Of a stretch of DNA of 64,000 nucleotides, positions 1 to 64,000 are shown piece by piece. The position numbers and the translations under genes are program-made. This DNA comes from an uncultured Clostridia bacterium (GTDB lineage Bacteria > Bacillota > Clostridia > Christensenellales > UBA1242). The notes beneath the pieces were generated by a model, which worked only from the letters and a program-made list of their open reading frames with translations, was not told the origin of the DNA and did no database searches. The stretch's first letter is position 1, and each line of letters begins with the position of its first letter. Location: positions 40,939 through 104,938 of the forward strand of contig CALWKA010000002.1 in assembly GCA_944381155.1 (NCBI GenBank), read 5' to 3'.

Positions 1-2
1 AT

Positions 3-599
3 TTTGATGCAAATTGGGGCGGTGGCAACCAAAATGTTTTCTGCCCTGCCACTGAAGATTTTGTGGGATTTTATCCGAACAGCGAACGCGAAGTACAATC
101 ATTGATAAACTTCACACTTCAAGTGAAACCTAGTTTAACTATCTCGTATCACACAAAAGGAAATGTCATTTATTATGGCTTTGAAGGAGAGAACGAAGAA
201 AATCTTGCGCGCGATCAGTCCATCGGAGAAAGTTTTAGCGAACTGACAGGCTATCCATTGATATTGACAGAAAATTCAACCGGCGGATACAAAGATTGGT
301 GTATCCAAAAACTCACCATTCCATCATATACTTTTGAAGTAGGTGACGAAAGTTTGCCACACCCTATAGGAATAGAAAGTTTGCCAGAAATCTATAATAG
401 AAACAAAAAAGTTCCACTTCTCGCCCTTCAAAAAGCAATAGAATACTCAAAAGAAATTGACTTTCGCGATCCTTTTGTGCAAAATATTAATAGAGAGGTA
501 AACACTAATGGATCCAATGAAGAAAGTTACTGCGCTCGCATACTTGGCAAACTCAATAGGAGAAGTGCCCATAGGCGCGGTGATCACGCGCGATGGTAA
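3..599 (+). CDS. M14-family zinc carboxypeptidase (gamma-D-glutamyl-meso-diaminopimelate peptidase-like), C-terminal part; the 5' end lies outside the window
   Basis: The frame is open from base 3 (FDANWGGGNQ...). M14-like motifs SYHTKGNVIYYG and YTFEVG are present. The last ~30 codons overlap tadA and look like read-through. Confidence 0.6.
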   Translation, partial: FDANWGGGNQNVFCPATEDFVGFYPNSEREVQSLINFTLQVKPSLTISYHTKGNVIYYGFEGENEENLARDQSIGESFSELTGYPLILTENSTGGYKDWCIQKLTIPSYTFEVGDESLPHPIGIESLPEIYNRNKKVPLLALQKAIEYSKEIDFRDPFVQNINREVNTNGSNEESYCARILGKLNRRSAHRRGDHARW

Positions 600-948
600 G
601 ATAATATCTAGCGCGCATAACACGCGCGAAAAAGATCAAATAGCGACACATCACGCAGAAATTTTAGCTATCGAAAAGGCGTGCAAAAAACTGAAGTCGT
701 GGCGATTGGATGATTGCGAAATGTATGTCAATCTTGAACCTTGCCCAATGTGTGCTGGCGCAATATTAAACGCACGAATCAAACATTTGTATTTTGCAGT
801 AAAAGATGAAAAATCTGGTGCGATTTCAAAATTCAATATGCTAGAAAACACTCTCAATCACACCACTAGTTTTACTCAACTATATGAATTTGAAGATGAA
901 AACAAAAATCTTATTCAAAATTTTTTCAAATCAAAAAGAAAAAAATAA
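508..948 (+). CDS. tadA: tRNA-specific adenosine deaminase
   Basis: Deaminase motifs HHAEILAI and EPCPMCAGAI; EVPIGAVI near the N-terminus; AGAGAGG Shine-Dalgarno upstream. Confidence 0.9.
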   Translation: MDPMKKVTALAYLANSIGEVPIGAVITRDGKIISSAHNTREKDQIATHHAEILAIEKACKKLKSWRLDDCEMYVNLEPCPMCAGAILNARIKHLYFAVKDEKSGAISKFNMLENTLNHTTSFTQLYEFEDENKNLIQNFFKSKRKK

Positions 949-1016
949 AAATCAATATTCTTTTATATAATTTCAAAACTTTAAATTAAAGTTGTTTATT
1001 ATAAATGTTATTGAAA

Positions 1017-1157
1017 AAAATTAAAGCACTTTGAATTGTATAATCAGAGCAAATACAAATATGATTTTTTAATTACAAACGAAAAAATTAAATTTTTAAA
1101 TTTATATCATCATAATATTTGCAAACTGAAAATTTCAAAATTGAAGTGCTTTAATTT
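1017..1157. repeat. 20-bp imperfect inverted repeat (AAATTAAAGCACTTTGAATT / AATTGAAGTGCTTTAATTT) enclosing about 100 bp between convergent genes
   Basis: The arms at 1017-1036 and 1139-1157 pair over about 20 positions, including 2 G-T pairs. Confidence 0.6.
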
Positions 1158-1183
1158 TATTTATTTTTTAAATTGATGATTTT

Positions 1184-1456
1184 TTATTTTACAATTCTTT
1201 TTAGATTGTCACTCGGCTTGAAGGCGGGCGACTTTCTCGCTTCAATCATCTGCGTTTTCCCCGTCTTGAAACTATACATTGGCTTTGACTTCATTTCGTT
1301 CACTTTGAATTTTCCAAAATTTGATAGAGTGACGCTGTCGCCCTGACTTAACGCATCCTTGATCACTTCAAGAATGACATCTAGGCAAAGTCTACAATCT
1401 TTTTTAGTCAAACCTGATTTCGAATAAACAGCATTGACGAATTCATTTTTATTCAT
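1184..1456 (-). CDS. hup: HU-family nucleoid DNA-binding protein
   Basis: MNKNEFVNAV...FGKFKV...PAFKP pattern typical of HU/IHF. GGAGGG Shine-Dalgarno before the ATG at 1456 (internal Met of the listed ORF). Confidence 0.8.
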   Translation of the reverse strand: MNKNEFVNAVYSKSGLTKKDCRLCLDVILEVIKDALSQGDSVTLSNFGKFKVNEMKSKPMYSFKTGKTQMIEARKSPAFKPSDNLKRIVK

Positions 1457-1510
1457 AATTCCCTCCAAAATTATATTTGCCAATACTGAAATTTTTAAAC
1501 CAAATAAACT

Positions 1511-3019
1511 TTATTTTACCTTATATTTTATCATTGCAAGATCTCTTTTTGTGAAAATCTTTGTCAAAACTAAACTAGCGACATAACTAATACCCGCCAC
1601 CGCTATTGCAAGCAGAGTGTTTGACCAACTATTGTCAAAACCCAGCACAATGATTAATGTCAACAGCATAAAACTATTGCACAAAATCAATTTCCCTATA
1701 AAAATATAATTAAACTTTAAGTTAAAATGTTGTTTGATTTCAAAATGATTTAGCACCATAACTGTAATATAACAAACTAAATTCGAAATCGACAACACAT
1801 AAATATTTAGCACTAAACTTGGCATAAATATTAATTCGATTATAAATTTTAATAACACTGCAATTGCCAAATTTCTGACGCTTGCTATTCGCTCATCAAC
1901 TGCCTGCAAGCAACTAGAATATACCTGACTGATTGCCAAAAAAATTGCACCAAATCCTGATATTGTCAGCAACCTATATGCCACATTTTGCCCGCCTATG
2001 CCCATAGCGTCCAGCCCGTTGCCATACAACAATGTGATTAACCTATCTGGAATGAGCGCAAAGCAAAGCACAAATGGTAGCGTTATAATCAAAATTATTT
2101 TAATTGCCACTCGCAAAACGAAATCTCTATTCTCTTTCGTTTTGGCAGATGTGATGTTAGGCAATATCACACTGGCAATTGCAAAAGAAAATATAGTTGG
2201 CAAACTGACCAAACTAGACACTGCCCCGCTTTCCAAACCATACAAAAAAACAGAAGTTGATTGTTCAAAATTAATATTTAAAAGATTAACCACAAGTATG
2301 CTGTCCACAAAACTCGCAATAGGCACAATAATATTTGTCAATGTGATGGGCAAAATGTCTTTCAACAAATCTTTTATCTCAAGATTGGAATGATTTTGTT
2401 CGTGCAAAATATTTTTTTTGTAATAAATAAACAAAATCAATAATGAGATTAGTTCGCTTGCCACAATACTGATCATTGCACCGATAATGGAAGCTAGCAA
2501 ACTAATGCCAATCAAAGACAAACTCAATATCAATCCAATACACAATTTCACAAATTGTTCAACTATGTTCGACACTGCACTTGGTGTGAAATTTCCAACC
2601 CCCTGAAAATATCCGCGCAACACGCTACAACCACTCACTAAAATAATGCTGGGCGCTAAAATAATATAACAAATACTAATTGATTCTTCTCCTTGCACAC
2701 GCGCAAGCCCTTTGCTACAGCTAATCAAGATAAAGGATAAAATCAAAGAAATGATCATCACAAAAAATAGACATTTTTTTACCACAGCTTTTCCCTGATA
2801 TTTTGATTTTGCTATCACTTTTGAAATCGCCATTGGTAACCCAGCAGTAGCCAGCACTACGCATAACGAATAGAGCGGGAACACCAATTGATATAACCCA
2901 ATTCCTTCCCCGCCCAAAATCCTAGTTAAACCAATTCTATACACTGCACTAAAAATTTTTGCCAATATTGCACCAATGGACAAGACTAATGTCCCTTTCA
3001 TCAAATTATCTTTTTTCAT
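1511..3019 (-). CDS. MOP-superfamily flippase (SpoVB/MurJ-like)
   Basis: 502-aa polytopic membrane protein. The N-terminus KGTLVLSIGAILAKIFSAVYRIGLTRILGGEGIGLYQ is typical of SpoVB/MurJ-type flippases. Confidence 0.7.
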   Translation of the reverse strand: MKKDNLMKGTLVLSIGAILAKIFSAVYRIGLTRILGGEGIGLYQLVFPLYSLCVVLATAGLPMAISKVIAKSKYQGKAVVKKCLFFVMIISLILSFILISCSKGLARVQGEESISICYIILAPSIILVSGCSVLRGYFQGVGNFTPSAVSNIVEQFVKLCIGLILSLSLIGISLLASIIGAMISIVASELISLLILFIYYKKNILHEQNHSNLEIKDLLKDILPITLTNIIVPIASFVDSILVVNLLNINFEQSTSVFLYGLESGAVSSLVSLPTIFSFAIASVILPNITSAKTKENRDFVLRVAIKIILIITLPFVLCFALIPDRLITLLYGNGLDAMGIGGQNVAYRLLTISGFGAIFLAISQVYSSCLQAVDERIASVRNLAIAVLLKFIIELIFMPSLVLNIYVLSISNLVCYITVMVLNHFEIKQHFNLKFNYIFIGKLILCNSFMLLTLIIVLGFDNSWSNTLLAIAVAGISYVASLVLTKIFTKRDLAMIKYKVK

Positions 3020-3194
3020 AATTATATGTTTTGTAAAATATTTAAAATTATGAAAAATAGATTAAAATGCCCTTTATTTTATCATTTCTACAAAATTTTA
3101 TGACATTTTTAGATTAATTTTAAATTTTTTAATTAAAATTGTTGACAAAGCAACAAAATTTATATTATTATAATCGTGCTGATAAGGAGCAAGT

Positions 3195-3641
3195 ATGAAA
3201 AACTTAAATGATAAAAACATATTTTCACTGTTCACAGGTCTTATAACTAATATTTTCAGATGTATCAATAAGATTAAACAAAAATATATGAAATCACTCG
3301 GACTAAAAAGTGGTCATGTGTCTTGTTTGTATTATTTATTCAAATTAGGGCCAATGTCGCATAAAGAACTTTGCACAGTATGTGACGAAAACAAATCAGC
3401 AATTTCTCGAAAAGTGGAATATCTGACTAACCACGACTATATCGTACGAACTCAAGAGGAAGGTAAATATAAATTGCCTATCAAATTATCTAAAAAAGGA
3501 ACGGATATAGCGAAATTTATTGATGATAAAATCAACGAAATTGTCGGCGTTGCAAACGCAGGATTGGGCAACCGCTCTAGACAGATCCTATATTCTAGCT
3601 TGGAGAAAATAAACAATAAATTGAACGAATTAATAAAATAA
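3195..3641 (+). CDS. MarR-family transcriptional regulator
   Basis: 148 aa with a winged-helix pattern (LGLKSGHVSCLYYL...LSKKG). AAGGAG Shine-Dalgarno. First gene of a co-directional cluster. Confidence 0.65.
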   Translation: MKNLNDKNIFSLFTGLITNIFRCINKIKQKYMKSLGLKSGHVSCLYYLFKLGPMSHKELCTVCDENKSAISRKVEYLTNHDYIVRTQEEGKYKLPIKLSKKGTDIAKFIDDKINEIVGVANAGLGNRSRQILYSSLEKINNKLNELIK

Positions 3642-3653
3642 GAGGGGAATAAT

Positions 3654-4505
3654 ATGGCAACTAAAATTATTATCGATTCTGCTTCGGACATTGTAAAAGA
3701 AGAAGCGGATGAATTGGGTATTATTTTGATACCTATGACTATCCGATTTGAAGATGAGGAATATTTAGACGGATATAATATAAGCAAAAAAGAATTTTTT
3801 GAAAAACTAATTGAAAACTCTACCCTACCAAAAACTAGTCAAATCAATCCAGATCGATTCAGTGAAGAGTTCAAAAAAATTGTGGATAATGGAGATGAAG
3901 CGGTGGTAATCACTATATCATCAAAACTATCTGGTACATACTCTAGTGCGGTCAAAGCTAGTGCCGAATTCAAAGATAAAATATTTGTGGTGGACAGTTT
4001 GAATGCTAGTCTAGGAGAGCGTATATTATTCAACTATGCATATAGATTGCTAAAACAAAACAAAAGTGCAAGTGAGATTGCAAACGAACTGAATAGCGCG
4101 AAAAAACGATTGCATTTGTTGGCTATGCTGGACACGCTAAAATATTTGAGAAAAGGTGGGCGAATTTCCGCGCTAGTCGCTTTTGCCGGTGAAATTATGT
4201 CAATAAAACCTGTAATTGCGGTCAAAAATGGCGAAGTAAAACTTGTGGGAAAAGCTATTGGTTCTAAAAAGGCGGGAAATCTTTTGAATAAACTTGTGAA
4301 TGAAAAGGGAATTGATTTTGATATGCCATATTGCGTGGCTTGGTCAGGCTTGGATACAAAACTTTTGGATAAATATGTGGCTGATAGCGAATCGCTGTGG
4401 AAGCACGCAACCAATGAAATTCCAAAGTGTGCTATTGGTAGCACAATTGGCACACATATTGGACCAAACGCTATTGGCGTAGCATTCTTCTCAAAGGAAA
4501 ATTAA
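3654..4505 (+). CDS. DegV-family fatty-acid-binding protein
   Basis: IIIDSASDI N-terminus and STIGTHIGPNAIGVAFF C-terminus, both typical of DegV. Confidence 0.85.
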   Translation: MATKIIIDSASDIVKEEADELGIILIPMTIRFEDEEYLDGYNISKKEFFEKLIENSTLPKTSQINPDRFSEEFKKIVDNGDEAVVITISSKLSGTYSSAVKASAEFKDKIFVVDSLNASLGERILFNYAYRLLKQNKSASEIANELNSAKKRLHLLAMLDTLKYLRKGGRISALVAFAGEIMSIKPVIAVKNGEVKLVGKAIGSKKAGNLLNKLVNEKGIDFDMPYCVAWSGLDTKLLDKYVADSESLWKHATNEIPKCAIGSTIGTHIGPNAIGVAFFSKEN

Positions 4506-4507
4506 CT

Positions 4508-5425
4508 ATGACAATTGGAATACCTAGAGCACTGCTTTATTATAAAAACGAAAAGCTTTGGACAAAATTTTTTGACGAATTGGGCATCAATTATATTATC
4601 AGTCCTGAAACGAACAAAGAGATTATAGAAAACGGGAGCAAATACGCTATAGACGAAACCTGTCTTCCTATCAAAATATTTTTGGGACATATTGATTATC
4701 TGAAAGATAAGTGCGATTGCATATTCATACCGCGAATTGAATCTGATCAAGACAGAGAAACTTGTCTAAACTTCCGTGCACAATACGATTTGGTCAAAAA
4801 TACATTCCGAAATTATAATTTGAAAATTTTGTTTTACAATGATTCGGGACACAAACCGCAAAAAGAAAGCAAAGCTTACAAAAAGCTGTGTAAATTCCTG
4901 CACATTAAAAAAAGTTTAGGCAAATACGCATATTACATTGCAAAACAAACGCAAATGTATTATGAATTTTTTAGATCCGAAAATCAAGAGAAAGTTTTGA
5001 AAGATACCAAGAAAATTAAAGTTTTGCTACTCGCTCACGCGTACAACATTGGGGATAAATATGTGGGCGAACCTATCGTGAATATGCTAGAAAAACTGAA
5101 TGTTCAACCAATCATTGCTGAATATTTTGATAGGAAAAAGTGCATAAAAGCTTCAAAAGCTGTTTCAAAAACTTTGCCATGGTCATACAATCAACATTTG
5201 TTGGGTGCACTAGAATTGTACAAAGATGTTGTTGACGGAGTGATTCTCATCACCACTTACCCTTGCGGTCCAGATAGTATGTGCGATGAAATGATCGTTC
5301 GCCAATATAAAGATGTCCCTATCATCACTTTGACAATTGATGCGCAAGACGCCACTGCCGGCATTGAAACTAGGCTCGAAAGTTTCGTAGATATATTAAA
5401 CTTTAAAAGGAACGGAAAAAAATGA
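4508..5425 (+). CDS. Acyl-CoA dehydratase activase-related protein (DUF2229-like domain)
   Basis: N-terminus IGIPRALLYYKNEKLWTKFFDELGI...DETCLPIKIFLGH matches the conserved opening of CoA-enzyme-activase-associated domains. Starts 3 nt after the degV stop. Confidence 0.55.
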   Translation: MTIGIPRALLYYKNEKLWTKFFDELGINYIISPETNKEIIENGSKYAIDETCLPIKIFLGHIDYLKDKCDCIFIPRIESDQDRETCLNFRAQYDLVKNTFRNYNLKILFYNDSGHKPQKESKAYKKLCKFLHIKKSLGKYAYYIAKQTQMYYEFFRSENQEKVLKDTKKIKVLLLAHAYNIGDKYVGEPIVNMLEKLNVQPIIAEYFDRKKCIKASKAVSKTLPWSYNQHLLGALELYKDVVDGVILITTYPCGPDSMCDEMIVRQYKDVPIITLTIDAQDATAGIETRLESFVDILNFKRNGKK

Positions 5426-6483
5426 ATAATGAAATTATTGCTTGTTTTCCACAATGGGGAAGCTATTATTGTGCGTTTAGATTTTTGTTTGAAAACGGAT
5501 TCGGTGTTAAATATATGACTCCCCCACCCATCACTAAAAATACGATTGAATTGGGAAGCAAACACAGTCCAGACTATGTATGCGTTCCGTTCAAATACTG
5601 CTTGGGTTGCCATATCGAAGCGCTTGAAAAAGGCGCTAATTGTCTAATGCAAATATATGGCGGATGCAGATTAAACTATTATGGGGAATTAGAAGAAAAA
5701 ATTCTAAAAGATTTGGGATATAATTTCAAATTTTTCAATATGGCTGAAATAAATTTCAAATCTCCTAAATCTATATTGCAGAATTTGAAAATTGTGAATC
5801 CTAATGTGTCAATAGTAAAAATCGCAAAAGCATTGCCCGCCACTATAGGCATAATCAAAACTATTGATCGAATGGAAGATTTTATCAGACAAAATGCCGG
5901 GTTCGAACAAAATGAAAATGAAATGGAAGATATTTTTAGTGAATTCAAACAAAAATTGGATAGCACTACAGGTTATAAAGAGTATAAAAAACTGAAAAAA
6001 GAATATTTGAAAAAATTAGCAAATGTGAAAATCAATAAACCAAAAAATCCTATTCGAGTTGGGCTAGTTGGTGATTATTACACTGTGCAAGAACCTTTTA
6101 GCAATTACAATATGGAAAAAGAACTTGAAAAAATGGGAATTGAAGTACATAGAGAGATGAATTTGACAAACACAATAATAAAAAGCAAATATAAATCTTC
6201 TAGAAAAATTGGCAAAAAATATGTCAAATTCAACATTGGTGCAACCGCCAATTATACCGTGGCTGAAGCACTAAAATATGCAAAAAATGGATTGGATGGA
6301 ATCATTCAAGTGAAATCTTTTGGTTGCACTCCCGAACTAAACGCTCAAACAGTTTTGCAAAACATTAGCAAAGATTATAAGATTCCAATACTCCATTTTA
6401 GCTTCGACTCGCAAACGAGCGAAACAGGTATAAAAACGCGTTTGGAAGCATTCTACGATATGCTATCTGCAAAGAAAAAATAG
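5422..6483 (+). CDS. 2-hydroxyacyl-CoA dehydratase/BcrC-BadD-HgdB-like subunit-related protein
   Basis: PDYVCVPFKYCLGCHIEAL and SFGCTPE motifs. 4-nt ATGA overlap with the upstream gene. Confidence 0.5.
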   Translation: MNNEIIACFPQWGSYYCAFRFLFENGFGVKYMTPPPITKNTIELGSKHSPDYVCVPFKYCLGCHIEALEKGANCLMQIYGGCRLNYYGELEEKILKDLGYNFKFFNMAEINFKSPKSILQNLKIVNPNVSIVKIAKALPATIGIIKTIDRMEDFIRQNAGFEQNENEMEDIFSEFKQKLDSTTGYKEYKKLKKEYLKKLANVKINKPKNPIRVGLVGDYYTVQEPFSNYNMEKELEKMGIEVHREMNLTNTIIKSKYKSSRKIGKKYVKFNIGATANYTVAEALKYAKNGLDGIIQVKSFGCTPELNAQTVLQNISKDYKIPILHFSFDSQTSETGIKTRLEAFYDMLSAKKK

Positions 6484-6491
6484 GTGGAAAT

Positions 6492-7442
6492 ATGAAGGGT
6501 TATTTAGGAATAGATATTGGTTCAATCTCTACAAAAGGCGTGGTGATTGATGAAAATAATGAAATTGTCGCAAGTGAATATTTGTGGACAGAAGGCGATC
6601 CTATGGGCGCCGTTAAACGATTGTTAAAAGTGCTTGAAAATCAACTGAATGGAAAAAATATAAAAATTGTATCCGTAGGTACGACCGGAAGTGCGCGCAA
6701 GTTGATAGGCGTTATGACCAATGCTAGTGTAGTAAAAAATGAAATCACAGCGCACGCCGTGGGCACCACTACCCTACATCCTGATGTGAATACTATTTTT
6801 GAAATCGGTGGACAAGATTCAAAAATTATCATTATTGAAAATGGATATGTAGTGGATTACGCTATGAACACTTTATGTGCTGCGGGCACAGGATCTTTCC
6901 TGTCTTCGCAAGCACATAGGCTGGGCGTATCTGTGGAAGAATTTGGAGAGATTGCGCTCAAATCAAAGCATCCTACAAACATTGCTGCAAGATGTACCGT
7001 GTTTGCAGAAAGTGATCTAGTGCATAAAGCTCAAATCGGTCATAGCAAAGAAGACATTATTGCAGGACTATGCAAAGCTGTGGTAACCAATTATTTGAAC
7101 AATATTGGGAAAGGAAAAAAATTTAATCCGCCAATTGTGTTCCAAGGTGGCGTTAGCAAAAATGTTGGTGTAAAGAAGGCTTTTGAAGATGCGGTAGGTC
7201 ACGAAGTCATTGTTGATAAAAACGGGCATTTGATGGGCGCGTTCGGCGTGGCTGTCCTTGCCAAAAATTCTGGAATTGAAAAAGAATTTTCATTTGATGT
7301 GATTGATACCGAATTTAAAACAACAGGTTTTGATTGTCCAAAATGCGCCAATCATTGTGAAATTGTATGCGTATTCAAAGACAACAAACTGATTGATTCG
7401 TGGGGAAATAAATGTGATAATGGTGCAGTTAAAATCAATTAA
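6492..7442 (+). CDS. BadF/BadG/BcrA/BcrD-type ATPase (CoA-substrate-specific enzyme activase)
   Basis: Acetate/sugar-kinase fold motifs GIDIGSISTKGVV, EIGGQDSK, CAAGTGSF. C-terminal Cys cluster CPKCANHCEIVC. Confidence 0.8.
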   Translation: MKGYLGIDIGSISTKGVVIDENNEIVASEYLWTEGDPMGAVKRLLKVLENQLNGKNIKIVSVGTTGSARKLIGVMTNASVVKNEITAHAVGTTTLHPDVNTIFEIGGQDSKIIIIENGYVVDYAMNTLCAAGTGSFLSSQAHRLGVSVEEFGEIALKSKHPTNIAARCTVFAESDLVHKAQIGHSKEDIIAGLCKAVVTNYLNNIGKGKKFNPPIVFQGGVSKNVGVKKAFEDAVGHEVIVDKNGHLMGAFGVAVLAKNSGIEKEFSFDVIDTEFKTTGFDCPKCANHCEIVCVFKDNKLIDSWGNKCDNGAVKIN

Positions 7443-7455
7443 ACTGCACTTTTTC
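7423..7455 (+). terminator. Rho-independent terminator overlapping the activase stop codon
   Basis: GTGCAGTT (7423-7430) pairs with AACTGCAC (7442-7449), followed by a T-run. Confidence 0.7.
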
Positions 7456-7707
7456 TTTTTATGTTTTTTTCAATCAAAATAATTGATTTTTCATAAATTT
7501 TAAAAAATTTTATAAAAAATTAAAAAAAATATAAATTTTACATAAAAAACTAATAAAAATTCGATAAAAATAATTTTTTTATTTTATCTATATCTAACTA
7601 AAATAAGTTAATAAAATAAATAGATAAATAATTATTTAGTTAGTTTAAAATTATTTTATTTGTTATTAGAATAAATTTATGCTATTATCTTTATATTAGG
7701 GGTCGCT

Positions 7708-10332
7708 ATGAAAAATCAATTTGAACAATTAAATTCGGATCTAGACAATGGACTATCTCAAACTGAAGCAGAAAATCGACTGCTTCAATATGGCGAAAAT
7801 AAATTAAAAGAGAAAAAAAATAAAAGTCTTTTCGTTCGTTTTCTCGCGCAATTCAAAGACGCTATGATTATCATCCTGCTCATCGCCGCTGTCATATCCT
7901 TTGTGGTGTCTATTCAAAAAAATGAGCCGACCGAATTTATTGAACCAATACTCATCCTTTTAATCGTGGTAATCAATGCTATAATCGGACTTATTCAAGA
8001 AGTTAAAGCAGAAAAGGCTATTAAAGCTCTGCAAAACATATCTGCTCCACATTCAAAGGTGATTCGTGACGGGCAAGAACAAATTATAGATTCTTCAAAG
8101 GTCGTACCCGGCGATATCATCGTGTTGGAAGCGGGCGATTTTGTACCTGCGGACGCACGGTTAATCACTAGTGTCAACTTGAAGTGTGAAGAATCTGCTC
8201 TCACTGGTGAATCTGTCCCCGTTGAAAAAAATGCTAATGCTAAAGTCAAAGAAACTGCTACACTATCAGAAAAAGTAAATATGGTGTTTTCTGGATGCGC
8301 TATCACTTATGGCAGAGCCACCGCGATTGTCACCGCCACAGGTATGGATACAGAGTTAGGGAAAATTGCAAATTTATTGAACAATGAAAAAGAAACTAAA
8401 ACTCCTTTGCAAGAAAAGTTGGCAAAATTGGGCAAATATTTAGGTATTGTTGCCCTAGTTGCTTGTGCGGTGATATTTATCATTGGCGTTGTGGCTGATT
8501 TGGACATTTTAGATGTATTTATGACTTCCGTTTCGCTTGCCGTTTCTGCAATCCCGGAAGGCTTACCCGCAATCATCACAATCATACTTTCTATTGGCGT
8601 GCAACGAATGGTGAAAAAAAATGCAATTATCCGCAAGTTGCCCGCTGTGGAAACATTGGGAAGTGCTTCAATAATCTGTTCGGACAAGACAGGTACGCTC
8701 ACTCAAAATAAAATGACTTTAGTGAAAGTCTATTTAGATAATGGCGAAATCCAAGATTTCCCAAACGAAGAAGCAGACACGCTCAAACTAATAGAATACG
8801 CTTCGCTATGCTGTGATGCAAATGTTGTCAAAATTGATGACAAAGAATTGCAAATCGGTGACCCAACCGAAACTGCCATTATCTCCGCCTTGCAAAAATT
8901 GGGTAAATCAAAAGAAGAATTGAATACCCTCTACCCTCGCCTTGCAGAAATTCCTTTTGACTCAAATAGAAAATTGATGACGACAATTAATAAGATAAAC
9001 AATAAAAATATCGTTATTGTTAAAGGCGCAGTAGATATGCTAATGAAAAAATGCGTCAATGTAGACAAAAAACGAATTGAAAAAATAAATGCAGATATGA
9101 GCAAAAATGCACTTCGCGTGTTGGCGGTGGCTTATAAAAAAGTGGACAAATTTTCAAACAATCCAACTAGCGAAGAACTAGAATCGAACTTAACTTTCTT
9201 GGGGTTGATTGGTATGATTGACCCGCCAAGACCAGAAGCAAAACAAGCGGTAGACGAATGTAAAATTGCAGGAATAAAACCTATAATGATTACAGGCGAC
9301 CATATTATCACTGCCACCGCCATTGCAAAACAACTCGGAATATACGCGGACGGAGATGAAGCTATATTGGGCGCCGAATTGGATAAAATGTCCGATGAAG
9401 AATTTTCAAAAAGAGTAAAAAATATTTCAGTCTACGCACGAGTGACGCCTGAAAACAAAATTCGCATAGTAAAAGCCTGGCAAAAGCTTGGCAAAGTTGT
9501 TTCAATGACGGGAGATGGAGTGAACGATGCTCCCGCACTTAAAGCTGCGGACATTGGTTGTGCTATGGGAATCACCGGCACAGATGTTGCGAAAAGCGCG
9601 GCAGATATGACTTTGACGGATGACAATTTTGCTACAATTGTGGATGCAGTAAAAGAAGGACGCGGAATTTATGACAATATCAAAAAAGTTGTTGGCTTCC
9701 TTTTGGGCACAAATATTGGTGAGATAGTTGTCGTATTTTTGATGATGATAATTTGGAAAATCTCACCATTCATATCTATTCAATTATTGTGGATCAATCT
9801 CATCACAGACTCACTTCCTGCAATCGCGCTAGGAATGGAACCGCTTGAAAAAGATATAATGAAAAAAATGCCGAGATCAAAAAATGAAAGTTTATTTGCA
9901 AACGGTTTCGGAGTGCGAATCGTGCTTCAAGGAATTATGTTTGGACTTTTGACTATGGCAGGATTCTGGATAGGGAAAAATTTGGGTGGCTCAATTGAGG
10001 CGGGAAGGACTTGTGCTTTTATAGTGCTAGCATGCTCACAGATCGTCCATTCATACAACGCGCGTAGCGACAAATCATTGTTCAAAATAGGAGTCTTTTC
10101 AAACAAGAAATTGAACTATGTCAATCTCATATCATTAGCAACTCTCGCCTTTGTGGTGTTCACTCCCGGACTCGTAACTGCTTTCGGTATGTGCTACCTT
10201 CCATATTATTGCTATTTGATTGCAATTTCGCTTTCATTTGTGCCTATCATAATTATAGAATTGAGCAAAGCATTTGGACTCATCAAACACGCACAAGGAC
10301 CACACATCAAAAAGAATAAAATAAAAAAATAA
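7708..10332 (+). CDS. P-type (P2) calcium-translocating ATPase
   Basis: CSDKTGTLT phosphorylation site, TGDGVNDAPALK hinge, TGES motif, ten-TM layout. Confidence 0.9.
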   Translation: MKNQFEQLNSDLDNGLSQTEAENRLLQYGENKLKEKKNKSLFVRFLAQFKDAMIIILLIAAVISFVVSIQKNEPTEFIEPILILLIVVINAIIGLIQEVKAEKAIKALQNISAPHSKVIRDGQEQIIDSSKVVPGDIIVLEAGDFVPADARLITSVNLKCEESALTGESVPVEKNANAKVKETATLSEKVNMVFSGCAITYGRATAIVTATGMDTELGKIANLLNNEKETKTPLQEKLAKLGKYLGIVALVACAVIFIIGVVADLDILDVFMTSVSLAVSAIPEGLPAIITIILSIGVQRMVKKNAIIRKLPAVETLGSASIICSDKTGTLTQNKMTLVKVYLDNGEIQDFPNEEADTLKLIEYASLCCDANVVKIDDKELQIGDPTETAIISALQKLGKSKEELNTLYPRLAEIPFDSNRKLMTTINKINNKNIVIVKGAVDMLMKKCVNVDKKRIEKINADMSKNALRVLAVAYKKVDKFSNNPTSEELESNLTFLGLIGMIDPPRPEAKQAVDECKIAGIKPIMITGDHIITATAIAKQLGIYADGDEAILGAELDKMSDEEFSKRVKNISVYARVTPENKIRIVKAWQKLGKVVSMTGDGVNDAPALKAADIGCAMGITGTDVAKSAADMTLTDDNFATIVDAVKEGRGIYDNIKKVVGFLLGTNIGEIVVVFLMMIIWKISPFISIQLLWINLITDSLPAIALGMEPLEKDIMKKMPRSKNESLFANGFGVRIVLQGIMFGLLTMAGFWIGKNLGGSIEAGRTCAFIVLACSQIVHSYNARSDKSLFKIGVFSNKKLNYVNLISLATLAFVVFTPGLVTAFGMCYLPYYCYLIAISLSFVPIIIIELSKAFGLIKHAQGPHIKKNKIKK

Positions 10333-10412
10333 TTCGCTTCAATATTTAATTTAAAATTATTTTATAGTCTAAATAAAAAGAGAATTTTTAACTATTATTT
10401 TCAAAGCTATTA

Positions 10413-10449
10413 TAAAAGGAACTTTACTTTAATGTAGAGTTCTTTTTTT
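10413..10449 (+). terminator. Rho-independent terminator of the ATPase gene; member of a repeated hairpin family
   Basis: GAACTTTAC / GTAGAGTTC stem, TTTAAT loop, T7 run. The same arms recur at 23314-23380. Confidence 0.75.
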
Positions 10450-11032
10450 GCTAATCTAAAAATGTCAACTTTTGCTAGTTTAATTTATCTTAAAATAGTA
10501 AAGTTTTATACCTACAAATAAAAAAAACTTTCATCTGTTTAATTTAAAAATAATAAATTTTTATATTTATTTTATTAATTTACAAATAAAATACAAATAT
10601 TATATTTTTTAATAAATTTGTCTTGAATAAATACAAATTTATTAAAAATTCATAGTAAAAATGCATTTTATTAATTTAATAGTAAAATATTGTTCTTTAT
10701 TTATTAAAAATAACTAAATAAATTTATTTATTAATAATGTTATTTGAAAATGTATTTTAAAATCTATTTTAATATATTAAAAATACTTTTATTTATAAAA
10801 TTTCTATATTTTTTTAATTTATTTAATATTTTTATATGTTTTTTATTATTTTTTCATAATTTTTTTATTATTAAAAAATTTTAATCGTAACTAATAAAAA
10901 ATTTATAAATATATGATATCTTTAATTTTTATTTTGCATAATAAATATCTATTTAAAATACTTTTATTTTATAAGTTCAATTTTTTTTGTTTACAATGTA
11001 TTTTATTGGCAAATATTAGTTTGGAGGGAAAT

Positions 11033-12286
11033 ATGAATCCATTAGAACAAACAACAAAAGATATTGATAATTATTACATTAGCCTTGACTCTCTTTATCC
11101 TAAATCATACAAAAAATCTACCACTTCTCCCTATACTAAAACGCGCGTTATTTTGATGAATGGCACCGAATATGAAAGCGTGTGGTTCTTGCATCAATTT
11201 GCTAGACATTGTGACAACGATGAAATTAAAAATATGATCGCCGTAGTGCGATGTCAAGAACAACAACAGCAAAAGTTAATTGCCTGCCTAAAGCCATTGA
11301 ACGAGAGCATTCTAGAAACAACTATCGCATACGAACAATTGGCAATTGATTTGACAGCCACTCTTGCTCAAAATGACACGGACAAAGCCAACATTGATGC
11401 GCTCAACTTTGCCCTACTCGAAGATTTTGATCACTTGTATAGATTTAGCAACTTGATGATGCTGGATGTAAAAAATGCCGATCCAAAAAAATTGGTGGGC
11501 GGATTGACTGAAATCACACCAGGAAGACCAACCATTGCCCACCACAGATATCCAAAAGATAATGTTAAACGCGCAATGAATGCAAACAAATCAGATTTAT
11601 ATTCAAAATTGGTAGCGAGCATAATCACTGCCGCCGAACAGCAGACGATGAATTATTATATGAACATATCGCAATGGTACAAAAATGATTTAGGAAGAAA
11701 ATTGTATGCCGAAATCGGACTAGTGGAAGAAGAACATGTGACACAATACGAAAGTTTAAAAGACCCCACTTGCACTTGGCTAGAACAATGGGTGTTGCAC
11801 GAATACACGGAAGCATATCTATATTTTAGCGCATATAGTGAAGAAAAAGATCCGTATATCAAAAAAATTTGGTATGAATTCTACGAGATGGAATGTGCGC
11901 ATCTAAAAGTTGCCTGTGAACTATTGAAAAAATATGAAAAAACTCCATACTCAAAAGTGATAGCCACGGGCGAATTCCCAAAACTTTTGACGCTGGGCAC
12001 AAACAAAGAATATATTCGTGAAGTTTTGGAGCGAACGATTCTACTAACGGGTGATAGACAAAAATATATTGATGTGATGCGATTAAAACCAAATGCAGAT
12101 TTCTTCATTTATCAAAGTGAAATTATCAAAGATGAAGAAAAAATTCCTAGCCATTTGGTAATCAATACTGCTATCAAGAAATTTGGAAAAGACTATAGAT
12201 ACGAAGACAAATCTAATCCTGTGCCTGAACTAAAAAATAGGAAAAAAGACAACACCACAATAGCACGAAAAAATTCTCAAACTTAA
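11033..12286 (+). CDS. Ferritin-like (four-helix-bundle di-iron type) protein of unknown function
   Basis: GGAGGG Shine-Dalgarno before the ATG at 11033; the upstream part of the listed ORF is AT-rich junk. Spaced carboxylate/His motifs EYES, EDFDH, AEQQ, EEEH. Confidence 0.5.
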   Translation: MNPLEQTTKDIDNYYISLDSLYPKSYKKSTTSPYTKTRVILMNGTEYESVWFLHQFARHCDNDEIKNMIAVVRCQEQQQQKLIACLKPLNESILETTIAYEQLAIDLTATLAQNDTDKANIDALNFALLEDFDHLYRFSNLMMLDVKNADPKKLVGGLTEITPGRPTIAHHRYPKDNVKRAMNANKSDLYSKLVASIITAAEQQTMNYYMNISQWYKNDLGRKLYAEIGLVEEEHVTQYESLKDPTCTWLEQWVLHEYTEAYLYFSAYSEEKDPYIKKIWYEFYEMECAHLKVACELLKKYEKTPYSKVIATGEFPKLLTLGTNKEYIREVLERTILLTGDRQKYIDVMRLKPNADFFIYQSEIIKDEEKIPSHLVINTAIKKFGKDYRYEDKSNPVPELKNRKKDNTTIARKNSQT

Positions 12287-12659
12287 CTTTTCGTTAATGC
12301 TAATCTGATTCAACTTCTGAATTGATTTATCCTTTTTAAATAAATTTTACTTTTTGCTAATTTTAATAAAAATTTGATTGAGACACGCTTTAACACTAAT
12401 TTTAGTGAAAAATGAAGTGCACCGCATAAATATTAAACTTTTGAGATTCTCTTCAAAATTAATTTTCTATATTTTTTATATATATTTTTTATTTCAAAAA
12501 AATATTTTTTCATTATTTTTATTGATTTTATGCATTATTTTTAATATTTTTAAATTTCTTTTTGATTTTGATTTGATAATTAATTTTATTTATAAATAAT
12601 TTCAATGACGATTTTATCTCAAATAATAATAAAAATTTTAAATAAAATTCAAAATTGTT

Positions 12660-12687
12660 TTGAAAAGAATGAATTTTGATTTATAAT
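12660..12687 (+). promoter_or_regulatory. Sigma-A-type promoter of dus; its predicted +1 coincides with the ATG
   Basis: TTGAAA (12660-12665), 16-nt spacer, TATAAT (12682-12687), then 6 nt to ATG 12694. No Shine-Dalgarno. Confidence 0.5.
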
Positions 12688-12693
12688 CTAATT

Positions 12694-13608
12694 ATGAAAA
12701 TTGATTTTAACAAATTTATAATAGCTTTAGCTCCTATGGCAGGCGTCACCGATTTTGCATTCAGAAAAATTTGTGCCGATTTTGGTGCTGATATGGTCGT
12801 CAGCGAAATGATCAGTGTCAAAGCGCTTGAACACAACTCAAAGGCTTCAGAAAAAATGTTAAGAGAAGAATCAAAATCTATTCGCGCTGTTCAATTGTTT
12901 GGACACGACAAAGATAGTTTAATTAATGTGATATCATCCAATCTGCTAAAAAACTTTGATATTATTGATTTCAATTGTGGATGCCCCGCCCCAAAGATTG
13001 TCAAAAATAATGACGGATCTGCAATGATGAGAGATATTGAAAAAACTAAAGAGATTATTTCTGCGTTAGTAAGATTTAGCAACAAGCCTGTATCAGTAAA
13101 ATTTCGTTTAGGAATTGATGGCGTTGAAAATTATATTGAATTTGGAAAAATGTGCGAACAGGCAGGAGTCAGTTTTATCACTCTACACGCACGCACGCGC
13201 GAGCAAGGGTATTCAGGTTCGGTAGATAAAAATGCATATAAAAAATTGGTAGAAAGTGTAAAAATTCCTGTCTTTTGGAGCGGAGATATCAAAACAAAAG
13301 AAGATGTAGAATACGCAAAGTCAATTGGATGCGCGGGCGTTATGATTGGCAGAAACGCCATTGGCAATCCTGAAATTTTTTCAACATTGAAAGAAATCAA
13401 TCCTCCATATACAAAAAAAGATGTGGCAAAAACTCATCTAGAAATGTTGAAAACTTATTTCAAAACTGAACGAACTTTGGTAGCATATTTCAAAAAACAT
13501 TTAATGTGGTATGTAAAATCTACAAAAAATGTAACTTTATTGAAACAGCAAATACTTCAGTTTTCAACCCTTCAACAACTTGAATCTATAATTGAAAAAA
13601 TGGATTAA
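12694..13608 (+). CDS. dus: tRNA-dihydrouridine synthase
   Basis: LAPMAGVTD, VQLFG, FNCGCP and TLHARTR motifs of the Dus family. Confidence 0.85.
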   Translation: MKIDFNKFIIALAPMAGVTDFAFRKICADFGADMVVSEMISVKALEHNSKASEKMLREESKSIRAVQLFGHDKDSLINVISSNLLKNFDIIDFNCGCPAPKIVKNNDGSAMMRDIEKTKEIISALVRFSNKPVSVKFRLGIDGVENYIEFGKMCEQAGVSFITLHARTREQGYSGSVDKNAYKKLVESVKIPVFWSGDIKTKEDVEYAKSIGCAGVMIGRNAIGNPEIFSTLKEINPPYTKKDVAKTHLEMLKTYFKTERTLVAYFKKHLMWYVKSTKNVTLLKQQILQFSTLQQLESIIEKMD

Positions 13609-13821
13609 ACAAAATTTTAATATAATTTATTTTTAATTAAAAATGCAATAAATATCATAAACTTTATACAAATTCTATATGTTGAATAAAACAATAAACA
13701 ATTAAAAATGATGAGGGTATTACAAACGAATTAAGAGTCGTCACAAAAGACACTTATATTTATAAAGGAAAGGAATTGATTACTCTTATTCTTTAAACAA
13801 TATCAGTATGTACGGCAATTT

Positions 13822-14307
13822 ATGGCGAGCAACAACAAATGGCGAAATTATTTTATGTCCATTAATAACGATGGGACATATCAAAATCAATATTGTAAAG
13901 ACGGCACTAACTATATTTACCATGACGATGTTGCAAGCGAGATTACAACAGCTCAATACTCATTCAAAACAATGATAGATAATGCGTATGAAGAAATTTC
14001 AGTATTTACTGATTTAGCCACTATTATTACTAAACTTCCTTTTGTGAGTGCATCATTGACAGTTAATTTGGATGAGTATATCTTTAATATAGCCTTTGAC
14101 GCAAGTTCAATTGAAACAGTAAATGCAGACACATTATATCTACAATTAGAATTTGATATTAAAGGAAATTTCCAAGGTTATACACAGACTTATATTTTAG
14201 AAAATCAAATTGTAGGGCATGTAACATTCAACAATTATACAGAACAAATGCTTGTTCCACATTGGTTTGATATAAATGATTTTACAGATTTAATAAATGC
14301 AAGATAA
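13822..14307 (+). CDS. Hypothetical protein, probably cargo of a decayed integrated element
   Basis: 161-aa ORF followed by a terminator. No recognisable motif and no clear Shine-Dalgarno. Confidence 0.35.
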   Translation: MASNNKWRNYFMSINNDGTYQNQYCKDGTNYIYHDDVASEITTAQYSFKTMIDNAYEEISVFTDLATIITKLPFVSASLTVNLDEYIFNIAFDASSIETVNADTLYLQLEFDIKGNFQGYTQTYILENQIVGHVTFNNYTEQMLVPHWFDINDFTDLINAR

Positions 14308-14324
14308 AACACATTAAAAATAAG

Positions 14325-14358
14325 AAATCTCCGTTATAGTTTTATATGGAGATTTTTT
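14325..14358 (+). terminator. Rho-independent terminator
   Basis: AAATCTCC (14325-14332) pairs with GGAGATTT (14348-14355), followed by a T-run. Confidence 0.7.
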
Positions 14359-14360
14359 AT

Positions 14361-14474
14361 GTTGTATCAAAACTTGCTGGGCACGCTAATAGCGATATAA
14401 CGCTAAAAATTTACACACACTATTGTCAAGATATTGACAACTCAATAGATGTTATGGAAAAAATTTTTATATAA
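14361..14474 (+). pseudogene. 3'-terminal remnant of a tyrosine recombinase (phage-type integrase) gene
   Basis: Translates to VVSKLAGHANSDITLKIYTHYCQDIDNSIDVMEKIFI*. The LxGHxxxxxTxxxYxH box carries the catalytic Tyr. There is no upstream coding sequence or start codon. Confidence 0.6.
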
Positions 14475-14519
14475 AATGGCACCTACCATTGATAATTTTA
14501 AAGCCTATATAGGCTAAAT

Positions 14520-14595
14520 TGGTGACCCCGCCGGGACTCGAACCCAGAACAAAGCCTTAGGAGGGCTCCGTAATATCCAGTTTTACTACGAGATC
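14520..14595 (-). tRNA. tRNA-Arg (anticodon CCU)
   Basis: Manual cloverleaf: acceptor GATCTCG/CGGGGTC (two G-U pairs), anticodon stem-loop GAGCC-CTCCTAA-GGCTT, T-arm CTGGG-TTCGAGT-CCCGG, encoded CCA. Confidence 0.8.
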
Positions 14596-14672
14596 ATTAG
14601 ATTTTCATAGTATAGCACACTCTACATTAAAAATCAACTATCAAATATGAAATGTTAGGCAAAAATTTTTAC

Positions 14673-14745
14673 AAAAAATGCACTATAGTCTAGTATAGTT
14701 ACAATGGTTATCAAACTTTTATACTAGATATTATAGTGCATTTTA
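14673..14745 (-). terminator. Long-hairpin terminator downstream of ileS; bidirectional in shape
   Basis: ATGCACTATAGTCTAGTATAG (14678-14698) pairs imperfectly with TTATACTAGATATTATAGTGCAT (14719-14741). A/T runs on both sides. Confidence 0.7.
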
Positions 14746-14792
14746 TTTTGCTTTTTAAAATTCGCCTTATAAATTGATTTTTTTAAGTTTTA

Positions 14793-17700
14793 TTATTTTG
14801 CTCTTTTCATTTTGATTGTTATTTTCTCGTCTGCGATTTCGCACTCTTCTTCTATTTCAGGATCTGTCATTTTAACATAATCAAGAGCAAGGAGTTCAGC
14901 TTTGATTTTATCTCTAAATTTATTGATGATTTCGTTCAAATCTTTGCTATCAGTCTCAAAATCAATATAAATTCTATCTTCGACATTGAAATTGGCTTCT
15001 TTTCTCAATACTTGCGCTGTACGAATCAATTCGCGCGACAAGCCTTCTAGCATCAATTCTCTATCAATTGTAACATCAAGTACGACTGTCAAATTTTCAT
15101 CATTGGCAATCACAAATTCTTCTTTTGGCTTGGTAGAAATCGTGAATAATGAACTGTCCAGATTCGCAAATTCACCCACATTTACCTTCCCCGTCTTGAA
15201 TTCTGCCACCATTCGCACCATATCAGATTCGTTGGCTGATGCTAGAAGTTGTTTTACCTTTTGAACATCTCCTTTCAATACTGCACCTGCGCGTCTAAAA
15301 TCAAGCACTAAAAATTCTATGTTGAATTTTGAATTGTCGTGTTCTAATACAACATTTTTTATATTCAATTCAGATTCAATCATATCCTTATAGATTTCAA
15401 CCGCTTTTGCCACATCTTCGTTTCCATTAATGTACAAAGTTTTTAGCGGTTGTTTCACTTTGATTTGATTTTCATTTCGTAATTTGCTAGTGAGAGTAAA
15501 TATATTTCTAACTATATCAGTTTTATGCGTCAATCCTTCGCCCGCCACCGAAAATTCATTCATAACATATCCGTTCAAAGCCACACTTTCGCTAGCATTT
15601 TTGTCAAGCGCTCTGACCGCATTTTGCCATAAATATTCACTAATAAATGGAATTATAGCAAACATTGTCATACTGATATTTTTGATAGCATAATACAAAC
15701 AAAAATATGCATTCATAGTATCGTCATTATTTTCACTCTTGTAGAATCTGCGCCTATTATTTCTGATATACCAGTTGGTGAGCTCGTCAATTAAGACTTC
15801 AAAATCTTTTGCCACCGCACCGAAATTTTGATGAGAATATGCGTTATATGCATTATTTGTAAATTCGTTGACACGATTGATGAGCCATCTATCTATAAAA
15901 GGCAGATCTTTTTCATTTGGTTTATATCCTGTCAAATCAGGATTATCAATATACGCATAAGTATTCAAAAACACATAAGCATTCCATAACCCCAACAATT
16001 TTCTTTTCACTTCGTCACAAGTATCTCGCCCAAATTTAACATCATTGATCAATGGGGTATTTACAAAATTGTATCTTATTATATCCGCGCCAATCTCTTC
16101 AAAAGCAGTGTCTAATGGGATATTATTAGGACTAGATTTTGACAATTTTTTACCATCTTGCGCGAGCAACATTGGCGTAGTAGCTATCTTTTTATATGGT
16201 GCTTTGCCCGTAATGACAACACTCATAATCAGCAAAGAATAGAACCACAACCTAATTTGCTCTTTCCCTTCAATCACGCATTCTGCTGGGAAATTCTTTT
16301 CAAAAAATTTTTTGTCTGTAAAATATTTATTTGTGCTAAAAGGTGTGATGCCCGCATCCAGCCAAGCATCTCCCACTTCCTTGATCCTCTCCACTTTTTC
16401 CCCACAATGCGGGCAAGTGATTTTTACATTGTCAATATATGGTCTGTGCAAATGCGGAATTTTTTCCACTTCTTGCTTGCTTGACAAAGATTTCAATTCA
16501 TCCAATGAACCAACCACTGTCAATTCGCCACATTTTTTGCAAGGATAGAATGGAAGTGGGAGCCCATAATATCTGTTTCTACTTATCGACCAGTCTCCCA
16601 TATTATTTAGCCAGTCTAACATACGCTTTTTCATAAACTCTGGCTGAAATTCTACATTATCGATTGTTTTAATCAAATCAGGTCTAATATCATCCACTTT
16701 GATAACCCATTGACTGATCAACCTGTATACCAACGGGCGTTTACATCTATGGCAATGTGGGTATCTGTGCGTATATTTGTGAGTGTAATAAACCTTTCCG
16801 CGTTGTTTCAAAACATCAAATATGAAATCACGCGTTTCGTCATTATTTGCATCTTTTCCTGCCAACACGCCAAAATTTGAATAAAAATATCCAGCTTCAT
16901 CAATAGGAATAATATTTTTCAATCCTATAGATTTCCCCAAATCATAGTCGCTTTCACCACAACCTGGAGCAATGTGCACCGCACCCGATCCTTCGCTAGC
17001 GTCCACCATATCCCAAGCTACAATTTTGTGTTGAAATTGTTGTTCGTCCAATTCTGGAAAGCAAGTTTCATACGCAAGGCCTACCAATTCGCTACCCTTC
17101 ACCGTCTTAATGATATGATCGACATCATCTTTCAAAACTTTCATAAGATTTGACATAACAATCAGATTTCTATCGCTCGATTTGATTTTGACAATATTAT
17201 AATCAAATTCAGGATTGACCGCCACAGCAACATTTGCGCATAATGTCCACGGAGTAGTGGTCCAAACAAGGATATCTTCATTTGAATTTTTGATAGGACA
17301 TTTGAAAAATATAGCCTGACAAGTATCATCGCGATACACATCATCCCCCGACATATCATTTTCTGCAATGCTAGTGCCACAACGCGTACACCACGGAGTA
17401 GGACGATAAGACTGCTTGATCCAACCTTTTTCGTGACATTTTTTCAAAAAATACCAAATTGCAGTGATGTTTTCATCACTATTGGTATAATAACTATCTT
17501 CCCAATTCATCCACTGCCCGAGCCTAATGGAAGATTGAGTTTGAAGCGCGGAATATTTCTTTACAGATTCCATACACGCTTTGACAAACTTGTCAATTCC
17601 ATAGCGTTCAATATCCTTTTTGCTATCCAATCCCAAAGCTTCTTCCACTTTCTTTTCCACAGGCAATCCGTGTGCATCAAATCCGTTTTGATAATGCTGG

Positions 17701-17933
17701 TCACACCCGCGCATAGCTTCGAATTTGATCATCGCATCTTTGAATGTCCTGCCATAAGCGTGATGAAGCCCCATAGTATAATTAGCAGTGATTGGACCAT
17801 CCAATGTGGTAAAATATTTGCCTGTTTTCTTATTTTTTGATTTCATTTTGTTGAAAATATCATTGTCTTGCCAAAACTTCAATATTTCCTCTTCCATTTT
17901 CACATAGTTGAGATTTGCACTTTCTTTTTTCAT
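14793..17933 (-). CDS. ileS: Isoleucine--tRNA ligase (long, type-2-like form)
   Basis: HIGH-type GLHHAYG, KMSKS-type KLSKS, CP1 editing domain, GGGAGA Shine-Dalgarno before ATG 17933. Confidence 0.95.
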   Translation of the reverse strand: MKKESANLNYVKMEEEILKFWQDNDIFNKMKSKNKKTGKYFTTLDGPITANYTMGLHHAYGRTFKDAMIKFEAMRGCDQHYQNGFDAHGLPVEKKVEEALGLDSKKDIERYGIDKFVKACMESVKKYSALQTQSSIRLGQWMNWEDSYYTNSDENITAIWYFLKKCHEKGWIKQSYRPTPWCTRCGTSIAENDMSGDDVYRDDTCQAIFFKCPIKNSNEDILVWTTTPWTLCANVAVAVNPEFDYNIVKIKSSDRNLIVMSNLMKVLKDDVDHIIKTVKGSELVGLAYETCFPELDEQQFQHKIVAWDMVDASEGSGAVHIAPGCGESDYDLGKSIGLKNIIPIDEAGYFYSNFGVLAGKDANNDETRDFIFDVLKQRGKVYYTHKYTHRYPHCHRCKRPLVYRLISQWVIKVDDIRPDLIKTIDNVEFQPEFMKKRMLDWLNNMGDWSISRNRYYGLPLPFYPCKKCGELTVVGSLDELKSLSSKQEVEKIPHLHRPYIDNVKITCPHCGEKVERIKEVGDAWLDAGITPFSTNKYFTDKKFFEKNFPAECVIEGKEQIRLWFYSLLIMSVVITGKAPYKKIATTPMLLAQDGKKLSKSSPNNIPLDTAFEEIGADIIRYNFVNTPLINDVKFGRDTCDEVKRKLLGLWNAYVFLNTYAYIDNPDLTGYKPNEKDLPFIDRWLINRVNEFTNNAYNAYSHQNFGAVAKDFEVLIDELTNWYIRNNRRRFYKSENNDDTMNAYFCLYYAIKNISMTMFAIIPFISEYLWQNAVRALDKNASESVALNGYVMNEFSVAGEGLTHKTDIVRNIFTLTSKLRNENQIKVKQPLKTLYINGNEDVAKAVEIYKDMIESELNIKNVVLEHDNSKFNIEFLVLDFRRAGAVLKGDVQKVKQLLASANESDMVRMVAEFKTGKVNVGEFANLDSSLFTISTKPKEEFVIANDENLTVVLDVTIDRELMLEGLSRELIRTAQVLRKEANFNVEDRIYIDFETDSKDLNEIINKFRDKIKAELLALDYVKMTDPEIEEECEIADEKITIKMKRAK

Positions 17934-17991
17934 AATTTCTCCCAAATTTTAATGATTATATCAAATTGAATTTATAATTCAAAATGTTTTT

Positions 17992-18017
17992 AAAAAATGC
18001 CAGCGCTTGCTGACATT
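17992..18017 (-). terminator. Attenuator terminator in the ileS leader
   Basis: On the minus strand: UGUCAGC-AAGC-GCUGGCA followed by U6, about 60 nt upstream of the ileS start. Confidence 0.7.
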
Positions 18018-18042
18018 CCATTCAATTACAGCAAAACGCTCA

Positions 18043-18093
18043 TCAAATGCTTGATGATACAATAATTTTGCCTATAATTATATTGTTTTTCAT
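18043..18093 (-). CDS. Candidate ileS leader peptide MKNNIIIGKIIVSSSI (6 Ile in 16 codons, tandem TGA TGA stops)
   Basis: Read on the minus strand: atg aaa aac aat ata att ata ggc aaa att att gta tca tca agc att tga tga. The ATG lies 7 nt after a -10 box. Confidence 0.5.
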   Translation of the reverse strand: MKNNIIIGKIIVSSSI

Positions 18094-18099
18094 AGTGTT

Positions 18100-18129
18100 A
18101 TATTAACATATTAGACAATCATTTGTCAA
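18100..18129 (-). promoter_or_regulatory. Promoter of the ileS leader transcript
   Basis: Minus strand: TTGACA (18129-18124), 18-nt spacer, TGtTAATAT extended -10 (hexamer 18105-18100). Confidence 0.55.
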
Positions 18130-18207
18130 ATATCTGCAATAAAAAATAAATTATTGATATTTGAATTAATAAATAAAACAAAAATAATTTAAAATAATTG
18201 CTTTAAT

Positions 18208-18237
18208 GAAAAAATGAAGCGAAATAAATTCACTTCA
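18208..18237 (-). terminator. Terminator of the upstream flavin oxidoreductase gene
   Basis: Minus strand: UGAAGUG-loop-CGCUUCA followed by U6. Confidence 0.65.
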
Positions 18238-18386
18238 AATTTTCTATTATTTCAATTATGAAATGTTTATTTTCAATCTGAATTGTTTTATTAAAATTAA
18301 CAATTTGAAACTTGATATTGAAATCAAATAAATGTTAGCAGATTCAAAATGGTATGCAAATTAAAACTTAATATCAAATTGATGAT

Positions 18387-20441
18387 CTAAATTTTTTCTG
18401 CCACTTCCCAGGCGCGCCATACTACAGTGCGTAGATTGCCAACTTTCAGCGCATCTCCTACAATGTGGATGTGTTTTCCTGCTTTGGCAATTGGGTTCGG
18501 ATTGTATCCGACGCAAGAAATTACATTATCTATTTGTTCCGTGTGCTCCACACCGTCTTTATCTACAATAACAATAGAATTTTGCGTAATCTCCTTCACT
18601 GAACTTTGCAAATATACAGGAACCTTGTTGTGTTTGAAATAATCACGCAAATATGATGAGTTTGCTAAACACAACCCGCGAACCGCCATCAAATCTTGTT
18701 TTGCTTCAATAATGATAGGTTTTTTCTTGTTAAGACTCAATTCATAGGCAATTTCGCATCCGGTGAGCCCGCCACCAATAATGGCAACATTCTCTCCTAC
18801 CAATTTTGTTTTGTTCAAGAAATCAATTGCTTCAATAGCGTTCTCAATTCCCTTAATATTTAGTTTTTTAGCAACCGCTCCCGTGGCTATCACAATTTCG
18901 TCCGCATCTAATTTTGAAATATCGGTTATTTCTGTATTATATTTTACTTCAATATTCAGTTTGTCAATTTGACGGCGGTACCAATCTAACAACTTTCTAT
19001 CCTGACTTTTAAACGACATAGCGCCCGCTGGAATAAACACTCCACCAAGCCTATCCGTCTTTTCATAAATTGTCACATTATGACCGCGGAGAGTAGCAAT
19101 CCTTGCCACTTCCATACCGCCAACTCCGCCACCAATTACGGCAACTTTCTTTTTCTTTTGTGCTGGTTTTATATCATATTTTCCGCCGTCCATCGTGGTA
19201 GGATTTAACGCACATCTAGACATATGTTTTGAATCTTCCATAGCCTGATCATTGGCAACGCCTTTGTAGTGCGCCATAGTTAGACACGCATTATGGCAAT
19301 AAATACAAGGTTGAATATCTTCAATCCTATCTTCCATCAATTTTGTCACCCAATGCGAATCGGTCAAAAATTGTCTTGCGACGCCCATAGCGTCAATTTT
19401 GCCATCTTTGATAGCTTTTGACGCCACTTCTGGTTCCATTTTCCCCGCACACACGACAGGAATGTCAACAAAGTTTTTAATATGTGCCACATCATCCAAA
19501 TTACAATTTTTAGGCATATAAAGTGGTGGATGCGCCCAATACCAAGCGTCATAAGTGCCGTTATCTGCATCTAACATATCATAGCCTGCATCTTGCAGAT
19601 ATTTTGCTGCAATTTCGCTCTCTTTCATATTTCTACCGATTTCTGTAAACTTTTCACCAGGAAGTGCCCCTTCACAAAAATCGCGTGTTTTGCTCACCAC
19701 TGAATAACGCAAAGTGACAGGATAATCATTGCCACATTCTGCCTTGATAGCTTTCACGATTTCCACTGGGAAACGATATCTATTTTCAAACGAACCACCA
19801 TATTCATCCGTCCTGTGATTTGTATATTCCAATGTAAATTGATCCAATAGATAACCTTCGTGCACAGCGTGTATCTCCACACCGTCCACTCCCGCTTCTT
19901 TCAACAACTTTGAAGTGAGCGCAAACGCCTTAATCATATCCTTAATTTCTTTAATGGTAATTTCTCTACATTGATAATCTTGAAGCCAACGAGATGGGAG
20001 CACGCTAGGAGAAGCGCACAAATATGGCAGATTGATAATTGGTTTCAATAATGTGGACAAAAATTTATTTTTTGCAACAGGAGCAAGCGAATTTGGAATA
20101 GAGAATGATCTACCAAATCCCGCAGTCAACTGAACAATCATTTTTGCTCCAGTTTTGTGAAATTCTTCCATATAACTTTTTAATTGCTTGAACATACTTT
20201 TCTTTTTGTATAGCCATTGTCCACCAATTAAATTTTTAAGCGGTGCGATTCCTGGGATAATCAATCCCACATTGTTTTTTGCTAGATCCATAAAGAAATC
20301 ACACGCATCCTTATCCAAATGATGTGGTTCCATCCAACCAAAAAGTGAAGTGCCACCCATTGGACAGAGAACTATTCTATTTTTAATTTCAAGATTGCCA
20401 ATTTTCCACGGCGTAAAAAGTGCTTCATATTTTTTATTCAT
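18387..20441 (-). CDS. Old-yellow-enzyme-family NADH:flavin oxidoreductase fused to an FAD/NAD(P)-binding domain (2,4-dienoyl-CoA reductase / enoate reductase-like)
   Basis: OYE N-terminus LFTPWKIGNLEIKNRIVLCPMG, Cys cluster CIYCHNAC, two GxGxxG folds (VIGGGVGG, IIGGGLTG). AAAGGAGAG Shine-Dalgarno before ATG 20441. Confidence 0.85.
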   Translation of the reverse strand: MNKKYEALFTPWKIGNLEIKNRIVLCPMGGTSLFGWMEPHHLDKDACDFFMDLAKNNVGLIIPGIAPLKNLIGGQWLYKKKSMFKQLKSYMEEFHKTGAKMIVQLTAGFGRSFSIPNSLAPVAKNKFLSTLLKPIINLPYLCASPSVLPSRWLQDYQCREITIKEIKDMIKAFALTSKLLKEAGVDGVEIHAVHEGYLLDQFTLEYTNHRTDEYGGSFENRYRFPVEIVKAIKAECGNDYPVTLRYSVVSKTRDFCEGALPGEKFTEIGRNMKESEIAAKYLQDAGYDMLDADNGTYDAWYWAHPPLYMPKNCNLDDVAHIKNFVDIPVVCAGKMEPEVASKAIKDGKIDAMGVARQFLTDSHWVTKLMEDRIEDIQPCIYCHNACLTMAHYKGVANDQAMEDSKHMSRCALNPTTMDGGKYDIKPAQKKKKVAVIGGGVGGMEVARIATLRGHNVTIYEKTDRLGGVFIPAGAMSFKSQDRKLLDWYRRQIDKLNIEVKYNTEITDISKLDADEIVIATGAVAKKLNIKGIENAIEAIDFLNKTKLVGENVAIIGGGLTGCEIAYELSLNKKKPIIIEAKQDLMAVRGLCLANSSYLRDYFKHNKVPVYLQSSVKEITQNSIVIVDKDGVEHTEQIDNVISCVGYNPNPIAKAGKHIHIVGDALKVGNLRTVVWRAWEVAEKI

Positions 20442-20895
20442 ATTCTCTCCTTTGTTTATTAAAATGATAAAATATTTATAATATTTTGTCAAATTAAATA
20501 AGGTGAGATTGTTTCAAACTAGAAAAAAAATTTGAAAAAATTTAATAAAATATTAAAATTCATTTTATAATTTATTTAATATAATATCTAAATTATTCAG
20601 TACAAAACTAGCAAAATATATATCAAATTTTAAAATAAATTAAAAATTATTAAATATCAAAATGTTTTATATTTTAAAAAAATTTTAAAAATATATTAAA
20701 TTTTTATTAATTTTATTGATTTTTTTATTATTTTTACCTATTTTTGTATTATTTTTTTAATTTTTTATTGTTTTTACTTAAATTGTTAAAATTCCTATTT
20801 TAATGTTATATTTTAATTTTTATTTTTTAATAAAAATAATTTTATTTTATATTTTTTTAATTAATTATTTTAAATAATATTTTATTTTTTCATAT

Positions 20896-20924
20896 AAAAA
20901 AAATCGTGTTTCTACGCACGATTT
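20896..20924 (-). terminator. Terminator of ldh
   Basis: AAATCGTG / CACGATTT stem. A T-run follows on the minus strand. Confidence 0.7.
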
Positions 20925-20987
20925 ACTTGAACATTTTTTCTTTTTTATCTATTCATAAATTGAACTACACAATTTCAAAATGAATGT

Positions 20988-21896
20988 TTAAAACTTAATT
21001 TGATTGTTGATAGATCTGATCGTGTTGAGTGACTGATTAAACTCGTCTGCCTCTTCTTTCGTCAAATTCAACTCGGTATATCCACGCACTCCATTACGAT
21101 TGACAATGACTGGATAGCCTACGCAACATTTGAATTTATCAATGTATGTTGACAAAGTGAAAATAGTGTTTGCGTCGTCGAAAATTGCTTCCGTAATATT
21201 TTTCAAGCAAATTCCAATGCCATACGCCGTGTTTCCCTTTTTCTTGATAATCTCGTATGCACTATTTCTCACATCTTTTAGCATTTTATTCTTCGTAGAT
21301 TTGTTTAGATATTTATCCACACTATTCAATCCAATACGCGCCACGCTCCACGGAATCATTTCGCTATCTCCGTGTTCTCCTATGACATAAGCGTGAATAT
21401 TTTTTGGATTCATTTCCAATTGCTCACTAATCAAATATCGAAGCCTTGCAGTGTCCAAAGTGGTACCACTGCCAATCACTTTGTAATTCGGAAAATTGCT
21501 CAATTTGATTGTCAATTGAGTCATAATATCCACCGGATTGGTCGCTATCAAATAAATTCCTGAAAAATTCGTTTTGTTCACTTCATCTATTATAGATTTG
21601 AACACTGCCATATTTTTGCCAATTAAATCAAGCCTAGTTTCTCCAATTTCTTGATTGCGTCCAGCTGTGATGCAAATGATATCCGCATCGTTGCAATCTG
21701 AATAATTTCCCGCCTTGATATTAATTTTCCGCTTTGAACAACAGGATGCGTGCATCAAGTCCATAGCTTCTCCCTGCGCTTTTGCCTCATTCACATCTAT
21801 AAAAACAAGTTCATCCACTTTGGTGTCCGAATTAATCAATGAGTATGCATAACTCATACCCACATTCCCGCAACCTATCAAAACTACTTTATTCAC
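20988..21896 (-). CDS. ldh: L-lactate dehydrogenase
   Basis: GCGNVGMSYAY NAD fold, ITAGRNQ, IGEHGDSE catalytic His loop. GTG start overlaps the upstream stop (GTGA). Confidence 0.9.
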   Translation of the reverse strand: MNKVVLIGCGNVGMSYAYSLINSDTKVDELVFIDVNEAKAQGEAMDLMHASCCSKRKINIKAGNYSDCNDADIICITAGRNQEIGETRLDLIGKNMAVFKSIIDEVNKTNFSGIYLIATNPVDIMTQLTIKLSNFPNYKVIGSGTTLDTARLRYLISEQLEMNPKNIHAYVIGEHGDSEMIPWSVARIGLNSVDKYLNKSTKNKMLKDVRNSAYEIIKKKGNTAYGIGICLKNITEAIFDDANTIFTLSTYIDKFKCCVGYPVIVNRNGVRGYTELNLTKEEADEFNQSLNTIRSINNQIKF

Positions 21897-22336
21897 AAAT
21901 TCTCCTCAACTTTTTTATTAGTATTTTCATTTTTAATTTTTTTAATAACTTTTAAATTTAAAATCATCGCCACAACAAGCAAAATCGTCGGTATCAATAG
22001 AATTAAGATAAATACAATTGCGGACAATTGAAAATCTACCACTGCCCAAAAAGAGATAGGCAAAATTAAACTTAAAATTGTAGTTGCAACTAATATGCCA
22101 AAACCTGTTCGCTTGAATTTGAACGCAATTGATGCTCCGACGACTGCAACCACCGCCACGATTACACTTAATAAAAGTGCAATTGAAAACCAACCCGGCA
22201 CACTCTTGCCCACCAACGCCATAGCGGACAATATTAATGAGAATGCGACCAAACTAATTAGTGACAATAAAACTGTCATAACGCAACTTAATATACTTAA
22301 TATTAAACTTATAATTAATAATTTTCTTATTGACAT
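21893..22336 (-). CDS. Small polytopic membrane protein, translationally coupled to ldh
   Basis: 147 aa with four hydrophobic segments. Its stop overlaps the ldh GTG start. Confidence 0.5.
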   Translation of the reverse strand: MSIRKLLIISLILSILSCVMTVLLSLISLVAFSLILSAMALVGKSVPGWFSIALLLSVIVAVVAVVGASIAFKFKRTGFGILVATTILSLILPISFWAVVDFQLSAIVFILILLIPTILLVVAMILNLKVIKKIKNENTNKKVEENL

Positions 22337-22677
22337 AGTTAGATTATATCACAAAATTTATTTATAACAAATTATTTTTGCTATTAAAAAATGATTTATT
22401 GAAAAAATTTTATTTTTATTATATTTTTGTTAGTTTTTCGTCATTTTTATTATGATTTTTTTGTTTTTTTATTAAAAATTCATTTTTTTATTATGATTAT
22501 TTTAGATGTATACCTTTTTAATATTCGTTTTGCTGTAATTTTTATTAATTTTAAAATCTATATAGAAATCATTTATTATATATTGAAATTTATTATATTG
22601 AATAGGAATTTTCTTTTAATTTATTTTTTAATTTTGTGTTTATAATTAATTGAATCAAAAAATTATTTTTATATCAA

Positions 22678-23214
22678 TTATGATATTTGATCACTCAAAT
22701 ATTTGCTGAAAGCTTTGCATATTTTCACACTGCTATCGTCAAAACATTTATTTTCAAGCGCAAGAATTATAATCGCACCAATCGCATCTCCGTCTTTTAC
22801 AATAGGGACGATCAGTTGACACGAAAATTCGTTTTCCGTATTCACAAAAAAATTAAGCATCTCGCTTCCGTCATCTTTTTTCTTGATAACAATTTCTTTT
22901 TTGTATATCAACTCTTGCACTTGATCATTTAATTCTTTGTTTAGATATTTTTTCTTGTTAGACGAAAGCACTTTTTCCATATCAGAAATAAGCACATCGT
23001 GTTCGATGCTCACAGAGATAGCATTCGCCACAGCATCGCTATACTCTTTCAGTGAAATCATATCGCTATATTTGGTAAGCAAAAATTTGTTGCCATCCAC
23101 AATACCAATCTCAAGTTTGCTACCTTCACGAACATTCAACATCTTTCTCATTTCGCGCGGAAGGACGATTCTACCCAACTCATCCACCCGCCTAACAATT
23201 CCTTTACTTTCCAT
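22678..23214 (-). CDS. spoVT: Stage V sporulation protein T-like regulator (AbrB/SpoVT N-domain plus GAF-like C-domain)
   Basis: GIVRRVDELGRIVLPREMRKMLNVREGSKLEI swapped-hairpin domain. 178 aa, the same architecture and length as SpoVT. Confidence 0.8.
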   Translation of the reverse strand: MESKGIVRRVDELGRIVLPREMRKMLNVREGSKLEIGIVDGNKFLLTKYSDMISLKEYSDAVANAISVSIEHDVLISDMEKVLSSNKKKYLNKELNDQVQELIYKKEIVIKKKDDGSEMLNFFVNTENEFSCQLIVPIVKDGDAIGAIIILALENKCFDDSSVKICKAFSKYLSDQIS

Positions 23215-23313
23215 ATTTACCTCTATTTTTAGTATGTAAAAATATTGAAATATTATGCAATTGATATGTGGACAAAAAATATCTAATCTAACATTTTCAA
23301 TTAAAATCTAAAA

Positions 23314-23380
23314 CAAAAAAGAACTCTACAAATGAAGTGCGCCCCAAAGTTTGTTTATAAAAATTGTAAAGTCCTTTTAT
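23314..23380 (-). terminator. Terminator of the virB4-like operon; same arms as the 10.4-kb terminator but with a 36-nt loop
   Basis: Minus strand: GGACUUUAC-(36 nt)-GUAGAGUUC followed by U6. Confidence 0.55.
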
Positions 23381-23507
23381 CATTGCTAATATAAAATTAG
23401 ATTGATACAAATAAAATTTTAAACTATTCACGCTATATATAGATTTAAAATTATATATTATTTATTATCATTTTTATGATATATCTACAACCAACGAACC
23501 ATATAAA

Positions 23508-26255
23508 CTATCTCGTTCCAGCTTCGCCCATAATGACACGGACATTATCATACGCAAATATGTCAATGAACGAACGATCCATAGGGCCAGTAATGAAGAA
23601 AGCTCTACCACGAGGTGCGGTAACAATACCTTCTTGCTCTCTAGCGTTGATACCGCCAGCCGATTTATAAAGTTCAAGCAAGTCCGCCATATCATTAGGT
23701 GCCAATTGCAATATCATACTATACTGACACGCGTTGATGATTGCCGCTGATCTACGCTGAATTTCAGGAGTACCCAAGAAGTCTTTGATGTTCTGCGTAA
23801 TAACAATCTGCATACCCTGATATTTACGAATACGCTTTGCCATTTCCGCCATAAAGTTTAGCGCCACTGGGCTATCCGGATCGATAAACATATGTGCTTC
23901 GTCCACCGCTATCACGACCTGCCTTGCAATTTTCTTGCCCGTTTTTTGCTCGTATTGCTCGTTGAATCGCTTGTTGTTAATGATTTCGTTGTTTAGATAC
24001 TTAAACACGAGCAACATTTGCGCATTTGCAAGCCTATTATTTTTACTAGCAAACAATGTCTGGAAGTTGAATGTAATCAAATTTTCATCCGTGAGAATTG
24101 AAGTAGGTCCGTTCCACAAGTCAGAGTTTCGTCCGCCTGTAGCAAACTTTTGAATATAAGTTTCAAGGATCAAAAGATTGTTTCTATAAAACGCATCTTT
24201 CACCGTCTTCAATTTATCTTTTATCAATTTGAACAAATCGTCAAATATAGGATAATCTTCCGCTTTCAATTTACCAATATTTGTCTTTTCATTGATGCCC
24301 TTTTTGTTGTACAATTCAACCACCAAAGTGTTCAAAGTTTCAAACGCGTCCGAACTGATACCTTCCAAAATCGCACGGAAGAATTGTTCCAAGAATTGAA
24401 GGTGAGTAAAGAAAGTTTTATTGCTACCTTTGTTCACCAATTCATCAATACTCTTGTTGTCCACATCGCCATCATCATTTGCCGCGTCCAAGTCTTCAAG
24501 CGAAGCCATTATATGAAATGGATTAAGAATACCCGATTTATTAGTACCGACATCGATCACTTTTCCGCCCAAATTTTTCGTCATTTTATCATATTCTTGC
24601 TCTGGGTCAAGGATAAACATCTTCGTTCTATCTGCGGCAAGGTTGGTAAGAATCGTTTTCGTGGCATACGATTTTCCTGATCCCGACTTTCCTATTACCA
24701 TCATATTACTATTAATTCTACCCTTCTTCGAATCACGGGTAAAGAAGTCTATAAACACTGGGTATCCGCTAGCAGATGATTGTCCGATACAAAATCCTGC
24801 TGGATCTTGCATAATGGAGTCAACCATTGGGAATGAAGATGCAATCGTGGTAGATGGCATACTGCGATAGAAATGCTTCAAAGTGTCAATTCTGTTCACG
24901 CTAGAAGACACGAATGCGTCCACCTGCCTGCCAAACAAATCTGAATATTTGAAACCATACTGCTTCAACACATTTCGCACTTCTTTTCTGTTTTGTTCCT
25001 CGACGCGCAAATGAATTGAAATATCATACAATTGTTCGTTGTTCGTCTTAAGATCGCGTAGCAATGTTTGAAGAGAGTCAATATCTGCTTCTTTTTCGAT
25101 GATCTCACTCGAACGATAAGTTCGATCAAGTTTTGCTTCTTTTTCCATCACGGCACGGTCAATTGCTTTTTCACCTTTTTCTTTATCCACAGGCATAATG
25201 TTCATAATGACCCTTGTGCCCAACTGATTGAATATAGGATACGCCCAACCGTTGCCCACTTCAAGCGGATAATCTGTGATGACCATTTGCTTGTACATTT
25301 TTTTGTCCATCTCAACGCGTGCCACTTTGAAGTTGACTCTATTAGGCATAACCCAATTGTTCACTTGAGATGGTGCCAATCCTTCAATTTCTGATTCAGC
25401 ATAAGTGGACTGATAATTCGATTTCAAGAAGCTGATCAAGTCGTCTTCTGTTAAAATCTTTGCACTGATTGTATATTGTCCTGTGCCTAAATCATTGACT
25501 ATACCGATTGCGGTGTCTTCAAGGTTGACCTTATCCTGCCCGTAAAGTACCAAATAAAAATGATTTTGCAAAATAGGTTCTGCCCTGATAGCATTATTCA
25601 ATCTCTCCACGCGCTCTCTGAATATCAGCGAACGACTATCCATTTCTCCCGCCGTGTACTGCCCCTGCTCATACAATTCATTCAAAAGGCTGTATTTAAC
25701 ATCGTCGTTTTTCAAAAATATATCAAATCGCATCGGTTTAACCGTCTTGATAAGACTCGCACGCTGATATTGTGAAATTCGTTTAAGCGCTTTACTGAAT
25801 GTGTAGATTATTGAATCTTGCGCGTCCTCTTGCATCAAGTCGAGCGCCACAGGATCCATTTCTATCACCATACCCGCATAATCACCAAAATTAATATACT
25901 TACCTATCTCTATGTTGAAGAAAGGGGTGAGTTTGTCCATAGGAGTACACCCGCGCTTTTTGCCAAGTTTGTTATTTATATATTTTTTTGGAAAGGCTGC
26001 AAAACGAATGATAAGTATGATTGAACTATACAGCCTTAACCCATCGTCAATTGGTAGATACATAACCACCGTGATAGCGATCCAAGCGATCAGTGCATAC
26101 CAACGATAGTCCACCCCGCCAATTCTAAATAAGTTGCTTGCAATGATGACGATTGCAAAAGCAATACAAACAATAGCGAGAATAATATCTCCAAATGTAA
26201 TATTTTTCAAAAATTCAGTTTTTACCCTAGTCTTGCCAGGAATATATCTAATCAT
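23508..26255 (-). CDS. VirB4/TrsE-family T4SS ATPase with an N-terminal VirB3/PrgI-like two-TM extension
   Basis: Walker A GKSGSGKSY, Walker B VVIAVDEAHMF, GILNPFHI. The N-terminal ~100 aa has two hydrophobic helices after KTRVKTEFLKNITFGD. Confidence 0.85.
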   Translation of the reverse strand: MIRYIPGKTRVKTEFLKNITFGDIILAIVCIAFAIVIIASNLFRIGGVDYRWYALIAWIAITVVMYLPIDDGLRLYSSIILIIRFAAFPKKYINNKLGKKRGCTPMDKLTPFFNIEIGKYINFGDYAGMVIEMDPVALDLMQEDAQDSIIYTFSKALKRISQYQRASLIKTVKPMRFDIFLKNDDVKYSLLNELYEQGQYTAGEMDSRSLIFRERVERLNNAIRAEPILQNHFYLVLYGQDKVNLEDTAIGIVNDLGTGQYTISAKILTEDDLISFLKSNYQSTYAESEIEGLAPSQVNNWVMPNRVNFKVARVEMDKKMYKQMVITDYPLEVGNGWAYPIFNQLGTRVIMNIMPVDKEKGEKAIDRAVMEKEAKLDRTYRSSEIIEKEADIDSLQTLLRDLKTNNEQLYDISIHLRVEEQNRKEVRNVLKQYGFKYSDLFGRQVDAFVSSSVNRIDTLKHFYRSMPSTTIASSFPMVDSIMQDPAGFCIGQSSASGYPVFIDFFTRDSKKGRINSNMMVIGKSGSGKSYATKTILTNLAADRTKMFILDPEQEYDKMTKNLGGKVIDVGTNKSGILNPFHIMASLEDLDAANDDGDVDNKSIDELVNKGSNKTFFTHLQFLEQFFRAILEGISSDAFETLNTLVVELYNKKGINEKTNIGKLKAEDYPIFDDLFKLIKDKLKTVKDAFYRNNLLILETYIQKFATGGRNSDLWNGPTSILTDENLITFNFQTLFASKNNRLANAQMLLVFKYLNNEIINNKRFNEQYEQKTGKKIARQVVIAVDEAHMFIDPDSPVALNFMAEMAKRIRKYQGMQIVITQNIKDFLGTPEIQRRSAAIINACQYSMILQLAPNDMADLLELYKSAGGINAREQEGIVTAPRGRAFFITGPMDRSFIDIFAYDNVRVIMGEAGTR

Positions 26256-26314
26256 CTTACCCCTTCTTGTTTATCTAAAATTAAAAGGTAGACAGGTCAA
26301 TATGAATTATAATA

Positions 26315-35593: not shown

Positions 35594-35733
35594 ATTGCTA
35601 GTTAAAGAATTTCAATACAATATTTTCTTCTTTATCATTGACTTCCTACTAAAAAATTACAAAGAAAAAACTATTGACCGCATTTTGCTCTTATTAGTTT
35701 CTGTCGAAAGACAAATCTAATAAGGAGATAAAT

Positions 35734-35886
35734 ATGGATTGGTATGATTTAGGTTATGAATTATTACACGATTGTTACGAAATTCCAGAATCATTAGAAA
35801 GTTATATAGACTATGAAAAGTTTGGCAAAGAAGTTGGTTATGACGGATATGCCGAATACAGCGATGGAATAATTGCTGTTAGATAA
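35734..35886 (+). CDS. 50-aa ORF resembling the C-terminal part of ArdA-type antirestriction proteins; possibly a fragment
   Basis: AAGGAG Shine-Dalgarno. MDWYDLGYELLHDCYEIPESLESYIDYEKFGKEVGYDGYAEYSDGIIAVR. Acidic, with a DYEKFG..VG..GY pattern. Confidence 0.35.
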   Translation: MDWYDLGYELLHDCYEIPESLESYIDYEKFGKEVGYDGYAEYSDGIIAVR

Positions 35887-35896
35887 GGAGTAAATT

Positions 35897-36159
35897 ATGA
35901 ATATATTAAAAAATTATATAGTGGTAAAATTTCTGAAATAAACCGAATATCTATAGCAGTACCTAAAAAATTAAAAGAAAAAGAACTTAATGCTTATGAT
36001 ACTTTAAAAGGATGCCTTTCAAAAGAAGATTTTAAAATATTTGAAGATTTTTTAGAATTGTATGGAGAACGAAAAGGCGTTGAATTAGAAGAAAAGTATA
36101 TTCAAGGCTTTAAAACAGAAATATTGATTGGTATTGAATGTAGTAAAATTAAATTATAA
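35897..36159 (+). pseudogene. Small conjugative-element-associated gene needing a -1 frameshift at A_AAA_AAT
   Basis: The ATG with an AAGGAG Shine-Dalgarno opens a 14-codon frame. The -1 frame, which has no start codon, continues for 87 codons (..LYSGKISEINR...EDFLELYGERKGVELEEKYIQGF..). Confidence 0.45.
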
Positions 36160-36198
36160 AAATAAGCCGGGAGTAAAACTCTCGGCTTATTCTATATA

Positions 36199-36771
36199 TC
36201 AATTTTTAATATTCTTGGCATTTTTTGGATACGCATACCAATCTTCCATTATTTTTTCTACACTTAATTGCGTTTCAGGATTGACAGATTTTATCCTGTC
36301 AATTAAAGCATTCAACAATCTTTCTATCTGTTTTTTTGTAAAAAAGTTTATCCAAATTCTTTTTAATTTTCCACTTTTTGTTTTGAATTCTAAAAATTTG
36401 CTTGTAGGACTAGCAAATAAATTTATATGTAAAACTTGTTTTTTGGAATTGCGAGTGCTGGATATTATCTTTATGTCTTCAATGTCTGTATAATTTATTT
36501 GTATTTTATATTGAATTTGATCGCTTTTGAATAGTCTAAATTCTCCTTTTGTATAAATCGCTTGTTCAAATATTTTTATATTATAAGAGAAATATACTAT
36601 CATTTCACAAATAGCCATAATTGATACTAATAAAAATATTATTAACCATAAGAGTGTTATATAATCTACTATGAATAGATAAATACTACAAACTAATATT
36701 GTTATTGAAATTGAAAGAAACAATATTCTCATAAACCAAATAGGAATTGAATTTGGGATAAACTTTTTCAT
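36199..36771 (-). CDS. Hypothetical membrane protein (two N-terminal TM helices plus a soluble domain)
   Basis: AAAGGAG Shine-Dalgarno. 190 aa. No recognisable motif. Confidence 0.45.
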   Translation of the reverse strand: MKKFIPNSIPIWFMRILFLSISITILVCSIYLFIVDYITLLWLIIFLLVSIMAICEMIVYFSYNIKIFEQAIYTKGEFRLFKSDQIQYKIQINYTDIEDIKIISSTRNSKKQVLHINLFASPTSKFLEFKTKSGKLKRIWINFFTKKQIERLLNALIDRIKSVNPETQLSVEKIMEDWYAYPKNAKNIKN

Positions 36772-37042
36772 ATATCTCCTTTTAGAAAGAACGCGCCAAA
36801 CTTGATGGCAAACCTGTAATCCATTCTAGTGAAAATAACTTAAATATTGATTTTAATGAAATCCTACCTTATATTAAGAAAATACATTCTCTGTTATATA
36901 AACAATAAACCTATTTATATTGCTGATATCATTATAATCGAAATCTTCTCCAATGTCAACATATTCTATTGTATTTGAGTCAGTTTCGACAAGATATTTT
37001 ATTTTTTGATTTCCCCCAACCAAAGACAATAAAACGAACCAA

Positions 37043-37125
37043 ATATAGTTCGTTTTTCTTAATGAGTAGTCAATACGATTTATTTTTTATAAATAAGTAG
37101 TCAATATAGTTCGTTTTTCTCAATG
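37043..37125. repeat. 22-bp direct repeat ATATAGTTCGTTTTTCT(T/C)AATG x2, a third degenerate copy, and AGTAGTCAATA x2
   Basis: Copies at 37043-37064 and 37104-37125 are 21/22 identical. Degenerate copy near 37134. Palindrome AAAACGAAC-N8-GTTCGTTTT at 37030-37055. Confidence 0.75.
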
Positions 37126-37265
37126 CGCCCAAAATATCGTTCGTTTTCTTTTATTCTGCTCTATTCCCTTATATCTTTGCCCCCATTTTTGCACTTATCA
37201 ATAAAAATTTTAATTTTGTGGTTGATTTTTTGTTTTTCGTGATATAATTATACCCGAGGTGAATT

Positions 37266-38570
37266 ATGAACGATTTTAAAACAATTCCTATTACTTTAGT
37301 CACTGGTTATTTAGGAAGCGGAAAAACTACTTTGCTCAATCACATTTTGACAAACACGAAAGGATATAAAGTGGCTGTCATTGTAAACGACATAGGCGAA
37401 GTGAATATTGATGCAGATTTGATTGAAAAAGGTGGCGTCGTAAATAAAAAAGAAGAAAGTCTTGTCGCCCTTCAAAATGGCTGTATCTGTTGCACTTTGC
37501 GTAAAGATTTGATTGAGCAGATTCACGACATAGTAAAGCAACGAAAATTCGATCACATAATTATTGAAGCAAGCGGTATATGCGAGCCAATTCCTATTGC
37601 TCAAACTATAAATTTTTTGACAGAAAGTTTCAAAGCAAAAAAAATGCCGATTTACTGCAAACTTGATGCGATCATCAGCGTTGTAGACACTCTACGAATG
37701 GTGCAAGAATTTGGATGTGGCGACGAACTGGTAAAACAAAATATAAGCGAAGAAGATATTGAAAATCTAGTTATTCAACAGATTGAATTTTGCGATATTT
37801 TGATTATGAATAAAGTGAGCGAAGTCAGCAAGGATGAATTGAATAGAGTCAAGAAAATCATAAAAAGTTTACAACCAAAAGCAAAATTAATTGAAACTGA
37901 TTATTCAAATGTGGATATATCAAAAATCTTGGATACCAACCTTTTTGATATGGAAAATCTTTTGACTTCATCCGGCTGGTTCCAAGAATTGGACAAAGAT
38001 ATTGAAGATATCAAAAAAGAAAATGCCGACTTTGAAGATAGTCACAATCATCACGACGATGACCACAATGACGATCACGAACACTCTCACGACGATCACG
38101 AACACTCTCACGACGATCACGAACACTCTCACGACGATCACGAACGCTCTCACGACGATCACGAACACTCACATCAACACCACCATCACGATGAAGGCGG
38201 TGAGACAGAAGAATACGGAATCGGCACTTTCGTATATTTTAGGCGCAAACCATTTGACAGATTAAAATTTGAAGATTGGGCAAACAAAGATTATGGCAAG
38301 CAAATCATCCGAACAAAAGGATTAGTATATTTTTCAGACAACTTACGCACTGCATATCTATACGAGCAAGCGGGCAAGCAAAAAGTGCTGACAGACAATG
38401 GTCCGTGGTACGCCACATATCCAAGATATCAAATAGAGCAATTGCTAGCAAACGATGAAAAATTCAGATCAGATTGGGACGAATCGTATGGAGATAGAAT
38501 GATAAAATTAGTCTTCATCGGTCAACATATTGACAAGAAAAAAATTAGTGACGAACTAGATAAAATTTAA
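37266..38570 (+). CDS. COG0523-family (CobW/YjiA/ZigA-like) metallochaperone GTPase with a His/Asp-rich insert
   Basis: P-loop GYLGSGKTT, metal-binding GCICCT, His-rich block DSHNHHDDDHNDDHEHSHDD(HEHSHDD)n...HQHHHHDE. Confidence 0.85.
   Translation: MNDFKTIPITLVTGYLGSGKTTLLNHILTNTKGYKVAVIVNDIGEVNIDADLIEKGGVVNKKEESLVALQNGCICCTLRKDLIEQIHDIVKQRKFDHIIIEASGICEPIPIAQTINFLTESFKAKKMPIYCKLDAIISVVDTLRMVQEFGCGDELVKQNISEEDIENLVIQQIEFCDILIMNKVSEVSKDELNRVKKIIKSLQPKAKLIETDYSNVDISKILDTNLFDMENLLTSSGWFQELDKDIEDIKKENADFEDSHNHHDDDHNDDHEHSHDDHEHSHDDHEHSHDDHERSHDDHEHSHQHHHHDEGGETEEYGIGTFVYFRRKPFDRLKFEDWANKDYGKQIIRTKGLVYFSDNLRTAYLYEQAGKQKVLTDNGPWYATYPRYQIEQLLANDEKFRSDWDESYGDRMIKLVFIGQHIDKKKISDELDKI
38073..38171 (+). 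repeat. In-frame 21-bp tandem repeat (about 4.7 copies) encoding DHEHSHD units
   Basis: GATCACGAACACTCTCACGAC repeated head-to-tail. One copy carries an A>G change (H>R). Confidence 0.9.
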
Positions 38571-38959
38571 TATTAGCATATTTAAAAAATTAATAAATTT
38601 ATAAATAGCAACCTATAGTCAAATAATAATCTATCATTAATTAATTAAAAATAATTTATTGTTAAAAATTAATGACAAAAAATAAAATTTATTTATTCAT
38701 ATAATTTGCAAATATCTTAAACTCACTAATTTTCAAATATTTATATAAATTATTTATAATTAATTTAATAATGTTTAAAAAATTAATAAAAAACAAAAAA
38801 TTACAAAAAAATGCATAAATTATTATAAAAAATAGTGAATTTTATTTAATTTTAAAAATTTTATTAATTATTAATAAAAAATCTCTGCCCAACGAACATC
38901 GTTCAATACTGACAGAGATTTTTATATAATTAATTCAAATGAAAATTTAAAAAATAATT

Positions 38960-39610
38960 TTATTGCGAATATCCGCTTCGAAAATCATAACAAGTTTTCT
39001 TCTCCTCTTCAAAACTATCTAGGATTTCATTTAGTCCTGCTAAACGATTTTCATTAAGTTGTTTGATATCATTTCTTGTCATTTTATATTTAGTAAGTTT
39101 GCGCTTGTCCTGACCATTATAATGATATTCTGGAAATTCAAATTGCTCACCAAGCCTTGCTTGAACACGCTTTTTAAATTCTTGATTCTTTCTCAATGCT
39201 TCATTCTCTTTTTGAAATCCAAAACTATCAACGAACCAATTGATACTTTCAAGCGTGTAAACATTGTCATTCAAATAAATTGCTTTCAAAAATTCCATTC
39301 TAAAAGTTTTATTTCGCTTCAAATTTTCGTTCACAAAATGATAAAAATAATTAAAACAATTTTGCGGATTTGGTGAAATTGATGCACAATGCAACAAAAA
39401 TTCTGCATCGTCCATTAAAATTGCAAAATTTTCAAGCGACTTATGGTCAAACATCTCTACAATCTTATATCCATACTCCCTGCATTCTCTACCACACGGC
39501 TTGATTGCCCTACCCGCAAGCGCATTGCCTTGTGCCCGTTTGAATCCGCCAGCATCTACGAATCTACGGAATCGAACCCTTTCTTTTTCAAACAAGTTAT
39601 CTTCTATCAT
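38960..39610 (-). CDS. Hypothetical protein
   Basis: Start chosen at the ATG preceded by AAGGTGG (MIEDNLFEKE...). No recognisable family. Confidence 0.45.
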   Translation of the reverse strand: MIEDNLFEKERVRFRRFVDAGGFKRAQGNALAGRAIKPCGRECREYGYKIVEMFDHKSLENFAILMDDAEFLLHCASISPNPQNCFNYFYHFVNENLKRNKTFRMEFLKAIYLNDNVYTLESINWFVDSFGFQKENEALRKNQEFKKRVQARLGEQFEFPEYHYNGQDKRKLTKYKMTRNDIKQLNENRLAGLNEILDSFEEEKKTCYDFRSGYSQ

Positions 39611-39629
39611 CTCAACCACCTTTGATCGA

Positions 39630-39658
39630 ATCATATCATTGAAAGACGATCTTGTCAA
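39630..39658 (-). promoter_or_regulatory. Promoter of the 38960-39610 gene
   Basis: Minus strand: TTGACA (39658-39653), 17-nt spacer, TATGAT (39635-39630). Confidence 0.55.
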
Positions 39659-39720
39659 TAGCAAATTAAAATTAAATCTACGAAAAATTTTGTCTAGACA
39701 AAAAATTTGATTTACAAATA

Positions 39721-39748
39721 TTGAAAAATCTTTCTAATGTGATATAAT
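39721..39748 (+). promoter_or_regulatory. Promoter of pth-mfd; its predicted +1 coincides with the pth ATG
   Basis: TTGAAA (39721-39726), 16-nt spacer, TGaTATAAT (hexamer 39743-39748), then 6 nt to ATG 39755. Confidence 0.55.
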
Positions 39749-39754
39749 AAGGGT

Positions 39755-40294
39755 ATGAAGATTATAGTAGGATTAGGCAACCCAGAAGGAAAATATAATA
39801 ACACATACCACAATGTTGGATTTTCGGTGTTAGACTTTTTTGCCAAGAAAAATGGGTTGAAGTTTAACAAAAACAAATGCAGAGCTATACTTGCCTTTGG
39901 TGACGATTTTATTTTGGCAAAACCACAAACCTATATGAATTTGTCTGGAGATAGCGTGTATGAATTGAAAAAATATTTCAAAGTGCCACTTTTTGACATA
40001 TTAATAGTGCTAGATGATATTGACCTTCCAAAAGGAAAAATTAGATTCCGTATGGCAGGATCTGCTGGCACACATAATGGACTTCGAGATATAGTAAACA
40101 AAGTGGGCTCTACTCCGCGACTAAAAATCGGAATCGGCAGAGATGAAAATATGAATTTGGCAGACTATGTGCTTTCCACAATTGACAGCAAAAGCAAAGA
40201 GATTTTGTCAGTTTCGTACGCCACAGCATCCGATTTGATCGAAAAATTTATTAATGGAGAATTATGTCAAGACCAAACAATTTGTCTGAACTAA
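39755..40294 (+). CDS. pth: Peptidyl-tRNA hydrolase
   Basis: GLGNPEGKYNNTYHNVGF and AGTHNGLRD motifs. Confidence 0.9.
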   Translation: MKIIVGLGNPEGKYNNTYHNVGFSVLDFFAKKNGLKFNKNKCRAILAFGDDFILAKPQTYMNLSGDSVYELKKYFKVPLFDILIVLDDIDLPKGKIRFRMAGSAGTHNGLRDIVNKVGSTPRLKIGIGRDENMNLADYVLSTIDSKSKEILSVSYATASDLIEKFINGELCQDQTICLN

Positions 40295-43200
40295 TAAACA
40301 AACAGCCAATATTTTGCAACAATTTAGGATTTGGAGAGCAGGGTGCAATTTTGTCCGAACTAAACTCTGCAATTTTTCTCTGCCCTGATATAGAAAAATC
40401 AAATGATATGAGCGCGCAATTGTCCGCTTTGGGAAAAGAAAATGTCGTAATCAACGATTTTGATAAACCATTTACTATCTCCAAATTTTCAAGTTCGGAC
40501 AGCAAATATGATTTAATAAAAGCGCTATTCAAAATTTCTAGTTCTGATATAATTTTGATATCCACTCCTCGAATCCTTTTTTCTTTCCTACCCGACATTC
40601 AACAATTTAAAGACAGCATTATTGAAATAAAAAAGAATGATGATTTTGACATAATTGAATTGGAAAAGCGTCTAATTCAATTGGGATACAAAAAATCAGA
40701 GACAGTGACATACAAAGGTGAATTTTCTAGGCGCGGAGATGTTTTAGATATATTCAATGTGGTGGACGACACACCCACCCGTATTGATTTTTTTGACACA
40801 TTAGTTGACGATATATATAGATTTGATTTTCTTACCTTTGAGCATACTGAAAAATTGAACAAAATAAAGATTGCACCCAATAAATTGAATTTTTTTGACA
40901 ATAATAAAATGATTTCAAAATTAACTAAATTCAAATTATATAACAACATATTTTTCGACCTTATAAACACGATTGAACGATCTGAAGATGTTCCGCTAGA
41001 ATTTTTATATCCTTTTTCTGACAGCATTAATACCATAGCCGAAATTGATTATCCAATAATTATTTCTAATGAAATTGAATTTGAAAATATATATTCAGAA
41101 TTTGAAAAAACTTTTTTTGAAAAAATAAATTTGATATTTAAAAATGAAAATATTGCAAAAATTTATAAAAATAGCGAAAAAATACTTAAAATAAGCGATT
41201 TTTATGCTAAATATTTGAATAAATTAATTTTTTTTGACAATTACGACCTGAACAATTCCGATTTAAAAAATAAATTAAAATCGGAAAAAATTATTTCTAT
41301 AAATTATAATACAAAAAATTTCCCGTCTTTTTTATACAATTTGGAATCGCTACAATTAGAGCTGAATAAGTATAAAGAAAAAAAAATATATTTGTGCCTA
41401 TCCAATCTAGACACACTAAATTCAATCAAAAAAATTTTTACCGAACGAAACATTGCGTTTTCTACCAACAAAAATTCTAAAGGAATCATTCTGACAAATC
41501 TAAACATTCCATTCAATATTTGTTTTCTGGATGAAGAAAAATTTTACATAGGTAGCACAAATTTTGCACATAAAAAAGAGCCAATAAAACACACGAATCA
41601 AACCATCAAATATCTACCAAAAGCGGGCGAATATGTGGTGCACTCCACTTATGGTATCGGAAAGTGCGAAGGTATTGTCAATATGCAAGTGTCCGGCGTG
41701 GACAAAGAGTTTTTCAAAATCAGTTATCGTGGAAATGACATTCTTTATGTACCTTATGAAAACGCGGATCAATTATCGCTATATATGACTGAAGGGAGCA
41801 ATGTCACGCTGAACAAGTTGGGTGGCAAAGAATTTTACAACGAAAAATTGAAAGCAATTAAATCGATTGAAGATATGAGCAAAGATCTATTGGAGTTGTA
41901 TGCCAAGCGAAAATCTGTAAAGGGATTCAAATATAGCGAAGACGATTATTTATACACCGAATTTGAAAACGCGTTTGAATTCACCGAAACTGCGGATCAA
42001 CTTCAAGCGATAGCGGATGTAAAAAATGATATGTGTTCGGGCAAAGTTATGGATCGACTAATCTGCGGGGATGTCGGATTCGGCAAAACAGAAGTTGCTA
42101 TGCGTGCACTTTTCAAAGCGGTTGAAAACAATAAGCAGGTAGCCATCCTTGCCCCCACTACAATATTAAGTTTGCAACATTACAATACTGCCAGCAAGCG
42201 CACGAAAGACTTTGGAGTTAGCGTTCAGATGCTAAACCGCTTCCGCACTAGCAAAGAACAAAAACAAATTTTAGAGGATCTTTCAAGCGGGAAATTGAAT
42301 GTCATTTGCGGTACGCACAGACTGCTATCAAAAGATGTTAAATTCAAAAACTTGGGGCTACTGATTCTTGACGAAGAACAACGCTTTGGCGTAAAGGCAA
42401 AAGAGCAAATCAAACAGATGAAAACAAATGTTGATGTGCTAACTCTTTCTGCCACCCCTATCCCGCGAACTTTGAGTATGTCACTTATGGCGATACGCGA
42501 CATTAGCATTATCAACACCCCACCTGTAAATAGACTGCCTGTCAAAACTTATGTGATGACATACAACGAAGATGTGGTGGTGAACGCAATTCAAGATGAA
42601 CTAGCTCGTGATGGTCAAACTCTGATTGTGTACAACAATATTGAAAAAATATATTCACTAACAAACCGATTAAAATCTTTAGTGAACAATGAAAAAGCAC
42701 ACTTTGATGTGGCGCACGGTCAGATGAGCGAACAGGCGCTGGAAAATTCAATAAAACGCTTGTATGACAAAGAGACAAATGTCTTCGTCTCCACCACACT
42801 GATTGAAAATGGTATAGATTTGCCACGCGCAAACACATTGATCGTGATAGATAGCGACAAATTGGGATTGAGCCAGATGTATCAACTGCGCGGACGCGTG
42901 GGACGAAACGATGAGCAAGCGTACGCGTATTTTACTTATGACAAGGAAAAAACTCTGACTATCGAAGCGTCCAACAGATTGCAAGCGATTGCCGAAAACA
43001 CAGATTTAGGGAGCGGATTCAAAATTGCGATGCGGGATATGCAGATTCGCGGTGCGGGCGAACTGTTAGGAAAAGTGCAACACGGTCATATGTTAAAAAT
43101 AGGTTATGACACATACGCCCACCTTCTAAACGAAACCATCAAGCGATTAAAAGGCGAAAAAGTGGAAAGTTCAAGAGAAGTAAAACTAGACATTGCCATT

Positions 43201-43599
43201 ACTTCAAAGATTCCAAGTTCGTTTATTTCAGACGAAGCGGAACGATTAAAAATTATTGCAAAAATTTCAAATATTATTGATAAAACGAGTGCCAAATCTG
43301 TGTTGAACGAACTCATAATCAATTATGGAAAACTGCCAAAAGAGATATACAATTTGACCAATCTTGCCATAATCAAAGCGTATGCAAAGAAAAATAATGT
43401 TAAGACAATCACCATTACAAAAAATCGTATGACGATTGTCTATTATGAAGATATAGATATCAAAAAATTGATGTCAAAAGTGAATAAATTTTCGCACTTT
43501 AAATTCGAAAATACTTCACTTCCTACAATTTCTTTGAATCCGCAATATTTCAGCGTCCAAACCGCGATGAATTATATGATTGAATATCTTAATAATTAG
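40264..43599 (+). CDS. mfd: Transcription-repair coupling factor
   Basis: CarD-like domain, helicase motifs GDVGFGKTEVA and LDEEQRFG, TRG motif region. Overlaps the pth end by 31 nt. Confidence 0.9.
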   Translation: MSRPNNLSELINKQPIFCNNLGFGEQGAILSELNSAIFLCPDIEKSNDMSAQLSALGKENVVINDFDKPFTISKFSSSDSKYDLIKALFKISSSDIILISTPRILFSFLPDIQQFKDSIIEIKKNDDFDIIELEKRLIQLGYKKSETVTYKGEFSRRGDVLDIFNVVDDTPTRIDFFDTLVDDIYRFDFLTFEHTEKLNKIKIAPNKLNFFDNNKMISKLTKFKLYNNIFFDLINTIERSEDVPLEFLYPFSDSINTIAEIDYPIIISNEIEFENIYSEFEKTFFEKINLIFKNENIAKIYKNSEKILKISDFYAKYLNKLIFFDNYDLNNSDLKNKLKSEKIISINYNTKNFPSFLYNLESLQLELNKYKEKKIYLCLSNLDTLNSIKKIFTERNIAFSTNKNSKGIILTNLNIPFNICFLDEEKFYIGSTNFAHKKEPIKHTNQTIKYLPKAGEYVVHSTYGIGKCEGIVNMQVSGVDKEFFKISYRGNDILYVPYENADQLSLYMTEGSNVTLNKLGGKEFYNEKLKAIKSIEDMSKDLLELYAKRKSVKGFKYSEDDYLYTEFENAFEFTETADQLQAIADVKNDMCSGKVMDRLICGDVGFGKTEVAMRALFKAVENNKQVAILAPTTILSLQHYNTASKRTKDFGVSVQMLNRFRTSKEQKQILEDLSSGKLNVICGTHRLLSKDVKFKNLGLLILDEEQRFGVKAKEQIKQMKTNVDVLTLSATPIPRTLSMSLMAIRDISIINTPPVNRLPVKTYVMTYNEDVVVNAIQDELARDGQTLIVYNNIEKIYSLTNRLKSLVNNEKAHFDVAHGQMSEQALENSIKRLYDKETNVFVSTTLIENGIDLPRANTLIVIDSDKLGLSQMYQLRGRVGRNDEQAYAYFTYDKEKTLTIEASNRLQAIAENTDLGSGFKIAMRDMQIRGAGELLGKVQHGHMLKIGYDTYAHLLNETIKRLKGEKVESSREVKLDIAITSKIPSSFISDEAERLKIIAKISNIIDKTSAKSVLNELIINYGKLPKEIYNLTNLAIIKAYAKKNNVKTITITKNRMTIVYYEDIDIKKLMSKVNKFSHFKFENTSLPTISLNPQYFSVQTAMNYMIEYLNN

Positions 43600-43673
43600 T
43601 GAAAATTCTTGCTTTTTATTATATTTTATAATATAATAGTCAATGATATTATTATACTTACTAGGAGATTAAA

Positions 43674-45554
43674 GTGAAAAAATTATCTGCAATTTTATTA
43701 TGCTGTTTGATGATCATTACCTGCTCGCTAGCAGGTTGTGCAACCTTTTCAATAGATAGGGTGAAATATTACAACGAAATTGTTGCCACAGTGGGTGAAA
43801 AAAATATTACGCGCGCCGACCTTTTGTCCGCATACAATAGTTATGGCTACACATATTTTGTATCTCAAAGCAATCAGTCTGAAGTTGAGGCTATGAATAG
43901 CACGCTGGATATATTAATTGATAGAGAGTTGTTGTATCAATACGCTTTGGACAATGATGATAGATACCGCCCTAGCGCATATCAAGTGAATGAAGCTATT
44001 CAATCAATGTTTGATACACTAGAGCAAGAGACTCAAACTTATGTGAACGAAGCAAAAGATATTTTCAATATTGAATCTTCCGCTTCCGCGACTGACGAAA
44101 CAGAGGAAGAAGAGACCGCATATTTATATGAAGATTATAAATATAAACCGCGCGCAAAAGTATCGGTTAGATATTATCAAGACGCTTCAAAAGAGACCAT
44201 TTCATCTACAGAAACCGAATTTAAAGAATATTATATAGAATATATCACGGAAGACGAACCCACAAACTACGAAACGCTAATTGATAGCACATATTTAAAC
44301 AATTTTAATTCGGATGGAGTTATTGATGCAATTATTGAAAAATACTTCTCCGACTTTAAAGAAAATTTAACTTATACCGAAAAGAGCGAAAATGTAGATT
44401 TAATTTACAACAAAGTTTTATCTTTGATGGCAGAAGATCTGCGTGAATATGAATATTATCTGCGTGACGAAAACGGAAAAGAATATTCAAAAGATACAGA
44501 TAGTTTAATATATAGATATTTTGAACGAAATTTCCAATCGCAAATTGAAGCCGCATATCTAACCAATATTCAAACCTACTTTTTGGAAAATGAAGATCTC
44601 AGTATTCAAGCGTTGATTGACGAATATCTATATCTCACAGAATCTAGCTATACAAAATATGTCAATCACGAAGAAACTTACAAGACTGATTTGCAAGCAA
44701 TCGGTACAAATGCAGACACAATGTATTATCACCCTACAAACCTTTCTGACGGCACAAAATTCGGATATGTTCTCCACACATTGATATCTGTGGATGGGCT
44801 AGACGAAGCATTGACCGCACTTGATTCTGATACTGAAATTAAAGATAACCCTGATTTATATGAATCTAGATACAATGCAATAATTTCTGAATATTTGGGC
44901 AATCTCGAAATTTCTGTTCGAAACCCTAAAACAGGGCTGATAGATTCAACCACGGATTTTGCTACAGTTTTGCAAGAATATAGCGAAATTACCAAAATCT
45001 CTGATTATGAAACCAAACTTAATGAATTTGTACTCTTTATGTTCAAATACACGGGTGACTATGAATCTTCCCTAGTGTCTGGTATGCCGTATGTAGTTGG
45101 CACAAATGGATATAGTCAAATGGCGGAAGCATTCACTGAAGAAGCAGAGCGCTTGATCAACGCGGGCGTAAAAGGTGGCACCACTCTTGCCAGCACAGAA
45201 AATTTGTGCGTGTCAAATTATGGTGTGCACTTCTTGTTCTATATAGGCGAAGTTGGCGACCAAGATTATTATATCCCATACGCAGACAGAGAATCTGTAT
45301 ATATTCAATCAGACAACAAATCATTTGATAATGGAAGATACAATTTGTATTATAAAATATTGAATCCTATGACAGGTGAAACCTATTTTGATATGTTGTT
45401 TGATGCAGTTTATCCTGCAGAAAGTGACGAACTAAATTATACTTCAAACACAGGGTATTCTGACCACGAAGAAGAATTGATAAACACTAGTGCAAATTTT
45501 CATAAAGTGGTAAAATACACTACAAAAATCAATTCTACCAAAACAAATATATAA
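43674..45554 (+). CDS. PrsA/SurA-like lipoprotein (foldase-type; parvulin-like motif degenerate)
   Basis: GTG start after AGGAG. Lipobox LAGC. SurA-N-like ATVGEKNITRADLL. Parvulin-like SNYGVHFLFY. Confidence 0.5.
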   Translation: MKKLSAILLCCLMIITCSLAGCATFSIDRVKYYNEIVATVGEKNITRADLLSAYNSYGYTYFVSQSNQSEVEAMNSTLDILIDRELLYQYALDNDDRYRPSAYQVNEAIQSMFDTLEQETQTYVNEAKDIFNIESSASATDETEEEETAYLYEDYKYKPRAKVSVRYYQDASKETISSTETEFKEYYIEYITEDEPTNYETLIDSTYLNNFNSDGVIDAIIEKYFSDFKENLTYTEKSENVDLIYNKVLSLMAEDLREYEYYLRDENGKEYSKDTDSLIYRYFERNFQSQIEAAYLTNIQTYFLENEDLSIQALIDEYLYLTESSYTKYVNHEETYKTDLQAIGTNADTMYYHPTNLSDGTKFGYVLHTLISVDGLDEALTALDSDTEIKDNPDLYESRYNAIISEYLGNLEISVRNPKTGLIDSTTDFATVLQEYSEITKISDYETKLNEFVLFMFKYTGDYESSLVSGMPYVVGTNGYSQMAEAFTEEAERLINAGVKGGTTLASTENLCVSNYGVHFLFYIGEVGDQDYYIPYADRESVYIQSDNKSFDNGRYNLYYKILNPMTGETYFDMLFDAVYPAESDELNYTSNTGYSDHEEELINTSANFHKVVKYTTKINSTKTNI

Positions 45555-45566
45555 TTAAAATTTTGA

Positions 45567-45596
45567 AAAGCATATCATATAGATATGCTTTTTTTT
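45567..45596 (+). terminator. Terminator
   Basis: AAGCATATC-ATATA-GATATGCTT followed by T6. Confidence 0.75.
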
Positions 45597-45858
45597 AACT
45601 TTTAGATTAAAGTGTTTTATCTACTAAAAAATCAAAAAGTTAATGTTAAAATATTGAACTTACAACAGCGAAAAAAACTAAAATTTACATTAAAATATTT
45701 TTATTTAATTTCAAAATAATCATACTAAATTCACATTTTCTATTTCTGGAAATTTTATTTCAAAATAAAATCTAAAAAAATATGTTTTAATCATAAAATT
45801 TTCGTATAAATTCAATTTTATATCACAAAATAGAATTGTAAATTGAAGGAGAAATTTT

Positions 45859-46461
45859 ATGGCAAATACAAAATCAAAAGTTAAACGCGGAGTCTCTGGC
45901 TCTACCATTGCAATCATTGCTCTATCAATCTTGTTGCTAACCGCTATTGGTATAGGAATCACTTTGGCATATTTCACATCTACCACCAATGTAACGGGGA
46001 ATATCACATTGGGAGATCCCGTCACCATTTCTATCACGCAAGGGGGTGCGTCTGTTTCTTCTCTAACATTTGACGGAGATGCGCTACCTGGCACAGTGTA
46101 TAGTCAATCAATTGGCGTGCAGGCACCTTCTGAAATGACAGAAGCTTTGATGCGTGCAAAGCTCACTATCACAAACACGGACGGAGCCACGACAAATGTA
46201 GAAGCTAGCACGACTAGTGATTGGCAATTGGGAGATGATCAATATCATTATTATAAAGGCACGGTCAATGCTGATGATAAAATAGATTTCATCACGACTA
46301 TCACTGTTCCAACTTCTCTAACAAATGCAGACGCGAACAAAACTTACACAATTGATGTGATAGTAGAGACAATTCAGCAAGCGAACAACGCCGCAAACGC
46401 AGTGTGGAACACCGCACCTAGCGATTGGTTAGAAACATATTCACCCGCTAGCGCAGGTTAA
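45859..46461 (+). CDS. SipW-dependent-type signal-peptide protein (TasA/camelysin-like secreted protein)
   Basis: N-terminus KSKVKRGVSGSTIAIIALSILLLTAIGIGITLAYFTS is typical of the SipW-cognate signal class. GAAGGAG Shine-Dalgarno. Confidence 0.6.
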   Translation: MANTKSKVKRGVSGSTIAIIALSILLLTAIGIGITLAYFTSTTNVTGNITLGDPVTISITQGGASVSSLTFDGDALPGTVYSQSIGVQAPSEMTEALMRAKLTITNTDGATTNVEASTTSDWQLGDDQYHYYKGTVNADDKIDFITTITVPTSLTNADANKTYTIDVIVETIQQANNAANAVWNTAPSDWLETYSPASAG

Positions 46462-46529
46462 AAAAAAAGGATACCCGATCAAGCGTGAGCCTAGCATAAA
46501 AATTGGTTCACACTAAAGGTATCCTTTTT
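46461..46529. terminator. Bidirectional nested hairpin between convergent genes
   Basis: AAAGGATACC (46466-46475) pairs with GGTATCCTTT (46518-46527). Inner pair GTGAGCC/GGTTCAC. A-run upstream and T-run downstream. Confidence 0.7.
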
Positions 46530-46530
46530 C

Positions 46531-47118
46531 TTATTTGTCACCCAAAGATAGATAATCATTTGGATCGACCTTTACTCCATTGACAGTCATTTCAAAATGA
46601 AGATGCGCGCCCGTATTAGACTCTTGTGCCATACTGTCCGCCACTTGCCCTATGATTTGACCCGCGCTGACACTATCTCCTACCGCAACACTAACTTCGC
46701 TATTCAAAGATTTGTATACAGACACAATTCCGTCCGAATGACTAATCTCTATCACCGTGCCTTCCAGATAATTAGTATAGACATTTGAAACTGTTCCGTC
46801 TGCCACTGCATACACATTGAGATCATCGCTCGCTAAAAAATCTATAGCTTTGTGAATCTCCCATTGTCTCAAAGTGTCGTTGTATTGCAATTCGCTACCC
46901 GAATAATCTTTCACTATGCTAGCGTTTTGCATAGGCACCACAAAACTAGCAGTTGATACATCTATTCCGTCCTCTCCAATCTTTGCTTTGCTATTAGAAT
47001 TATTTGTGCTCACCAGCGCTATAGTCACCGCACAGGCTATCACCAAAATTCCTATCAAGACAGCATAGACATAATTCATCGCTATTTTTTTCTTTTGTTG
47101 AGAGTTAGCTTTGTCCAT
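46531..47118 (-). CDS. Membrane-anchored M23 (LytM-type) metallopeptidase
   Basis: HKAIDF and GAHLHFE zinc motifs, N-terminal TM helix, GAAGGAGGG Shine-Dalgarno before ATG 47118. Confidence 0.8.
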   Translation of the reverse strand: MDKANSQQKKKIAMNYVYAVLIGILVIACAVTIALVSTNNSNSKAKIGEDGIDVSTASFVVPMQNASIVKDYSGSELQYNDTLRQWEIHKAIDFLASDDLNVYAVADGTVSNVYTNYLEGTVIEISHSDGIVSVYKSLNSEVSVAVGDSVSAGQIIGQVADSMAQESNTGAHLHFEMTVNGVKVDPNDYLSLGDK

Positions 47119-47171
47119 TATTCCCTCCTTCAAGAGAATGATAGACAAATTTTCAATATTTAAACATAAAT

Positions 47172-47597
47172 TTAAAAACTTCCTAAAATCAATGGCCAAC
47201 CTATGATAGAATAGTCATCATAATGTGCCAATTGAATATTTACTTTTTTGCCATTGACCTGTACAAATTTTTTTATTTTATCAGTATAAGCATATATCAC
47301 ACTCGCGCCCGTATCTAAACATTCGCTAAATATTATTGTTGCATTCAAACTTTGCAATGCAGAAACCGGTTCAAAATTGTATATCTTCATACTTTCGCCT
47401 ATTATTTCGTCCGATGTTTCAAGCGGTGTACTGCTCATATAACAACTACCCAAAAAGACACTATCTACCCCCTGTTTGTTTGAAGTGTAAACATAATATT
47501 CCCCACTAAAATAATCAAGGAGAGTAAAATTTGATTTGTACCCAACATTGCCAATCAAGACTAAAAACACCACAATTACCAAAAATAGTTTTTTCAT
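47172..47597 (-). CDS. Hypothetical exported protein
   Basis: 141 aa with signal-like MKKLFLVIVVFLVLIGNVG. Co-directional with the M23 gene. Confidence 0.4.
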   Translation of the reverse strand: MKKLFLVIVVFLVLIGNVGYKSNFTLLDYFSGEYYVYTSNKQGVDSVFLGSCYMSSTPLETSDEIIGESMKIYNFEPVSALQSLNATIIFSECLDTGASVIYAYTDKIKKFVQVNGKKVNIQLAHYDDYSIIGWPLILGSF

Positions 47598-47739
47598 ATT
47601 TTGATTATATGGTCAAAATCGCGATTTTAATCACCGAATCAAAAAGAAAATTGTAAATTTAATAAATTTTTTTATTCTAATGAAAATAAAATAATGAAAA
47701 TCTCGATCTTAATATTTTTCACCGATTTTAAAATTTATA

Positions 47740-48693
47740 TTAGATTCCAAAAATGTCGTACAAATATAAATATGACAAAATCCCGGTATTGTTTTTGCAA
47801 TACTCTTTCATCTTGATCAAAATATCTTTTATGTTTTGCACGCTAAATTCATCACAAATAGTCAATCTATCCAAAATCGCATTCCTACATTTTTCACAAA
47901 TATTATTAACACAATGGAAATTCAAATTGATAATGTTTGCAAACATTTCATTATTAGCCATAGCATAAAACTTGTCCACCAAGGCATAATTTTCTTTTAC
48001 TGATTTGTATATGTCCACCAAAGAGAGCGTTTGGTTTTTGATCCCCTTCACTAGCAACGAAAAGCCCGTGATCAACAGATAATCAACAATTGGCAAAAAT
48101 TTATATTCTATGTTGCAACCCTTCAAAATTTGAATATCTACAAATTCGAATTCCTTGTCCACCAAATTTATCAAATCTAAACTTTTAGTTTGTGACAGTA
48201 TTTGAATATCAAAAATTTCATCAAACTGATGAGATTGAAAAAACAAGACATTTTTCAAATAATTGTAAAATTTATTGAAAAACAAACTGAAAATCAACTC
48301 AATGTCTACTACTTGATTTTTCATTATTAAGTAATCAGTGTTTGCATTTTCCACATTATTTTTTTGATTCAAAAAATACGGCAAAATTGCATTGCTTCGC
48401 ACAAAATAAATATTAATAAATTCGCTCTTATCAAAATCGAGTGACAAAAATGAATCTATTGAACAAAAATAAATTATACATCTATATCCGTTGTATATTT
48501 CGTTTAAGTTTTCCCTTTCTCTATTAATGTCTATTTTATTGAAAATACAACTCTCTTTGATAGAATTATAAACATTCGTTATTTCAAAATTTGTAACCGT
48601 GTCATCGTATAAAAGCATCAATTTTTGATATTTGCATTTGCCTTCCACGATTTTCAAAATACTTGTAAAAAAGTCACCATTTATGATATTCAT
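47740..48693 (-). CDS. Hypothetical protein (317 aa)
   Basis: Long ORF with no recognisable motif. TGtTATTAT extended -10 lies exactly 6 nt before the ATG. Confidence 0.4.
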   Translation of the reverse strand: MNIINGDFFTSILKIVEGKCKYQKLMLLYDDTVTNFEITNVYNSIKESCIFNKIDINRERENLNEIYNGYRCIIYFCSIDSFLSLDFDKSEFINIYFVRSNAILPYFLNQKNNVENANTDYLIMKNQVVDIELIFSLFFNKFYNYLKNVLFFQSHQFDEIFDIQILSQTKSLDLINLVDKEFEFVDIQILKGCNIEYKFLPIVDYLLITGFSLLVKGIKNQTLSLVDIYKSVKENYALVDKFYAMANNEMFANIINLNFHCVNNICEKCRNAILDRLTICDEFSVQNIKDILIKMKEYCKNNTGILSYLYLYDIFGI

Positions 48694-48837
48694 ACGAACA
48701 TAATAACATATATTTTTACATAAAAAACAAGATAACTAATCGAAATTAATAATATATTGACGAATTTTAGCATATTAAAATTATTTGCTTTACTTTTTGA
48801 TTTTATTATTATAAAATAGAATTAGGAGGCTAAAAAA

Positions 48838-49065
48838 ATGGATGAAAAGATCATAAATCTCATTGCTGACAAATTGGGCAAGAAAAAAGAATCAATCAAA
48901 ATGGAATCTCGCCTTGTGGAAGATTTAGGAGCAGATAGTCTTGATGTGGTTGAACTCATTATGACATTTGAAGAAGAATTTGGCGTATCTTTGCCAGATG
49001 AAGATGTTTCTAAATTGAAGACTGTCGGAGATATTATTAAATATATTAAAAATATCAAAAAATAA
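48838..49065 (+). CDS. acpP: Acyl carrier protein
   Basis: LGADSLDVVELIM phosphopantetheine site. AGGAGG Shine-Dalgarno. Confidence 0.85.
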   Translation: MDEKIINLIADKLGKKKESIKMESRLVEDLGADSLDVVELIMTFEEEFGVSLPDEDVSKLKTVGDIIKYIKNIKK

Positions 49066-49454
49066 TATGAATTTATTTATATCAGCGCAAAATTTTATAA
49101 CTGCCCGATTATAGATATTAAGTTTTAAGACTAAAAGTGAAAAAATTATATTTTAACTTTGTCAACATAAAATATTTTAATATTATAATCATTTGAATTT
49201 TGATATTTTATTATTTTCTGCAATTAAGAATTTTAACAAAAATTTTAAACTAACCACAAATAAAAATATAAACACGGCTAAAATATTATTTTAACAAAAA
49301 ATCAAACGCAGATAAATATTATTTTACTATCTCAATTCAATATTGATATGTCACTAATTGAAACTTAAAAAGACCGCACAAGCGGTCCTTTTTTAATCGT
49401 TCGCTGTCTGCTCCGTTCAAATTTGAACAAACTAAAAATTGCTGGTTATTTTAA

Positions 49455-50039
49455 TTAAACATTGTAATCGTTATCTACCAAATAATTGTATAGATCTGCA
49501 AAATTAGCATTCAATAGATAGTATCTATAATATGAATTATTGGTATTGTAATCGCCGTTTGAATTGTAATAAGGTATTATATAAACTCTTACTTCTTGCA
49601 TATCATCCGTGCTAGCCACTGAAAATATTAATTCCTTGTAATAAACAATTTCTCCGTCCTCGTCTTTATACTCGTTCTTGCCATCCATAAGTTTTTGCGG
49701 ATTGTCATACACAAAAGAGACTTGGAAGTCTGATGTGGAAGGGACCGAACTAGCAGATGTGGTAGAATTGGTCACAATAGTTGGTTTGTCGTTCAGTGTG
49801 CCAGAAAATAGCGCTGTCAAACTAGATTCTGTGCTTGCCTGATTGATTCTATCCAAAATTCCGTCATAGATTTCATCATCCGCTTCCCTAATGTTGTTTG
49901 ATGAATATTTAACATAGATGTAATCAGGATTGTTGCAATTGATCTTGTGATTAACATCAACATTAGCCATTATTATTGTAGCGATTATCAATACTGCGAT
50001 TATTGACAAACTTACAATTGCCGTTATTTTTTTTGCCAT
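49455..50039 (-). CDS. Hypothetical N-terminally anchored protein
   Basis: TM helix ITAIVSLSIIAVLIIATIIMA. AGGAGAA Shine-Dalgarno. Confidence 0.4.
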   Translation of the reverse strand: MAKKITAIVSLSIIAVLIIATIIMANVDVNHKINCNNPDYIYVKYSSNNIREADDEIYDGILDRINQASTESSLTALFSGTLNDKPTIVTNSTTSASSVPSTSDFQVSFVYDNPQKLMDGKNEYKDEDGEIVYYKELIFSVASTDDMQEVRVYIIPYYNSNGDYNTNNSYYRYYLLNANFADLYNYLVDNDYNV

Positions 50040-50089
50040 AAATTTTCTCCTATATAATAATATAATAAACTAAAAATTAAATCAAGCGA

Positions 50090-52402
50090 TTATTTGCTAT
50101 TTTTATCATCGTCTTTTTCTTGTTTGTTTGCTTGTTTGCTATCTTTTGCAGTCTTTTCCGCATTTTCACTCTGATTTTTTTCTACATTTTGCGGATCAGG
50201 TTCATTAGCCTGCTCATTTTTGCTAGCAAGTTTTTCCTTATTTTCCACCAACTCGTGCAGGTCAACACTATTTTTACCTAGCATTTTGTTTAGTTCTTCA
50301 ATCTCTTTTTCTGCCTCTTTTTTAATATTTTCCAAATCTTGCCTTGTTATAACACCCACTCTAGCCAAAGCTTCAGCATTTTCTATCCTAGACTTGATCT
50401 CTCTTGATTTCTTTTCTTCCAAAGCTTCGCGCTTTGCCTTTTCTTGATATTCGCGCTTTTCTTTTTCTTTTTTATCGATTGCGATTTCCACTTCTTCCAC
50501 AGACGCGCCATTGAACAGCATTTCAAATTCTTCTTTGTAAATAGTTTCTTTGTCTAGCAAAATCTTTTCTACTTTTTCAATCACATCCTTTTTGCTAGAT
50601 AAAATTTTCTTTGCTTGAGCGTGTGCGTTGTCTATGATTTGTTTCACTTCTTCGTCAATCTTGCACGCCAATTCTTGACTATATGGAACCTGTCGCTGAT
50701 AATCTCTGCCCACAAAAATTTCTTCGCCTTCGCCAAAACTAACTAGCCCCAAACTTTCGCTCATTCCCCATTCTGCTACCATCTTCCTAGCAATCTTGGT
50801 GGCGCGTTCAATATCATTTGATGCTCCTGTGGTGATATCGTCCAACATCAATTCTTCTGCTGTACGCCCACCCAACATCATTGTGATAGAATCTAATAAT
50901 TTTTGTTTAGGCATATGCGTTCTGTCTTTTTCGTCAAATGTAAGCGTGTATCCGCCCGCATTTCCGCGCGGAATGACAGATATTTCTTGCACATTGTCAC
51001 AATTTGGCAAAGTTTCTGCAATTATTGCGTGCCCTGCTTCGTGAATCGCGGTGATATGCCTATCCTGCTCGGTGATAACGCGCGACACTTTCTTTGGCCC
51101 CATCAAAACTTTGTTCAATCCTTCTTGGATATCTATCATAGTGATTTTGTATCGTCCGTCACGCGCAGTGAGCAAAGCTGCTTCGTTTAGCACATTTTCA
51201 ATATCTGCACCAGCCAATCCGCTCGTCAAACGCGCAATTCGTTTGATATCCACATCATCGCTCAAAGGTTTATTTCTAGCGTGCACTTTGATGATTTCTT
51301 CCCTACCTTTCACATCTGGCAAGTGTACATAGATCTGCCTATCAAAACGACCTGGTCTAGTGAGTGCAGGGTCCAAAACATCCGCCCTGTTCGTTGCCGC
51401 CAAAACTATAATACCACTGTTAGTTTCAAAGCCATCCATTTCAACCAACAATTGATTAAGAGTTTGCTCTCTTTCGTCGTTTCCGCCACCCAAGCCTGCG
51501 CCACGCTGTCTACCCACAGCGTCAATTTCGTCAATGAAAACAATACAAGGTGCGCTAGCCTTTGCTCCTTCAAACAAGTCGCGCACTCTGCTCGCGCCCA
51601 CACCTACATATAGCTCCACAAAGTCACTACCAGATATGCTAAAGAATGGTACTTTGCTTTCGCCCGCAACTGCTTTTGCTAGCAAAGTTTTACCCGTTCC
51701 AGGCGGACCTACCAACAATACGCCTTTCGGTATTCTTGCACCCAACTCTGTGAATCTAGACGGATTTTTCAAAAATTCAACGATTTCTTTCAACTCTTGC
51801 TTTTCTTCTTCCGCGCCAGCCACATCTGAAAACTTAACATTTGATGATACCACCAAACGCGCTTTGCTTTTGCCAAATCCAAAGCCCTTGCTATTGCCAG
51901 ACATTGCTTTGAACAAAAATATTCCAATAATAACGACGATCACAATGTTTAAAATTGGCAATATATTTGATATCCAAGAAGCCGATTCATACGAATAACT
52001 TGCTTGTACCAGCACTGCGCCGTCTTTCAAAGTAAGACTTCCGTCCACTTCATCATTATTGTCAATAACGCCGTCCCCGTTGATATCCACATACAAACTA
52101 TTGTTGTATTCTGTGATAAAGGCGGTCAATTGATCCACGCTCATAAATGAACAATATGCATCCACTTTGTCAGGGAATCTGCTTTCAGCCACGCCGTCAA
52201 CCGTCCTTATACGCACGGTATAGCCATACACATCAATTTCTGCCACTTCGCCATTGGTGACCATCTGTTGAAATTCGGTATAACTGATTTCTTTGCTTTT
52301 ATTGTTGTTTGACATCACCCAATACACCAATATAGCCACTAACACAACTCCAATGATAAAGTATATAATGGTTTTCCACGAGTTGTTTTTCTTTTTTTCC
52401 AT
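50090..52402 (-). CDS. ftsH: ATP-dependent zinc metalloprotease FtsH with a long Lys/Glu-rich C-terminal tail
   Basis: [16 protein letters not shown] region, HEAGHAI zinc site. Confidence 0.95.
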
Positions 52403-52950
52403 TTTTCACCTCAGTAGTTTATATTATAACATAAATCAAAAATATTAACAAATATTTTGAATAAATTAAACTTATATTTTCCTATTATGTAAAAAATAAT
52501 TATAAAATCAAAACATAATTAATATTTTAACTTATCTTATTTATATTCTATCTATTAAGAATAAATTTGTTTAGCGAGATTTCGCCAAACTATAGAAATA
52601 TAACATAGTAGTAGTTGAGTTGTCAACTAAAATGAGTATAAATAAAAAATTGATGAAAAAAATATTAATTGAAATTTTAAATACCAGATCAATATTAGTC
52701 AGTCATCATTTTTTTCAGTCATCATATTTTTTACATATTTTTTTTAATAAACAATTTTTTATAAATAAAGCAATCGCAACAATCGTATAGAAAATTTGAT
52801 AAAATTATAAAATTCCAAATTTTTTGTTCAAAATCGCTATCACTTTTTGGAACAAAAACGCACTATGTTGTAATAAATTGTAAATAACGAACTTATCAAA
52901 TTAGTTTACAAACAAAACATTTTATGTTAAAATTCAATAAAGGAGTTTCT

Positions 52951-53721
52951 ATGATGGCTACAATTGGTCTCATAATAGATGTGTTGATTATCGGTGCATT
53001 AGTTATATTTGGCATAATCGGCTTCAACAAAGGATTTTTGAAATCATTCATATCATTGTTTAGTTGGGTAGTGTGCATTATTATCGCAATCTTTACCGCA
53101 AAATATGTGGCTAGTTGGATCAACGGAATTTATGATTTTTCCGCTCTGATTGGGGACAAAATTGCCAACGGATTGATAAACGCAAACGAATTCTTTGCCC
53201 GCGCCGTATCCGAGTTCTCTAGCACTGAAGATATTATCAACAATCTGCCTAGCGATCTAAACGGACTATTGCGTCAATTGATAAAAGTCGTATTCTCAAA
53301 CACTTCGGTGGATATGTCTAGCACGGACAGCATCGCAAGCATTGTCGGATCGTCATTAGGTCACATTTGTATGGTTATAATAGCCGGAATATTGGTATTC
53401 ATCATATTGAAAATCGTCATTGCCTTGCTGTCGAGATTATTTGACAATATTGCCCGCACAAAAATTCTTGGCGGTTTAAATAAGGTATTCGGTTTGCTAT
53501 TTGGATTGCTAAAAGCCGGATGCGTCATCGTATTGCTAAACTGCATATTGGTAGCACTATCTTTGATCCCTGCGGTGAACGACACTATCACCCCGCTCAT
53601 TCAGGACAATACACATATTGAAAAAGTTATTTACAATAAAACAGATGAATTTATTGGAAAATATATTATTGAAGGCGATGTAATTGAAGATTGGATCACA
53701 GATTTGTGGAACTCGCGTTAA
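52951..53721 (+). CDS. cvpA: CvpA-family membrane protein
   Basis: Start after AAAGGAG. DVLIIGALVIFGIIGFNKGFLKSF opening is typical of CvpA. Four or five TM helices. Confidence 0.6.
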   Translation: MMATIGLIIDVLIIGALVIFGIIGFNKGFLKSFISLFSWVVCIIIAIFTAKYVASWINGIYDFSALIGDKIANGLINANEFFARAVSEFSSTEDIINNLPSDLNGLLRQLIKVVFSNTSVDMSSTDSIASIVGSSLGHICMVIIAGILVFIILKIVIALLSRLFDNIARTKILGGLNKVFGLLFGLLKAGCVIVLLNCILVALSLIPAVNDTITPLIQDNTHIEKVIYNKTDEFIGKYIIEGDVIEDWITDLWNSR

Positions 53722-53732
53722 AAGGAAAATTT

Positions 53733-54962
53733 ATGAATTTATTTGAAACTTTAAAAGATAGAAATTTATTATACCAATCAACAGATGAAGAAAAATTAAA
53801 AAATTTATTATCCAATGAGAAAATAACGGTTTATTCAGGCACAGATCCCACAGCGGACAGTTTGCATATAGGTCACTGCGTGCCCTGCACTATTTTGCGC
53901 CGTTTTCAACAGGCTGGTCATAAAGTAATCATATTGGTTGGCGGAGCAACCGCCGCTATCGGCGATCCTACAGGCAAGACAGATATGCGTCCAATGCTTT
54001 CAAAAGAGCAGTTGAAGCACAACATAGAAGGCATAAAACGCGCATATAGCAAATTTTTGCGTTTTGACGGGGACAACCCTGCCATCATTGTGAACAACGC
54101 CGACTGGTTCAAAGGGTATGATTATGTAGACTTTATGCGTGATGTTGGCGTGCACTTCAATGTAAATAAAATGATGGCAAACGAGATATATTCAAAGCGA
54201 ATTCAAGAAGGCGGTCTTACTTTCTTTGAAATGGGTTATATGCTAATGCAGGCTTATGACTTTTTGTATCTAAACAAAAAATATAATTGCGTTCTACAAT
54301 GGGGAGGCGCTGACCAATGGGGAAACATCGTGGCAGGTGTGGAATTGGGCAGAAAACTTAACTTCTTGGATAACAAAAATCGCATTATGATAGGCGCCAC
54401 CAACCCACTTCTTCTCACTCCGGAAGGCAAAAAAATGGGTAAGACAGAAAAGGGTGCTATTTGGATTGAAAAAGATAAAATTTCTGCATACGATTTCTAT
54501 CAAGGAATTTATCAAACTCCAGACGCGTGCGTAGAGATGATGTTTGCACTATTCACAGATATTGCTATGGACGAAGTGCGCAGTTTAATAAAATCAGACA
54601 TAGTAGCGAGCAAAAAGCGCCTTGCCTTTGAAATCACGAAATTCATTCGCGGGGAACAAGACGCTATTGAAGCAGAAAAAATGAGCACGAATTTATTTTC
54701 ATCAAACAATATTGACAAAGACAATGCGCCAAGTATTGAACTTGAAATCAATGGCGAAGAAATTGGCGTGCTTGATTTGATGACGCTAGCCAAATTCACC
54801 CAATCAAACGGCGAAGCAAGGCGCCTAATACAACAAAATGGTTTGAGTATGGATGGTGAAAACATTTCTGATCCGCAAATGAAAATTGAAGTATCAAAGT
54901 TAAAAGACGGAATTTTATTCAAAAAGGGAAAGAAAAATTATCTACTAATTAAAGCAAAATAA
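53733..54962 (+). CDS. tyrS: Tyrosine--tRNA ligase
   Basis: HIGH motif (SLHIGH), KMSKS-type KMGKT, C-terminal S4 domain. Start at the ATG after AAAGGA. Confidence 0.9.
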   Translation: MNLFETLKDRNLLYQSTDEEKLKNLLSNEKITVYSGTDPTADSLHIGHCVPCTILRRFQQAGHKVIILVGGATAAIGDPTGKTDMRPMLSKEQLKHNIEGIKRAYSKFLRFDGDNPAIIVNNADWFKGYDYVDFMRDVGVHFNVNKMMANEIYSKRIQEGGLTFFEMGYMLMQAYDFLYLNKKYNCVLQWGGADQWGNIVAGVELGRKLNFLDNKNRIMIGATNPLLLTPEGKKMGKTEKGAIWIEKDKISAYDFYQGIYQTPDACVEMMFALFTDIAMDEVRSLIKSDIVASKKRLAFEITKFIRGEQDAIEAEKMSTNLFSSNNIDKDNAPSIELEINGEEIGVLDLMTLAKFTQSNGEARRLIQQNGLSMDGENISDPQMKIEVSKLKDGILFKKGKKNYLLIKAK

Positions 54963-55261
54963 AATTAAAAAACATTACAACATAGTACACAAAATACAAT
55001 ATAAAACACTTTGAAAACGAAAAGAAAAAAATAATAAAATATCCGAAAATATTATAAAATTTTTAATCAAAAAAATATTTTAAAATTCAATTAACTAACA
55101 AAAAACTGTTGTGATATCACAACAGTTTTTTTATGCCTAAAATAAAATTATTTATATTCCCATATATCTAATTATATTAACTATTAAGGATGTATATAAA
55201 ATGATATATAAACTTATTTTAGTTTTGCCAATTTATATTTTTTATTTTTCATTACTCAAAA

Positions 55262-64000: not shown

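Follow-up and report, generated by a model that had tools for sequence, protein, structure and literature searches.

A candidate ribosome-mediated attenuator upstream of ileS in a gut clade of Christensenellales

How is ileS controlled in a clostridial genome whose ileS leader carries no recognizable T-box? The question arises from a 64-kb stretch of DNA (the window) in which an original prediction, made by reading the sequence, placed a short isoleucine-rich ORF and an intrinsic terminator ahead of the gene. The analysis described here leads us to regard this element as probably a transcription attenuator of the ribosome-mediated (leader-peptide) kind, which adjusts ileS transcription to the supply of charged tRNA-Ile. 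The element and ileS both lie on the minus strand, and all coordinates refer to that strand (Table 1). The ileS product matches TIGR00392 (ileS) at 730 bits, with MupA/MupB-like matches at about 565 bits that fall under their cut-offs, and it is a predicted type-2-like isoleucyl-tRNA synthetase. A tRNA gene downstream of ileS was considered as a tRNA-Ile and rejected, being tRNA-Arg(CCU).

Table 1. Features of the putative attenuator and of ileS in the window, in the order in which they are read.
Feature	Coordinates	Strand	Sequence or extent	Basis or remark
P1 -35 hexamer	18124..18129	-	TTGACA	read directly from sequence
P1 extended -10 box	18100..18108	-	TGtTAATAT	read directly from sequence
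Leader ORF	18043..18093	-	MKNNIIIGKIIVSSSI, 16 codons (18093-18046) + TGA	read from sequence
Regulatory core	18061..18081	-	I-I-I-x-x-I-I	aligned codon columns
Segment 1, 5' strand of the predicted anti-antiterminator	18065..18080	-		minimum free energy (MFE) structures; overlaps Ile codons and GGCAAAA
Predicted inner hairpin	18038..18060	-	UCAUCAA-GCAU-UUGAUGA	MFE structures; tandem stops within 3' arm
Segment 2	18023..18041	-	GAGCGUUUUGCUGUAAUUGA	alternative partner of segment 1 or segment 3
Segment 3	18002..18012	-	CAGCAAGCGCU	covers the 5' arm and loop of the terminator and the first part of its 3' arm
Predicted intrinsic terminator	17992..18015	-	UGUCAGC-AAGC-GCUGGCA + U6	hairpin 18015-17998, T6 17997-17992
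P2, second promoter-like site	17955..17982	-	TTGAAT-16-TGaTATAAT	sequence; between terminator and ileS
ileS, regulated gene	14793..17943	-	1046 aa	SD GGGAG 17943-17939; ATG 17933

Originally described from a single sequence, the mini-ORF proved to be present upstream of ileS in relatives as well. The same architecture was found at 37 of 80 fetched related genome loci (Christensenellales / Ca. Onthoplasma MAGs), which span 55-91% IleS identity, and on two metagenome contigs, both times upstream of ileS. Detection by motif gave 35 loci and a motif-independent scan, in which a promoter had to be followed within 5-9 nt by the ATG of a short ORF and then by a terminator, gave 36; one locus, L008, is included despite its diverged motif. 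Applied to both strands of the window, the motif-independent scan returned exactly one match, the ileS leader, and in 808 kb of related loci it returned 39 matches of which 36 were the ileS leader. The element occurs as a single copy per locus, always 5' of ileS, and neither it nor its design was found before any other gene in the window, the 808 kb of loci or a metagenome scan. All measurements below that are given for 36 elements refer to the window and 35 loci.

With a genome of about 33% G+C, where Ile codons abound and short ORFs are frequent, an A+T-rich ORF might have arisen by chance beside the terminator of another unit and have no regulatory role. The conservation just described makes such an accident extremely improbable, as does the uniqueness of the scan match within the window. 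Furthermore, the gene upstream of the element has its own terminator at 18237-18215, and the leader of the window has a predicted fold of -29.8 kcal/mol with a z-score of -3.7 relative to shuffled sequences.

The promoter that had been proposed, with 18 nt between its two boxes, was recovered at exactly the expected positions and is a strong one by its sequence (P1; Table 1). Most loci have a 17-nt spacer. Across the 36 aligned elements the -35 hexamer reads TTGACA in 30 and TTGACT in 6, and 25 have the TGn of an extended -10 box. The original prediction had overlooked that the ATG of the leader ORF, at 18093, lies only 6 nt 3' of the -10 box and lacks a Shine-Dalgarno sequence; this spacing is 6 nt in 25 of the 36 elements, and the others have 7-10 nt. 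The transcription start would then fall on the A of the leader ATG or an adjoining nucleotide. Because the ATG follows the -10 box by 6 nt and has no Shine-Dalgarno sequence, the leader mRNA is probably leaderless, with a 5'-terminal AUG. Translation of the leader ORF would depend on leaderless initiation, which is uncommon in Firmicutes and is deduced here solely from the conserved 6-nt spacing; this weighs against the model. Counted from the putative start at 18093, the leader extends 102 nt to the end of the T-tract, a modest correction of the approximately 110 nt estimated at first, and 160 nt to the ileS ATG.

A second question was whether the leader might be a T-box after all. The region 17800-18500 gave no Rfam T-box match at E <= 10, and other curated RNA families, including the Rfam amino-acid leaders, produced chance-level unrelated matches only in the same interval. 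At the gathering threshold, the whole window contained only OLE RNA and two tRNAs, and 13 leader-peptide loci contained no Rfam family, T-box included. A profile built from outgroup ileS T-boxes likewise found no match in the window or in any leader-peptide locus. A T-box was thus rejected as an explanation for the window leader, and the absence of one that the original prediction had asserted holds.

That prediction had also remarked that ileS is usually under T-box control in Firmicutes, which agrees with what was found in relatives: a T-box-like leader occupies the homologous position at ileS in 32 outgroup loci, the sister clade included. The T-box model RF00230 matched locus L060 at 67.7 bits (E = 1.5e-14) and the sister-clade locus L028 at 36.8 bits (E = 1.2e-6), and an AUC codon stands at the apparent specifier position of the outgroup T-boxes. 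None of the outgroup T-boxes reached the Rfam gathering threshold, and the search by E-value identified them as divergent T-boxes under the curated cut-off; the claim of T-boxes in relatives is therefore based on sub-threshold but significant Rfam matches together with profile homology. In a tree of IleS proteins, built by the neighbor-joining distance method and carrying no support values, the 36 leader-peptide sequences (35 loci and the window) form one clade nested among T-box loci. Taken together, it looks as if the putative leader-peptide attenuator has replaced the ileS T-box of its relatives.

We turn now to the leader ORF. The 16-codon, isoleucine-rich reading frame is as originally described, including its two consecutive TGA stops (18045-18043 and 18042-18040), and in the window 6 of its 16 codons specify Ile. 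The regulatory core consists of Ile codons 5-7 (18081-18073), the codons GGC AAA, and Ile codons 10-11 (18066-18061). This core stays in register across all three peptide subfamilies, with Ile at its five columns in 27, 32, 34, 29 and 34 of the 36 elements and synonymous variation among ATT, ATC and ATA. At the two codons inside the core the amino acid varies and the pairing bases are kept. Save for the Ile runs, the peptide sequences diverge widely between subfamilies, and what is kept is the frame, the start and the position of the stop. Over the 36 elements, Ile accounts for 227 of 630 codons in frame 0 (36%), compared with 18 of 596 (3%) and 49 of 596 (8%) in the other frames and with a background of 9.2% in the window's proteins. 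Composition-matched shuffles contained 77 +/- 8 Ile codons, so that the observed count lies 19 standard deviations above them, and it was reached by none of 2000 shuffles.

Immediately 3' of the stop codons, starting 3 nt past the first stop, is the segment GCGUUUUGCUG, with GCGTTTTGCTG at 18039-18029 in the window. It is part of segment 2, the most conserved sequence within the element. The original prediction had correctly located a pairing segment after the stop but misplaced its end, since GAGCGUUUUGCUG is 13 nt long and spans 18041-18029 instead of 18040-18029. The distance from the stop to segment 2 is 3-4 nt in types A and C, window included, and 10-12 nt before the segment 2 core in type B; masking by a terminating ribosome would therefore be partial in type B.

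Three predicted helices that exclude one another are conserved in the element. The first joins segment 1, which overlaps the Ile codons, to segment 2; this long helix was missing from the original prediction. Held in its fixed register it has 81% of its cells paired across the 36 elements, as opposed to 33-55% when the partner is slid. The second is the proposed antiterminator, formed by segments 2 and 3. In the window it comprises 11 bp between AGCGUUU(U)GCUG (18040-18029) and CAGCAAGCGCU, including a G-U pair and interrupted by a single bulged U, much as first suggested, and over the 36 elements 88.9% of its cells are paired, with compensatory changes. Alignment columns 84 and 133 covary (UA 21, UG 7, AU 4, GC 1, GU 1), and the covarying position of the antiterminator is unpaired in the terminator loop. 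On four measures, the values observed for the antiterminator were reached by none of 500 shuffles. L008 has the diverged pair AGUGUUU / AAACACU with the pairing logic unchanged. The third helix, the terminator, matches its earlier description down to the six-T tract and has 92% of its cells paired. Equivalents of the inner hairpin, differing in sequence, are found in other subfamilies (ACAUCUA/UAGAUGU and UUCUAC/GUAGAA). A single inner-hairpin consensus for the three subfamilies was dropped because the MAFFT alignment is out of structural register at this hairpin, and we relied on per-sequence folds for that reason.

Folding calculations indicate how the helices might compete. For the free RNA, the MFE structure combines the segment 1:2 helix with the terminator in 35 of the 36 elements. 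In every one of the 36, the antiterminator is predicted to exceed the terminator in stability. Folding under a ribosome mask, as had been suggested at the outset, gave support that depended on the U-tract. When segment 2 was free and the U-tract was excluded, because at the decision point it belongs to the RNA:DNA hybrid, the antiterminator was the MFE structure in about 30 of the 36 elements, whereas with the U-tract allowed the terminator was still the MFE structure in many elements at equilibrium under the stalled-ribosome mask. Thus the model requires kinetic, co-transcriptional formation of the antiterminator, like that in classical attenuators.

Conserved helices of this kind could also be moved without translation. 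Binding of a ligand or tRNA, or of a protein (IleRS, or a TRAP-like protein on the AUU repeats), might shift them directly, with the ORF as an A+U-rich by-product. It would suit such a switch that all three helices (segments 1:2, antiterminator, terminator) are conserved RNA structures in themselves, that the ORF has no Shine-Dalgarno sequence, and that the sensor replaced, the T-box, was RNA-only. We nevertheless consider it improbable. The excess of Ile codons is restricted to the reading frame that the ATG sets, synonymous variation occurs at the Ile positions, and the spacing between -10 box and ATG and the short distance from stop to segment 2 are kept amid sequences that otherwise differ. 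In addition, neither a T-box nor another Rfam match was obtained, and beyond the helices there is no conserved unpaired pocket.

A leader-peptide attenuator accounts for the frame-specific Ile codons, the conserved alternative helices and their compensatory changes, which together support the attenuation logic of the original prediction; whatever that hypothesis predicts at sequence level and could be checked was borne out. The present model is fuller than that logic, as it includes an anti-antiterminator (segments 1:2) that overlaps the Ile codons. Transcription from P1 would begin at the A of the ATG or beside it, and a ribosome would load on the resulting leaderless mRNA once its 5' end emerges. 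When Ile-tRNA is plentiful, the ribosome would reach the tandem stops and cover segment 2 (GCGUUUUGCUG); with no ribosome present, segment 1 would pair with segment 2. In either state segment 3 would be free, the terminator and its U6 tract would form, and transcription would end about 60 nt short of ileS. When Ile-tRNA is scarce, a ribosome should stall at the III or II runs, which flank and overlap segment 1, leaving segment 2 unpaired and uncovered to pair with segment 3 as soon as the latter is made (predicted dG about -16 kcal/mol, versus -9 for the terminator). The resulting antiterminator would block the terminator, and RNA polymerase would read into ileS. Since IleRS itself makes Ile-tRNA, the feedback loop would be homeostatic. 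These steps, from the transcription start and leaderless translation to ribosome stalling, termination and the Ile response, are deduced from comparative sequence analysis.

An additional feature missed by the original prediction is P2, the promoter-like site between the terminator and ileS. In the window P2 is probably a basal promoter for ileS, and it could there free ileS expression from most of the attenuator's control. By eye, P2-like sites were seen in L003, L007, L031, L033 and L081, and they are confined to the window and its closest relatives. Such a good promoter-like site, next to a unit with a promoter and terminator of its own, allows the promoter-to-terminator unit to be read as an independent small gene, encoding an sRNA or a hydrophobic peptide, with ileS transcribed from P2 and read-through incidental. 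The type C peptides, which are hydrophobic, could fit this reading, as could similar leaderless ORFs that are not Ile-rich in L004, L005 and L041. We judge it highly unlikely on four counts. At least 14 loci have just 13-30 nt between the end of the terminator and the ileS ATG, a gap with no room for P2 or any other promoter, so that ileS must be transcribed through the terminator; an independent unit would leave this essential gene promoterless. The element is found upstream of ileS exclusively, its peptides differ widely across subfamilies save for the Ile runs, and a covarying helix that would destroy the terminator is conserved, which a plain terminator does not need.

The type C peptides have 20-23 residues and terminate in LPIK(L/M), and the LPIK C-terminus is common to the small ORFs of those three loci. 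The shared ending hints at a peptide-level function unrelated to Ile sensing. A broader and rather doubtful proposal builds on both the leaderless start and these peptides. In Firmicutes the prevailing view is that RNA polymerase runs ahead of the ribosomes, which would explain why RNA-only sensors such as T-boxes dominate. A leaderless start might be the key adaptation that makes ribosome-sensed attenuation workable in a Firmicute, by immediate loading of the 70S ribosome, and the type C ORF (..ILPIKL) might be, or derive from, a leaderless small hydrophobic protein. The 5'-terminal AUG would then let an element of 100 nt replace a T-box of 200-250 nt, and the hydrophobic protein ancestor would survive as a separate gene, not rich in Ile, in L004, L005 and L041. 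If true, either the gene of a small protein was recruited for sensing or a single ORF serves two functions.

A comparative study in 2005 knew of no Firmicute aminoacyl-tRNA synthetase (aaRS) gene under classical attenuation (PMC1262725). No report of an ileS leader peptide or attenuator was found in the literature searched, in which subscription journals are thinly covered, and such absence is not proof. In its predicted architecture the element is a member of the leader-peptide attenuator class. Among the fetched loci, a clade of uncultured gut Christensenellales would appear to have switched its sensor from the near-universal Firmicute ileS T-box, in which RNA reads the tRNA directly, to a leader peptide, through which the ribosome reads tRNA charging, while gene, signal and output stayed the same. 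The conserved and putatively 5'-terminal AUG may offer a compact natural system for studying transcription-translation coupling in Clostridia. Rfam-based annotation misses the element, which forms a definable family for modelling and annotation. Finally, the model predicts that ileS expression in these organisms responds to Ile starvation and to IleRS inhibitors.

In E. coli and other gamma-proteobacteria, pheST is controlled through the pheM leader peptide with its cognate codons, alternative hairpins and an intrinsic terminator. The candidate element would resemble pheST in placing an aaRS operon under classical attenuation by a short leader ORF rich in cognate codons. It differs in that pheST belongs to another phylum and another amino acid, has an ORF led by a Shine-Dalgarno sequence, shares no sequence similarity and displaced no T-box. 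The pheST operon is cited as the precedent for aaRS attenuation, and attenuators with candidate leader peptides have been predicted for trpS and leuS of Streptomyces (PMC1262725). The latter are likewise non-proteobacterial aaRS genes preceded by candidate leader peptides; they are actinobacterial, concern other amino acids and are predictions only.

The mycobacterial poly-Cys leaderless ORFs are leaderless leader-peptide attenuators. In Corynebacterium glutamicum, the ilvBNC leader IlvL is also leaderless and is explained by a three-hairpin model in which Ile, Val and Leu codons are sensed (PMC11857589). The likeness of these actinobacterial systems to the present element is a leader peptide that here, too, would be made from a leaderless transcript, along with the three-hairpin model; in contrast, they serve biosynthetic operons and not an aaRS gene, occur where leaderless mRNAs are common, and have no sequence similarity to it. 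Within Firmicutes, proposals include a Leu-rich ilv peptide in S. aureus and predicted His leaders in the B. cereus group, Peptostreptococcaceae and Erysipelotrichales (PMC5794164, PMC9413887). These are ribosome-sensed, as the present element would be, and of the same phylum, and the his cases occur in lineages without the T-box or repressor of their relatives, whereas their targets are biosynthetic and not aaRS genes and their ORFs, as far as described, are not leaderless. From the T-box of Firmicute ileS (RF00230), the element of the window differs in its putative mechanism: the T-box binds uncharged tRNA through Stem I and the T-box bulge without translation, whereas the window element has no Stem I, specifier loop or T-box sequence and is about half as long. 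The two would nevertheless be alike in serving the same gene, in taking tRNA-Ile charging as their signal, and in setting an antiterminator against an intrinsic terminator.

The Ile-rich leader described upstream of ileS in the original prediction is confirmed, with coordinates that proved accurate within one base. Its promoter (P1), leader ORF, stops and terminator were all as reported, but three features had been overlooked: a long helix between the Ile-codon strand (segment 1) and the strand after the stops (segment 2), a leader ORF that lacks a Shine-Dalgarno sequence and starts at the expected P1 transcription start, and a second promoter-like site (P2). The free leader RNA folded into this 1:2 helix plus the terminator at -29.8 kcal/mol (z = -3.7). 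The BaiCD-like flavoenzyme gene upstream of the leader, which ends at 18387, is followed by a terminator of its own (18237-18215), and the leader element is therefore a separate unit.

Features of the ileS leader region in the window
Feature	Position	Strand	Remark
P1 -35, TTGACA	18129-18124	minus	sequence reading
P1 -10, TGtTAATAT	18108-18100	minus	18-nt spacer from -35
Leader ORF, MKNNIIIGKIIVSSSI	ATG at 18093	minus	16 codons; ATG six bases past -10
Tandem stops, TGA TGA	18045-18040	minus	close leader ORF
GCGTTTTGCTG	18039-18029	minus	directly after stops
Terminator, TGTCAGC-AAGC-GCTGGCA-TTTTTT	18015-17992	minus	sequence reading
P2, promoter-like, TTGAAT-16-TATAAT	17982-17955	minus	between terminator and ileS
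ileS	SD GGGAG 17943-17939; ATG 17933	minus	1046-aa isoleucyl-tRNA synthetase, type-2 (MupA/MupB-like)

Conservation of the Ile-rich mini-ORF, named in the original prediction as a check, was borne out across related loci. One genome per species was scanned with the IleS protein, yielding 80 loci (51-91% identity), all from uncultured gut Clostridia labelled Ca. Onthoplasma, Christensenella or Clostridia. The motif GCGTTTTGCTG ... CGCTGGCATTTTT was found with at most two mismatches upstream of ileS in 35 loci, and diverged versions were seen in L017 and L008. There is one copy per locus, always at ileS, and a motif scan of metagenomes added two further contigs, both with the leader upstream of ileS. 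A motif-free scan was also made, requiring a sigma-70-type promoter, an initiation codon 5-9 nt past the -10, an open frame of 7-40 codons and a terminator. Its single site in the window was the ileS leader element; in 808 kb of loci it returned 39, of which 36 were the ileS leader.

Across the 36 elements (the window plus 35 loci) the -35 is TTGACA in 30 and TTGACT in 6, most loci have a 17-nt spacer, and 25 have a TGn extended -10. The distance from -10 to ATG is exactly 6 nt in 25/36; the others have 7-10 nt. With such spacing the AUG would sit at the 5' end or no more than ~3 nt from it, and the leader mRNA would be leaderless. Three peptide subfamilies, A (MKNNIIIGKIIVSSSI), B (MYKAIIIRNIIINI) and C (MGILSFIFAVIIISKIILPIKL), share the core I-I-I-x-x-I-I in register. 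Five core codon columns encode Ile in 27, 32, 34, 29 and 34 of the 36 elements, with exchanges among ATT, ATC and ATA; the two x codons vary (GK, SK, SN, RN, SY) while the bases pairing with segment 2 are kept. In-frame Ile accounts for 227 of 630 codons (36%), versus 3% and 8% in the other two frames and 77 +/- 8 codons in composition-matched shuffles. The proteins of the window contain 9.2% Ile and show a similar codon choice. Segment 2 begins 3-4 nt after the stop in types A and C and 10-12 nt after it in type B. By these measures the leader ORF looks like a frame that is translated and senses Ile.

Helix pairing was counted in a 36-sequence alignment. The terminator is paired in 92% of cells. 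The antiterminator, formed by segment 2 with segment 3 (the terminator 5' arm, loop and start of the 3' arm), is paired in 88.9%, versus 29-50% in slid controls, and its observed value was reached by 0 of 500 shuffles on four measures. Columns 84:133 vary on both sides (UA, UG, AU, GC, GU); column 133 lies unpaired in the loop of the terminator, so this pattern is accounted for by the antiterminator alone. Segments 1 and 2 pair in 81% of cells in a single fixed register, with type B using a shifted one (CGCAAC:GUUGCG). In L008 both pairing partners differ in sequence (AGUGUUU / AAACACU) and the logic is the same. When sequences were folded individually, the free RNA formed the 1:2 helix plus terminator in 35/36; with segment 2 free and the U-tract omitted, the antiterminator was the MFE structure in about 30/36. 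The antiterminator (-10 to -16 kcal/mol) was lower than the terminator hairpin (-5 to -12 kcal/mol) in all 36. When the U-tract was allowed to pair, the terminator was often favoured at equilibrium, and the decision must therefore be kinetic, as in classical attenuators.

These results support the attenuation interpretation of the original prediction on all sequence-level tests, and we consider ribosome-mediated Ile attenuation of ileS quite probable. With Ile-tRNA scarce, a ribosome would stall on the Ile runs flanking segment 1, leaving segment 2 free to capture segment 3 and preclude the terminator. With Ile-tRNA ample, the ribosome at the stop would cover segment 2 and the terminator would form; with no ribosome, the 1:2 helix would likewise lead to termination. 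Because the ileS product charges tRNA-Ile, the loop would be homeostatic. What is inferred from sequence comprises the transcription start, leaderless initiation, ribosome stalling, termination and the response to Ile.

The T-tract ends 13-30 nt from the ileS ATG in at least 14 loci, which leaves room for a ribosome-binding site only, so transcription of ileS in these loci must come from P1 and pass the terminator. A P2-like promoter past the terminator is present in the window and its closest relatives and probably adds a basal ileS level to the regulated P1 transcript. By eye, a perfect palindrome (TTGAATT-ATA-AATTCAA) spans the -35 and spacer of P2 (17955-17982, minus strand), and other short palindromes lie at this position in relatives (e.g. 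AGAAATTTCT in L031); the palindrome may serve as an operator or form an RNA/DNA hairpin. One extra gene separates leader and ileS in L008 (a 109-aa ORF, 3670-3999) and in L051 (a histidine-phosphatase-like ORF, 3380-3991), where the attenuator would control a two-gene operon. Between terminator and ileS, L021, L022, L015 and L011 have insertions of 70-300 nt with repeated GC-rich palindromic blocks (e.g. GTCACCCTGAGCG..., ...TCAGAATGACA) resembling small mobile repeat elements.

In L004 (3739), L005 (3736) and L041 (3761) the type A leader is closely preceded, on the plus strand, by another small leaderless ORF with the layout TTGACA-17-TAnnnT-6-ATG. Its peptides (MTVYQFVLLIVMLGWMFLPIKF, MSIFQFILLVVMAAWAFLPIKF and MVQFIVVVLMICWAFLPVKF, respectively) resemble type C leader peptides (..ILPIKL) and hold only 2-3 Ile. 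In L004 and L005 it is followed by a covarying hairpin and T-run, the hairpin loop containing the -35 of the leader promoter. This ORF may have arisen by duplication, with labour divided between the copies, or may encode a small membrane peptide that is conserved.

Elsewhere in the window are a tRNA-Arg(CCU) gene ~200 nt downstream of ileS on the same strand (14520-14595, minus), a full-length OLE (ornate large extremophilic) RNA (60042-60619, plus; 346 bits) and a conjugation gene cluster (23508-34272) of the kind named after mycoplasma ICEs. The cluster encodes a VirB4-like ATPase of the Mbov_0397 family (555 bits), an Mbov_0396-family membrane protein and a CD1115-type VirD4-like coupling protein, and is probably an integrative conjugative element.

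The original prediction had also reported no conserved T-box sequence here, and neither Rfam scans nor an outgroup-leader profile found a T-box. At gathering threshold Rfam detected only OLE RNA and two tRNAs in the whole window, a permissive scan of 17800-18500 gave only chance-level matches to unrelated families, and no Rfam family fell on the leader in 13 homologous loci. The Rfam T-box model did score outgroup L060 (67.7 bits, E = 1.5e-14) and sister-clade L028 (36.8 bits, E = 1.2e-6), below the curated 93 bits because their 3' part is divergent; in both leaders Stem I contains AGAGAG and GGUGAAA, and AUC occupies the specifier position. When the L060 leader was used to seed a profile, homologous leaders were recovered in 32 outgroup loci, and none in any leader-peptide locus or the window. 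In a neighbor-joining IleS tree without support values, the 36 leader-peptide sequences (the window and 35 loci) form one clade, sister to T-box loci L025, L026 and L028 and lying within a set of T-box lineages. A homologous leader-peptide element is also present in L050 and L054, with IleS far from the main clade among T-box loci in the same tree, which suggests transfer of the element, transfer of ileS with its leader, or an older origin. A third kind of leader occupies the ~90 nt immediately preceding ileS (about 3910-4000) in L032, L035, L037, L038 and L040: a promoter (e.g. TTGCAA..TGGTAGAAT), at once a short A+T-rich hairpin (AATGTAAA-T-TTTACATT), a T-run and then an SD, with no ORF and no T-box. 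The leader-peptide element has taken the place of the T-box at ileS, and this stands out together with an ORF that appears to be leaderless.

The leader anatomy is that of the trp, his, ilv and pheST attenuators. In gamma-proteobacteria, pheST is an aminoacyl-tRNA synthetase operon attenuated via its cognate leader peptide, and leader-peptide attenuation was predicted for trpS and leuS in Streptomyces; that work placed most synthetase genes of Firmicutes under T-box control and "none by classical attenuation" (PMC1262725). For biosynthetic operons of Firmicutes, attenuators with leader peptides were proposed later (PMC5794164; PMC9413887), and a leaderless leader peptide was described for ilvBNC of C. 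glutamicum (PMC11857589). The literature searched, with incomplete coverage, held no ileS leader-peptide attenuator. Given these precedents and no ileS case among them, we rate the mechanism class as known and the gene, lineage and sequence family as new. The principle is not new; the ileS attenuator is a clean comparative-genomics finding and a good experimental system.
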